A stretch of DNA of 64,000 bases from Mobula birostris (Eukaryota). The stretch spans positions 96,726,865 through 96,790,864 of the forward strand of contig NC_092377.1 in assembly GCF_030028105.1 (NCBI RefSeq), in the 5' to 3' direction. Both the position numbers and the translations under genes were made by a program. This document shows positions 1 through 64,000 of this stretch, piece after piece. The first letter of the stretch is position 1. Every line of letters starts with the position of its first letter. The notes under the pieces were generated by a model, which was not told the DNA's origin, did not search any database, and saw only the letters and a list, made by a program, of their open reading frames with translations.

Positions 1-235
1 GAGAAGGGAGAGGATCATGGGACGGGAAGCCTGGGGAGAAAAAGAAGGGGGGAGGGGAGCCCAGAGGATGGAGAGCAAGCAAGGAGTTATAGTGAGAGGG
101 ACAGAGGGAGAAAAAAGAGAGAGAGAAAAAAAAGGGAGAAAAAAATTTTTAAAATATATGAAATGTATAATAAATAAATAGGGGATGGGGTGTGAAGGGG
201 AGGAGGGGCATTAATGGAAATTAGAGAAGTCAATG
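1..235 (-). mobile_element. Penelope-like element 3' end / terminal-repeat fragment (runs off the window)
   Basis: The minus strand reads ...ATT GAC TTC TCT AAT TTC CAT TAA (IDFSNFH*), like the end of a Penelope GIY-YIG ORF, followed by a pyrimidine-rich tail. It shares 'gagaggatcatgggac...' with the element at 24464-24743. Confidence 0.6.
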
Positions 236-1530
236 CAGGAAAATGACAGGTTACGCACTTCAGCAAGAAGAATCAAAAGGTCGACCATTATCTAAGTGGA
301 AAAAGACTGCAAATGAGTGACGTACAGAGAGATGTAGGAGGTTTTATCCACGAAACAAAACATATTTAGCAAGTAAGTGCAACAGACACTAAAAAGGGAA
401 AATGGAGTGTTGGCTTTTATAAGAGTCATGGAGCACTACGGCACAGAAACAGGCCCTTTGGCCCATCTAGTCTGTGCCATACTGTTATTCTTCCTGTCCC
501 ATCCAACCTACATTTGGACCATAGCCTTCCACACCCCTAACATCCATGAACTTATCCAAACTTCTCTTAAATGTTAAAATCAAGCCTATGTCCACCACTT
601 TTGCTGGCTGCTCGTTCCACACTCGCATCACCCTCTGAGTGCAGAAATTCTTCCTCATGTTCCCCTTAAGCATTTCACCTTTCACCCTTAACCCATGACC
701 TCTAGTTCCAGTTCTGGTCTCATCCAACCTCAGTGGAAAAAGCTTGCATGTACTTACCCTATCTATACCTCTATCAAATCTCCCTTCATTCTCCTACGCT
801 CAGGAAATAAAGTCCCAACCTAGGTCCTCAGGTACTGGCAACATCCTTGTAAATCTTCTTTGTACTCCTTCAAACACTGATTTCTTTCCTGTAGGTAGGT
901 GACTAGAACTACATACAATACTCCAAGTCAGCCTCACTGATGTTTTATACAACTTCAGCCTTTAATTTTTAGGGGTTCAGAGTTTTGGAGATGAAAAACA
1001 ATGACAGGTTGCTGCAACAGTACAGGGCGATGGTGAGACCACATGCAGAGTGCTGTGCTGAGACTCAGTTCGCTGATTTAAGAAAGGTTCGATGGCACTG
1101 GAGACAGCCCAGAAGAGATTCACTCAGTCAGTTCCTTGGGTTGATAGGACGGTCACATCACGAGCTTCTGAAACTGTTTATTTGTATTATTTGGAGTTTA
1201 GAAGAATGAGAGGTTATCCTATCAAAACATATAGGATCCCAAGGGGAGATGACACAGTAGATGTCGAGATATTTGCATAATTGGACGGTTGATATGAGAT
1301 AAGGGGTCAGTCATTTACAGCTGAGGTGTGTATGGAGGTGGTGATTCACCAAAACTTTCTGCCCCGGAATGTGCTGGAAGATGGTTCACTGGAGAAATTT
1401 AGAAGGGGAAAGATAATATTTTGAAAATTTGAGTAATTAAGCGATATGAGGAACTGGCACGGAGGAGGAACTGAGGTTAGCATAGATCAGCCATGTGATC
1501 TAAACCTGCGCTATGTTTCTTGTGTGTTTA
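236..1530 (+). mobile_element. Decayed CR1 LINE 3' region, interrupted at ~422-957 by an oppositely oriented CR1 3' end
   Basis: CR1 RT C-terminal motifs are present (HFSKKNQK..., YRAMVRPHAECC, LETAQKRFT). The inner fragment encodes TRGHGLRVKG...RVMRVWN on the minus strand (ORF 485-727). Confidence 0.75.
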
Positions 1531-2964
1531 ATCCATTTATAATCAGCACAGGAAGTCGTCATTGCCAAAAACTGACAGGAAGTCTCTGAGAGGGATAGAC
1601 TGACCTCCGCCAGGGATGGAGAGACTCGTCCGGTTAACTTGGTCTTCGTCCCCGACGGAGTGTCCGTGCTGACACTACCAGATTTCTGTCAATACCCAAC
1701 CATTTAAAAATTCTATATTCCACCAGCCAGTTCTTCCAAATGTGATTCATCCTTGATTTATTTTCAGAGCTGCTTGTGGATAAGCACTCGCTCCAGGCAC
1801 GGTTCAAACCCTTTCCCATAGTGCGCACAGCTGGGTTTGTATGTAACTTGCTGCAGCCTTTGGGAATGCTGAGAATTGCAAAGGAGAGTGCCGTACTGTG
1901 TCCTCTCAGCTGTTTCTGCAGCAGAAACTGGTTGTGAAATTACGTCCTTGTGGCCCAGTTCAGAACCTTTGGTCAGAAGGCTTGATAAAACATTCTGACT
2001 GCACCCGAGTCGGACGGGAGTGCACTTACCCCTATCTGTATTCTTGAAGCAGCTGCGGCCAGATTCACTGACTTTGGACCTGGAACAGGATTTGTGATCT
2101 GTCACAAAATAAAAGATCTTCCCATTAGAAGCAGGAGAAACACATTCTCCCTGAGACGGATGGCAGGCTGTCTATGAACATCTTAATCCATCCGCTTCTT
2201 CTCGATGTGTGATATTAAAATGCTCTTTGAACACCCCTTTGAGTTATTTTCCCTGAGACTCCATTCCTCTATGACTTGTCCCGCTGCTGTTTGGCGAACA
2301 CGACGCTAATCAAGATTTACAATGCACTGGTTTGACCTCAAGCTTGCTGTAGACATGTGCTCTGTAATAACAAAGTCAGGCACGGACACTAAATACATCT
2401 CCAGAGTCCTTAGCCAGTTCCCGACTAGTAATATCAGTCACTCTGCGCAGCCAGCCAAGATTGCTGGCAGTTCTGATCACCGGCCATTTTAAGACACATT
2501 GCATTTTATTTGATCTCACTTCTCCTGTACTTCATCGGCGTAAATCTCAGAATAGTTGTAGGTTAGGTCGAAGACAGATGCCTGTAATCTTCTACTGTCA
2601 GTCTCCCAGCCTGTGAAGAAACAACCCACAGCTGACTTGCCTTCAACCCCATTGACTGCATGTGTATCTGGATCTTGAAATCTTGTTGCTTCCCATCATT
2701 CCCATTCACATGTAGATCTATCCAAACCCACTCTCACTCCACCAGCAATGCAAACGCCCTCTCTAGACAAATATCCCCTCTGAGAAGGGAGCACATTGTG
2801 ACTTTGCTGTGCTTGGAGCTATATTTCATTGTTATATTGCCTTTCCTCTGGCACATAACATTGCCTCCTTTGGTACTAGACGTCTGGTGAACGGCTGTCA
2901 TTGTATCTACAGCAAGGACTGACACGACCTACACCCACATACTGTGGAATGAAACTTCTGGCTA

Positions 2965-3645
2965 AAGTTCAAAGTTGTAAATTTATAAGCAAGTATATGT
3001 CACCATGTATTACTTCCTTGCAGGCATTCACAGTAGAAAAACGGAATAGAATAATCAATGAAAAACTACACAAAAGACCGGCAAATAACAATGTGCAAAG
3101 CAGGGCAAACTGTGCACATTAATAAACAAATAAACTGATTGATTGATTAATTAATTAATTAAACTGAGAACGTGAGTTGTGGAGTCCTTGAAAGTGTGTC
3201 CATTTTTCAGACTTTTTTTTACCATGCCCATGGTCTATTCTTTGTCAAATTACGGTATTGCTTTGCACTGTTGTAACTATATGTTATAATCATGTGGTTT
3301 TTGTCAGTTTTAGTCTTGGTCTGTCTTGTGTTTCTGTGATATCATACCGGAGGAACATTGTATCATTTTTTTAATGCATGCATTTCTAAATGACAATTAT
3401 CGAGGACTGAGTGTCCTCATAATCTAATCTAAGTTGCTGTGGAATCAGTTTAGTGCTGGGGTGAGTGAAGTTATCCACCTGAGGGTTGAAGGGTAATAAC
3501 TGTTCCTGTACCTGGTGGTGTGGGGCCTGAGGTTCCTGTACCTCCTGCCTGATAACAGCAGCAAGGAGAGAGCACGGCTTCAAAGCTGGAGGTCTTTGAT
3601 GATGGCTGCTGCTTCCTTGTGACGGCACTCCTTGCAGCAACATAG
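2965..3645 (-). mobile_element. Rex/Babar-like LINE 3' fragment with a nested plus-strand element tail (~3205-3432, ending aatctaatctaa)
   Basis: The minus-strand text 'ggcaggaggtacaggaacctcaggccccacaccaccaggtacaggaacag' is typical of these LINE 3' ends, with a (ctttgaa)-type tail near 2965. Confidence 0.6.
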
Positions 3646-5244
3646 GCAACAGTCATCTCCCAGCTGGTACACATTCCATTCCTTGGCACTTCATAATGGC
3701 ATTTCCATTGAGCACACAATTTCACAACCCAGATTCTGACCGACCCGGGCTGAATTTACTGAGCACCTGACCCAAACTGATCTATCCCACAGAGCACAAT
3801 TTAGCAACTTGCCAGTGTTGTAATGTCTTTAAAAATCCTTCAAGTCCGGATATGGTACTTTGTACTCTGGATTGAAACCATTCCCTGACTTCCCCACTAC
3901 TTCAGTTGATGAAGTGTTTGTCTTTCTGTGATGAATCAAGTTTGGTAAGGGTGGGGGAGGGAGCAATGAGTCTCAAAGCCAAGTTCCATCTGTCACCTTC
4001 CACTCTGTTGGGGCCTTGTTTTGTGCCTGTGCATTTTCAGTGGGATCCTGAAAACTATTTCTTGTAGTAATAATTGTTTGTCTGTCCTTACGCGCAGCTT
4101 TTCATTGATTCTATTGTATTCCTTTTTTCCACTGTGAATGCCTGCAAGAAAATGAACCTCAGGGTAGTATTTGGTGAGGTCTCGGTACTTCGACAATAAA
4201 TTTACATTGAACTTTGTGGTTTCAGCTGGCTGTTCACCATGCCTGGCACTGTGCCCTAGTCCTTGGTGCTGGTCATTGGCCCAGACAGTGAATGCTCCTA
4301 TGGTCCTCGCTCCAAAGGCAAAGCCTGGAATGTTGAACTGCTTCCTCGACTTTATAAGCTCTTGGAGATGGCGTGAGCATGCATGCACACGCACACACGC
4401 ATGTGTGTGTGTACCCAAATCCTTCGTCTCTTCATCTCACCAGTCCCCTCTAATCAGCGCCATTTAGTTGTGTGGTGAGGGAACGTCATTACTCATCAAA
4501 TGCACAGATTCATCGTCCCTTGGGTGTTATGTTGTACGCGGTTGACACAGCCTTATTTCCCGACTAGGGTCTGATAATTGTGTGATCTGTGCTGACGCAC
4601 AGATGTTCTGTTTTGAAATTATTTGTATCTATTATATCTTGTACAAGACTGCTCAGGAAAACAGCCTCAAGATTGTGGCAGGTTACAGTTCATCTTTTGT
4701 GGTTCCGTGGAGTCACAAGCTGAGCAGAGGCTGTCTGCAGACAATGGCTGTGACATTTTCATTTCCTCTCCCAGAGGGAAAAACAGCAGTGCAGATCATC
4801 TCATTTTCACAGATGAAAGTCTCTGAGGCGTCCGTGGAGGGCAGTGCTTCCTGCAGGACGCTCGGCATCAGAGTGTGTGTGCCCGCTGTGGCTTGGTGCG
4901 GGCCACTTTTATCCCTGAGTCAGACAGTTGTGGCCTCGAGTCTCACTGCAGCTCGGTGACCACAGAAACCCAGCTGACGCACCACTGCAGTCAGGAGTGT
5001 TGTAATGTCAGGTCTGCTGCCTTTCTATGTGACTGTTCAACCAGTCGCTCACAGGAAGTGGTGGATACAGGCCAGGCCATCACAAACAAAGCCCTCCCCC
5101 ACTGCCCAACACATTCAGCACATCAACACCCAACATTGCCACAAGGAACCAGAGTTCATCAGAAAGGACCCCACCTCAAAATAACCCAAAGTTTCACTTG
5201 GGTGAGAGAAGGGAAGGCACTCTCACCCTCTCCATTCCACCTGT

Positions 5245-6030
5245 CCACAGAAAGGATCTCAACCCAAAACACTGACTGTCTATTTCCCCTCCGCAGACGC
5301 TGCCTGACCCACTGATCCCCTCCACAGATGCTGCCTGACCCACTGATTCTCTCCGCAGACGCTGCCTGACCCACTGATCCTCTCCGCAGACACTGCCTGA
5401 CACGCTGAGTTCCTCCACAGACGCTGCCTGACCAACTGATCCTCTCCACAGACGCTGCCTGACCCACTGATCCTCTCCACAGACACTGCCTGACCCACTG
5501 ATCCCCTCCACAAACGCTGTCTGACCCACTGATTCTCTCCGCAGACACTGCCTGACCCACTGATTCTCTTCACAGACGCTGCCTGACCCACTGATTCTCT
5601 TCACAGATGCTGCCTGACCCACTAATTCTCTCCACAGACGCTGCCTGACACGTTGAGTTCCTCCACAGACGCTGCCTGACCCACTGATCCTCTCCACAGA
5701 CGCTGCCTGACCCACTGATCCCCTCCACAGACGCTGCCTGACCCACTGATCCCCTCCACAGACGCTGCCTGACCCACTGATCCTCTCCACAGACGCTGCC
5801 TGACCCACTGATTCCCTCCACAGACGCTGCCTGACACGTTGTTCCTCCACAGATGCTGCCTGACACGCTGAGTTCCTCCACAGACGCTGCCTGACACGCT
5901 GAGTTCCTCCACAGACGCTGCCTGACACGCTGATTCCCTCCATAGACGCTGCCTGGCACGCTGAGTTTTTCAAACAGCTTGTTTTTTTGTCACCTTGCTC
6001 CAGATTCCACACCTGCAGTCTCTCCTGTCT
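5245..6030 (+). repeat. 31-bp minisatellite (~22 copies, ~5293-5968) expanded inside a degenerate Penelope-type terminal repeat
   Basis: The unit cagacgctgcctgacccactgatcctctcca (variant ...gacacgctgagttcctcca) repeats with period 31. The flanks match the pLTR family (aaggatctcaacccaaaacactgactg... and ...ccagattccacacctgcagtctct). Confidence 0.9.
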
Positions 6031-6074
6031 CCAACAGGTCAGATAATCCAGCTAATGCCTCATTACTGTTTAAA

Positions 6075-6468
6075 AGAAAATTACAAAGAGATATGGCACA
6101 GAGCAGGCCTTTCCAGCCCAAGGAGTTGCATTGCCTAGCAACACAACCATTTAACACTAGCCTAATTGTGGGACAATTTACAATCACCAATTAACCTACT
6201 AACCAGTACATCTTTGGACTGTGAGAAGACCCCCCCACCCCTCTAGCAGTTTCTAAAATACTCAAACCACCCCATCTGGCACCAATAACCATTCCATGGT
6301 CAAAGTCACATAGATCACATTTCTTCCCCATTCTGACGTTTGGTCTGAACAACTGAACCTCTTGACCATGTCTGCATGCTTTTATGCATCGAATTGCTGC
6401 CACATAGTTGACTGATTATATATTTACATTAATGAACAGTGTACCTAACAAAGTGGCCACTAAGTGTA
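6075..6468. mobile_element. V-SINE fragment (minus strand) followed by a partial Tc1-type MITE
   Basis: 'ccaattaacctactaaccagtacatctttggactgtgagaa' is V-SINE antisense. The region ends in the TIR gtacctaacaaagtggccactaagtg-TA, shared with 22060-22603. Confidence 0.6.
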
Positions 6469-9400
6469 CTTGCCTGACTACATGAATTTAATATTGGAGC
6501 TTCGTGAGTGCAAGGAATTCTCACATAAAAGCAACAGGTTAACTGCAGCACTTTAATTGGATAAACACACTCTGACATTTTAACTTTTGCTCCAATACAG
6601 CTTGAATTCTCATTGATTTCACTTTTGGCAGATTTAATTTGTTTACATTGAGCTTGTTAGGCAACTCCCTGTGTACGAGTTTATAGTCAATTCATATCAT
6701 GCTAATGTCAAACGTCGATCCGTATCACACTCAGATGAAGCAGAAAGCTGCCAGGTACATAGTTAATTATTGTTATTGGTGTGGACGAATTCACCAGAGT
6801 GGAACTAAAATAGACCGAAGAACTCATAACAATGCTCTGGTCTTATTGTTCAATCCCCTCAGGTGTACAGTTTGACTTGAACTTTGTCCATTTCTGAATT
6901 CACTGCAACTGTTTAACTTCTGGCTTAAGTTGATGCTATTGAAGAGGGGCAACAGCTTATGGGCAGTTTTCAAAGCAAGAAATACAACTAAATATTATAT
7001 TAAGAACACTCTTTCTGTGGAAAATTGTGTAAGTGATCACCGCAAACAACAAAGAAGCGAGCAAAGGCGATGCTAATCGAGTGTCGAGGAGTGGGTGCAG
7101 TGCATAGTCGGAGCGTGCCGTGTTCAAGGAGAAGTGGTTGGAGCGAGGTCGAGACCGAAGACCATGAAACATAGCAGTAGAATTAGGCCATTTGGCCCAC
7201 TGAGTCTGCTCCATGACTAATCCTTTCTTCCCCCTCCTCAGCCCCACTCCCCGACCTTCTCCCTATTATCTTTGATGCAGTGTCCAATCAAGAACCTATC
7301 AATCTCTGCCTTAAATACACCCAACGATCTGGCCTGCCTGTGGTAATAAATTCCACAAATTCACCACCATCTGACTGAAGAAATTTCTCTGCATCCCTGT
7401 TTTAAATGGACACCCCTTTATCCTGAGACTATGCCCTCTTGTCCTTGACTCCCCCACCATGAGAAACATCCTTTCCACATTTACTCTGTCTAGACCTTTC
7501 AACAGTCAAAAGGTTTCAATGAGATCCTCCCTCATCTTTCTGAATTCGAGCGAGTACAGACCCACAGCCATCAAACGTTCCTAGTATGATAACCCTTTCA
7601 TTCCTGGAATCATCCTTGTGAACCTCATCTTGACCCTCTCCAATGCCAGCATATCTTTTCTAAGATGAGGAGACCAAAACTGTTTACAATACTGAAGGTG
7701 AGGCTTCACCGGTGCCTTATAAAGCTTTAGCATCACATCCCTGTTCTTGTATTCAAGCCCTCTTGAAATGAATATGAACATTGCATTCCTTACCATCAAC
7801 TCAACCTGCAAGTCAACCTTTAGGGTGTTCTGCACAAGGACTCCCAAGTCCCTTTGCGTCTCAGATTTTTAGATTTTCTCCCCATTTAGAAAATAGTTTG
7901 TACATTTATTTCTGCTACCAAAGTGCATGACCATGTATTTTCCAACATTGTATTTCCTTTGCCACTCTCTTGCCCATTCTCCTAATCTGTTTAAGTGCTT
8001 CTTCAATCTACCTGTTTCCTCAACGTTACCTGCCCCTCGACCAATCGTTGCATCACCTGCAAACTTGGCAACAAAGCCAATAATTCCATTATCTAAATCA
8101 TTGATATACAGCATAAAAAGAAGCGGTCCCAACACCAATCCCTGTAGAGCACGACTAGTCACTGGCAGCCAACCAGAAAAGGATCCCTTTATTCCCACTT
8201 GCTCCGTCCTACCAATCAGCCAATGCTTTAAGCAGCCTCATGTGTGATACCTTATCAAAGGTCTTCTGGAAGTCCAAATATACAACATCCACTGCATCCC
8301 CATTATCTACCCTACGTGTAATTTCCCCAAAGAATTCCAACAGGTTCATCAGGCAAGATTTTCCCTTAAGGAGACCATGCTGACTTTGTCCTGTTCTGTG
8401 TCACCGAGTACTCCATAACCTCATCCTTAACAACTGACTCTAACATCTTCCCAACCACTGAGGTCAGGCTAACTGGTCCATAATTTCCTTTCTGTTGCCT
8501 TCCCCTTTTCTTAAAGAGTGGAGTGACATTTGCAATTTTCCAGTCCCCTGGCACCATGCCAGAGTCCAATGATTTTTGAAAGATCATAACTAATGCCTCC
8601 ACAATATTTACTGCTACCTCTTTCAGAACCCTAGGGTGCAGTTCATCTGGTCCGGGTGACTTATGTATTCTTAGGACTTTCAGCTTTTTGAGCACCTTCT
8701 CCCTTGGTAATAGTAACTGAACTCACTTATCTTCCCTGACACCCTTCAACACCCAGCACACTGCCAGTGTCTTCCACAGTGAAGACTGATGCAAAATACT
8801 CATTTAGTTCATCCGCCATCTCCTTGACCCTGTTATTATTTCTCCTGCCTCATTTTCTAGTAGTCCTATATCCACTCTCATCTCTCTTTTATTTTTCACA
8901 TACTTGAAAAAGCATTTACCATTGACTTTGATATTGTTTACTAGCTTGCTTTCATATTTCATTTTTTCCCTCCTAATGATTATTTTAGTTGCTCTCTGTA
9001 GGGTTTTAAAAGCTTTCCAATTCTCTATCTCCCCACTAATTTTTGTTTTGCTGTATGCCCTCTCTTATGCTTTTACAATAGTTTTGACTTCCCTTGTCAG
9101 CCGTGGTTGTTCTATTTTGCCATTTGAGTATTTTTTTCATTTTTGGAATATATCTACCCTGCACATTCCTTATTTTCCCAGAAACTCACGCCATTGCTGC
9201 TCTGCAGTCATCCCTGCCAGCATCTCCTTCCAATTTACTTTGGCCAACTCCTCTCTCATACCACTGTAATTTCCTTTACTCCACTAAAATATTGCTACAT
9301 CAGACTTTACTTTCTCCCTATCAAATTTCAAGTTGAATTCAATCATATTGTAATCACTGCCTCCCAAGGGTTCTTTTACTTTAAGCTCCCTAATCAACTA

Positions 9401-9660
9401 TGGTTCATCACATAACATCCAATCCAGTATAGCTGATCCCCTAGTAAGCTCAACAACAATCTACTCAAAAAAGCTACCTCGTAGGCATTCAACAAATTCA
9501 ATCTCTTGAGATCCATTTCCAACCTGATTTTCCCAATTGATCTGCATGTTGAAATCGCCCATGACTCTCATAATATTGCCCTTTTGACATGCCTTTTCTA
9601 TTTCCCATTGTAATCTGTGGTCCACATCCCAGCCACTGTTGGGAGGCCTGTATATAACTG

Positions 9661-10220
9661 TGTAACGCCCTGCAGAAGGTTTCACTTGTAAGGTAATAGC
9701 TGTTCTGTAGCAGCAGTGTTTGGGTTATGACTAGAGATAATGGGGGCTTTGGAATGTGTGCCATACAATGAAGGGAGTGGTTTTTTTCTTGTGTGCCTGA
9801 CAGCAAATTGTTCAATGTCTTTTGTTCGGCGGAAGATGGAGAGAGAAGATGCCAGAATGGAGAGATCGCAGACTGCAGGACGTAGGGGACTTGGAATGTG
9901 GTCAGGAGTCAATGACACCCAGGGGAAATCGACGGAGAACAAATGGATGGAAAGTTGTGAGCTCCAACATGCATATTAGATTGTTTCATTAAAATGGGCC
10001 CTTTTCTTTTTGTTTTCTTTACTAACCCTATAGTCAAATTATGAATTATAAAGCTCAATTGTTTGATTGCATATGGTGTACTGTTTGTTATTTCATGGTG
10101 CTGATTTGTAACAGGGGAACACATCACGCAGCATCCACCCAAACAAGATTTCTCAAGTTTGGCCGGGCCGGAGACCGTCTTCCCCTAGACTAACACCACT
10201 GGTCGAACTTGAGGGTTACA
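9661..10220 (+). repeat. 5' LTR (560 bp)
   Basis: TG...CA termini with the short inverted ends TGTAAC/GTTACA. It aligns to 16078-16639. Confidence 0.95.
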
Positions 10221-10224
10221 ATTG

Positions 10225-10242
10225 TGGGAGCTCGTTCGGGAT
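10225..10242 (+). promoter_or_regulatory. Primer binding site complementary to tRNA-Pro
   Basis: TGGGAGCTCGTTCGGGAT matches the canonical Pro PBS TGGGGGCTCGTCCGGGAT at 16 of 18 positions, 4 nt after the LTR. Confidence 0.85.
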
Positions 10243-10289
10243 TGATTCTGTTGGATGCTGTATGATTGCCCTGAGCGTTGAACCAGTGG

Positions 10290-11600
10290 GTTGGGTGTTT
10301 AAGTCTGTGCTTGTATTGATGCTGCCGGGGTGGAATGGTGGTGTTCATTCACGGGGGTTACCGGTAACTAATCCATGCATGTTGAGTGGGGTAGATATTC
10401 GTGCTCCAGATGAATTGTTAATTCGCCTGTTAAGTATTGTTAAAGTTACGATTGTGGGGTGGAGGTTTGATAAAATGGTGGGCACAGACCTTGTTTTACT
10501 GCAGACTAGCGCTGATGTAACGGCAGTGGGGCTGCCCGGTACTATTGGTGCCCCAGGCGAGGAGGAAAATGTAGCGGCACGGGGGCGAATCACAAGTTGA
10601 GTTTCCTGTAGCTGGGGCGGAGGCTTCAAAGGCAGGGCTCTCTTGTTTCTGAGGAGTGAGGGGAAGGAGTGGTCAGATTTGGACTGTCTAATTAGCCCCC
10701 GTCCCCCAGGGAAGAGTGAGAATTCTGAGATAGTATCCGCCCTTACCTCTCTGGCAAATAAATGGAAAAATGCCCAGGTCCAAAGTTCCAGCTGTGGTAG
10801 GCTCTGCCTATTCTCTGGAAAAACACCTACCCCTAAAGGGGAAGAGGAGTATGAGACTTGGGCGGAGCGGATCTCTCAGTTGTTAGATGACCTCTCAGAT
10901 GTCAGCTGCCGATTACATGGGAGCACTGGAAAATGCATTTGGCATGAAAGGAAGCCCAATGGAACTCATGGTGGGATTTCAAAACATGCGTCAAGAGAAG
11001 GGGGAGAAGCTTTCTGCCTGCGTCTTTCGGCTAGAGAGGCAGCTAAATTGCTTGTGGCACAGAGGGGCCATTCAGGCGGCTGAGGTGGATCAGTTAAGGA
11101 TGGACCAGGGTAAAGGGTGCCCAGTCCCAGGCTGTGCTCGCTTGGGGTCTCCGACTGTCTCATAAGATGAACACCCCGCCCCCGCCCCCGTTTGTTGAAC
11201 CGATCAGAGAAGTACGAGAAGAGAATGCGTCCGAGGCGTGGGAGGCCTCCATCAGCAGAGTACAGTCCTCGGTAGTGGTCCCCTTCGTTGATGTGACCAC
11301 AGATAGCCCAACCCGGGGAGTGGTAGAGGAGACTGTGGCAGAGTTGAGAACTGAGATGTCCCAGTCGTTATCAAGAGGTGTGACCCCCCCCCCCCATATG
11401 ATGGAGCTGATAAGGACATGGATCCTTTAAGGGGATGGACCATGCAGAGGGCTGCTAGCAGCCGGGGTCACGCAAGAAGGGGAGCGGCCAGTACTGTCTG
11501 TTATAACTATGGTGAAGAGGGACACTTCAGACGGGAGTGTGAATGACAGGAATCCCCTCAGAAAGTGAGCCCCCTGATATCTAAGCAGATAGAGTTGTTG
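10290..11600 (+). pseudogene. Disrupted gag, PNMA/Ma-antigen-like capsid with a degenerate zinc knuckle
   Basis: The ORF pieces include LCLFSGKTPTPKGEEEYETW and ALENAFG...FQNMRQEKGEKLSACVFRLE. The knuckle CYNYGEEGHFRREC (second Cys replaced by Tyr) lies at ~11498-11540. There are multiple frameshifts. Confidence 0.85.
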
Positions 11601-11619
11601 GGAAAACTTAAGAAAGACC

Positions 11620-14600
11620 CATTGAGGGGATGGCCTGGTGTATCTGGGGGGCAGGGGGGAGAGACACATTCCCAGTAATATATCAAGGAACATCCTAAAG
11701 CAAAGAACCTTATTCCTGAAGGCCTAGTGGGGCCAAGCTCCAGTGTATTGCTACGGATAGAGGGTATTTATGCTAGAGCCATACTTGACACAGGGTCACT
11801 GGTCACTGTGCTGTACCATTCATTTTACAACCAGTATTTGATGCATTTACCGTTGACGCCATTTAGTGCACTGGAGATCTAGGGAACTGGGGTCTTAATG
11901 CGGGTGACTATCCTTATGATGTTTATTTGTCATTGAAGCTGGAGTTCTCGGACGCCGATGTGGGAGTGGCTGAGATCCTGGACGCATTAGTGCTGGTTTA
12001 TCTGGATCCCATTGAGACAGGCAGCATTTCAATTCATGTGGGGACCAACACTCCTCTTGTGAGGAGGCTCATGGGGGCCTGCAAGGAGAAAGCTGGAGAG
12101 AGCTTTCTGGGAACATTGTCCATGCACCCGGTGTTTCGAGCTGCTTTTGAGGAAGTGCGTGGCTGCATTGGGCCGGATACCGAATTTAAACGAGGAACTG
12201 TGTGGTTCACCCAGTACAAGCTAATCGTGTTACCGCCCGGGGAAGTAGCGAGAGTAATGGGAAACCCCAAATTCCCGGAGTGCCTGAGGGTGAGGCCCTC
12301 TTAGTGGATGCTCCGGAAGACCACGAGGGGGAGTCGGGATTTCCTGGTGAGGCCCGAACTGCAGAAGCCCTCGGTTGTACAGGCCAGCAGGTTTGCAGTG
12401 ATTGTCAGGAACACTATGAAGAGGGAGGCCACCTTCAAGCGGGGGATGCCCCTGGTGCATCTGTTCCCGGTGACGGTAATGTCAAGTGCCCCTGTGAGAC
12501 AAGCCAGGGAGAAACTATTGGAAAAGGGGGAAATGTTGACCGCTGAGTCATTCAACTTCAGGGACTCCCCGGTTCCTGCAGGTTGGAAGAGGAGGTTGGT
12601 AGAGAAGATGTTGAAGCTGGAAGATGTCTTTTCCATTGGCGAGTTTGATGTGAGTTGTTCCAAGAGCACTCGTCACAGTATCCGGGTGACCGAGGACACC
12701 CTGTTTAGAGAGAGGTTGCAGCGACTGGCCCCTGCAGACGTGGAAGACATACGGCAGCATTTGTTGAAGTTGAAGGAAGCTAGAATCATCACCGAGTCCC
12801 GAAGCCCCTATGCATCCCCAGTGGTAGTGGCCCAAAAGAAGAATGTGAAGGTACGGATGTGTGTGGACTATAGGACTCTGAACAGGTGCACCGTCCCTGA
12901 CCAGTACACGGTCCCGAGGATTGAAGACGTGATGGCATGTCTGAGTGAGGTGAAGTGGTTCAGTGTGCTGGACTTGAGGAGTGGATATTACCAGATCCCC
13001 ATGAGTGAGGCTGACAAAGAGAAGATGGCATTTATATGTCCCCTGGGATTTTTCCAGTTTGAAAGGATGCCCCAGGGCATCTCGGGAGCCCCTGCAACCT
13101 TCCAGCAGGTCATGGAGAGGACAGTGGGGGATATGAACTTGCTTGAGGTATTGGTGTATCTGGATGACCTCATAGAGTTTGGATCCACTTTGGAGGAACA
13201 TGAAACGAGGCTACTGAAGGTGCTGGGTTGCCTGAAAGCTGAAGGGTTAAAACTTTCCCTGGACAAGTGCCAGTTCTGCAAGATGTCTGTCAGCTATGTT
13301 GGGCACGTAGTCTCACGAAAAGGAGTAGCTATGGATCCGGCTAAGACAGAAGCAGTGACCACCTGGCCAAGGCCCCAGACTGTGAGTGCTTTGCATTCAT
13401 TCTTTGGGTTCTGTGGTTACTATCGGAGGTTCGTGAAGGACTGCGCCAAAGTGAGTCACCGCTTGAATCAGCTTCTGTGCGGTTACCCTCCCTTGGGGAA
13501 GAAAGGGAGGACAAAAGGAGAGGAGGATAAACAGTATCTTAGCCCTTTGGAGCCTTTTGGACTGAGGTGGGATGTGAATTGTGAAGATGCTTTTCAGTCG
13601 CTGAAGGAGCTGCTGACACAGGCGCCTGTGCTGGCTTTTACAGAGCCCCAGTTGCCATATGTATGCATACTGATGCCAGCCGAGAGGGCTTAGGGGGCAT
13701 CCTGTATCAGAATCAGGGCACCGAGTTGAGACCTGTTGGTTTGTCAGCTGGAGTCTGTCGCCCTCTGAGAAAAACTATCCCACGCACAAGCTGGAGTTTC
13801 TGACATTGAAATGAGCTGTGGTGGATAAGCTGAGTGACTACCTCAATGGTGTCAAGTTTGAGGTGAGGATGGACAACAACCCCCTAACTTGTATACTGAC
13901 CTCGGTGAAACTGGATGCCACAGGCTATCGATGGTTGGAGGCGTTGTCTGCCTATGATTTCAGCCTGAAGTACTGGCTGGGAAGTAGGAACACTGATGCT
14001 GATGTTTTGTCCCGACGTGTGCACTAAGGGCTGGACAGGGACAAAGAGTGGGAGAGCACCCCTGCCCCGGGGGTGAACGCCATGTGTCAGCTTGCCATCG
14101 CAGTGAAGGCAGATGGAAAGCAAGGGCAGGATCGAGTGGTAGATCAATTGGGAGTTTTTGATGACACCATTCCACAAGTTTACTGTAACCTGACCGCTCT
14201 GAAGACAAACCAGTTACTGGAATTGAGTTCTGGGGAACTGGCAACTGCTCAGTGAGATGACCCGGGCATCAGTATCATTTGGCCAGCGGTCAAAAAGCAG
14301 AGAAGACGAAACACACTGCGGTGCCTCTATTACTGAGAGAATGGCCCAAATTGGAGTTGAGGAACCAGATCCTAAACGGGGTCACGTCACCTCAGGACTG
14401 GCATCGGTGTTCCCAGCTGGTTCTGCCTGAGAAGTATCAGAGGATTGTGTCAAAGTCACTTCATGATGATTCTGGACATTTGCAGGTTGACAAGACCTAT
14501 GGATTGCTCAGAGATTGGTTCTACTGGCCCCGAATGAAACCAGAGGTCAAAGAATACTACAAGTCGTGCATTCAATTGGGCAGCTCCCTTGTCCAACTTG

Positions 14601-15651
14601 CAGAGTGCGGGTCCCCTGAACTTGGTGTGTATGGATTTCCTGTGAATAGAGCCAGATGCCAGCAACATGGCGAATGTCATAGTCATCACGGATCACTACT
14701 CTAGATATGCGCAGGCCTTACCGAGGACCAGAGGGCGTCCATGGTGGCCATAGTGTTATGGGAGAAGTATTTCATTTATTATGGCCCTCCCAGGCAGTTA
14801 CACAGTGATCAGGGACGGGATTTTGAGAGCAGACTCATCCATGAGTTACTGGGCATGCTTGGAGTCGAGAAGTCGAGGATATGCCCTATCACCCGCAGGG
14901 TGATCCCCAGCTCGAGAAGTTTAATCAGACCTTGCTAGACATGCTCAGAACCTTGGAGATCAGCAAGAAGAGCAGGTGGAGTCAATATATTGGACATCTG
15001 GTCCACAGTTACAACTGTACCCAAAATGAAGCTACCGGGTACTCGCCATACTACCTGATGTTCGGACACAAGGCAAGGTTGCCCATCGACCTTTGATTTA
15101 GGACTGGCGAGGAAGACCTACCACCGAAGACTCATCTGAAGTACGTGTCTGATATGAGAAGGGAGCTGAAAAATGCTTAAGAATTAGCTGAGGTCACACC
15201 TGCCCAGCAGAACCAAGGAAATAAGAGGAGGTATGATCAAAAGGTGAGGTTCTCCCAACTCATGCCAGGAGACAGTGTCCTCATAGGGAACTTGGGGCTA
15301 TCTGGAAAGCTTAAGTTGGCTGACCACTGGGCGGCTACGCCCTTTGTGGTGGAGAGTCAAATGCCAAATCTACCAGCTTTCAGGGTGAAACCAGAGGAGG
15401 GGAATGTGCCTGTCAAGATTCTCCATCGGAACCAGCTGCTGCCCCCAGGACAAGAGGTGCAGGTTGACCGTGACCCCGATCTGGAGCCTACACCTAGCAT
15501 GAGGACTCTGTGGCGACGCAGGGTGACTGCAGGATCAACAGCAGGAGAGATTAGGCCGGCCCCCACTCCTGAGTGGGATACTGATTCAGAGGATGAGGAA
15601 ATGGGGGTGTGGTATTTGCTGCCTTTTGCTAACTCCCCACGGATTCACTGA
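11620..15651 (+). pseudogene. Disrupted pol (protease, RT, RNase H, integrase)
   Basis: Protease AILDTGS (11778-11798). RT ORF 12308-13693 with SPYASPVVV, RMCVDYRTLN, LDLRSGYYQI, MPQGISGAPATFQ and YLDD. RNase H DNNPL. Integrase HDDSGH...FYWP...C and LHSDQGRDFES. Stops and frameshifts occur throughout. Confidence 0.93.
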
Positions 15652-16063
15652 TTGAAGAATAGATTCCCAACCCTTCTCCCACTGAGTTAGGTGAAATTGG
15701 GGATGGGGGGGCTATCTGTTGTCAGCCGGGGGTTCAACGGGACCCTGCAAGGGATGAAACGGGGCTTGGCCAAGGATAGAGAGGGGTCCAAGTTGCAGTA
15801 GGGCATGAGTGATAGACCGGGGGAGGCCTCACCAGGTAGACCAGAAGTATCCACGGTAGTATCAGAATTAGGTGAGGAGGTAAGGAGGTCTCAAAGAATC
15901 AGGAGACCACCAGATATTTAACACTATTTAACACTGGGGGAACAGAGTGTGGCCCCCACTGCTTTGGGGAGCTTTGTCATTGCCTTTTACACCTGGGTTG
16001 GACTTTGTGCTTTGCAGGAAGGGTTGGCAAATTATCTCAAAGTCATGCGGACATGACTAAATT

Positions 16064-16077
16064 AGGTGGGGGGAAAG
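16064..16077 (+). promoter_or_regulatory. Polypurine tract
   Basis: AGGTGGGGGGAAAG lies immediately before the TG of the 3' LTR. Confidence 0.85.
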
Positions 16078-16639
16078 TGTAACGCCCTGGGAAAAGTTTC
16101 ACTGCTAAGGTAATGGTGGTTCTGTAGCAGCAGTGTTTGGGTTATGACTTGAGATAACGGGGGCTTTGGAATGTGTGCCGTCAAATGAAGGGAGTCTTTT
16201 TTTCTTGTGTGCCTGAGAGTGAGTTGTTTGAAGTCTTTTGTTTGGCGGAAAATGGAGAGAGAAGATGCCAGAATGGAGAGGTCGTAGATGGCAGGATGGA
16301 GTGGACTTGGAATGGGGTTGGGAGTCGACAACACCCGGAGGAAATCGATGGAGAACTAATGGAGGGTAAAACTGTGAACTCCAACATGCACGTTAGACTG
16401 TTACATTAAAATTGGCTCTTTTGTCTTTTTATTTTCTTTACTGGCCCTATAGACAAATTAAGAATTATAAAGCTCAATTGTTTAATTGCATATGGTGTAC
16501 TGTTTGTTATTTCATGGTGCTGATTTGAAACAGGGTAACACATCACGCAGCATCCACACAAATGAGATTTCACAAGTTTGGCCAGGCAAGTGACTGTCTT
16601 CCTCAGAACTAACGCCGCTGGCCAGACCTAAGGGTTACA
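16078..16639 (+). repeat. 3' LTR (562 bp)
   Basis: It aligns to the 5' LTR, with 11 mismatches in the first 100 bp by hand count. Confidence 0.95.
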
Positions 16640-16945
16640 ACTGCCATCAGAGTCCTTTTATCCTTGCAGTTTCTTAACTCAACCCACAGGGTTCAACATC
16701 TTTCCAATGTCACATCTTTCTACTGATTTGATGCCATTCTTTACCAGTCTACACCACCCCCTCTGTCTACCTTCTTATCCCTCCAATATAACGTGTAACC
16801 TTGAACATTTAGCTCCCAACTACAACCATCCTTCAGCCACGATTCAGTGACGGCCACAACATCATAGCTAATAATCTGTAATAGTGCAAAAAGCTCATCC
16901 ACCTTAGTCCTTGTACTCCGTGCATCGAGATATAACACTTTCGGT

Positions 16946-17590
16946 GCATGGTTGAGATGAAGTTGGTGTCGGAGTCGGAGACAGAGTTAGAGTGAATGGA
17001 GTGTAGAAAAGTTGAAGCAGAGTTGTCTCGGAGCCTGTCCACCTAAACCGGGAGTGAGGTTGGATGCATCTCAGCACGCAGAGCATTCTGGCCCAGGGCA
17101 TATCACTGCTGTGTGGCCTGGGTTCGAGTGTGGGGGATGACCTGGTGTTTAAAACGCTGGGCCAGATAGACTGAAAAGGCAGAGTGCCGGGACTGGTGGT
17201 GAGGGTTGGGTCCAGTTCTGTGTAGCGATGTTTACTTCGATCTCCTCGGCATTGAGACTGTGCCCTGCTCTGGGCTTGGTTCCTGTGAGCTTCGCAGCGA
17301 TTTGCACCACTGTGTGATGAACTGAGACAGAGGCTAGGGTCTGCTCCAGCAGCTCTGGGCTTCAGATTTATGGACTCAGTTTCATTCTGAATGTTGTTGC
17401 TTGCTTTTATTGTTTGCATGATTTGTTTTTACTCTTTGCGCATTGAGTGTTGGGTGTTGGTCTTTGTCTTTCTTTGTTAAATTGGGTTCTTTGGGTTTCT
17501 TGCTTTGTGGCTGCCTGTAAGCAGACAAATCTCAAGGTTGTATAATTTATACATACTTTGATAATAAATTTACTTTGAATCTTTGAAACT
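16946..17590 (+). mobile_element. Non-autonomous retroelement with a Rex-like 3' tail
   Basis: It ends ...aatctcaaggttgtat...ttgataataaatttactttgaatctttgaa, the same tail type as ~4150-4215. Confidence 0.5.
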
Positions 17591-18279
17591 TTTCGTCTGG
17601 GTCAGTCATCGTAGGCTTGTGGGTTCAAGTTTATTGTCCTTCAACCACACACATGTATATAGCGAAATGAAACATCGTTCCGCTGGAGTCAAGGTGCAAA
17701 ATACTGTCCGTGTAGTCACACACAGCACATATGACACGATCCACTGCAGAAATAAATACCGAATTTGCATGGGTATTTCAGTGCAGCACTAAGGGAGTGC
17801 TACATAGATTTAGCTGCCAACGTTTGGCCAAGTTGTTGAATTAAAGCCCTGTCTGCTCTCACAGGTAGACACACACTTAAAGAACAAGTCAAGCAAGAAC
17901 ATCATCACCGATACCATCCACGCCTGGTGAATAATGTCTCCCTTTTGCATTTCAGGCCAAAGTTGAGAGGAATGAAGTGACTTGAGAGGCAGGTGTGGGC
18001 ACTGGTATGAAGAGAGGGTCCTCATCCTAATAGACTTTGGTGCAGACTAGGCCCACAGGATTTAGTTGGGCTGAAGGGCCTTTTACCATACTATATAACC
18101 CAGAGGAGGGGCAGGGCCTGTAGTAAGCAGCTGCCTTCTCTTCCCCTGATTGAACTGACTGTTCTCTATGTATGAAATCACACCAGTTTTCCAAATAGAA
18201 ATGGTGAACATGGCTCTGCCCAATGTCCACAGCTGGTTTCCAAAGGGAAGCACAAGTCCCAGTCCCACCACAAAGTCAG

Positions 18280-19785
18280 AAGGTGGATGGGAGAGAATGG
18301 GATGAAGGAGGAAGAGGTGTGGCACTTTGTAAGATAGAGGAGTGAAGTGTGGAGGCTTGGAAGATAGAGGAGGAAGGACGATGTGCAGATATTTTAAGAA
18401 TTGAGGAGAAAAGAGAGAGATGCAGGGGTTTGGAAGATGGAGGAGGGAGATGTGGAGGTTTGGAGATTGGAGGAGGACGACTTGGAGTTTTGGAGCACGG
18501 AAGATGATGTGAAAGTTTGGAGGATGGAGTAGTAAAGTTTTGGAGGTGTCATGTGTGATGCCAAGCAGAGCTGTAGGACGGATGATGCTAATGAGAGAGA
18601 TAACGGAAGACAATGGAGAAACATTCAAAATGCTAATAAGAGAGAAGAGAGAGATTAATGAGAAAGAAACACAATTCCGATGTTGGCGTTTGTGACAGGC
18701 CGTTTGCTTTGAACCTGAACTGTTTGAAGTTTGATGGACAGGTGATACCCCAGCAGGAGGATAAAAATAGCAGGTTAACTAAGGCACGGCACACAGGCCT
18801 CAAGACCCTGGAAAGAGTAGTGTGCCCCACAAGGTGGTGGGAGCTTGGAGGACTGGTTCACGAGAATCGGTCAGAGGCTCACAGGGTGTAAAGGTACGAT
18901 TGGTGGGAACCTGGTGTGTGTCCGTCCTTGCCTGGGTGCCGGGTTCACCACGGAAGAACGATCGCATCCGGAATGGAGGGGTCACAGTTGGTGACCACAG
19001 CTGGATCAGAAGGCATCGAAAAGGTTTGCCTGAAACCAACTGCATCTCTCACACTCTCTCTCTCTCTCTCACTCTCTCTCCAATGGTACAACAACAGTGA
19101 TTACTTCGAACTGCACTAGACTGAACTGAACTCTGCTTCACTTAAGACTGATCACTTTACCCCTAGACTGCAATAGAGCTTGGTTGATTCCTATTACCCT
19201 ATTTCTGTGTATATGTGTATACTATCATTGCTAACCTGTTACATTTATATCTTTGCGATTAGTGCACTGTATTTCTTCTTTAATAAAATTTTATTCGTTC
19301 CTAGTAATCACAGACTCCAACACATGTTCCATTTCTGCTGGTTTGGCAACCCAGTTATGGGGTACGTAACAGAGGACAGAGGAGGGAGATGTGGAGGCTT
19401 GATGGTTGGAGGTTTGGAGTGCGGAGTAGGAAGGTGTGGGGGGTTGGAGGAGGGGGATATAAAATTTTGCGGGATGGAGGAGGGTAGTTATAGAGGTTTA
19501 GACAATGAGGGAGGAGTTGTGGAGGTTTTCAGCATGGAGGACAGTGTATGGGAGTTTGGGGGATGGAGGAGAGAGATAGGGAAGCTTGAAGGAGAGAGGT
19601 GTGGAGTTGTGGGGGTTTGCAGGAAGGAGTACAGAATATGGGAGTTTGGGGAATGGAGGAGAGAGATAGGGGAGTTTGAAGCAGGGAGGTATGGAGGTTT
19701 GCATCATAGAGGAGGGAGAGGTGAAGGTTTGGAGAATGGTGGATGGAGATGTGATGATTTGGAGGATGAGGGAGGAGGTACTGAA
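18280..19785. repeat. GA-rich degenerate low-complexity satellite, interrupted by a solo LTR
   Basis: Recurrent tggaggtttggaggatggaggagggagatg-like units occur on both sides of 18547-19371. Confidence 0.7.
18547..19371 (+). mobile_element. Solo LTR (825 bp), a different family from the Gypsy LTRs
   Basis: Termini TGTCATGT...ACGTAACA form an imperfect inverted repeat. There is a 4-bp TSD GAGG (18543-18546 / 19372-19375) and AATAAA at 19282-19287. Confidence 0.75.
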
Positions 19786-20424
19786 TGAGAACACACTTTC
19801 ACTGTCTACATGGTTCGAAGGTGGCACCCTATGGACAGAAGACAGGGAAAGAATGTGGCTCCATGCTCAATGACAGGCTCCTGGCACCAGGTAGCCACCT
19901 CTCAGGACAGCTAGAAGAGCCTGCCAGTAGGAGGGAGGAGATACACAGGTATTACCCAGGCAGTCTGCGTCTGAGAAAGCTGAAGATGGGCATTGAGATA
20001 GTGCTGTCCAAACTGCCTGACCAAGTGTACACACTGAAGTTCACCCATAGTTCTGGATGGGAGAACCACAAAAGCATGATTTCCATCTTTGAGGAGATAC
20101 ACCAGTTCCACAGTGGGATCCACCAACACTCATGTTCCTCGGTGTATGAGGCTGTTTCCATGGTGACCTCTCTGTGGAGTCTCAGGCTGAACCCCATCTG
20201 TTATCTCTGAGGCAGGAGCCACAAGACAGAGATTATGCCACCCAGGAGCAGATCGTTGTCTCCAGAAAGACAAAGGCATCACTCAAGGGCAGATTGCTTT
20301 TCTACTGGTAAGGTGCTTGTAAGGTGCGTGAATACGTGAGAAGATATGCCTATTTGGTTTACCCAGCGTGAAGGCAGTGGGATCTCCTGTGTGATATGGG
20401 TCTCTCCCAATCCTCTACTTTCAG

Positions 20425-20552
20425 AAACACAAGAGATTCTGCAGATGCTGGAAATCTTGGGCAGCACACGCAAAATTCTGGAGGAACTCAACAAATCAAG
20501 CAGCATCTATGGGGAGGAGTAAGCAGTCAAGGGTTTGGGCTGAGACTCTGCA
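20425..20552 (-). mobile_element. Degenerate Penelope-type terminal-repeat fragment
   Basis: aagagattctgcagatgctggaaatc...ggaggaactca...cagcatctat... belongs to the same family as the hammerhead elements, but the core is decayed. Confidence 0.65.
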
Positions 20553-21019
20553 ACATGACTCCATCAGTTTGTCAGCATCCAGCTACCCCCCCAACCAATT
20601 CCCCCACCTTTGCCCCACAGCTAGCCATCCCAGCAGCTAAGCATGGCAGAAGGCAATTGGAAGCCAGACCTTCACAGTAAGAGCCAATCATGGGCATCCA
20701 CCCCTGCCAGCCACAAGTGGGAAGGCACTTTATCGTAGCAGACTTCAGCAAAGCCAAGCTGAACAGTGCTCACCGACAGAAGAAACAGATGCTGCGGATG
20801 TAACAGTCTGTTGTCTTTGCTCATTCAATAAGATCCAATAACACCCAGAGTACTAAGGGCCTGTATGTGGAGGAATTTGTGAAATATTTCCAGGAAAATT
20901 TCCAGAATCAATATATAGAGGGCTGTATTGGGAGGGTGCAATGATAGGCCTCCTCTTAAGGAACAAGGCAGAGCAAGTAAGTGGCCACCAGGGAGCACTT
21001 TGGCTCTCATAACTGTAAT

Positions 21020-21450
21020 TCAACTAGTTTTATGATAGTGATGGGAAAAGGTAGGCCTGGTCCACTGGTTAGGGTCCTAAAATGGAGCAGGGTTAATTTT
21101 GAGGGATCGAGCAATTGACTATAGGGTGAGCTTGTTTGAAAGGGAAGGAACAAAGGGCAATTGGGAGGCTTTCACAAATGTGAGTGTTCAGGAGCTGCAT
21201 GTTCCTGTTAGGCTGCAGGGCAAACTGGGCAAGTTTAGGGAATCCTGGCTGATGGGAGATATTGAGGTTCTGGTCAAAAAAAGGAAGCAAGCAAACATTG
21301 GATTCAGGAGGTCAGGACTGAGTTGATGACTACAGTAAGATTAAGAGTATTCTTGAGGGAAATCAGGAAGGCAAAGAAAGGGTATGAGCTGGATCTGGCA
21401 GGTAAGGTTATGGGAAATCCCAAAAGGTTCTATGGCTATATTAAGAGTAA
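21020..21450 (+). mobile_element. CR1 ORF2 fragment (linker between endonuclease and RT)
   Basis: Degenerate 'EIRKAKKGYE...NPKRFYGYIKSK' motif. Confidence 0.6.
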
Positions 21451-21451
21451 A

Positions 21452-21921
21452 AGAGAAATCGATGTTCATGCCATCAGGTTTTCTTGAACATCCGATAATG
21501 CTTTCCCCCCTTCACCATTCCCCATCTCCTTTTCCCTCTTCCATCTTATCTCCTTGCCAGCCCATCGCCACCCTCTGATGCTTCTCCCCCTTTTCTTTCT
21601 TCCATGGCCTTCTGTCCTCTCCTATCAGATTCCCACTTCTCCAGCCCTGTATCTCTTTCACCAGATCTTTCCTTCACCTCCCCCCTCCCAGTTTCACCCT
21701 GTGTTTCTCTCTCCACTCCCCCCACCTGTTAAATCTACTCATCCTTTTTTCTCCTGCCGAAGGGACTCAGTCCAAAGCGTCAACTGCACTTTTTTCCATA
21801 GATGCTGCCTGGCCTGCTGAGTTCCTCCAGCATTTTGTGAGTGTTGCTTGGATTTCTTGCATCAGCAAATTTTCTCTTGTTTATCTGTAGAAAAGAGTAC
21901 AGTCGATGTTTCGGGCCAAAA
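21452..21921 (+). mobile_element. Penelope-like 3' end / pLTR flanked by short inverted fragments
   Basis: 21452-21480 on the minus strand reads PDGMNIDFS. A plus-strand pLTR with a decayed hammerhead (ctgccga...caaagcgtc) runs to ~21882, followed by an inverted partial copy (cagtcgatgtttcgggcc). Confidence 0.7.
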
Positions 21922-22059
21922 CATCAACTCTATAAGATCAATGATGACTTGCTCTTTTGATAAATCTCTTAAAGATTCCTTTGCAGATAAAACACTTGCA
22001 GAATTGAACCTTTCCGACAGTGCACCTGATCCACATGCTACTACATTTGAGAAGTTATA

Positions 22060-22603
22060 TACTCAGTGGCCACTTCACTAGGTACCTCCTGTACCTAATA
22101 AAGTGGCCACTGAGTCTTTCTTCATGAATCTTCTGCTGCTGTAGCCCATCCACTTCAAGTTTCAACATGTGTGTTCAGAGATGCTCTTCTGCACGCCACT
22201 GTTCTAACACATGGTTATTTGGGTTACTGTCAACTTCCTGTTGGCTTGAGCCAGTCTGGCTATTCAGCTCTGACCTCTCTCATGAACAAGGCATTTTTGC
22301 CTGCCAATCTGCTGCTTGCTGTATTCTTTTATTGCACCATTCTCTGTAAACTCTAGAGACATGCATGAAATCAGCAGTTTCTGAGGTACTGTTGCCACCC
22401 TGTCTGGCACCAACTATCATTCCATGGTCAAAGCCAGACAGATCACATTTCTTACCCATTCTGATGTTTGGTCTGAACAACTACTGACAATGACTATGTC
22501 TGCATATTTTTATGCATTAAGTTGCTGCCATGTGATTGGCTGATTAGATACTTGCATTAACGAGCAGGTGTATAGGTGTACCTAATAAAGTGGCAAATGA
22601 GTG
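22060..22603. mobile_element. Tc1/mariner-type non-autonomous element (MITE)
   Basis: TA-flanked TIRs tactcagtggccacttcactaggtac / gtacctaataaagtggcaaatgagtg. An extra internal inverted TIR copy lies at ~22091-22115. Confidence 0.8.
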
Positions 22604-23124
22604 TATTTGCATCAGTGGCAAAACAAAGTCAAGACAAGGACTGCAAGCTCCCTCCAGGTCATGTGCATTGTGTGTAATGTTCTTGGCCATTTCAACAACT
22701 ATAGTCTGATTAAATGGTTGAAGGGAACTGGCGCCATCATGGGCTGATGCCAACTGAGAGAGAATGGCTGCAGTTGTGTGTGTGGTCAATTGACTCCACA
22801 CAGCTGGATGTGACATTGTTGTTCTGAAAAATTGATAAGGGATCCCTTCCAATTATTCCTGTGCAGTGACACAATGCTTCATGTGAGTTTCCTTCTCAAA
22901 TTCATCGCCTTTCTTCTCTGACAAGCTCTCTTCAGTACACTGCACAGAGGTGAAGAACAAGAACAAGAGAAGAATCAGCCATTTCAACTTCTCATATCTG
23001 TCCAATTATTCATTAAAATCATAGTTGATCATTAGCCTCAGCCCTATTTTCCTGATCTCAATCTTCCTACACTCTGAATCCCTTCACAAAGTCAGATCCA
23101 TCAGTCTTTGCCTTGACTGTGTCA

Positions 23125-23385
23125 GGGCAGCATGGTACCCTAGAGGTTAGCACAGCACTGTACAACACCAGCTGTAAGATTCCTGTCACTGTCTGTAAGG
23201 GATTTATACATTCTCCCCATGACTTGTGGATTTCCTCCAAGTGCTCTGGTTTCCTCCCACATTCCAATGATGTATAGGTTAGGGTTAATAAGTTGGCGCC
23301 AGGTGTGGGCTACCCCTAACACAATCCTCCCTTATCTGATTTGATACAGACAACATGCTTCACTGTATGTTGCAACATACAAAGT
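23125..23385 (+). mobile_element. tRNA-derived V-SINE (HE1-like)
   Basis: An A-box-like head (gcatggtaccctagaggttagc) and the V-domain ttctccccatgacttgtggatttcctccaagtgctctggtttcctcccaca. Confidence 0.75.
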
Positions 23386-24463
23386 ACATATATGTCACCA
23401 TATACAACCCTGAGATTCATTTTCCGCAGGCATTCTCAATAAATCCATAATAGAATAATTACCAGAATAGAATCAATGAACGACTGCACAAATTTGAGCA
23501 TTCAACCAGTGTGCAAACCACAACAAAATGTGTAAATAGAAAATAAATAAATAATAATAGTGAATAAATAAGCCATAAATATCAAGAACATGAGATGAAG
23601 AGTCCTTAAAAGTGAGTCTTTAGGTTGTGGACCATTTCAGTGACGGGCCAGTGACAAATAAAGCTAATCTCATTAAAGCTTTTTTTTTTAACTTATTCAG
23701 TGACTGATGCTCCATAACCCATCAGGATAGAAAATTCCAAGGATTTGCTACCCTCTGAACAATTCCTCCCCTCTCAATCCTGACCCCTTATTTTGATTCT
23801 GCGACCCTTAATTCTGGATATCCCTGCCAGGGAAACATTTGCTCCACATCTACCCTATCAATGCATACAAGGATCTGTATGTTTCAATGTATTTATCTCT
23901 CACTCTTCCAAATTCTGCTTAACTTCATTTTCCAGCATGGACCTAATAGTAACGTGGCTTTCAGTGGATCTACCCTGGGCCAAACATATTGGTGCAATTT
24001 CTACAGAGGTACTGTGGAAGCCTCATAACTGGTTGCCTCAGAGTCTAATCTGGAGGGGCCAACGCACAGAATTGGAAAAAGTTGCAGAGGGCTGTAAACT
24101 CAGCTAGCTCCACTGTGGGTACTAGCCTCCCCACAATCAAGAACATCTTCAAAAAGCAATGCTTCAAGAAAGTGACATCCATCATTAAGGACCCACATCA
24201 CCTTTATTATGCTCCTTTATCATTACTATCATCGGGGGAGGAGGTACAAGAACCTGAAGACACACACTCAAAGTTTCAGGAACAGCTTCTTCCCTACCCC
24301 CCACCATCAGATTTCTGAATGGACAATGAACCGTCACAATTACTCTGCTCCCTTTTTGCACTACTCTTATTTAATTTTTTAAAGTATATATTTCTGATTA
24401 CAATTTATAGCGTAATCAGATCTTGCACTATACCGTTGCTGCAAAGCAACAATGTCAGTGATA

Positions 24464-24743
24464 CACATCAAAGTTGCTGGTGAAAGCAGCAGGCCAGGCA
24501 GCATCTCTAGGAAGAGGTGCAGTCGACGTTTCAGGCCCAGACCCTTCGTCAGGACTAACTGAAGGAAGAGTGAGTAAGGGATTTGAAAGTTGGAGGGGGA
24601 GGGGGAGATCCAAAATGATAGGAGAAGGCAGGAGGGGGAGGGATGGAGCCAAGAGCTGGACAGGTGATAGGCAAAAGGGATACGAGAGGATCATGGGACA
24701 GGAGGTCCGGGAAGAAAGACAAGGTGGGGGGGGGACCCAGAGG
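24464..24743 (-). mobile_element. Short Penelope-derived non-autonomous element (280 bp) carrying a hammerhead ribozyme
   Basis: 12-bp TSD ATGTCAGTGATA (24452-24463 / 24744-24755). Confidence 0.88.
24521..24556 (-). ncRNA. Minimal type I hammerhead ribozyme motif
   Basis: AGTC-CTGACGA-AGG(GTCTGGG)CCT-GAAA-C-GTC-GACT. Stem I is AGTC/GACT, the core is CUGANGA plus GAAA, stem II is AGG/CCT, stem III is the palindrome ACGT, and the cleavage triplet is GUC. Confidence 0.8.
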
Positions 24744-26694
24744 ATGTCAGTGATAATAAACCTGATTCTGACTGTCTCTCGAGTGGCTGGTGCATGGTTA
24801 GCTGTCTGTAGCCACAGGAAGGGACAGTACTCCTTAGAGCGGTCTGGTACCAACATTATATGTGGATTTCCTAAACATGAATCTTCCTGGATACCTGCTA
24901 TTGACCATGAGAGAAATATCTTGAAGACTGAGTAATGTGTTCTGTGTTCTAGATGGGAGCCCGAGCCCCGTTTGAATGCAGTCTGTCACTTCAGGAACTG
25001 GGCCTTCAGAACCCAGAGCTCCAGTGCACACAATTCACACAGCAACCAAAAGCAGGCTCACTGTTGAGAAAAAGTCAAGGAGATCACACAGCACTGAACC
25101 AGGCTCTGCAGCCCACTGTGTTTGTACCAACACCAAGTACCTATCTCTACTCATCCAAATTCCTAGCACCTGGCTGATAGACCTATATGCTTTGGCCTTT
25201 CAAGTGCACATGTAAATATTTAGAAGGAAAGTTCAGGGTGAGATTAAAGATTAGTTTTATGTATTGCATGTACTAAGAATGACATGGATCTCTGCTTGGC
25301 TGCATGGCTGGAATGCTGGCCAAAGATAGTCATATAGGACTGACTTGACCATGTTGTTTCTCAAAGTGATGGAGATAAGACTGTGGGATAAGACTTTAGG
25401 TTGACCTACAGCAGCCATTCCCACCATCCCCCTTAGTATCTTCAGCCTTTCTTTTGTTGCCTCACACTCAAAAGCTGCAGCTAGGGATACCAGCAGTGAC
25501 AGAACCACTGCAAGGACTTCCCAAGAGCTGAAATGGTGGAGGGCTCAATAGAAGTTGGAGATGAACAGCAGTTGTCAAATACACATTATGTCTCCAGAGA
25601 GCTCTGTGTTAGACAATGAAAGGTAGCACATGTAATGTGAGTGACCCAGCAAATGGTAACTGTAACTGTAATCAAAGTAGCTTAGGAATAATATGACCCT
25701 AAAATAATATTGGATGAGGAATGGCATAATTAGATGAGCATCTATTGCAGAAAACACATCATTGCTGCAACGTGAAATCCCAATGGATCAAACTTTCAGA
25801 GTGGCAAGATTCAAATGAAACACAACAATGTTATACCACAGGAATAATTCAACTGCACGTGCACAGCTACTTTTCAGATGTCAATTCTCAATCTTGCTAG
25901 AAGAGTTACTGAGAAACTCTGGCGTCACTTTTCCTAGTTGGCTACCCTCAGTCTGAGCCACAAAGTGAGGACTAAAGTGGGCGATGACAACAGCTGAGGG
26001 CCATTCCACGTTAGTGTAAAGTCCAAGCTGATCTGAAAGAATGAAGGAATAATAAATACAGCACCAATTTTAGGGGAAAAAATTGGGCCACCAAGCAATA
26101 AATAAAATTTAATTGTACAATTAAAATTAAGTAACATGTAATTGCAATTTTAATTGCATGGAAAAACAAATAAATTTAAATGCTGCAATAAAAATGATTT
26201 ACCTTCATAACCTCTAATGACATGATTTAAGTCTCATCAAATTCAAATCTCTCTATGGGGTTGCCCTGATCTATCAAGTCCTTCCAATCCCATTTGTACA
26301 CACAAATTTCTACATGGTCTGATTCAAGATTCTTGTCCTTTTCCTATAATGTGCTTTATTGATGAATGCATAAGATTTCTGTCAAGTAGCTTGGTTATAC
26401 TTGCTGCTAACCTTCCATAGAAATCATGTTTTTCTCTGGATAGGATTAAGGAAAGGAACAGTGTACTTCAAAGCAGGAGATAGAGGAAGAGACAGAGAAT
26501 AGGCAAGGAAATGAGATGGGGAAGAACTGCAGAGTGGGCAAGAGAGAGAAAGAGAAAACAGGACAGAAGTGGGGACGGATTTGGGGAGAGAGGTGGAAAA
26601 TATGTTGAGAAAGGAAATAGGCAATAGCTTAGGGAGAGGGAAATGAAGAATGAGAGAGGGGAGATAAATTAAGAATGGGTAAATGAAAAAAAAA

Positions 26695-27270
26695 TAGATA
26701 TCAAGTTGGTATATTATTCTCACATGTACCAAGGTACAGTGAATAACTTGTCTTGCATACCATCCATACAGATCAATTCATTACAATGGTGTATTGAGGT
26801 AATACAAGTAAAAATGACAGAGTGTAGAATGAAGTGTTACAGAGAAAGGACAGTGCAAGGTTAAATGAGGTAGATTGTGAGGTTGAGTCCTTCTTATCAT
26901 AGTAGAAAAACATTCAATATTCTTACAACAATATTGCTGTTGGAAGCTGTCCTTGATCATGGTAGTACATGCTTTCAGGCTTTTGTACCTTCTGCCCAAT
27001 GGGAGAGGGGAGAAGAAAGAATGTGCAGAATGGTAATTCATTATGCTGGATGCATTACTGAGGCAGCAAAAAGAGTAAACAGATTCCACGAAGGGGAGGC
27101 TGGCTTCCATAATGCACCAGGTCTTTTGCTTTGTTAACATTGAGGGAAAGGTTATCGTATCATGTCAGTAGGTTCTCTTTCTCCCTTCTGTATACTAACT
27201 CAGCGCTATTTGAGATGCAGCTCACTATGGTGGTATCAACTGCAAACTGTAGATGGCACTTATAGATGCA
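26695..27270 (-). mobile_element. Rex/Babar-like LINE 3' fragment
   Basis: ORF 26781-27140 includes FSPLPLGRRYKSLKACTT. Confidence 0.65.
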
Positions 27271-27849
27271 AGCTTATAAATGGAGGTAGGAATGCAGAGC
27301 AAGAGATAAATGGCATTACATTTCCACAAATTCCATTTTCTTGGGGTTCTATTCCCTTCCCTCCTTCTCTTTTCACTGACACCAGGAAGTGGCACCATGG
27401 TCTAGCAGCATATGGGGCAGGTTGGTCCATGGTCCAATTCTGAGCATGGGGGCTCCATGTTCTAACGGCACAACTGCACAATGCAGCAGAGTACTGGAGG
27501 ATTTATGGCCCATACTCTTGACATTCGTACTCTCAGAATCAAATACATGGCTGTGTGTCCGTTTCGCACCTTTGAACTCGACTTCAAGAGCTTTACAGTT
27601 ACTGTGTTAGATTGAAGTACTAAACAACTAACATGTTTTGATTTACTTCTGTGTTAATGGCACAGAATTGACAACACTAAAAATCTAGTTTGTTTTAATT
27701 TAATAGAGATAAGCACACGGGGATACATTTTGATAGGGAGAATAAGGAGAAGCAAAGTAGACTATATGACACAGCTCCATAAGCACAGGGTCATGGCATT
27801 TTTGTACTTAAAACACTTGAAAGTGACACAATGTGGTTGAAATAACAGT

Positions 27850-28800
27850 TTTACTTTATTTATTTAGAAATACAGTACCGTAACAAGCCATTCTGGCTCA
27901 ATGAGGCTGTGTCCTTCAATTATAACCATGTGAATAATTCACCTATGAATAAATCCATCTTTGGATTATGGGAAGAAACCAGAGGAATCAGAGGAAACGA
28001 ATGCGGTCATGGGGAGGATGCACAGATTCCTTATAAACGGCAGCAGGAGGGGAATTGAACCTGGGTCTCTGGTACTGTACTAGTCAAGGGAACATGCACC
28101 AGTCCTCATCGGGGGGTCAGCAGTGGAAAAGGTATGCAGTGGAAAAGGTATGCAGTTTCAAGTTTCTGGGTGTCAACGTCTTTGAAGATCTCTCCTGGGT
28201 GTAACATACTGATACAATTACAAATAAGGTATGTCAGCAGCTATATAACATTAGGAGTTTGAGGAGATTTGGTATGTTACAAAAATTCTAGTACATTTCT
28301 CTAGATATGCTGTGGAGAGCATTCAAACAGGTTGCATCACTGTCCAGTATAGAGGGGCCACTGCACAAGATTGTTAAAAGCTGCAGAGGATTGTAAACTT
28401 AGCCGGCACCCCAGCATTAGTTTCATCAGCATCGAGGATATCTTCAAAAAGTGATGCCTCAAAAAGACAGCATCCAACTTTGAGGACCCCCATCACCCAG
28501 GACATGCCCTCTTCTCATTGCTACCACCAGAGAGGTGACAGAGGAACTTGAAGACACACACTCAACATTTAAGGAACAGCTTCTTCCCCTCTGCCATCAG
28601 ATTTTTGAAAGGACCATGAACCAACCCACAAACACTACCTCACTGTATTGCTCTCTTTTTGACTCACTTAATTTTATATATTCTGTATATATTTCTTATT
28701 GTAATTTATAGCATTTATGTATTGCACTGTACCAGTGACGCAAAACAAATTTCACGATTTACAGTATGTCAGTTGTATTAAACCTGATTCTGCTTCTAAC
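27850..28800. mobile_element. V-SINE (minus strand) with a Rex/Babar-like LINE 3' end (plus strand, ~28085-28797) inserted in its head
   Basis: The V-domain antisense lies at 27960-28030. The LINE motifs FKFLGV and LRSLRRFG are followed by the tail taaacctgattctg. Confidence 0.65.
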
Positions 28801-28829
28801 AGCGTTATTCTAACTGCTATCATGTTGCC

Positions 28830-29945
28830 TTCCCCCTCTTATAGTTAGTAAAGCTTACAGATTTTGAGTTCACAAGAGGTCACAAAAGTAGGGTTACGTG
28901 GAACCGTAATAAAACACCAGCTGGGCTGACCACTGGAGTATTATATTTAATTGATTGCTAGTGTTTACGAGGGGATGAAAGTTCACAGGAAGTATGAACA
29001 AGATTCATTACAATGGTTCCAGGAATGAGGGATTTCATTTGCATGGTTCGACTGAAGAATTTGGTTTTCCTCCTTGAGTTTCAGAGAATTTATAGAAGTC
29101 AATAAGATGAAGTCTGGTTCAGGCAGGGGAAATACAGACAATATGTTTATGCTGCAGGATCATTCAAGGCTCAGGGAAAAAGCTACTGCTGTTAGTAAGG
29201 AAAATCTTTTTGATTTTAAATGTAGAGTATAGGGCGTCCAGAATGGCGGCAGGTATAGAGCCAACGAGAGAAAGGGAATTAGATCAATAGGACAAAAAAT
29301 AATTTGCAGGATTAAGTGGAAAGAGCAGGGGAAAAACACTGAACAGGTACAGTGACCACACATGGAAACATAGGACTGATTACTATTAGATTTTGCAGTA
29401 ACATTTTTTACTACACACCAGGTAATGATTCTTTACACTAGTTTATCATTATTGACTGCAAAAAACTGCAGAAAGTTGTGAAAATAGCTCAGCACATTAC
29501 GGAAATTAGCCTCCCCTCTATGGACCCTATATATCTAATTCTCACTGCCTTGGTAAAGCAGCCAGGAAAGTCAAAGACCCCACCTATTTTGGACATTCAT
29601 TCTTCTCCCCCATCTCAACCCCCACTCATTGGGCAGAAGATATAAAAGCCTGAAAGCACAAACCACCAGGCTCAAGAACAGCTTGTACCCTATTATCAGA
29701 CTATTCAATGATTCTGGAGTTTAATAAAACAAGATTCTTAACCTCCGCAATCTACTTCATTATATTCTTGCATCTTATTATCTAGCTGCCTTAGACTTTC
29801 TCTGCAGCTGTTGCACATTATTCTGCATTCTGTTATTATTTTACCTTGTACTATCTCAATGTACTGTGAAATAATTTGATCAGTATGCAAATCAAACTTT
29901 TCACTGTACCTCAGTACATATGAAAATAATACACCAATTCCAATA
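28830..29945 (+). mobile_element. Old CR1 3' end (~28830-29400) and Rex-like 3' end (~29455-29945)
   Basis: Degenerate 'ccactggagtat...agattcattacaatggttccaggaatgag' and 'gggcagaagatataaaagcctgaaagcacaaaccaccaggctcaagaacagctt'. Confidence 0.55.
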
Positions 29946-30692
29946 TTTTTTAATTAAATGAGAAGAATCAAATTAACTGCTCATAACTAGCCACTCTTCC
30001 TCCTTTACTCTTACTGTACTGTATATTCCTTTAATGCTTAATTACCTCAGGCTATGAAAGTTCTGAAACACTACAATCAAATTTCTCAACCCATTCCACC
30101 TCATGACATTTTTTCCTAACAATGAACTCATAAAGCAAAATGTTTAAGGGAGGAAGAGATCCAAAACTCAATAAAAATTAAGTCACATCATGAATGGAAA
30201 TGATGTCATAATCATCACTGGAGATGACATTGCAGGGACTTAAAGAATCATGTGTGAGGCAATTGTAAAACTGTGTAGCCTAAACCACTTTTACATGCAG
30301 TGATTATTGTTAAGAAACTGCTACTCTCGTAGCCCTTTCACTTTTACTTGAAGGGTTTGGGTACCAAGAATTGTTAGAAAAGAAATTGCTGTGAAAATAA
30401 TGAAGTAGGAAAGCATGCAAGAAGACTGAAAAAGATATTTGTCCCCATTGAAATGATGGGGGACTTCCTTCCCAAAATTCAGTGATTTCAATGTCATTAC
30501 ACAGAGGGTGCTGAACAACAGGTCAAGGATTAAGGAAATTATACCATGTTACTACTATATAGTCATTCACCTTGGGGTTAGTCTGAAAAACTATGTAATG
30601 TTTTTAATCATTGTTCTTATTCTTGTTTTAGAAAATGACGCAAAAGCAGTTAAACAAACTTAGTCCAGAGTTAGTAGTTTGATATTATAACA

Positions 30693-30698
30693 TTTATT
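30693..30698 (-). terminator. QKI: Candidate distal poly(A) signal (AATAAA) of QKI-5
   Basis: AATAAA on the minus strand, followed by a U/GU-rich stretch, near the edge of the TE-free zone. Other AATAAA hexamers exist upstream (e.g. 31976-31981, 33448-33453). Confidence 0.45.
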
Positions 30699-33499
30699 AA
30701 AATAATGCAGGGTTAATAGAAATCGCAAAGAATCAGTAAAAGCAAAGGCAAGCATTCTTTTTTTTTAAAAAAAGAAAGAATCTAATTGTCTAATTAAGCC
30801 ATCAAGTTGCTAACATAAAGCCAGAGAAGGGGAATACTTTCAATAATAAACTACTACAAAAACCATTGGTATTTATCAGTTATCAAAATGGTGGGATTTT
30901 TATAATTTGTTTTCAATTTATCAGGAAAAAAAAATCTTGAATGCTATATATAACATACAAAAACAATGTTTAGAAAAATACATTATAAATTGTAACAATG
31001 GCTGTAAATACATTATCTTACAAGTCTTTAGGCAATTGTTAGTTATGGTACAGACACAACATGAATCTATTTCTTGCTCTGCAGATAACTGGCTCATACC
31101 TGTTAACTATATGACTACAAGCGACACTCCCATCACTCCGTAGAATTACATAACACTGCCAGGAAAGGGAAGCACACTGTTTCTTTTTAAACTACTTTTG
31201 AATATATATGAAGATAAAATCCCCAAATTATGGTAATACTGAAGTTAAGGGTACACACAGATATTTGAAATTGTCAGACTTCTTTGGAAACTACATTCAA
31301 TGATTTGTAGAAATGCATTAGTTATGTTTTTGACATTTAACCTTTCCTTGCCCATTGGCATCACAAGCCCACTTATCCAGAGTTCACAGGGAAAATAAAA
31401 TTTCACTCTAATTTTTGATTCCTCAACTTCCATGTGACTATCACGATTGTCACTTGAGTGTCGCAAGTTCAGCTCAAACAAAAATGTTAAAAATGGCACA
31501 AGAATGAAAACTGGGTAAGTTTGAAGAAGCAAGGTATCAGGAAGACGAGAGGTGGCACAACATTTAAAGCTGGCTGGACAGTTTAATTCTTGTTGCATAG
31601 TAAATCATTATGTTCCCCCCTTCTCCCCATTCTATCCCACCCCTCCCAAATATATGAAGTCAAGAATGAGTGATTTGACCATGCAAATGTTTATAGCAAC
31701 CCTTACATGTTTCTCTCTTCAACTGATAAAAAGGCAGGATGTTCCTTTAGTTAAAGAGGATCTCTCAGTGGACATAAATGAGCCATCAATTTAATTATAG
31801 GACATATACTGTGGCAGAGAATTCCTCTGCTTATGAGTCTACTGGTCAGTTTGGGTCACAGTAAGGTCAATGCTAATAGAATAATCTTTACGTTACGTCA
31901 ACAAGTAATCATATTCTGCTGGATTAGGGGATTGATTATCTTTGGAGAAGTATGCACTTGACAATGTCACCTAACTTTATTGAGAGCTGTGTTACTGTTT
32001 TTTTTGTTTAATATTACTTTAGCCAAGTTGTCCCTATTGATTTGCAATGCGTGGTATGAAGGTTGTCAACAAACAGTCACCAATATTGATGACTTAAGTC
32101 ACAGAGAACGAGCTTCTGACCAAATGTACACCATTGAGTCACTGCAACTTCTCATGAGCTTTTGAAATCTCAGGAGTTGCAGCAGTGACTGGAGCAGTGA
32201 TCAGGAAATGACTAAACATAAACTTTGGCTACAACTGTGCACCTGTGCAGCAAATTTGACTGTTTATTCTTTATCTCCTTTCTTTCTTGAGTTATCTGAT
32301 GGATGCCAATAAAAGGCAAATTGCCTCTTTAAGACGTGAAAATATAAAGCTCAGGGAGTGTACAAGTAACTGTCACAGTCACAGTTATTGTGAGCTGTGG
32401 ATTCAGTGATGTGGCACTTATCAGACACACAACTGCCAGCTCATTTTTATTCACAAGTGGATCCTTTCATATAAGTACTGGGCAGCTAAGTTTGCATGCA
32501 TTTGAGACTTTGCATTCAGCAAGATGATTAATTATGAGACGCCAGACAAAATGACCATGAATAAAATAAGGCACTTCTTTCTTTAGACATTTTCCAATCT
32601 TTACAATTTAACAGAAAAAGGAGGAAAAAGGCTGTTTGGTCTCCTGTTTTGCTTTGTTCACAACTACCAGGAAATCATTTAGTGAAATAAAGGGTTTCTT
32701 TGTTCAGCTTCTATTTAATACTTGAAAGTATAAAAGACTACACTGTCAAAAATATATTTCTTCTTACCAGCACCCTTGTATAGTAAAAGTGTCTACTTTT
32801 TGTTCTTTTTGTGGTCTGTTCAATGCATTATGCATATCTACAATTTCAATACAGTAATATAGTAAAGAGGCAAGCATGGCTTTACATCCTTGAGAAAACA
32901 AATCCATACAAGGAAGAAAATTAAGATTCAACAATTCGCCCAGTATTGTGACACATAATGCATGGACCTTTTGCCAAAAGGCTCCTAAGTGTCCGATAGG
33001 TATTCTTCTCATAAACCATTACTAATTCAGTCTTCTTTACAACACCCTTTGGTTCTTGTTCAATGCTCTTTCTATGGTTTAGGAAAATGCTGAACTGGCA
33101 GGTCAAGGTCATGAAAAGTTTCAAATTGGCATCTGTGTCCTTGAAGAACACAAATGAATAGAACAAGAAATTGGCCAAATTTGGAACATTGAAGCTCATT
33201 CAAAAAATATCCTCACCAATGACATCATTAACCAAAGGTTCATGCATGATGCATCATCACAACAAATTACATTCAGGAAACTTGTGACTTCGGCATGAGA
33301 AAAAATGTTCCTCAAACTCCCACAGTTACTGCCTTTGTTAATAGCTATTCATAGATATCCATCTTCTGTCTCCTAGGCCTTCTTACCGTTCATTAGGGAG
33401 GGTCACAAAATGATGATCATTGATGAACAGTTAGGGATGAATTGGACTTTATTGCTTTAGTATTATTCAGTGCAGGTTCTAGGACCTCACGATTCACCC

Positions 33500-33657
33500 N
33501 NNNNNNNNNNNNNNNNNNNNNNNNNNNNNNNNNNNNNNNNNNNNNNNNNNNNNNNNNNNNNNNNNNNNNNNNNNNNNNNNNNNNNNNNNNNNNNNNNNNN
33601 NNNNNNNNNNNNNNNNNNNNNNNNNNNNNNNNNNNNNNNNNNNNNNNNNNNNNNNNN
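33500..33657. other. Assembly gap (158 N)
   Basis: Run of N. Confidence 1.
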
Positions 33658-33787
33658 CGAACGGACAGTGCCTCAGCTCGCTGCACTGAAGACAGGCAAG
33701 CAAAGGCGATCACCAGTTAATTGATCAGCAGGCAGGCATGGTCAGGTCATCATTGGGTGAAGAGCTCAGAGGTCAGAAGGTCATAGG

Positions 33788-33804
33788 TTAGTTGCCAGTG
33801 GCAG
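33788..33804 (-). CDS. QKI: QKI-5 last coding exon (A)ATGN*
   Basis: A long polypyrimidine tract ends in ...ccacccag|CT GCC ACT GGC AAC TAA. The phase fits the 37652 donor. Confidence 0.95.
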
Positions 33805-34341
33805 CTGGGTGGTTAGAAACAAAAAAAAGAGAAAAGAAAAAAAGATAGAGAAGAGATTAGTGTTGGCTGGTGAAAACTGGATGACAACATGAAAAGCTAA
33901 CCACAACTAATAAACTAAGCACTGTAACTCTGATACACTGATTGGCAACTTTCGATAGAATGCATTCAATCATGGTGGCACTGGATCATGAATAAAAGCA
34001 TGAGAAGGAGACCATTCCCACAATTTGTTAACTTGATAAGTAACTAATGACTAATGGTTAGTAGCAGTCAATGGAAGAGTTCAGGAAAATAGTGACCATA
34101 CAAGAGAGTCAAGGAAAGATGTCTGGATCTGCACAGAAACATTGGGTATCTCTCAGTCAGTACTAAGTTATCTGTACCTGACTGCTATTAAGCATTAGTG
34201 TCCTTCTAAGTGCAAGCACAAAAGAAAGCGAATATTATTCAAGAATGCGATTAACTGGTTATTGATAAAGAAGACGTATTTAGAAATTGCACACAACAAA
34301 TTTAACAAACTAAGGGGCAAAACCATGTAGTTCAATAAAAT

Positions 34342-34347
34342 TTTATT
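34342..34347 (-). terminator. QKI: Candidate poly(A) signal for the QKI-6 transcript, inside the last QKI-5 intron
   Basis: AATAAA within the palindrome CAATAAAATTTTATTG, followed by the GU-rich TTTGTTAAATTTGTTGTGTG on the minus strand. Confidence 0.6.
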
Positions 34348-37300
34348 GCCTTTCATTTTTTCTATTTACAACAATATGAAATCTTCGGCCTCAAAATACA
34401 AGCAATTCTAAATTATACGAATAGCAGTGTTGGCTACATCACAGGAACTTGGAAGAGGCCAATTAATTTACTTTTATCCAACGTATTCCAGTTGAGAGTA
34501 CTATTGTACACTTATAGGACAGTCTTGTATAAAATGCATTTGCATGTAAACACAAAAGAAGTCCTGCCGTTTAAAAGTCTACATTTATAAAGCCCTAAAA
34601 TATATCCAAAAATAGATGAATTTCTACTCAACACTATAATGCACATTTTAAACTACAAACAGCCCTCATTTATGAATTTCAATGCTAATACTCTGCAAAT
34701 ACAATAAAATCTGACAATTTCATATACATTCCTGCTTTATATTTTTATAGTTTTTTAAAGAAGCCACCTGTAATACTATTTTCTTTGCAAAAAAATTAAA
34801 ATGGAGATGATTACAGTAAAACAAAAGTTCTCAAGTGGAAAATGATAAGTCAGAGTGTTCTGGAATCATTCTGTTTCTATTTTACTCTCTCTTGTTCACC
34901 CATTTCCCTCCACCCAACTTGGTCCACTTCAATGTAAAATAAGACTTTTGTTCAACAGCTTAAAATGTATCAAAGTTCTGAGGTTCCAAAATATTGTACT
35001 GTTGGCTGCAAGACTTAAACAGAGGAAATGAAATAAATTATTCAGTGCAAAGTCAAATTTGTGCCATTTTAGCAAGATAAGTCTGGTGTAATGCTTAATA
35101 ACAGCATCCCTTTTGATGGCCCATATACAAGGCTGTACTTATTCTCCATGTTACAGTCATGATGACTCAAGTTTTAGACCTCATCTTCTACAGGATAAAA
35201 ATGAATAGATCACAGGATTGAAGAACAGCTCATTTGCCCGTGTTAGTGGGTTTAAAAAAAAAGGAGTGCGTCACCCACCGAGAGCCAATGGAAGGCCAGG
35301 AGTTGGAACTGCATGGAATCGGACATAGATTCTGCACAATATCCAAATACATTAGCAGCTGAGATCATGGTGTAACAAAACATAATACTGTAATAACAGT
35401 TCTTTCAGTGTACCTGTTAAAATGAAGAAAGGACTGATGCCTGTATAAATATTTTACATTCAAAGACTCACGATTAGAAGTTTTTCTTCAAAAAATTCAG
35501 GATAAAATCCATTGCATTAGTGATTTAATATGTGTTGCCAAATATTTGTACAAGGCCACAATATGGTCAGGAAAAATGAAACATATGTTTACTTGTCTTC
35601 TAAAGCACACAGCCTATAAGGACCAACAAAATGGTTGTAATCTCTAATCAACCAATACACCTGCTCAAATCCTCTGCTCAGTCCCAGGCTTTCAACAGTA
35701 CACACAGGTTCAATAACCGTGCAACACAATGTGGAGTTCATTCCAATTACTTCAGTCAGTCTATCTTATTATCTGTACCAAATACATTTCTGTAAAGTTA
35801 AACTGCAGAGTCATTTTCTTTGCAGTAAAGAATGATGCAGTGATAAACCCATCACCAAATCTAAATATTAGGTTAAAAGTAATAACATCTAAATCAACCG
35901 TGAAGTATTTTTTCTGTTGCAAAACAAATAATTAAGAGGCACGTAATCCTATGCAAAGGAAGGGAACCATCTATTTTAGCAACCCATATATTATTTTGAG
36001 TACAGAAATCCCTTAGACCCAGTTGGGAGACACTGGTTTTTAAAAAATCATGAATAAATTAAAGTCCAAATTTAATTATAGAAAACAATGTTATAATTTA
36101 GGCTCTCAATACACCATACAGACCTGAATGAGAACTTAATGGTATGGATGACAACAGACTTGCCTAGGAACCCTCTAGAGTTTTGATCATTTACAGAATT
36201 TACCTGAGCTCTTGGTGTCTTGGAAAATAATCTCCAGATTAAGTGCAAGAAAAACCCTCCATTACATAAAGTGGTGAATGCTACAGTATTATCCAAGCAA
36301 TCTATCTAGATACCTTTTTTTCTGACACCAGGAGTTGTATCCTTACTCAGCCTGTGATTTCAACAATTACTACCCTGGGTCTTGTATAAAAGATGCTAAT
36401 TATTCTCCATGCAGTCAAAACGTCAGTACCACCTCTCCCTGTCTCCTAGCCATGAATATGCACACCAGCTGGGATTTGTAGACCTAAAATACTGCAATAC
36501 TCTAGACCTAAAATTTGTAGAATTTTCTATACCACGGTTCTTCCTTTCCCCTCTCTTCACAGTTTTTATATTCCCCACCCTCAATTCCACAATTAGACAC
36601 AACCTCACTCAAAAACTTAAAGTGCGCTTAAAAGATAGTACACTTCCCTACATAAAACTAATTGCCAAGTAATGAAAACTATTTGGATCAGAGAAACAAA
36701 ATGTACATTGGACGCTTGCTTACAGGGAGCAATTTTGTTTGTTATTGTCAGAAAAAAAGTAGATGAGTAAATACTGATATTTTACTTGTTTTGAATCTAA
36801 CTTTTAATAAATGTTCATTAGACTTTTAATTCTTGCAAGTTTACATAGCTACTGGTTGAACGTAATGTCTTTGAAAATTCGTGGATTCATGGTGTATGTG
36901 AGCCTAAAATATTTTAATAATTTAGATTTTTTTCATTTACAGGTCTAAGGGCAATAATTACGGCAAGAGTTAGGCTGGGAAAATGAACATTGATTCCTGT
37001 TAAGACCTCTTAATACATTATGGGGACATAATCTCAAAATAACTACACAGATAAAATGTTGACCCAACTGTATTGGCATGAAGGGTCCAGTGCTGGTATA
37101 AAACGTGCATGCATGCCACAACAAGCATTGATAAGAATCAGGTACAACAGTGTATAAATTCATATTCATGTATTATATTCCTCTGAAGATTATAAAGGCA
37201 CAATTCAAGAGTTTCTTCAAGGAAAAGGATTTGGTCCTTTCAAAAGCATTGTCTGAAAAGTCTTTTTGGATTTGGCTACTTTTAAAATATGCGAATGCAT

Positions 37301-37651
37301 TTCCCCTCCCTCCCTCAATATTAAACATATTGGCAGTTACAACATATCTCTCAAAAGTTCATCAATCTTATCAGGCAGGAACAGGAACACTAATATTCTC
37401 TTTCTCCAGCCTTAAATTCCTTTCTGCATTCCCATTAGATGTGAGGAACTTAACTCAGAAGTTCTGGGAAAACTTTGCAACAAAAATCCAAAGAGTTGTT
37501 GGGCATAGTGGTATTTTGCTGAATAAAAATGGATATAACTGGTCCTCAGAAATTAGACCATTGGTCAACCCCAACTGATGTGATTTTGCAAAGCAGCACC
37601 CTTACAGTCAACAAGTTCAACAAAAAACAAGAACTCCAGAACTAAACTAAC

Positions 37652-37726
37652 CTCGGTCAGCGGTCACAATCCTTTGGTAAGGATGGACCCGCATATCGTG
37701 CCTTCGAACTTTAGTAGCCACTGCAC
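37652..37726 (-). CDS. QKI: QKI-5-specific exon (75 bp), (G)AVATKVRRHDMRVHPYQRIVTADR, containing the nuclear localisation signal
   Basis: aactag|GT GCA GTG GCT ACT AAA GTT CGA AGG CAC GAT ATG CGG GTC CAT CCT TAC CAA AGG ATT GTG ACC GCT GAC CGA G|gttagt. The peptide is identical to the mammalian QKI-5 tail. Confidence 0.97.
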
Positions 37727-38384
37727 CTAGTTAAATTACAACATTTCCAACACATGGTTAGAGGAATTTCCTAGGAAGTGATTGGTTAACATATCATTAG
37801 CATTTCAATGGCAGATCAAAGATGGATTTACTTTAGAAATTACAGCAAGATAGCAGTTAAAAAGTAGGTTAAGGCACAGCACCTTCATAAATCGAACTTT
37901 CAAGCAGAAGTTACTTAATTGAGTACAACTGTGCATGTTAATATTGCATTCCATTTCAAAAGACATAGTCTTAACCCATTGCTGCTATCCACTTACTAAA
38001 ATTCCCACTATATGAAATGAGATTACTCAGTTAGATCCAAGCACAATTAAATTTTACTAGTCATATAATCAGTGGAGTGCACCTTGCAGAGAAAAAGTTT
38101 TAATTCATAACACTGAATCAGTATTGACACCAGTTATTTTCTTAAAAATAAAATCTCTACAAATTTTTAAAAATTTGCAGCAATTGCTTGACCTAAAAAA
38201 TGCATGCTTAACTCAGAAACCACTAGCTAAAAATTGCAATGATGTATAAAGTAAATACCCTATACCAAGCAGGCAAAGAAATACACAGTGTGTGGTTCTT
38301 CTGGGATAGACGTGCCAAAAATGATAGGAAGAGCACTAGGCCAGAATTATAACTAATTGACCCAACTGGCTTCCAAATGTCTTG

Positions 38385-38481
38385 TGTACATGTGTATGTG
38401 AGAGAGAGAGAGTGACATATACAACACTTACTCTTACGTGCTCCCCCCCCCCTCTCACACACACACACACACATACACACA
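38385..38481. repeat. Compound microsatellite (TG / GA / C-run / CA) in the QKI-6 3' UTR
   Basis: gagagagagagag ... cccccccccc tctc acacacacacacacatacacaca. Confidence 0.85.
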
Positions 38482-38598
38482 ATGCTAGCATTTCAATGAC
38501 AGTCAGATTGGGTACATTTTGTCCATGGCTGCTGTGAAACTAAGCATTTGTTAAAGTTCAGATCTGATGAGGGTTCAGTGACATGTGTCCTTGAATTC

Positions 38599-38624
38599 TT
38601 AGCCTTTCGTTGGGAATGCCATAC
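38599..38624 (-). CDS. QKI: QKI-6 terminal coding exon, GMAFPTKG*
   Basis: ctttatctttag|GT ATG GCA TTC CCA ACG AAA GGC TAA. The peptide is identical to the mammalian QKI-6 tail. Confidence 0.96.
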
Positions 38625-39220
38625 CTAAAGATAAAGAACGGAATTAGAATTAGTCAATGGTTCATTCTATTGCTTACTAAGAAAAATGACAGGCCATTGT
38701 CATAATGACCCTTTGAGTAGCAGATGAATTTTGCAGTTGTCCTAACACTGTAAAGTGATTTTATAATATCACTTAAGAATCAATTTCTGGAAATTGCACA
38801 AAAATTCATATATTAAAGGGAGCTTCAGACATTTCTGGGCTGGTATAATGCAAGACTTCAACACTTACTATTTAAGAGCATGTAGTTTTTGTAATTGTGC
38901 TGCAGTTCCAACCCATGGTTCAAATGAAACGTTATTCCCTCACAACTGCTTTGTGACCTGCACAGTACTTTTAGCATTTTCTTATTCTATTTATAATTGG
39001 CTTGGCACAACATTGTGGGCTGAAGGACCTGTGATGTGCTGTAGATTTTCTATGTTATATGTTCTAATTTTAGGTAAGCATGATAACACATGGACATTCA
39101 CCGGTTTGTGAATAAGCTTACTGCATTTGGATCTTTACATGGCGGGCATTGCAGGGCTTCAGTTCTATTTGCAGTGTTTTAATGCAGCACATTGCACTAA
39201 TGGATGCATGGCAATATGTA

Positions 39221-40660
39221 CAGTGCCTCGTAAGAGCAATCAGCCCGCAATCTTTTTTTACATAAGTAAGAATTACAACCAGGAAATTTGATCAATTTAA
39301 CTGAGAATTTTTATTTGTGAATCACATGCTCTTTTTTTCCACAATAGAGTCCAAAAACTGGGAAATATGTAAAGCATGAAAAACTAAAAATGAAAAGACT
39401 GAAATGCCAGCAGTTCAAAATATATTATTCCCTTTGCTCAGTACTTAGTTGAACCACCTCTTGCAGCTATTACAGCCAGCAGTGTTTTTCTATTAGCTTT
39501 GCACAACTTGATGGCGCAAGATTTGCACACTCCTCCTTGCTAAATTGCTCAACCTGTGCCAGGTTAGTTGGGGAGTGGTAGTGGACAGCAAACTTGCCAG
39601 AGATGTTCAATTGAGATGTTCAGGACTCCCATTGGGCCACTCAATGACATCAATTTTGTTCATTTGAAGCCGCTCTATGGTTCCTCTGGCAGTGTGCTTT
39701 GGGTTGTTGTCCCGCTGAAAGACGAACTTCCTCTCCAGTATAAGCTTTCTGGCAGAGGCTAGCAGATTTTTACCCAGGATTTCCCTGTATTTAGCAGCAT
39801 TCTCCCTTCATCAGATTTCCATTCAACACTGCTGAAAAGCATCCCTGTAGCATGATGCTACCTCCACCATACTTTACAGTAGGGATGGTGTTACCTGGCT
39901 GATGCACAGTATTAGATTTACGGCACATGTACCACTTAGTATTGAGACCAAAAAGTTTTCTCACCTGACCACGAGACCTTCTTCTACATCTTAATAGTAT
40001 ATTCTCAGTGACACGTTGCAAAGTCTTTATGAGCAGCTCACTTAGAGTTACTGTTGGCGTCACAGTAGCCTCTCTTACAAGTGCCATTCTTCTCTGGCAA
40101 GCTCAGAGGGGTGGCCTGACCTAGGCAGTGTGGCTGTGGTTTCATATTTTTCCACTTTTTCACAATGGGCTGCAATGAGCTCCGAGGTACGTTCAGAGCC
40201 TCTGACATGGTCTTGCACCCTTCACCAGACTTTTGTTTCTCTATTGTCATTTCCCTGACTTCTCTTGAATGCTTCTTGTTTTCATTTTGGTTTGGTCTGT
40301 TGAAAATCTACCATACTGTTGGACTTTACAGAGAGAGGGAGTATTTAGTCTTATTAATTCACTGAAAACAGGTGATCCTCCAATTTTTTACATCAACAAA
40401 CTGGGTGATTAGGTAAGGTAATTGCATCTGAGGAAAGTTAGTGTAGTAATTACAAAGGCAATGAATACTTTATCAGCCTCATAATTTTGTTTTTTAATTT
40501 CTAAATTGTTGGCAGGTTTTGGAATTTTTCATTTGATTTGACATGATGCACAGTGTTTCGTAGATTAGCTCAAAAATCCTACAATATATTTTAATTTTAG
40601 AAAATGAGACAGTAAAATATGAAAATAGTTGTGGGGGCTGAATACTTTTTCAAGGCACTT
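39221..40660 (-). mobile_element. Decayed Tc1 transposon (IR/DR type), 1.44 kb
   Basis: TA-flanked TIRs cagtgcctcgtaagagcaatcagccc / gggctgaatactttttcaaggcactt, with inner repeats near 39412 and 40455. Transposase remnants: [64 protein letters not shown]. Confidence 0.9.
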
Positions 40661-43600
40661 TATATTCTTCAAGGTGTAAATATAAACATGCATATACCTA
40701 CAGATTCTTTATGTACTACCTGGCTGTAATCCAATTAGGAATAAAACAGTTTCAAAGTACTGAATTGGAAACAGAATGACCTTTTTGGATAAATTTTTAC
40801 TGCACTGCATACAGGAATTGCTGATGGGAAATATTATTTAAAATGCTGATTTGATGCTTTCTACAAATGTAATTAAAGTATTTAATAGTCCTTTCCCCTT
40901 TTAAAAAGGGGTTTTAATTTGATTAGCCCTTGATCAAAGACCTTGGGGTATGAGATAGGGCAAGTTTTGAAAATCACAGTAATAAACTGGATGGTAGGTT
41001 TTATCTCTATAAAATGTAATGTAAATGGAAAGTACTCTTATCTTATTGTGACCTTCATATCTTAAATCATTCCACATTCACTTACAGAGGTGAACAGAGG
41101 TTCAGAAGCCAAATATTACTTACATTTGTTCCATGTATATGTCCAATATGTCCATGTACAGTATATAGGACATACAGTATACATGATACAAATATAAAAT
41201 ATATACGGTGCAAATGGGGTTTTAGCAAGTTTTCTAAAGCATCAATGACCTCCACCATTAAATATATTTGTATGATTAAAGTTGGTTTGTTGGACTTGAC
41301 ATATGGTAAACCATTGGATCCCTTGCTGCCTGTGCCAAAGTTCAGCTCAATAATGTGACAAATGATGTGACAACAATCATATCAAAAAGGGTTGCTGGCA
41401 AGTTCTCTATCAATATCAGTATAGCCCCCTAGGATGCAAACAGGTGATACTGGTCCACACTTAAGCCCATTGTTCAATCACATCAGGTTTAAAAAAAACT
41501 GGGTGCAATATTCTAGATACCATTTAACCATCAACCTATACAGTGTGAAAATAGTGTCATTTGATTTATACAGTAAGCTTATATGAAAATAACTTTTTCA
41601 ACTTGCTCTGAGCTCTGTCACCAGTACTTCCCCTTGATGCCTGCTGTTATTCTGCCCTCAACGATTCTTGAACCTTTCACTTCTGTCAAGTAAGCTTAAC
41701 TCTCCCTTAAATCCACAGCCCTTTCACTCCAACTACATACTCTGATTTAACCATGTTCTAAATCTGGGAAAAACAATTAGCAGTATTTTTTTGCCCCACC
41801 CCAAAATATGCCCATATTTTTGACTGTTGCAGCTTCTTCTCTGAGAAGCTGTGTTTGGGATAATGAAGGTGGATTTAGTCCTGATCTCTATGAGGGCAGA
41901 TCTCAAAAGCCAGTTATCAGTTAGATCCACCCAATATAACTTCACATACAGTATTTAGTTGTCACTTATCTGAGTGTATTACTAGGAGCAAATTCCACTG
42001 CATGGGAGCAAGAAACGACCTCGAAGAACTCAGCAGGTTGAGGTGTGTGTTTGTGTGTGGGGGGGGGGGGTAGAAGGGTTGAGGGGAAGAAGAGCTGTTA
42101 ATTTTTTGAATTGAAACCTTGTATCAGGACTGTCCAGCATCTGCACTCTTGTTTTTCCACTATTGTTGATATTATTGCTGTTGATAAAGTGCTGTGCATA
42201 ACTTGACTGGTCTTTCAAGACACTGAGAATTTAAAAAATAAATGATTTATTAAATTACAAGTTCAGCTGTTAAAGGAAGCAGCTGATTTCATACCAAAAG
42301 GTGACTATAACTTACGGGGGGTGGGAGGGGCTTCCTCAATTTGATGATCAAAACCTAAAATTATTGGTGCATTTTGCAACAGAAAATGGTTTACGCAATA
42401 ATAATTGCAAGTTGTGTTGCAGAAGTGCAGTCTATACTATACATATCTATGGTTCTATATGAAAATACATGAATCTTTTCTGTATCAAGAAACCATAGAT
42501 TCAAAAGAATAAATGATAATAGGCCAGATCTTACTAATCTGGTGTAATGCCTCAGTTCATCACCTACAATCAGCCCATGCTGGTACTCATCAGGGCCAGA
42601 TGTGGAGGACCTTTCTTGCTAGCTGAAGCAGCCCAGATTCTTCTGGTATGTGGTATGGATGTTGGCAGGGCTTCATCCATCCTAGAAACTACACTGAAAG
42701 CTTTGACCACCAGTAAAGCTGCACGCTCAGTTTTGCTAAAAAATGTTGTGAGGGATTTTTAATAGCTTTTAGATATCTCAGACATCTCAACAGTTAGATA
42801 TCTCAACTTTTGAAATTGAAATAAATAGGGATTTTTCCCCCAAAATTCAAGGTGCAATTACCAGAACACCACAAAAAAAAAGACAAGTAATAAAACCTAT
42901 TAAACACTAATAGTTAAAAATAAAACTTCCCTTCCACTCTACCACATGCATACAGGTCCCAGACTTGCTATAGGTTAAATGAATAAACCCTTGCAGTTCT
43001 GAGCACTAACCAACAAGATCTTTCCCAATATACACTATGTTCAAAAAGGGCATAAAATGTTGTTTAATATACAGACTAATTTTACTTTCACTCTTACTAG
43101 ACATTAATGATAGTTCCATTGGAAGTGTTCATGACAGTATCCCTTCCTGCCTTTCAAGGCCCATACAATGTTGTCCTCATGATAGTATATATACACAGAC
43201 ATAGTAAACGTAGTGCTACCAATCCAGAGTTTGCCAAAAATATTTCCCAATTGTTCATATTTTCATTGAATTATATTCCCTGGAATTCAATTTATGAGTC
43301 TGAGCTTGCACATGTAAAGTCGTATTTCTGGGCTTAGAAATGATCAACAATTTTAGTTTTGTGCCCAATAGAGTAATCTCTAAAGCAAAAACCTGAAGCC
43401 TATGCACTTTCTGTGACAGGTTCTTCTTAGTGTATGCACTGAAAAACTTCTCAGCTAAATGCAAGTGTCAAGTTTAATTACATAGATGCTTTAAAAATTT
43501 CAAAGCAATTTTTCTCTGCCCTTTAATGCTGTCTCTGGTTCTTCTATCCCGGGTAATAAAGATTCATCTATAATTACAGTATATATTTAAAAGTATTACT

Positions 43601-44764
43601 TTATTTCCTTCTCTCAGAAGAATGCTGCTGCAATGGAAATAGTGTTTATCTACATTAATCACAGTCCACTCACATAGTAGGGTGAACATGTGAATGATCT
43701 GAGCTAAAATCCCTAGTAGAACTTAATGGAAATGGAAATTCATCACATTTCTGTACAATTTTTCTTAATATTCTGTTTCTGTGGCTTCTTCAGATGGATG
43801 AATTGTTGCACATTTTACATAAACATGGATGCATGAATGTTATACATTAGATTGTAGTTTGTGGTTCTAAATACTACTCTTGTAAGCCAGAGTGGATAGA
43901 TTTTTCAGTGATGTGGGTTACGATACAAAACCTTTATGTAGTGAAAGATGAAAAAGAAGATTCAGAAAGTAGAACAATACTAATGATTTAAATAGGCATT
44001 GGAGTAAATGCCCTCACTTTAAGTCAACTTTCCACAACAATGGCCGCCACATTCCATTTACTGGAATATATTATACCAAAATACCTAGAATAAATATTGC
44101 ACAGCATCTGACTTAGGAAATTTTTTCAAGGAAGACATCCCTTTCATAAGTCAAAGAATGCTGTAATACTCCAAAGTCGTTTGGTAAAAAGTGATCTCAT
44201 CTATGGAAAACTCAGACTGAAACAAACAAAAAAAAAAAATTTATTTGGATTTACCATAGCCTGCTTTGGTACACGAGTTCTTTCTATGTCGCTCTAAATT
44301 AATTGTTGATTTTTAATATACTAGTTTTCGGCAATCGGTTCTATTTATTTTGTTAGAAAGGACATGAAACAGGATTTCAAAGATTATTATTAGCCCAGAT
44401 ACCAGAGGATCTGAAATAATTTTCACGGATAAGCACTCCAATAATAAGAAGCATATTTGCGGTGCCTTATCCTTTGATACAGTCAATAGATTTCTCTTGA
44501 CATCATAAAAAAAGATATTGGTAGAGAAGAGTGTTGAAGTTCCTTGTCTTCACAAACAGAATTAAAGCATTTGATTAAATCAATAAGCTATTTTTTACTG
44601 TTGAAAAATGAATGCCTATGGTCAAAGTCACCTAGACAGAGTTGTGTGTAAAAAAACAGTTAATGTCAGGAAAGCTGAAATCTCTACTGCTATAACCTTA
44701 TTATTCTTACAGCTCTTTGTGATTTGTCTACATGCCTGCTGGGGTTGTGGGGTTCCTTCCAAAG

Positions 44765-45060
44765 GAGGTTAAGGCCCTCCTTCCCTCTTTTAGCTTGCAG
44801 ATCACCCCTGGGCAATGTATAGCACCTGCTTACCCCCTGTCAGGGTCACATGAAGCCATGGGAGCAGGTGGTGGATGATCGTATGAGCAGCTGGTACAGA
44901 TCACAAGTTTTGGCTATGTATTCACTGACACCAGGCAGACAATCTCTGACGAGTATTGGTAATGGCTGGGGTCACCAGACTTGTAAAGACACTGCCCAGA
45001 AAGTGGCAATAACAAACCACTTATGTAGAAAAATTGCCAAGAACAATCATGGTCATAACA
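44765..45060 (+). mobile_element. RTE-related non-autonomous element (5' region)
   Basis: It contains gggca...agcacctgct...cagggtcac and ...aagtggcaataacaaaccact, a degenerate RTE/BovA-like ggcaatggcaaaccact motif. Confidence 0.5.
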
Positions 45061-45507
45061 AACAAACATATGTATCTGCTAGGAGATCTGAAGTAAAGAG
45101 ATCACAACCATTTTGTTCCTAAGTTACATACACAGAGCCTACTTTGCAGAGCCTTTTAAGATAATCTCCCTTATTACTGCAGGAATAAACTGCTTGTTCA
45201 ATATCGCTACACCACCTCTTTTTCTACTCTCCCAGTCACATCATGGAATGATAAGTTGTCATACTTGCCTTCCTTTAACTATGTCATTGTGATAGCAACA
45301 CTGTGTAAAGCGCTAGTGAGTAGATGAGTGGTGAGATCTGGTGGGAGTTGATGGGAACATGGAAAGAAGAGGTTATAGAAAACATTACGGGGAGAATGAG
45401 AATTGATCAGCGAGCCAGCATGGATTTGATAAGCCAAAACTGCCACTTCATATGTTGTAAGGAAATATGTCAGAGCACTTGATGCAAACATAATAGACAT
45501 CCAAAAG

Positions 45508-45733
45508 AACAGGAATTCTGCAGATGCTGGAAATTCAAGCAACACACATCAAAGTTGCTGGTGAACGCAGCAGGCCAGGCAGCATCTGTAGGAAGAGGTG
45601 CAGTCGACGTTTCAGGCCGAGACCCTTCGTCAGGACTAACGAAGTCCTAACGAAGGGTCTCGGCCTGAAACGTCCACTGCACCTCTTCCTACAGATGCTG
45701 CCTGGCCTGCTGCGTTCACCAGCAACTTTGATG
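45508..45733. mobile_element. Fold-back hammerhead-bearing element (226 bp) in QKI intron 6
   Basis: 13-bp TSD AGACATCCAAAAG (45495-45507 / 45734-45746). The 91-bp inverted arms 45547-45637 and 45643-45733 have 2 mismatches and a 5-nt loop. Confidence 0.92.
45602..45637 (-). ncRNA. Minimal hammerhead ribozyme motif (intact core, on the QKI sense strand)
   Basis: AGTC-CTGACGA-AGG(GTCTCGG)CCT-GAAAC-GTC-GACT. Confidence 0.78.
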
Positions 45734-46388
45734 AGACATCCAAAAGTGTTTTCTGGATCTGTGAATGGCGTCAAGTACTTTAAAGGTCTCATGGTCTTCA
45801 CCTTCCATGACAATGTACTCATGGAAGGCAAAGACCAGGCTGAGATGCAAAATGAGTACTTCAAAGACTTCGCCAAGTAAGGAGATGCTGCTGAAGCCTG
45901 GGCAGAGGAAGACATGGTCAAAACACTGGATGGGCCACACACTGACGAACAGCAAGTATAAGAATTGTTGAAAAGCATGTAGTGTATATTTTGGTGGGAC
46001 AAATGAGAATAATAATATACACTAGAAGGCACATTGCAAGAACAGAATGATAAGTATATAAAATATGCTTAAAGTAGCAGGGCATGTAAAGAGAGTGGAC
46101 AAAATTGAAAAGAAGAACAAGAGACTCAAGAAGAATTATTATAATACACTGATTTGACAGAAATTGGAGTAGTGTCCAACTGACTGCCATGTTTTAGGAA
46201 AGTTGCAAAGACTAGAGGGTGAAAGAAGATAAGTTACAGTGATTCCAGGAGTGAGGGACTTTATTTTATATCAATACACTGGAAAATGGAAATGATCTCT
46301 TCAGTGTCATAATCATTTTGAGATTCTGCAAAGTGTTTATACAAAATGTGTGATCTCTTATTTTGAACATTCCTCATGAAGGGATCAG

Positions 46389-46650
46389 ACCTGGCTGGTG
46401 ACGTAGTGGCATCAGTGCCGGACTTCGGGACAAAAGGTCCTGACTTCGAATCCAGCCGGCTCCCCTGCACGCTTTCCATCCATGCTGGGTTACAAGCTGG
46501 TGATCTCTTTGGAAACTCACCTGGCAGAAGGCAATGGCAAACCACTGCTGTAACTTGCCTTGTACGTGGTTCCCCACCACTCTCAGAGAGGCGTGGAGGG
46601 AAATCGTTCACTAACCAGAGAAACTCCGGATGCAATGTACCTTTCCTTTC
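46389..46650 (+). mobile_element. Full-length tRNA-derived SINE (262 bp)
   Basis: 14-bp TSD CATGAAGGGATCAG (46375-46388 / 46651-46664), A box TGACGTAGTGG, B box ACTTCGAATCC, internal gaaggcaatggcaaaccact and tail acctttcctttc. Confidence 0.9.
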
Positions 46651-48477
46651 CATGAAGGGATCAGCATCTATCTCAATAAGCTCATCAGAATCCTATGTTT
46701 CAATAGGTTCTAATTCTGGGATGGCATGATTGCTGGTCCACATCTTCTGGTTGTGTTGTAAATGCACCTTCTGCTAAATATCAATCTTCTGGAATATATT
46801 TTATTATTGGTAATTTATCTGTGTTTATATCACTTTATGTACTGTGAGCGCCTTGGTCTGGAGGAGCATTGTTTCATTTGGTAGTACAAATGAATATGGT
46901 TGAATAACTAGGAACTTGAACTTGATCTGAACACAAATGCAATATCCTGTTGGAGCCACATGATGGCTGTCTCCAATAGTCACCTGTCATGAGAACAGAT
47001 CTATCCTAAAATAATGTTTGAAGCAGCACTTCTCAAAACTGACAGTTAGTGGTGAAATTTTAAGCTTCTTGTGGAACCTCAGGTTTGAAGAACTTTGTGC
47101 TGATTATATTCACAGGGCCCAAGGTTCTCAATTCAGCTGGCTGTGTTCATTAAATAACAGTAGCACCTATCTCCCTTCAGCCTCAATGATAGCCAATTCA
47201 ATGTACATTTTTCACTGCAGAATTTCTAGCCCAACATATTTATGCTGCCCTCTCAACTGAATGTTCATTGATATCTATCACGTAGTGTATTCAACTTCCC
47301 AAGGGTATTATAAAGTGCCTAATGCAGGTACAAAATAAACCCATCAATAAATCTTCTAACTGCAGAATTAATGAAATATTTTGAAACAGTATATACATAC
47401 CAATTTAGATGACAGAATTGGCAATTTGGTAGACAAGTGAAACTTAATAGTTTCTTCTAAATAGATTAAATATATTTCATTTTAGAATGGATGCTACAAA
47501 ACCATGTTTAGTTATCTTATTGGGGCAATATGTTATTACTTCTAATCATGTTTAGAAGATTAGCAATAAAACAGAGTGGTATAAAGTTACTAGGGCTGCA
47601 CTCTGGCTGGTATGCAAGTGCAGAATGAGAACTGACTGGTCTAGAGTCAAGCATTATGAATACAATCAAAATGATACCACTGATGCAAGTTAGAAATAGG
47701 GTCTGTAACCTTAAAAGAATCATTTTCATCAATAGAACATTGAATAGAAATTCAATTTCATAACAGTTTTATGTGGTGTTGCAAATGAAAAAAGATTTCT
47801 ATTTCAGAGTGAAAATTGATAATTGTTATTTCCTAGTCATTTCCTGTCATTCTGGAAATTAAACCAGGTACATCTGGGAAAGAGTCACTCTTACATCCCT
47901 GACAATGCTTCCAAAGGAAAAACTGGACTTTGGTGTCCCAGAAACACCCAACAATAGGCAAAGCTGGATAATCTGCTTCACTCAGCACCGTGCCAGACTC
48001 TTTCGGATGAATTCTAGCTACACCAATAACCTCAGCACCTTTTAACTCCCAACATGGGCCACTCCACAATATCTTAAGTCCAAAGACCTAACAGCCTGAC
48101 GGCCCCACATACTACTTGCCTCATCCCTTCCCCCATTCTATAAGACCTTCTGACATTTTGCCTGAATCCTGATTCTCCCCATCACCCCTACACTTCCGAT
48201 CATCCGGAACTCCCTGAATCCTAATCCAATTCCCACTTCTCATTCTGACCTAACTCTTAACTTTTAACTACGCCCCCTCAATTGAAACTCTTCCACTACT
48301 GAAAACATTTCAACAACTAACCTGTCAAGCCGGCTTATTTGATTGAATAAGGTTGCTGAAGGTGGAATCTCCAAGAATCATAAGAAAATTAGGGAAGTTA
48401 GTATACGGTCAACTTCTGTGTGACACAAATTGAAAAAGGATGATTGGGAAATAGGTCAATATAGGAGATAGCTTAAA

Positions 48478-49012
48478 GGTCATATTATTCAGGCCCTGGT
48501 ACAGTGTGCACCAGGGAGCACTTTGAGTGAGAGCTCAAAGATACACCACTGATTGAAAAAACTTGCAATAATTTGTAGTATCCATGTACAGTTAAACAGT
48601 AGAAGTCATTAGGATAGGAATGTGTTTAGATTGCAAGGTATACCTAGTTGGGGCAGAGATAATCAAATATAAGATGGACCTAGGCAAGTATATTATAAGC
48701 GGAGTCATGTTAGAAGGACAATAACATAAAATAGAGCACCCAGCTCATTTGCAGAAAGAGTGAGGGAAATGTTCTCTGGCAAAGGAAGACAAAGTCCCAT
48801 CTGTCAGGCAATTACAGACAACCCCTGCAGAGATAAAGCTGAGATCATATACTACAAAGAGAAGTGGGTTACTGATAAATAATTGCGAAATCCATGACTA
48901 TTGTAACACAAATACCATAAATTGCTGTTTTTTTATGGGTCAGTGAAGTATCTTGGAGCAGCTAGTCAAAGTGCTCCTGGACGTACATGATAATAGGGCC
49001 TGAATAAATTGA
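48478..49012. repeat. Degenerate long inverted repeat, probable ancient MITE
   Basis: Left arm ttattcaggccct...ggagcactttga...ctcaaagatac.ccactga..aaaaaa matches the reverse complement of ~48900-49012 (ttattcaggccct...ggagcactttga...ctccaagatacttcactga..aaaaaaa). Confidence 0.6.
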
Positions 49013-49224
49013 CATGTTCAAGGAACTCGCCAGTGCTGTATCAGAGATTTTCTTTGTGTGCTGAACTGATCTGAGGTGTACTAAAGAGGGCAAATGGATT
49101 CCACATAAAAGGCAGATTCAGGGTGCAAGTTTAACACACAAACTCCTTCAACAGTTGCTCTTCATTCTTTTGGAATTCCCACGTAGCCAGCAAATGTTTT
49201 CTTCTGTTCTTGAGAATGTTATCT

Positions 49225-49752
49225 GCCACTTATCTAAGAAAGTATGTGCTGGCATTGGAGGGGGTATGGAGGAGGTTCATGAGAATTATCTTAGGAATGA
49301 AAAGGTTAACTTAAGAGGAGGGTTTGATGGCTCTGGGCCTGTATTCTCTGGAGTTTACAAAAACGAGGGGGGTCTCATTGAAACCTATCGAATATTGAAA
49401 GCCCCAGACAAAGTGGATATGAAGAAGAAGCTTCCTGTAGTGGGAGAATCTGGGAGCACAGGGGACAGCCTCAAAATATCAGGATGCCCATTTAGAACAG
49501 GGATAAAGAGGAATTTCTTTAGCTAGAGGGCAGTGAATCTGTGGAATTCATTACCACAGACAGCTGTGGAGGCAAAGTCCTTGAGTATATTTTAAACAGA
49601 GGTTAATAGCTTCTTGTTTAGCCAGGGCATCAAAGGTTACAGGGAGAAAGCAGACAAGTGGGATTGAGAGGGATAATAAATCAGCCACGATGGAATGGTG
49701 GCACAGTCTCGATGGGCTGACTGGCCTAATTCTGCTCCTATGTCTTATGGTT
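49225..49752 (+). mobile_element. CR1 LINE 3' end
   Basis: GGLIETYRILK...TGDSLKISGCPFRTGIKRNFFS and the tail ggcctaattctgctcctatgtcttatgg. Confidence 0.85.
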
Positions 49753-49759
49753 TTACATT

Positions 49760-52300
49760 ACACTGCCCTGAAGAGTTCCTACATTGATGCCCAGAAGCTG
49801 GGATAAATGGGCCTCCTACACTCATACCTCTCATCATTTGTGTGAGGTATGGCTCCTGCCTGGAGTGTTTGTCCTTTGATACCCACTGACTTGAGATTTA
49901 CACACTCTCACAAGAGAATGCTGCCTTTATATAAAAGGAAGTCACTCACATCTCACCTCTAGAATTCAGCTCTTTGGTCCATGTTTGGACCAAAGCCATG
50001 ATCAAGTCAGGAGCAGATCCTGGTGAAACACAAATTGGACATCATTGTGGTGGATTTTGGTGAATAAGTGCTTCCTGACAGCATCATCAATACAGTTTTC
50101 ATCACTTCCTGGCAAAAGAAGGTGGACTGACAGAGTAGTAATTATGGACTGACAGAGTAGTAATTATCTGGGTGAGATTTGTCTTGCTCGTTGCCAACTG
50201 AACATAACTAGACAATATTCCACATTGCTCAGTATTGTATCTGTACTGAAATTAGAGCAGCAGCTAGTTTTAGAGTGCAGATCTTCTGTTTACAGCTCGG
50301 ATGCTGACTGGTCCCAAGGCCTTTGGTTTATCTGTGCTCTAAGGCATTCATTGATATCACACGAAGAGAGACTACTTTCTATAATACTGGGGTTCTCAAT
50401 ATGTAACCAAAAGGAAAGCTATTCAACACTGTGGTTGTGAATGCTTCAGCTCTGTCTCACATGATGGGCCTTAACCATTATTGAGGATGAAGATATTCTC
50501 AGCCTAATCCTCCTGTTAGCTATTTCACTGTTCATGATTAGATGTAATAGCATGCAGGTAGCCCTGTGTTTCAGGTTCATTTTTTACTTAGGTCTGGCCC
50601 TGCTCCCTGCAAGTTCTTCTGCACTCTTCAGTAAACTAGGGTACAACTGATAGCAGCTGTAGAGAGGGAATGTGCTGGGACACCAGCCCATAGATTATGA
50701 TGCTTAACTTTCTGCTGCTTTATTTTCTGGTGACAATACCTTGTAGAAGCCCAGTTTTGAGCTGCTAAGATTTCTTTTGGGATTATCTCATTTATGAAGT
50801 AGGCCTTTGTGTTTGATGGCTGTAACAACCAATGCTATTTTGGTTAGATCCACCTGGTACATATACAAAAGTTTGTAGATTGGTGAGGATGAGGCCAAGT
50901 GAGTTTATTCCATCATAGACTGTCTGGCAGCCATATCTGTCAGGAAGCAACCAGCTCGGTTTTTGGAGACTCTCACTGATGCTGCTCGACCCACTGAGCA
51001 TTGCCAGTAGATTGTGTATTGCTCTGGATCAGTTTGTGCTGCTTCTATCAAGCCATCCTTGATGAGGTACATTGACATATCCCATTCAGAATTCATTCTG
51101 TGGCCTTACCACTTTCAATGCTTGCTCAAAATGGAAAACTGAAAGAAGATGGGTAAGTGTTAGTCAGAAGAATTCGTTGTCCATATTTAACCTAAGACTT
51201 CATGGGGTACGGTGTGATCATGGATCAATGTTAAAGATGCTAAGGGTGACTCATTCCTAACTGTAACCATCACACCTCCACCATAGGTGGGTCAGATCAT
51301 ATTCGAGGATTATATTGGAGGGACCTGGCACTATAATACACGATTTTGCAAGTACCAAGTTATTGTGTGACCAATCTGTAGAACAAAATTCCCAATTTAG
51401 ACATCAGTCCCCATTGCGTTTGTGAGTAGGATTTTACAAGGTTGACCGGGCTGGGAATCACTTTACTGGGTCAGGATTTGTTGCCTGGGCTGACTATATT
51501 TCTTTCTCTATATGAATGTTATGGTAATAATGCAATTAAGTGCCTTGCTGTGCCATTTCAGAGTGCACTAAAGAGTCAGCCACATGAAGGTGACCTGGGT
51601 CAAGATGTCCAATGTTTCACACAGAAGTTCATTAGTGAATCAGATGGACTCACTGTTCTGTAACTTTTCTGGGCATGTTTACTAAAACATGTTATTGTTT
51701 TTCTAAATACCAGATTATTAACTGAACTGAAGTTTCATTGAGGTTAATTGAATTAATGAGAAGTGAGCTCTGGGGAAAAGGCCATCGTTAACTTCCCATT
51801 CATCAATATCTTCAAGAAGGAAGAAGAGAGCTAATCTCTCGAGTTACTGCAGTGTTCGATAGTGAAGACGATGATATTTCGGCGGTGCTTTTCGATGGGA
51901 TATTCCAGTAACAGGTCTAAGGTGGATATATTTTAGAGTGGTAGACCATGGTATTACATGTTTTCACTTCTGTTGTCCATGTGAGTGATGCTGGTAGTCA
52001 TAAGTTTGGGAAATAACATCAAAGTCATCCTGGTGAGCTGCTCCTGCTGCATTTTGTAGCTGTATTGTGTCAATGGCAGAGGAAGTGAGAATTCAGGATA
52101 ACGTCCTGGATGCCAACAAATTCTTTGGATATTGTTGAAGCTGCATTTGCCCAGGAAGGATGTAGCTGTGTAATTTCCCAAGTGTCAGGTCGGGTTGATG
52201 TCATTGTTGTAACCACGAGTCTTTATGACAAATGCATCTTCAACAAAGGGATTGGCAAGGATGAAATCAACCAGATCCCCTGGTGCTGACTCCCTAATGC
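49760..52300. mobile_element. Highly decayed LINE remnants
   Basis: Patchy LINE-like text without open frames. The family and boundaries are not resolvable by eye. Confidence 0.35.
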
Positions 52301-52331
52301 ACAATATCAGACTGGTGGTTATGCCCTTTGA

Positions 52332-52515
52332 TATTCCCACTGCTGCCTTTAAGGAGTTTACATGTTCTCCGCAAGACCATATGTGTTTCCTCCTGTGCTC
52401 CAGTTTCCTCTCACAGTCCAAAGATGTACAGGTTGGTAGGTTAATTGGTCATTGTAAATTGTCCTGTGATTAGGCTAGGATTAAGTCGGATGATTTCTGG
52501 GTGGTGCAGCTTGGC
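52332..52515 (+). mobile_element. V-SINE fragment
   Basis: ggagtttacatgttctcc...gtttcctcctgtgctccagtttcctctcacagtccaaagatgtacaggttggtaggttaattgg. Confidence 0.75.
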
Positions 52516-52989
52516 CAGTTCTATTAGTGATGGTATTACTATGCTACATGATATAAGCCTCTCACCAGAGTACATTTTCTATCAAAATAAGCAAGTGGTG
52601 TCCAAAATAGCTGGGGGAGGGCATTCAATAGTGAAGGCGAGCAAGTTCTCTCACCTGTACTTCACATCATTGCAGAATCAATACTAAAAACTCCCAGGTC
52701 TATGTCCCTTCAACTGTACACCACTGAGCTGGGAACTCTGCTGTATCTGTGATTAAAAAAAAGTGTGCAACTCTAGGTGAAAGGCACATGTCTGTTCATA
52801 AGACCACACCAGATTACGCTAGTCTGAGGTGAATTATTGCAATTAAGATATGTTCATAAGTATTTGTGTGGGGATCTTTGCTGGGGTGATTTGTTTGGGT
52901 GTGTCACCGTTAAATGCTGGGGCTGACCATCCATTTTCATTTCTGCATTTTAACAAAATCAGTTATAATGGAGTGACAGGTTGGCCAAT

Positions 52990-53365
52990 TCAGAACATTG
53001 AACAGGCCCTTTGGCCTAACACATCTGTGTTGACCATGATGCCATCTCCCTGCACATTGTCTGCATTCTTCTATTCCCTCGTTGTTCATGTGTCTGTCTA
53101 AATGCCTATTAAATGCTGCTATCGTATCTGCTTCTACCACCTCCCTGGCACCTTGTTCCAAACACCTACCACTCTTTGTTTGCAGAAATAGCTTCATAAC
53201 TCTCCTTTAAACTTTCCTCCTCTCCTCAAACCTATGCCCTCTTGTATTTGGCATTTCCTGGGAAAAAGACTCTGAAATCCTACCCTCTCCATGCCTCTTT
53301 GAGTTTTATATACTTCTGTCAGACTTTACCTCAGCCCCTGACGCTCCAGAGAAAACAATCCAAGA
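52990..53365 (-). mobile_element. CR1 LINE 3' end
   Basis: ORF 52937-53197 includes VVEADTIAAFNRHLDRHMN. Confidence 0.75.
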
Positions 53366-54219
53366 AGGTCATTAAGAGTCAGTCATATTGTTTGAATTTT
53401 GGATACCAAGTAGGTTAGGTGGCTGATTTCGTTCATTAAAGGATATTAGGGAATCAAAACTTTTTAAGTGATAAATCTAATTGCCCCATGTTGAAAGTTA
53501 CTGATACTAGTTTAGTTTCTCTGGGTTATTTCACTTCAAAATTAAATTCGAAGTTTCTTTAGTGAGATAATGCCTCTGGATTAGCAGTCCAATAAATTAA
53601 TTAACTCTGATACGGCTTCCTGTATTTAATAAAACAAAACAAGATAGGCAGCCCTAGATTCAAGTACTAAGTGGCTATAAACTTATCTGATTGGTATCTA
53701 CCCTACAATTCTGTACACCTTAAAGTTAACTAGTATCAGGACAGTTTTTTAAAAATCTTCTTTTGTGTCCTCAAAAACACTTTGAATTCATATGTATTGA
53801 ATACTGGTAAAATGCAATCAGCATCACTACCGATGCAGACTAAGTAATCAATTTGTCCAATTCTGTGCAGCAGATCCATTTGCCAATTTTCTTGTTAAAA
53901 GCCTGTTGGCTTTATCCTGTTGCAGAAATGATCTTGTGTGCAGCTAAATGGATGTCTTTCTACAGAAAGGAAGGTATTATGTCAATTCCATCATGTTAAA
54001 CAGACAATGCCTTTCTTTGACATTGCTACTGGGAAGACCTGACATTCAACGGATGTGCTTTTCAAATACTGTCAGGAAAAGATTACATCAGAAATTTAAA
54101 TTGCACCATTTGTATATTTTGGTTACCTATTAACAAAAAGAATCTTCAAAGTATCATTATGTGGATTGAAGCTCAATAACAACACATTTCAAGTTTCATT
54201 ACAGTGCAGTCAAAAGGTT

Positions 54220-55860
54220 TTAAGAACAGGATTTGGCTTTTCAGACCATTAAGATTGTTCACCATTCAATTAGATCATGGGTGATTATATCTTAACTACA
54301 TCTACTCGTTGTAATCCTTAATAGCTTTGCTGAATTACAAAAATACCAAGCTCTGTTTCACAATTTTCAGTTGCCCCAGAGAACTGTTTTGGGGAATGAG
54401 TTCCAGATTTTCACTATGGTTTCTGCAAACTATGATTAATCAAACCATACCTAATTTGCAGATTAGATTCTTTGCCTTGGACTCATTCACCAAAGAACTT
54501 ACAGAACTACTCGCCCAGTGTTTCAGCCTGCTCCACCATTCATTTACATTGTGGCCGAAGTAGAACTATAAAATTCTGAGTAAAGATACAGGTCCTCCAC
54601 AGCCCTGTAAGGTAGAGAATTCTGACCTCTCACCACACTTTGAGTGAAAAATTATCTTCTCAACTCAGTCCCAAAAAGCTGACCTCTTATTCCTAAAATG
54701 TATTTTTAGGCCCTAGATTCCTCAGTAGACATGATTACCTTTAAGAATTTTCTATACTTCGATCTGATCTCCTCATTCTCCGAAACTCTACAGGCCCCAC
54801 CTATTCAGTTTTTTCTCATATAGCAAACTTGGCATCCCTGAAACCATTTGTTGAATCTTCACTAAACACTTGTTTCGGAACATCTATTCTTTAATCAGCA
54901 AAGGAGTCTAAAACTGAAAGTAATACTCCAGGTGCTGGCTCATCAAGGCTCCAAGTGACTTCAGTAAGACTTTCTCAGTCTTCAATTCAAATTCCTTTGT
55001 TATCAGGACCATTTACTTCTTAACCTCTTGTCACACCTGCAAGTTGGTCCTAATTGTTCACCATTTAAAACCTTCTGAAATTCCAAATATGCCACATCCA
55101 TTGGTCCCCCCGCATCTATCTTACTGGTCACATCTGCAAAGATCTCCAGCAGATCAGTCGACATGATTTTCCTTTCACAAATCCATGTTAATGCTGCTCA
55201 ATCCTATCTCTCTTTTTAAGGTATTCTGATATTGCATTCCTCACTATAGATTTTCAGCATTTTTCCTACCACTGATGTTAGGGTAACAGGTCAGTGGTTC
55301 CCTTTTATCTCTCCTACTCCTTTGTAAGGTAGTGACATCACATTTGTTACCCTCCAATCCACAGAACTGACCTCATCATTTATGGAACTTTGGGAGATGA
55401 TACCAGAACATTAACCATGGACATGTCTATCAAAACTCTGGTGTTTGAGATTCATCAGCTTCCAAGTTCACCAACTACTTTAGCACTATTTCTTAATTAA
55501 TACTTAGTTCCTATTACTTTCACATTCTCATTAGACCTTTGATTCTCTACTATATCCAGCAGGTTTTGTGGTTCTTCTGTAAAGACAGATACAAAGTAAT
55601 TATTTAATTTCTCTGTCATTTTTTCATTCCCCATCTATAGGACTTATAAATTTGACTTCTTTCCCCATATGCATATAAAAACTTTTAGAGTTTGATTTTA
55701 TATTTCTTACCAGTTACCACTGATATTTCATCTTACACTTTCTGTTTTCCATTTCTTGGCCATCTTTTGCTGATTTCCAAAACACTTGCAATCCTCTGGC
55801 CTATTGATATATCTGGCAACTTTGTAAGCCTCTTCCTTGGACTTAACACTATCATCAATT
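54220..55860 (-). mobile_element. Old CR1 LINE remnants
   Basis: Degenerate antisense motifs for QHGFVKGKSC (gacatgattttcctttcacaaatccatg) and WRVTNVMSL (acatttgttaccctccaatcc). Confidence 0.6.
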
Positions 55861-56340
55861 TCTCTTGCCTTGACCTTCTCAGTATCTACTTAAAATATCA
55901 AAAACTGGAAAACTGTTTTTATTCCACAACAGTTGCTTTGGGGAGTTTTGGAAGGCCAAATCCACACGTAACTCTTTTTTTTCCACACATTGCTCAGAAT
56001 GAACAACTAATGACAGAAGAGTAAAGATGATAGGACTATTGTATCATCATGATTAAGAGCTTGCTAAGGAGAGCTTTGCATGCATTTGTGTGTCTGTACT
56101 ACATAAATGATATGTTTTAATTATAGAGATACCTTAAGTACATTATGAAATTATAAATAGAATTATGAGATACACATTGCAATCCTCAGTGACCAACGTC
56201 ATTTCAGAAGGTTAATTCAATTGGGTTTACAATCAAAAGTCTCAAGCTTCAGATAAATGAAATCAGCCTTAACTCACTCAAGTAATGAAGCAAGATGTTA
56301 AACATGTTGTGGAACAGTCACGCTTGAAAAGGCTCCTTAC

Positions 56341-56637
56341 CTAAAACTCCGCTAGGCTCAATGGGATACTCCAGGATGGAAGTAGCTGGTGCCAGTGTGT
56401 AAGGATAGTCGTAAGGAGTATAGATTAGACCGGCTTCAGGTGCAGGAGGCACTATTGCAGTTGGATGAGGGGATCCATTAGGCATGACTGTTGCTGTTTG
56501 AATTTGCCTAATTAGAGGCATAATAGTTGGACCAGCTGGCGTAGGGGCTCGCAAGGCAGCTGGTGGAAGAACTGACGTGGGCCCTGTAATGATCCGTGGA
56601 GCTTGGGCTGTCGCTGCAAGAGAAAAGGCAAGGGCAG
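56341..56637 (-). CDS. QKI: QKI exon 6 (297 bp), proline-rich and tyrosine-cluster region
   Basis: ctatag|CT GCC CTT GCC...: (P)[98 protein letters not shown](G)|gtaag. Confidence 0.97.
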
Positions 56638-58445
56638 CTATAGTAAGCGAAGAAAATTCACAAAGAAGGTGTGGAGAGAATAGTCCGTGTGAGGAAAAGG
56701 AAAATGGGAAATGGGGGAAGCGAGATAAGCAGGAGGAATGAAAGAAAAATTAAGTAATCATTAGTACAAGCAGCAGCAAATTGAACTGCTAGAGCATACC
56801 TCTAAACTCAAACAAAACACACTTCTAAACAATACTAATCATATCAATTAAGTACACAAACTGGAAAAACTCTAAAATAGCCAGTTTTTACTGGCTAATA
56901 TATTTGGAGTCCTTGTGTATTACATATAAAGAAGCTCAGCTTATATTACACATTCATTGGAAATACTTGGGAAGATCACCAGTCTACAACTTTCTTCCTG
57001 AATAAGGCCTTTCAGGTGTTGAAAATTACTATGAGTGAGACCAATTTTCAAAATGCCAAAGATCCAAACATGAAATTTATATTGAAAGAGGATATTTTAA
57101 TATCATCATTAGCTAGAAAAGAAATAAATGTAATGGACATTATTAATTATGTAGTAACATCTTTTAAAGTTTAGGCAATGTTTAAGTCTAGAAGCTTTAA
57201 CTCCTTTTTAAGTCTAGATATTTGGTGCACTTCAGTTTATGAAGTTCCAAACATTCCTATATGCTATTCAACAATACTTTTTGAGGATAGTATGACAGAA
57301 AGGAATCAAGAAAAATTACAAGAGTTCTCATTTACGGCTCTTAAAATTTAATAATGCAAGTATACAAAATGAGCAGACAAGGTGGAATCAGGCCTTTTGG
57401 AAATGAAGTCCAAGGACTGAGAAAACTCTTCTTAAAATGTATTTGTATTCTACAAAGAAAAATGAAGATTTTTATTAAAATGATTTGGTGATTATATGTC
57501 AATAATTACATCAATAATTTAGTCAAGATGTTCAGGTAATCACTGCAACCATGTGTTTATTTATAATGCATCATTGCAATGGTATATTAATATATAGTTC
57601 TGCATTTGGCTAGTCTGTGAACTGGTTGCAGTACTTGAAGGGATGACACTGATGTACTCTTATCCTGAATATTTAATGCCACCTAAAAATAATCTCAGAT
57701 TGATAATCAGGATCTCCCTTTGACAATCAAAGATTTTCTTTGCTCAGTAAATATTTATGCAATAATAAGTCTCCTCTTTCAATAACCAGGCCAAGACACA
57801 ACAGTGCGTCTTGCGGAAAATAACAAAAATTCACCTAAGCACATATGTTAAGAATTTTTTTTAAACTGAGCAAAAATAGGATTTTGTTTGAATGATGGAC
57901 GAGCAGGAAACACTAAATATGTACAGATACAGACAGTACAAGAAGATGTTATCTGTTGCACCATTCAGTCCATAGGAAAAATGCAATAATCTCTGCTTAT
58001 TTGTTTCACAAGTGCACAATGCTCCATCAAACTGTCAAACAGTAACTATGCATTCCTCACTGTCAGCAGCTAGCTATTCCTTAGAATCCAATCTGCCAGT
58101 TAGTTACTTATTTCAAGAGCAAATGATTTATTGTGGACTGGTCAATCACAACTTCATTTTGTGTCATGATTTCAGCAATTTTCTGGCCATCCCTGAGGAG
58201 TTTAACATTTTACATTCAAACTGAGAAAATTACTTAACTAGGGAAAACTGTCCTTTGGTTTACAATTGTGGGATTTAGCTTCTATATGACTAAAGCTATA
58301 ACAATGTGTTTTAATTCTCATCAAGTATCCCCTCCTCCAGGTTCTCAATATGAAACAATTTGACCAAAAGATTATCTGCAAAAAGAACATGTGTACAAGT
58401 TGTGCAATGCTTATTCTAGGTTCTGCAAGTCCATCATATCCTTAC

Positions 58446-58533
58446 GTGATTTGATGTTGGCATCTCTATAGGTGCCGTTCAGTATCGCTAATTCCATCAG
58501 TTGCATCTTCTTAAGGTTATCCTCTCCCTCTGC
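58446..58533 (-). CDS. QKI: QKI exon 5 (88 bp), QUA2 region of the STAR domain
   Basis: tttcag|GCA GAG GGA GAG GAT AAC CTT AAG AAG ATG CAA CTG ATG GAA TTA GCG ATA CTG AAC GGC ACC TAT AGA GAT GCC AAC ATC AAA TCA C|gtaag, which reads [29 protein letters not shown](P). Exons 1-4 lie beyond the window end. Confidence 0.97.
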
Positions 58534-58669
58534 CTGAAAACATAATAGAAAAAAACAGTCTCAGCAGTTATACCCAGTGATGGCTATACTGCCATTTTAA
58601 AAACTTTGCGATCTACTGATTTTAGTTGTGTGTGCTGCTTACAAATCTGAGTGATGTACAGTCAATCTA

Positions 58670-59290
58670 AAACATAGAAGCATAGGAAACCTACAGCACA
58701 TTACAAGCCCTTTGGCCCACAAAGTTGTGCCAAACATGTCCCTACCTTAGAAATTACTATGTTTACCTATAGCCCTCCATTTTTCTAAGCTCCATGTACC
58801 TATCCAAAAGACCCTATCGTTTCCGCCTCTATCACCGTTGCCAGCAGCCCATTCCATGCACTCACCACACTCTGTGTAAAAAACTTACCCCTGACATCTC
58901 CTCTGTACCTACTCTCCAGCACCTTAAACCTGTGTCCTCTTATGGCAAACAACAGGAATTCTGCAGATGCTGGAAATTCAAGCAACACACATCAAAGTTG
59001 CTGGTGAACGCAGCAGGCCAGGCAGCATCTGTAGGAAGAGGTGCAGTCGATGTTTCAGGCCTCTTATGGCAACCATTTCAGCCTTGGGAAAAAGCCTCTA
59101 ACTATCCACACGATCAATGCCTCTCATCATTTTACACACCTCTATCAGGTCACCTCTCATCCTCTGTCGCTCCAAGGAGAAAAGGCCAAGTTCACTCAAC
59201 CTGTTTTCATCAGGCATGCTCCCCAATCCAGGCAACATCCTTGTAAATCTCCTCTGCACCCTTTATATGGTTTCCACATCCTTTCTGTAG
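58670..59290 (-). mobile_element. CR1 LINE 3' end, interrupted at 58949-59059
   Basis: IRGHRFKVLESRYRGDVRGKFFTQSVVSAWNGL. The tail antisense is aacatagaagcataggaaacctacagcac. Confidence 0.85.
58949..59059 (-). mobile_element. 5'-truncated copy (111 bp) of the hammerhead element family
   Basis: 13-bp TSD CCTCTTATGGCAA (58936-58948 / 59060-59072). It is near-identical to 45508-45617 and stops inside stem II. Confidence 0.88.
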
Positions 59291-61574
59291 TGATCACTGC
59301 ATTTTATTTTTCTGTCCTTATGATAACACTTTAGCTGGAAAAAGTGCAAGCTAAGGATCTGCCTAACTTCAGTTAGACTTTCAAAAAGTGCAACGGATTA
59401 TTTTTAAGAGGAGTTAAGGTGCTGAGGATATTTATTCTTTAACTGCAATTTTAATATAACCAATGAATCATTTGATCTCATTAATTTTAGTCTGGTCATT
59501 GCTTACAGTAGGATCTTGCTGTGCTGAAACGCTGGCTTATTTCCCCCAGATATATCTTAGTAAAGATATGCAATTCTATCCCTCTTCTATTTGTATTCAA
59601 GCTCATAGAAGACAATTAGAAGTCTGTTCCTTAGTGCCATAATGAGTTACATCAATAAGCAGTCAAGGAGAGTCCCAGGTTTGATTTTCCCAAAACATGT
59701 AGGTTGAGGGGATCTCAGTTATAGTTCTGATTGGTACTTGGCACTTATCCTCCAAATGGGAGTGACGTGGTCGGGATACAGAGCTCTGCATAGCTAGGCC
59801 TTGATGAAATTGCAAGCTTGTGAGCCTGGGGAAGGAACAGGTTGTGATAAACCCAAAGGAAAATCAGACAATCAGATAACAAGAAAGCTATTCAAGGTAA
59901 ATTGTTAATGATGATCAGTGTCCACAAAACTTCATCTGAGAAAGGAATAGTGGCTCGGTCTTAATGACTGATACTCAGTGGTTTTCAGGGAATCAGCCAG
60001 CAATAATCCCTTCTAACCTTCAGAATTCTAGGTCTGCACACTGCGGTGTCAAGGTATGAGCCGTAATGATCAGCTGCTTGTGAATCTGACTGACTCTGTT
60101 TCTAGGCAACAGTAGTTCAGGAGAGGAGGAATGATGCGCTTAAGAAGATCCAAATGCACTTCACATCTGACCCTTTCATGCCAGGAAAAACTGGCATGAA
60201 AATTGTTACCCTGTAGATTTGAACTTGTTGCTGCGCCTGTGGAGAAAGATAAAGTGCTTTCTTTATTTGATTTTATTTCAATCCTTACATGTTTTAAAAT
60301 GCACAAATTAATCTTTCCCAATTTTATTCCATTTTATTATTTGGTTAAAATTATTGTAATCTATTTGATTCAGGATGTGATGCTGAAAGCCTTCTTGTAA
60401 CTCTGAACCTGCTCCGTCTCGTTGGATAACTGATGCACACAGTCAGGCCTCTGCATCCAGTTGAAGTGTGGGAGGGTGGGGACTGTTGGGCAGTGGGCCA
60501 GGGAGTGAGCTAGGGTCAGAATGATCCAGCACAGGCCCCTTAGTAAAGTAGAGGGCAGGCACGGACAAGGAAAATTTGAGGGTGTGGGAGAAACACAGAA
60601 GACTTTCAGAAAATGAATTGACAACACACATTAAGATCTGAAGTTTATTTGAATTTTGAATGAATACCCAAAAAACTATAAAATTAAACTAACTAATGCA
60701 TTGGCAAGTTATCCAGTGGCAAAGTACAAGTCAGAAGATACACATAGCTCCAGTCAAACAATGGCATCCTTTGTTTGAACTCTGCTCCATAGAGACGGTA
60801 AACAAAGGATCAGCTACTGAGCAACTGGCAATGAAAGATGATAATGCAAATGTGCAGTGAAAGCGCTTTTAACTGAGAAGGATATAACAACAAGAGCAAG
60901 TCATGTGGAATGAGACCAAGCATTCATTTTTGGTTACGTATATTGAAGGTAAAGCTGTCAGCTGGAAGTATGAAATGATCTTTTGAGATGTTTGGTTCTT
61001 TGCCATTTGTTGGCAGGAGGTTGACTGGCACGGCCAACCCCTCAGGAGCAAGAGATGCACAAGAAGATATGACAATTGTCATTTGATTTCCCCGCACAAG
61101 TTAGCTTTCAGCATTTCCTTCATTTCAACTGTTCTTTAGCTCCAGTGTTTCAGCGGTTGCATTTGAAACAAAATATTTTTATTTTAAGAGTTAAAGATTC
61201 AGAACAGCATAAGTAAAATTAGGCTTTTTATTTTCAACTTAAAGCATTTCACTCTTAAACTGCCAGATGCCCTCCCCTCAACTGAGACATGCAAAGTTTG
61301 CAGCTTATCCTCTTGGTGAACACCCACCCTGACATTGCTTATGTCAGCTCTTTCCGTGCTCAGTCAGTAAAAACATTACAAAGTGGTGTAATATTTTACT
61401 GCTAAACTTTCTGATTTCAACATAGGAGTTTTGGTTGGAGTTTAGAGATAGCTGCTGTAACACTATTGCAAAGTTCAGGGAAGTCTTAGAGTAATTCAAT
61501 GGTAAAATCTGAGGGAAGTGAATGAAAATTTGGGGTAGGGAGAACAAAATATTTTAAGGGAGGATTAGTGTAAG

Positions 61575-63047
61575 TACATAGTACGAAATGAATTTATTCT
61601 CAAAGGACATGTATGTCATTACATACTACTGTGAGTTTCATTTTCTTGCTGGAATTCAAAGTAGAACATGGAAATATAGCAGAATCAATGAGAAACTACG
61701 TACAAAGACTGACAAACAACCAATGTACAAAAGAAGACAATCTGTGCACATACAAAAAAAATAAGTGAACAAATAATATTGAATTGATTTTATTGCTTAC
61801 ATCCTTCATATATATGAGTAAAAATCTTTACGTTACCTCTCATCTAAGTGTGCAATGTGAAATTTATAGTAATTTATAATAAATAGTATGTACAGCAGGA
61901 TAGTCGATATAACACAGAAATGCAGTTGTGTCAGCATGCGTTAAGCAGTCTGATAGCCTGGTGGAAGAAGCTGTCCCGGAGCCGGTACTGAGAACATAAG
62001 TTGTAATGTAGAGTACTTCCAAATGAGTCCATAGGCAATCAGTTCAAAGTTGAGGTGAATGAAGTTATTAACTCTGGTTCAGGAGCTTGACGTTGAAGGG
62101 TAATAACTGCTCTTATTACCTATGTGTATGACCTAAGGCTCCTGTACCTCCTTCCCAATTGCAGCAGCGAGAAGACAGCATGATGATGGACACTGCTGTC
62201 TTGTGGTTACGCTCTTTGCTGATGCACTCAATGGGGGCGATGGTCTGGGCTTTATTCATCACTTTTTAAAGGCTTTTCTGATCCAGGGCATTGGTGTTTC
62301 CATACCAGGCCATGATGCAACCAGTCAGGATATTTTCCACTGTCTATGTCAAAATAGAAGTTTGTCAAAATTTTAGATGACATGCTGAATCTGTATAAAC
62401 TTCTAAAAAAGTAGAGGCACTGTCATGTCTACTGTATAATGGCACTTACATGTAGGTCCCAGGATGGACCCTCTGATATGATAATACCTAGGAATTTAAA
62501 GCTACTGAGTTGCTCCACCTCCTATTTCCGAATGAGCACTGGCGCATGGACCCCTGATTTATGCCTCCTGAAGTCAATAATCAGCATTTTGGTTTCGCTG
62601 ACATTGAGTGAGAGGTTATTATTGTGGCACCATACAGTCAGATTTTCAGTTACCCTCTGTATGCCGATTCATCACCACCTTTGATTTGGCCAACAACAGT
62701 GGTGTCATAAGCAAACTTGAATATGGCATTGGAGCTGTACTTAGCTTGAACAGTCAAACGCATAAAACAAGTAGAGCAGGGTCTAAGGGCACAGCTTTGT
62801 GATGCCCCTGTGCTAATGGCGGAGGAGATGTTGGCGCCAATCTGTATTGACTGGGGTCTGCAAATGAGGAAATTGAGGATTCAGTTTCACAAGGAGGTAG
62901 AGGTATAGGTCTTGAACTTATTGATTAGCTCTGAGGATAGAGTTGAATGCTGAGGAGTAGTTAATGAAGAGCATTGTGATGTACGCAATTTTACTGTCCT
63001 GGTGTTCCAGAGCTGAGTGAGGAGGCAATGAAATGGCACCTGCTGTT
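61575..63047 (-). mobile_element. Rex/Babar-like LINE RT fragment, with a nested element tail at ~61780-61985
   Basis: Antisense motifs KFAYDTTVVG (for KFADD), TKMLIIDFRR and CLYFFRSLYRF. Confidence 0.75.
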
Positions 63048-64000
63048 GTAATGGAGTTCAGCAGAGGAGGACAAAAGGCTTAATTAGGAAGGGAAAAAAA
63101 GTTGATGAGAGAAAACTCAGGGAACATAAAAACCAACTGTAAAAGCTTTTATAGATATGTGAACAGAAAAAGATTGGTTAAGACAAATGTAGGTCCCCTA
63201 CAGACAGAAACAGGTGAATTGATTTTGGGGAGCAAGGACATGGCAGACCAATTGAACAATTACTTTGGTTCTGTCTTCACTAAGGAGGACATAAATAATC
63301 TTCTGGAAATAGTAGGGGACAGAGGGTCCAGTGAGATGGAGGAACTGAGGGAAATACATGTTAGTAGGGAAGTGGTGTTAGGTAAATTGAAGGGATTAAA
63401 GGTAGATAAATCCCCAGGGCCAGATGGTCTGCATCCTAGAGTGCTTAAGGAAGTAGCCCAAGAAATAGTGGATGCATTACTGATAATTTTTCAAAACTCT
63501 TTAGATTCTGGACTAGTTCCTGAGGATTGGAGGGTGGCTAATGTAACCCCACTTTTTAAAAAAGGAGGGAGAGAGAAACCGGGGAATTATAGACCAGTTA
63601 GCCTAACATCGGTGGTGGGGAAACTGCTAGAGTCAGTTATCAAAGATGTGATAACAGCACATTTGGAAAGCGGTGAAATCATCGGACAAAGTCAGCATGG
63701 ATTTGTGAAAGGAAAGTCATGTCTGACAAATCTCATAGAATTTTTTGAGGATGTAACTAGTAGAGTGGATAGGGGAGAACAAGTGGATGTGGTATATTTG
63801 GACTTTCAAAAGGCTTTTGACAAGGTCCCACACAGGAGATTAGTGTGCAAACTTAAAGCATATGGTATTGGGGGTAAGGTATTGATGTGGATAGAGAATT
63901 GGTTGGCAGACAGGAAGCAAAGAGTGGGAATAAACAGGACCTTTTCAGAATGGCAGGCAGTGTCTAATGGGGTACTGCGAGGCTCTGTGCTGGGACCCCA
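63048..64000 (+). mobile_element. Young 5'-truncated CR1 LINE, with an open RT frame running off the window
   Basis: A stop-free frame from ~63123 to the window end reads NIKTNCKSFYRYV...KSPGPDGLHPRVLKE...WRVANVTPLFKKG...NYRPVSLTS...QHGFVKGKSCLTNL...YLDFQKAFDKVPH...GSVLGP. Confidence 0.92.

Follow-up and report, generated by a model that had tools for sequence, protein, structure and literature searches.

A hairpin insertion in a QKI intron, probably a head-to-head stub of an autonomous Penelope-like retrotransposon

The window, that is, the whole 64,000-nucleotide stretch of Mobula birostris DNA that was analysed, contains part of the QKI gene on its minus strand, and one of the QKI introns harbours a short insertion that folds back on itself and bears a hammerhead ribozyme motif in each arm. 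Such a structure may be a small element that is mobilised as a hairpin, the product of a single accident, an RNA element adopted by the host gene, or what a larger element leaves behind when it integrates. The last of these is in our judgement quite probably correct: the insert would be a short stub, with its arms head-to-head, of an autonomous Penelope-like element (PLE). Two separate cDNAs were likely joined here in a single event, and the product has likely been inert from then on. The parent element, the layout of its insertions and the frequency of this layout, the independence of the junctions, the asymmetry of the arms and a hot spot of arm ends were all observed directly.

Structure of the insert and its parent element

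The insert comprises 226 bp (45508-45733) and is bounded by a target site duplication (TSD) of 13 bp, the two copies of which (45495-45507 and 45734-45746) are identical. Its inverted arms, of 91 nt each (45547-45637 and 45643-45733), lie 5 nt apart and are identical at 89/91 positions, the two mismatches being located at 45605/45675 and 45631/45649. The sequence thus confirmed the dimensions given in the initial annotation, including the perfect TSD and the 5-nt loop. The diagnostic feature of the insert, to which the initial annotation drew no attention, is an unpaired tail of 39 nt. It is present at the left end only (45508-45546, minus strand) and lies between two inferred start sites of reverse transcription; in full-length copies it leads on to the 5' part of the ORF. 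Read as element sequence, the tailed arm on the minus strand consists of 133 nt of the element's end (45508-45640), is continuous with longer copies such as the one at 24463-24745, and stops at the 5' edge of the hammerhead. It is followed on the plus strand by a 4-nt junction filler (45641-45644) and by the inverted, tailless arm of 91 nt, which bears a damaged copy of the hammerhead (45643-45679); the last 2 nt of the filler are at the same time the first of this short arm. The filler was likely templated from the arm itself, and the same four nucleotides were also found in unrelated copies of the family. The predicted fold of the minus strand has a free energy of -208.4 kcal/mol (z -27), and none of 200 shuffled sequences was as stable.

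Both outer junctions, from flank to element, are present in contigs of run X1 (organism A) and run X5 (organism B), which rules out an assembly artefact at the outer ends of the insert. The flanks of organism B differ from the window at 9 of 825 nt (~1%). None of the contigs listed crosses the central loop.

The parent element was reached by a genome search with the copy at 24463-24745, which led to copies that extend into an ORF for a reverse transcriptase (RT) and a GIY-YIG endonuclease. Open frames of 787-1014 aa were found in 10/10 long copies fetched, and the parent ORF encodes ~1,040 aa, with GIY-YIG as its C-terminal domain. In the Pfam search of partial frames, RVT_1 (E 1.6e-4) and GIY-YIG (E 2.2e-4) each scored just under the curated cut-off. 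The ten long copies have DKG, a CX4CxxC linker and the C-terminal GIY-YIG, the parent translations contain ADKGG and GVIYCxxCxxCGLLYIG, and the CKRNKCYTC upstream of GIY-YIG represents a CX2-5CxxC linker motif, which is of the Neptune/Nematis type by motif. At three loci (L219, L220 and L224) a piece of the terminal repeat (pLTR) precedes the ORF as a partial tandem and passes, by way of the 39-nt stretch, into the ORF's 5' region, which identifies this stretch as the PLE 'tail'. One of these loci (L220:1740-6523) has the textbook PLE layout, with a 1.25-kb inverted tailed copy, a 49-nt pLTR piece, the tail, the whole ORF region and a tailless pLTR. The arms of the insert are the 3' end, or pLTR, of an autonomous, endonuclease-bearing PLE, and the earlier reading as a Penelope terminal repeat with a minimal hammerhead was correct.

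The inverted-plus-tail layout of the insert is already published. The inverted PLE insertions described in passages of PMC8557442 and PMC3846280 consist of a 5'-truncated inverted copy, a one-sided tail of 30-40 bp and a TSD, and they share with the insert the head-to-head arms, the tail at one end, the single TSD, the hammerhead in the pLTR and a parent with RT and C-terminal GIY-YIG. Unlike these insertions, the insert has arms that are too short to include the ORF. The initial claim of a Penelope-like insertion with inverted partial repeats agrees with this layout and with the pairs of arms surveyed below. No paper on the present family in elasmobranchs was found in a search of non-subscription literature.

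The window contains further repeats. Two single-armed stubs of the same family, each with its own TSD, are located on the minus strand: a tailed one at 58947-59061 and the longer, tailless one at 24463-24745. A related family, which bears a hammerhead as well, is represented by older (72-78%) copies at 21752-21878 and 20436-20560; older copies of this kind also pair head-to-head in the survey blocks. A tandem array with a unit of ~31 bp and minus-strand open frames occupies 5285-5967, and the remains of an LTR retroelement, which we take from its motifs to be Gypsy-like, span 10100-15700 and include an RT/RNase H frame of 462 aa (12305-13693).

Copies, junctions and arm pairs in the genome

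With the insert as query, the best 40 genomic matches were all fold-backs. In the 30 that were fetched, the tailed end was constant, whereas the loop and the outer end of the short arm varied, and nearly all had a TSD of their own. A pattern for symmetric junctions matched 637 sites genome-wide and a control pattern none; 48 different spacers were counted by eye among the 49 sites listed. The exact junction of the insert was found in nine copies, two of which carry the G5 change described in the next section, and these nine differ in the end of the short arm, in which arm is tailed and in their subfamily alleles. Throughout the family the head-to-head layout, with one tailed arm, one tailless arm and a single TSD round both, was seen at sizes from 120 bp to >3 kb. 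The TSD measures 13-15 bp in 54/72 pairs, these being the pairs with a TSD of at least 11 bp among 80 examined.

A non-autonomous fold-back family, retrozyme or MITE-like, in which the entire hairpin is transcribed and then inserted anew, would account for the many near-identical hairpins of 220-240 bp with their own TSDs, and for the nine copies with the insert's junction. It is nevertheless a most improbable origin for the insert, given the diversity of the listed spacers, the different ends and alleles of the nine copies, the continuum of sizes up to full-length elements and the lack of tandem arrays at the insert. In addition, no one-strand A-to-G scar, as left by an edited hairpin that is written back, was detected in 80 pairs, where there were at most 2 such changes, and neither of the two arm differences in the insert is A-to-G. 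The junction search proposed at the outset therefore gave a divided result: the junction is not unique, but the copies that share it do not form a clonal mobile family. A MITE-like retrozyme moving as a hairpin unit was rejected on the variation of spacers, short-arm ends and alleles and on the autonomous RT-endonuclease parent, and the alternative of a one-off accident fell with the finding that 21/43 young insertions share the head-to-head layout.

A non-LTR retrozyme was likewise rejected, as the arms are inverted, with one motif per strand and no head-to-tail tandem units. The non-LTR retrozymes described in passages of 10.64898/2026.07.22.740005 resemble the insert in their type I hammerhead, their origin from PLE terminal repeats and their non-coding nature, but they are head-to-tail tandems with at least two ribozymes per strand, whereas the insert is head-to-head, has one on each strand and shows no sign of clonal spread. 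In Schistosoma, pairs of hammerhead motifs 100-700 bp apart on opposite strands are mentioned in passages of PMC4209133.

The frequency of the layout was determined in an unselected survey of eight blocks (1.5 Mb) at round coordinates. One block of 200 kb (G000:C12:60000001-60200000, L108-L127) consists of a 37-bp satellite with higher periods of 73 and 110 bp, which has 546 copies in the first 20 kb and recurs at the 100-kb point; it contains no Penelope copy and was excluded from the per-Mb figures, which are derived from the seven non-satellite blocks (1.3 Mb). The counts depend on the identity cut-off and the reference copy (38 clusters with 15 inverted, as against the 43 with 21 used here), as partner arms with an identity close to the cut-off are lost. 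There were 43 young insertions that include the 3' end of the element, and 21 of them are head-to-head. A tailed arm is combined with a tailless one in 20 of these 21 pairs, and the tailless arm starts 21-47 nt further in than its partner (20/21). The tailless arm is >10 nt longer in 12/21 pairs, and in 2/21 the arms overlap barely or not at all, which argues that the second arm is generally not a copy of the first. Inverted stubs amount to ~16 per Mb. Both arms end at 110-140, as in the insert, in 3/21 pairs (~2 per Mb), which suggests thousands of insert-like short stubs genome-wide, an approximate number that derives from three cases. Overall, the insert is one of hundreds to thousands of such stubs.

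Alleles were compared in 80 pairs from all sources, after L225 had been dropped as the same locus as L202. The arms of one insertion match at 190/209 diagnostic positions (permutation mean 0.60), and yet 14/77 scorable pairs have a subfamily-diagnostic mismatch between their arms, 5 of them at two sites; the background difference between arms is 82/4,676 non-CpG positions (1.75%). Most pairs thus appear to stem from the RNA of one subfamily, and some from two.

These data bear on a second explanation, snap-back or self-priming, according to which a single cDNA, or an antisense template as in passages of PMC3846280, turns back on itself at the junction and serves as the template of the second arm. 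The agreement of the alleles would be expected from it, as would the correlation of arm lengths within pairs (Spearman 0.63, n=21), although both also fit later gene conversion. The junction filler repeats the arm's own sequence, the cDNA end pairs weakly with itself (-3.0 kcal/mol), the junctions of two loci (L028 and L029) look like direct snap-back, and junction palindromes are taken as self-priming in PMC3846280. Snap-back also fits the QKI-intron copy, whose two arms carry the same subfamily alleles, so that for this copy itself an origin from two cDNAs is only likely. However, a fold-back of this kind cannot yield tailless arms that are longer than the tailed ones, arms that do not overlap, or arms of different subfamilies such as those of the five pairs mismatched at two sites, and it leaves unexplained the second arms that end near 24-42, where tailless single copies also begin. 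As a general rule it is excluded by the arm-length data of the survey, and for the insert we regard it as unlikely.

Two further observations concern the junctions. Many of the spacers listed consist of small pieces copied in rearranged form from the ends of the arms themselves, and by their signature they resemble the templated insertions of polymerase-theta end joining. An A-to-T change at position 39 was seen in 5/70 tailless arms (L003, L005, L011, L013 and L027) and in 1/79 tailed arms; this excess is probably one of ascertainment, since the five loci were picked by their likeness to the insert, whose flank has the same letters.

Arm ends, hammerhead motif and a proposed route of insertion

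When positions are counted from the tail end, 21/64 arm ends fall at 110-139, whereas the adjoining windows of 30 nt contain 4 and 3 (p 8e-6). None of the 64 falls at 93-109, round the ribozyme cut site, and run-off at that site was therefore rejected as the cause of the short arms. Symmetric junctions were counted at three places, with 637 at the hammerhead 5' edge, 96 closer to the tail and 5 ~100 nt further up; these are raw counts that are not normalised for 14-mer frequency. Single-armed copies end at the hammerhead 5' edge too, and the stop would thus belong to cDNA synthesis and not to joining. Longer templates do exist, as 30/64 arms read past position 139 and one of three young tail-to-ORF copies reaches 383, the other two beginning inside the limit (at 49 and 109).

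By consensus, the hammerhead 5' edge resembles what we take to be an initiator and also a splice acceptor. Among the listed junction sites and the further copies examined, no shared upstream exon was seen after the arm ends, and a transcript start is for this reason preferred over a splice acceptor; the pile-up of arm ends probably marks the 5' end of the RNA. The intron of Drosophila Penelope extends as far as the 5' end of helix I, as stated in passages of PMC4209133, and the start of that element was placed 46 nt above this intron, according to passages of PMC2377424. One locus (L264; G000:C18, ~49850000-49850400) comprises three pieces: a tailed arm and, in tandem with it, a tailless piece, each of which ends at 133, and then the inverted arm. 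This looks like run-off at one fixed end and subsequent re-priming.

The hammerhead of the minus strand (45601-45638), which is the QKI-sense strand, was assigned by reading its motif against the description of minimal hammerheads in passages of PMC4209133. Its core is intact, stem I has 4-5 bp, stem II 3 bp, and stem III is palindromic with a zero loop; the predicted cut lies between 45606 and 45605. Across the window, Rfam gave no match at the gathering threshold. Like the minimal hammerheads of metazoan PLEs in the same source, this putative type I ribozyme has a short stem I, no real stem III and palindromic positions 15.2-16.2; unlike them, its 3-bp stem II is without the usual bulge. On the plus strand the motif is damaged by a change of G5 to A at 45649 and by the breaking of the first stem I pair at 45675, so that both the intact sense core and the two defects of the other copy were as first described.

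The G5-to-A change was observed in 6/74 tailless arms as against 1/67 tailed arms, an excess that comes mostly from loci chosen by likeness to the insert. The change reproduces the five letters with which the long arm ends, and it was also seen close to other junctions, which suggests that it arose at joining; it is probably a junction by-product and does not reflect selection against the ribozyme. The notion of a 'self-caged' ribozyme holds in so far as the predicted fold covers the motif, but the caging is a by-product of stub formation. Since a lone minimal hammerhead gave no cleavage in vitro in the experiments reported in passages of PMC4209133, there may be little to cage.

The route of insertion that we propose starts with the element protein, which would cut the two target strands ~13-15 nt apart. 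Each target 3' end would then prime reverse transcription, in one case from the outer boundary of the tail and in the other from the inner boundary, and each cDNA would run towards the 5' end of the RNA. The usual endpoint of both would be the hammerhead 5' edge, probably the transcript start, and the two cDNA ends would be joined by microhomology with a short templated filler. Whenever both cDNAs stop at this edge, a near-perfect hairpin of 220-240 bp like the insert would result. The templates were probably not cut by the ribozyme, as both arms read through the cut site. In L1 twin priming, too, both target strands prime cDNA and an inversion is formed inside one TSD, features that the insert would share. 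The two L1 pieces come from neighbouring stretches of a single RNA and do not overlap, whereas the starts of the present arms are no more than 40 nt apart and the arms coincide over nearly their full length.

The closest parallel for such dual priming is the Poseidon element of Anolis carolinensis (PAc). In passages of PMC11167929, the Poseidon protein cuts both strands and extends them, its two internal start sites delimit the tail, uncut RNA is the main substrate and insertion has no need of ribozyme cutting; the same features are proposed for the present element, in which the tail likewise lies at the pLTR-ORF junction between two inferred RT start sites. PAc belongs to the Penelope/Poseidon clade and its ORF starts inside the hammerhead, whereas the present element has a CX4CxxC linker and an ORF that follows the tail. 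In the main text of PMC11167929, where 'inverted' refers to nothing but a blocking nucleotide, dual extension is not tied to inverted insertions, and a search of the main texts of non-subscription papers found no publication that names dual priming as the cause of inverted PLE insertions. Such junctions are ascribed to self-priming in passages of PMC3846280, whereas the arm-length and allele data of the present family favour priming from both strands.

The QKI intron and the meaning of the stubs

QKI was placed on the minus strand by a six-frame motif scan and the Quaking_NLS family, and the scan confirmed that the insert lies upstream of the alternative last exons, as had been claimed. The host intron of 17.7 kb (56340-38625) runs from the exon ending in PSGVLG to the first alternative last exon (GMAFPTKG), and we take its number, intron 6, from human QKI. 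The region 33690-56341 contains last exons that encode the GMAFPTKG and GAVATKVRR/AATGN ends, with the Quaking_NLS exon at ~37653-37727; QKI-7-type motifs had no match in the six-frame scan of the window. A second Quaking_NLS exon belongs to a QKI paralogue on another contig (L052; G000:C34:8277287-8277361).

The hairpin or its ribozyme might have been adopted as an RNA element that steers the choice of the QKI last exon, or that is edited by ADAR with a regulatory result. The intron does precede the alternative last exons, a 91-bp duplex is predicted in the pre-mRNA, and the insert is kept in a second species. On the other hand, the insert is 10.6 kb from the splice donor and 6.9 kb from the nearest acceptor, a single stub in an intron of 17.7 kb is unremarkable at the density of inverted stubs found in the survey, and the second species, with ~1% divergence in the flanks, is too close to reveal constraint. 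Run X11, the RNA origin of which is only guessed, covers 45100-45333 and family sequence and is uninformative on the QKI-intron copy. Nothing points to a role in QKI, the probability of which we put very low; the insert is probably an inert passenger of the intron and not a self-copying ribozyme element.

As one of very many stubs and without a functional sign, the single copy in the QKI intron is of little weight. The family, in turn, is a large natural sample of the integration products of Penelope-like elements, whose mechanism of integration is termed undefined in passages of PMC8557442. The asymmetry of arm lengths and the arms of mixed subfamilies provide a direct test between dual priming and self-priming. 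We lean towards the view that the stubs record PLE integration by reverse transcription on each of the cut strands, with a fixed pair of start sites and in most cases with RNA of one subfamily, sometimes with two RNAs, the pile-up of arm ends being the transcript start. If this is true, dual priming would replace self-priming as the explanation of head-to-head PLE insertions and would link the in vitro result obtained with PAc to insertions in vivo. If they are transcribed, the inverted insertions, at ~16 per Mb, would moreover supply this genome with much intronic double-stranded RNA.
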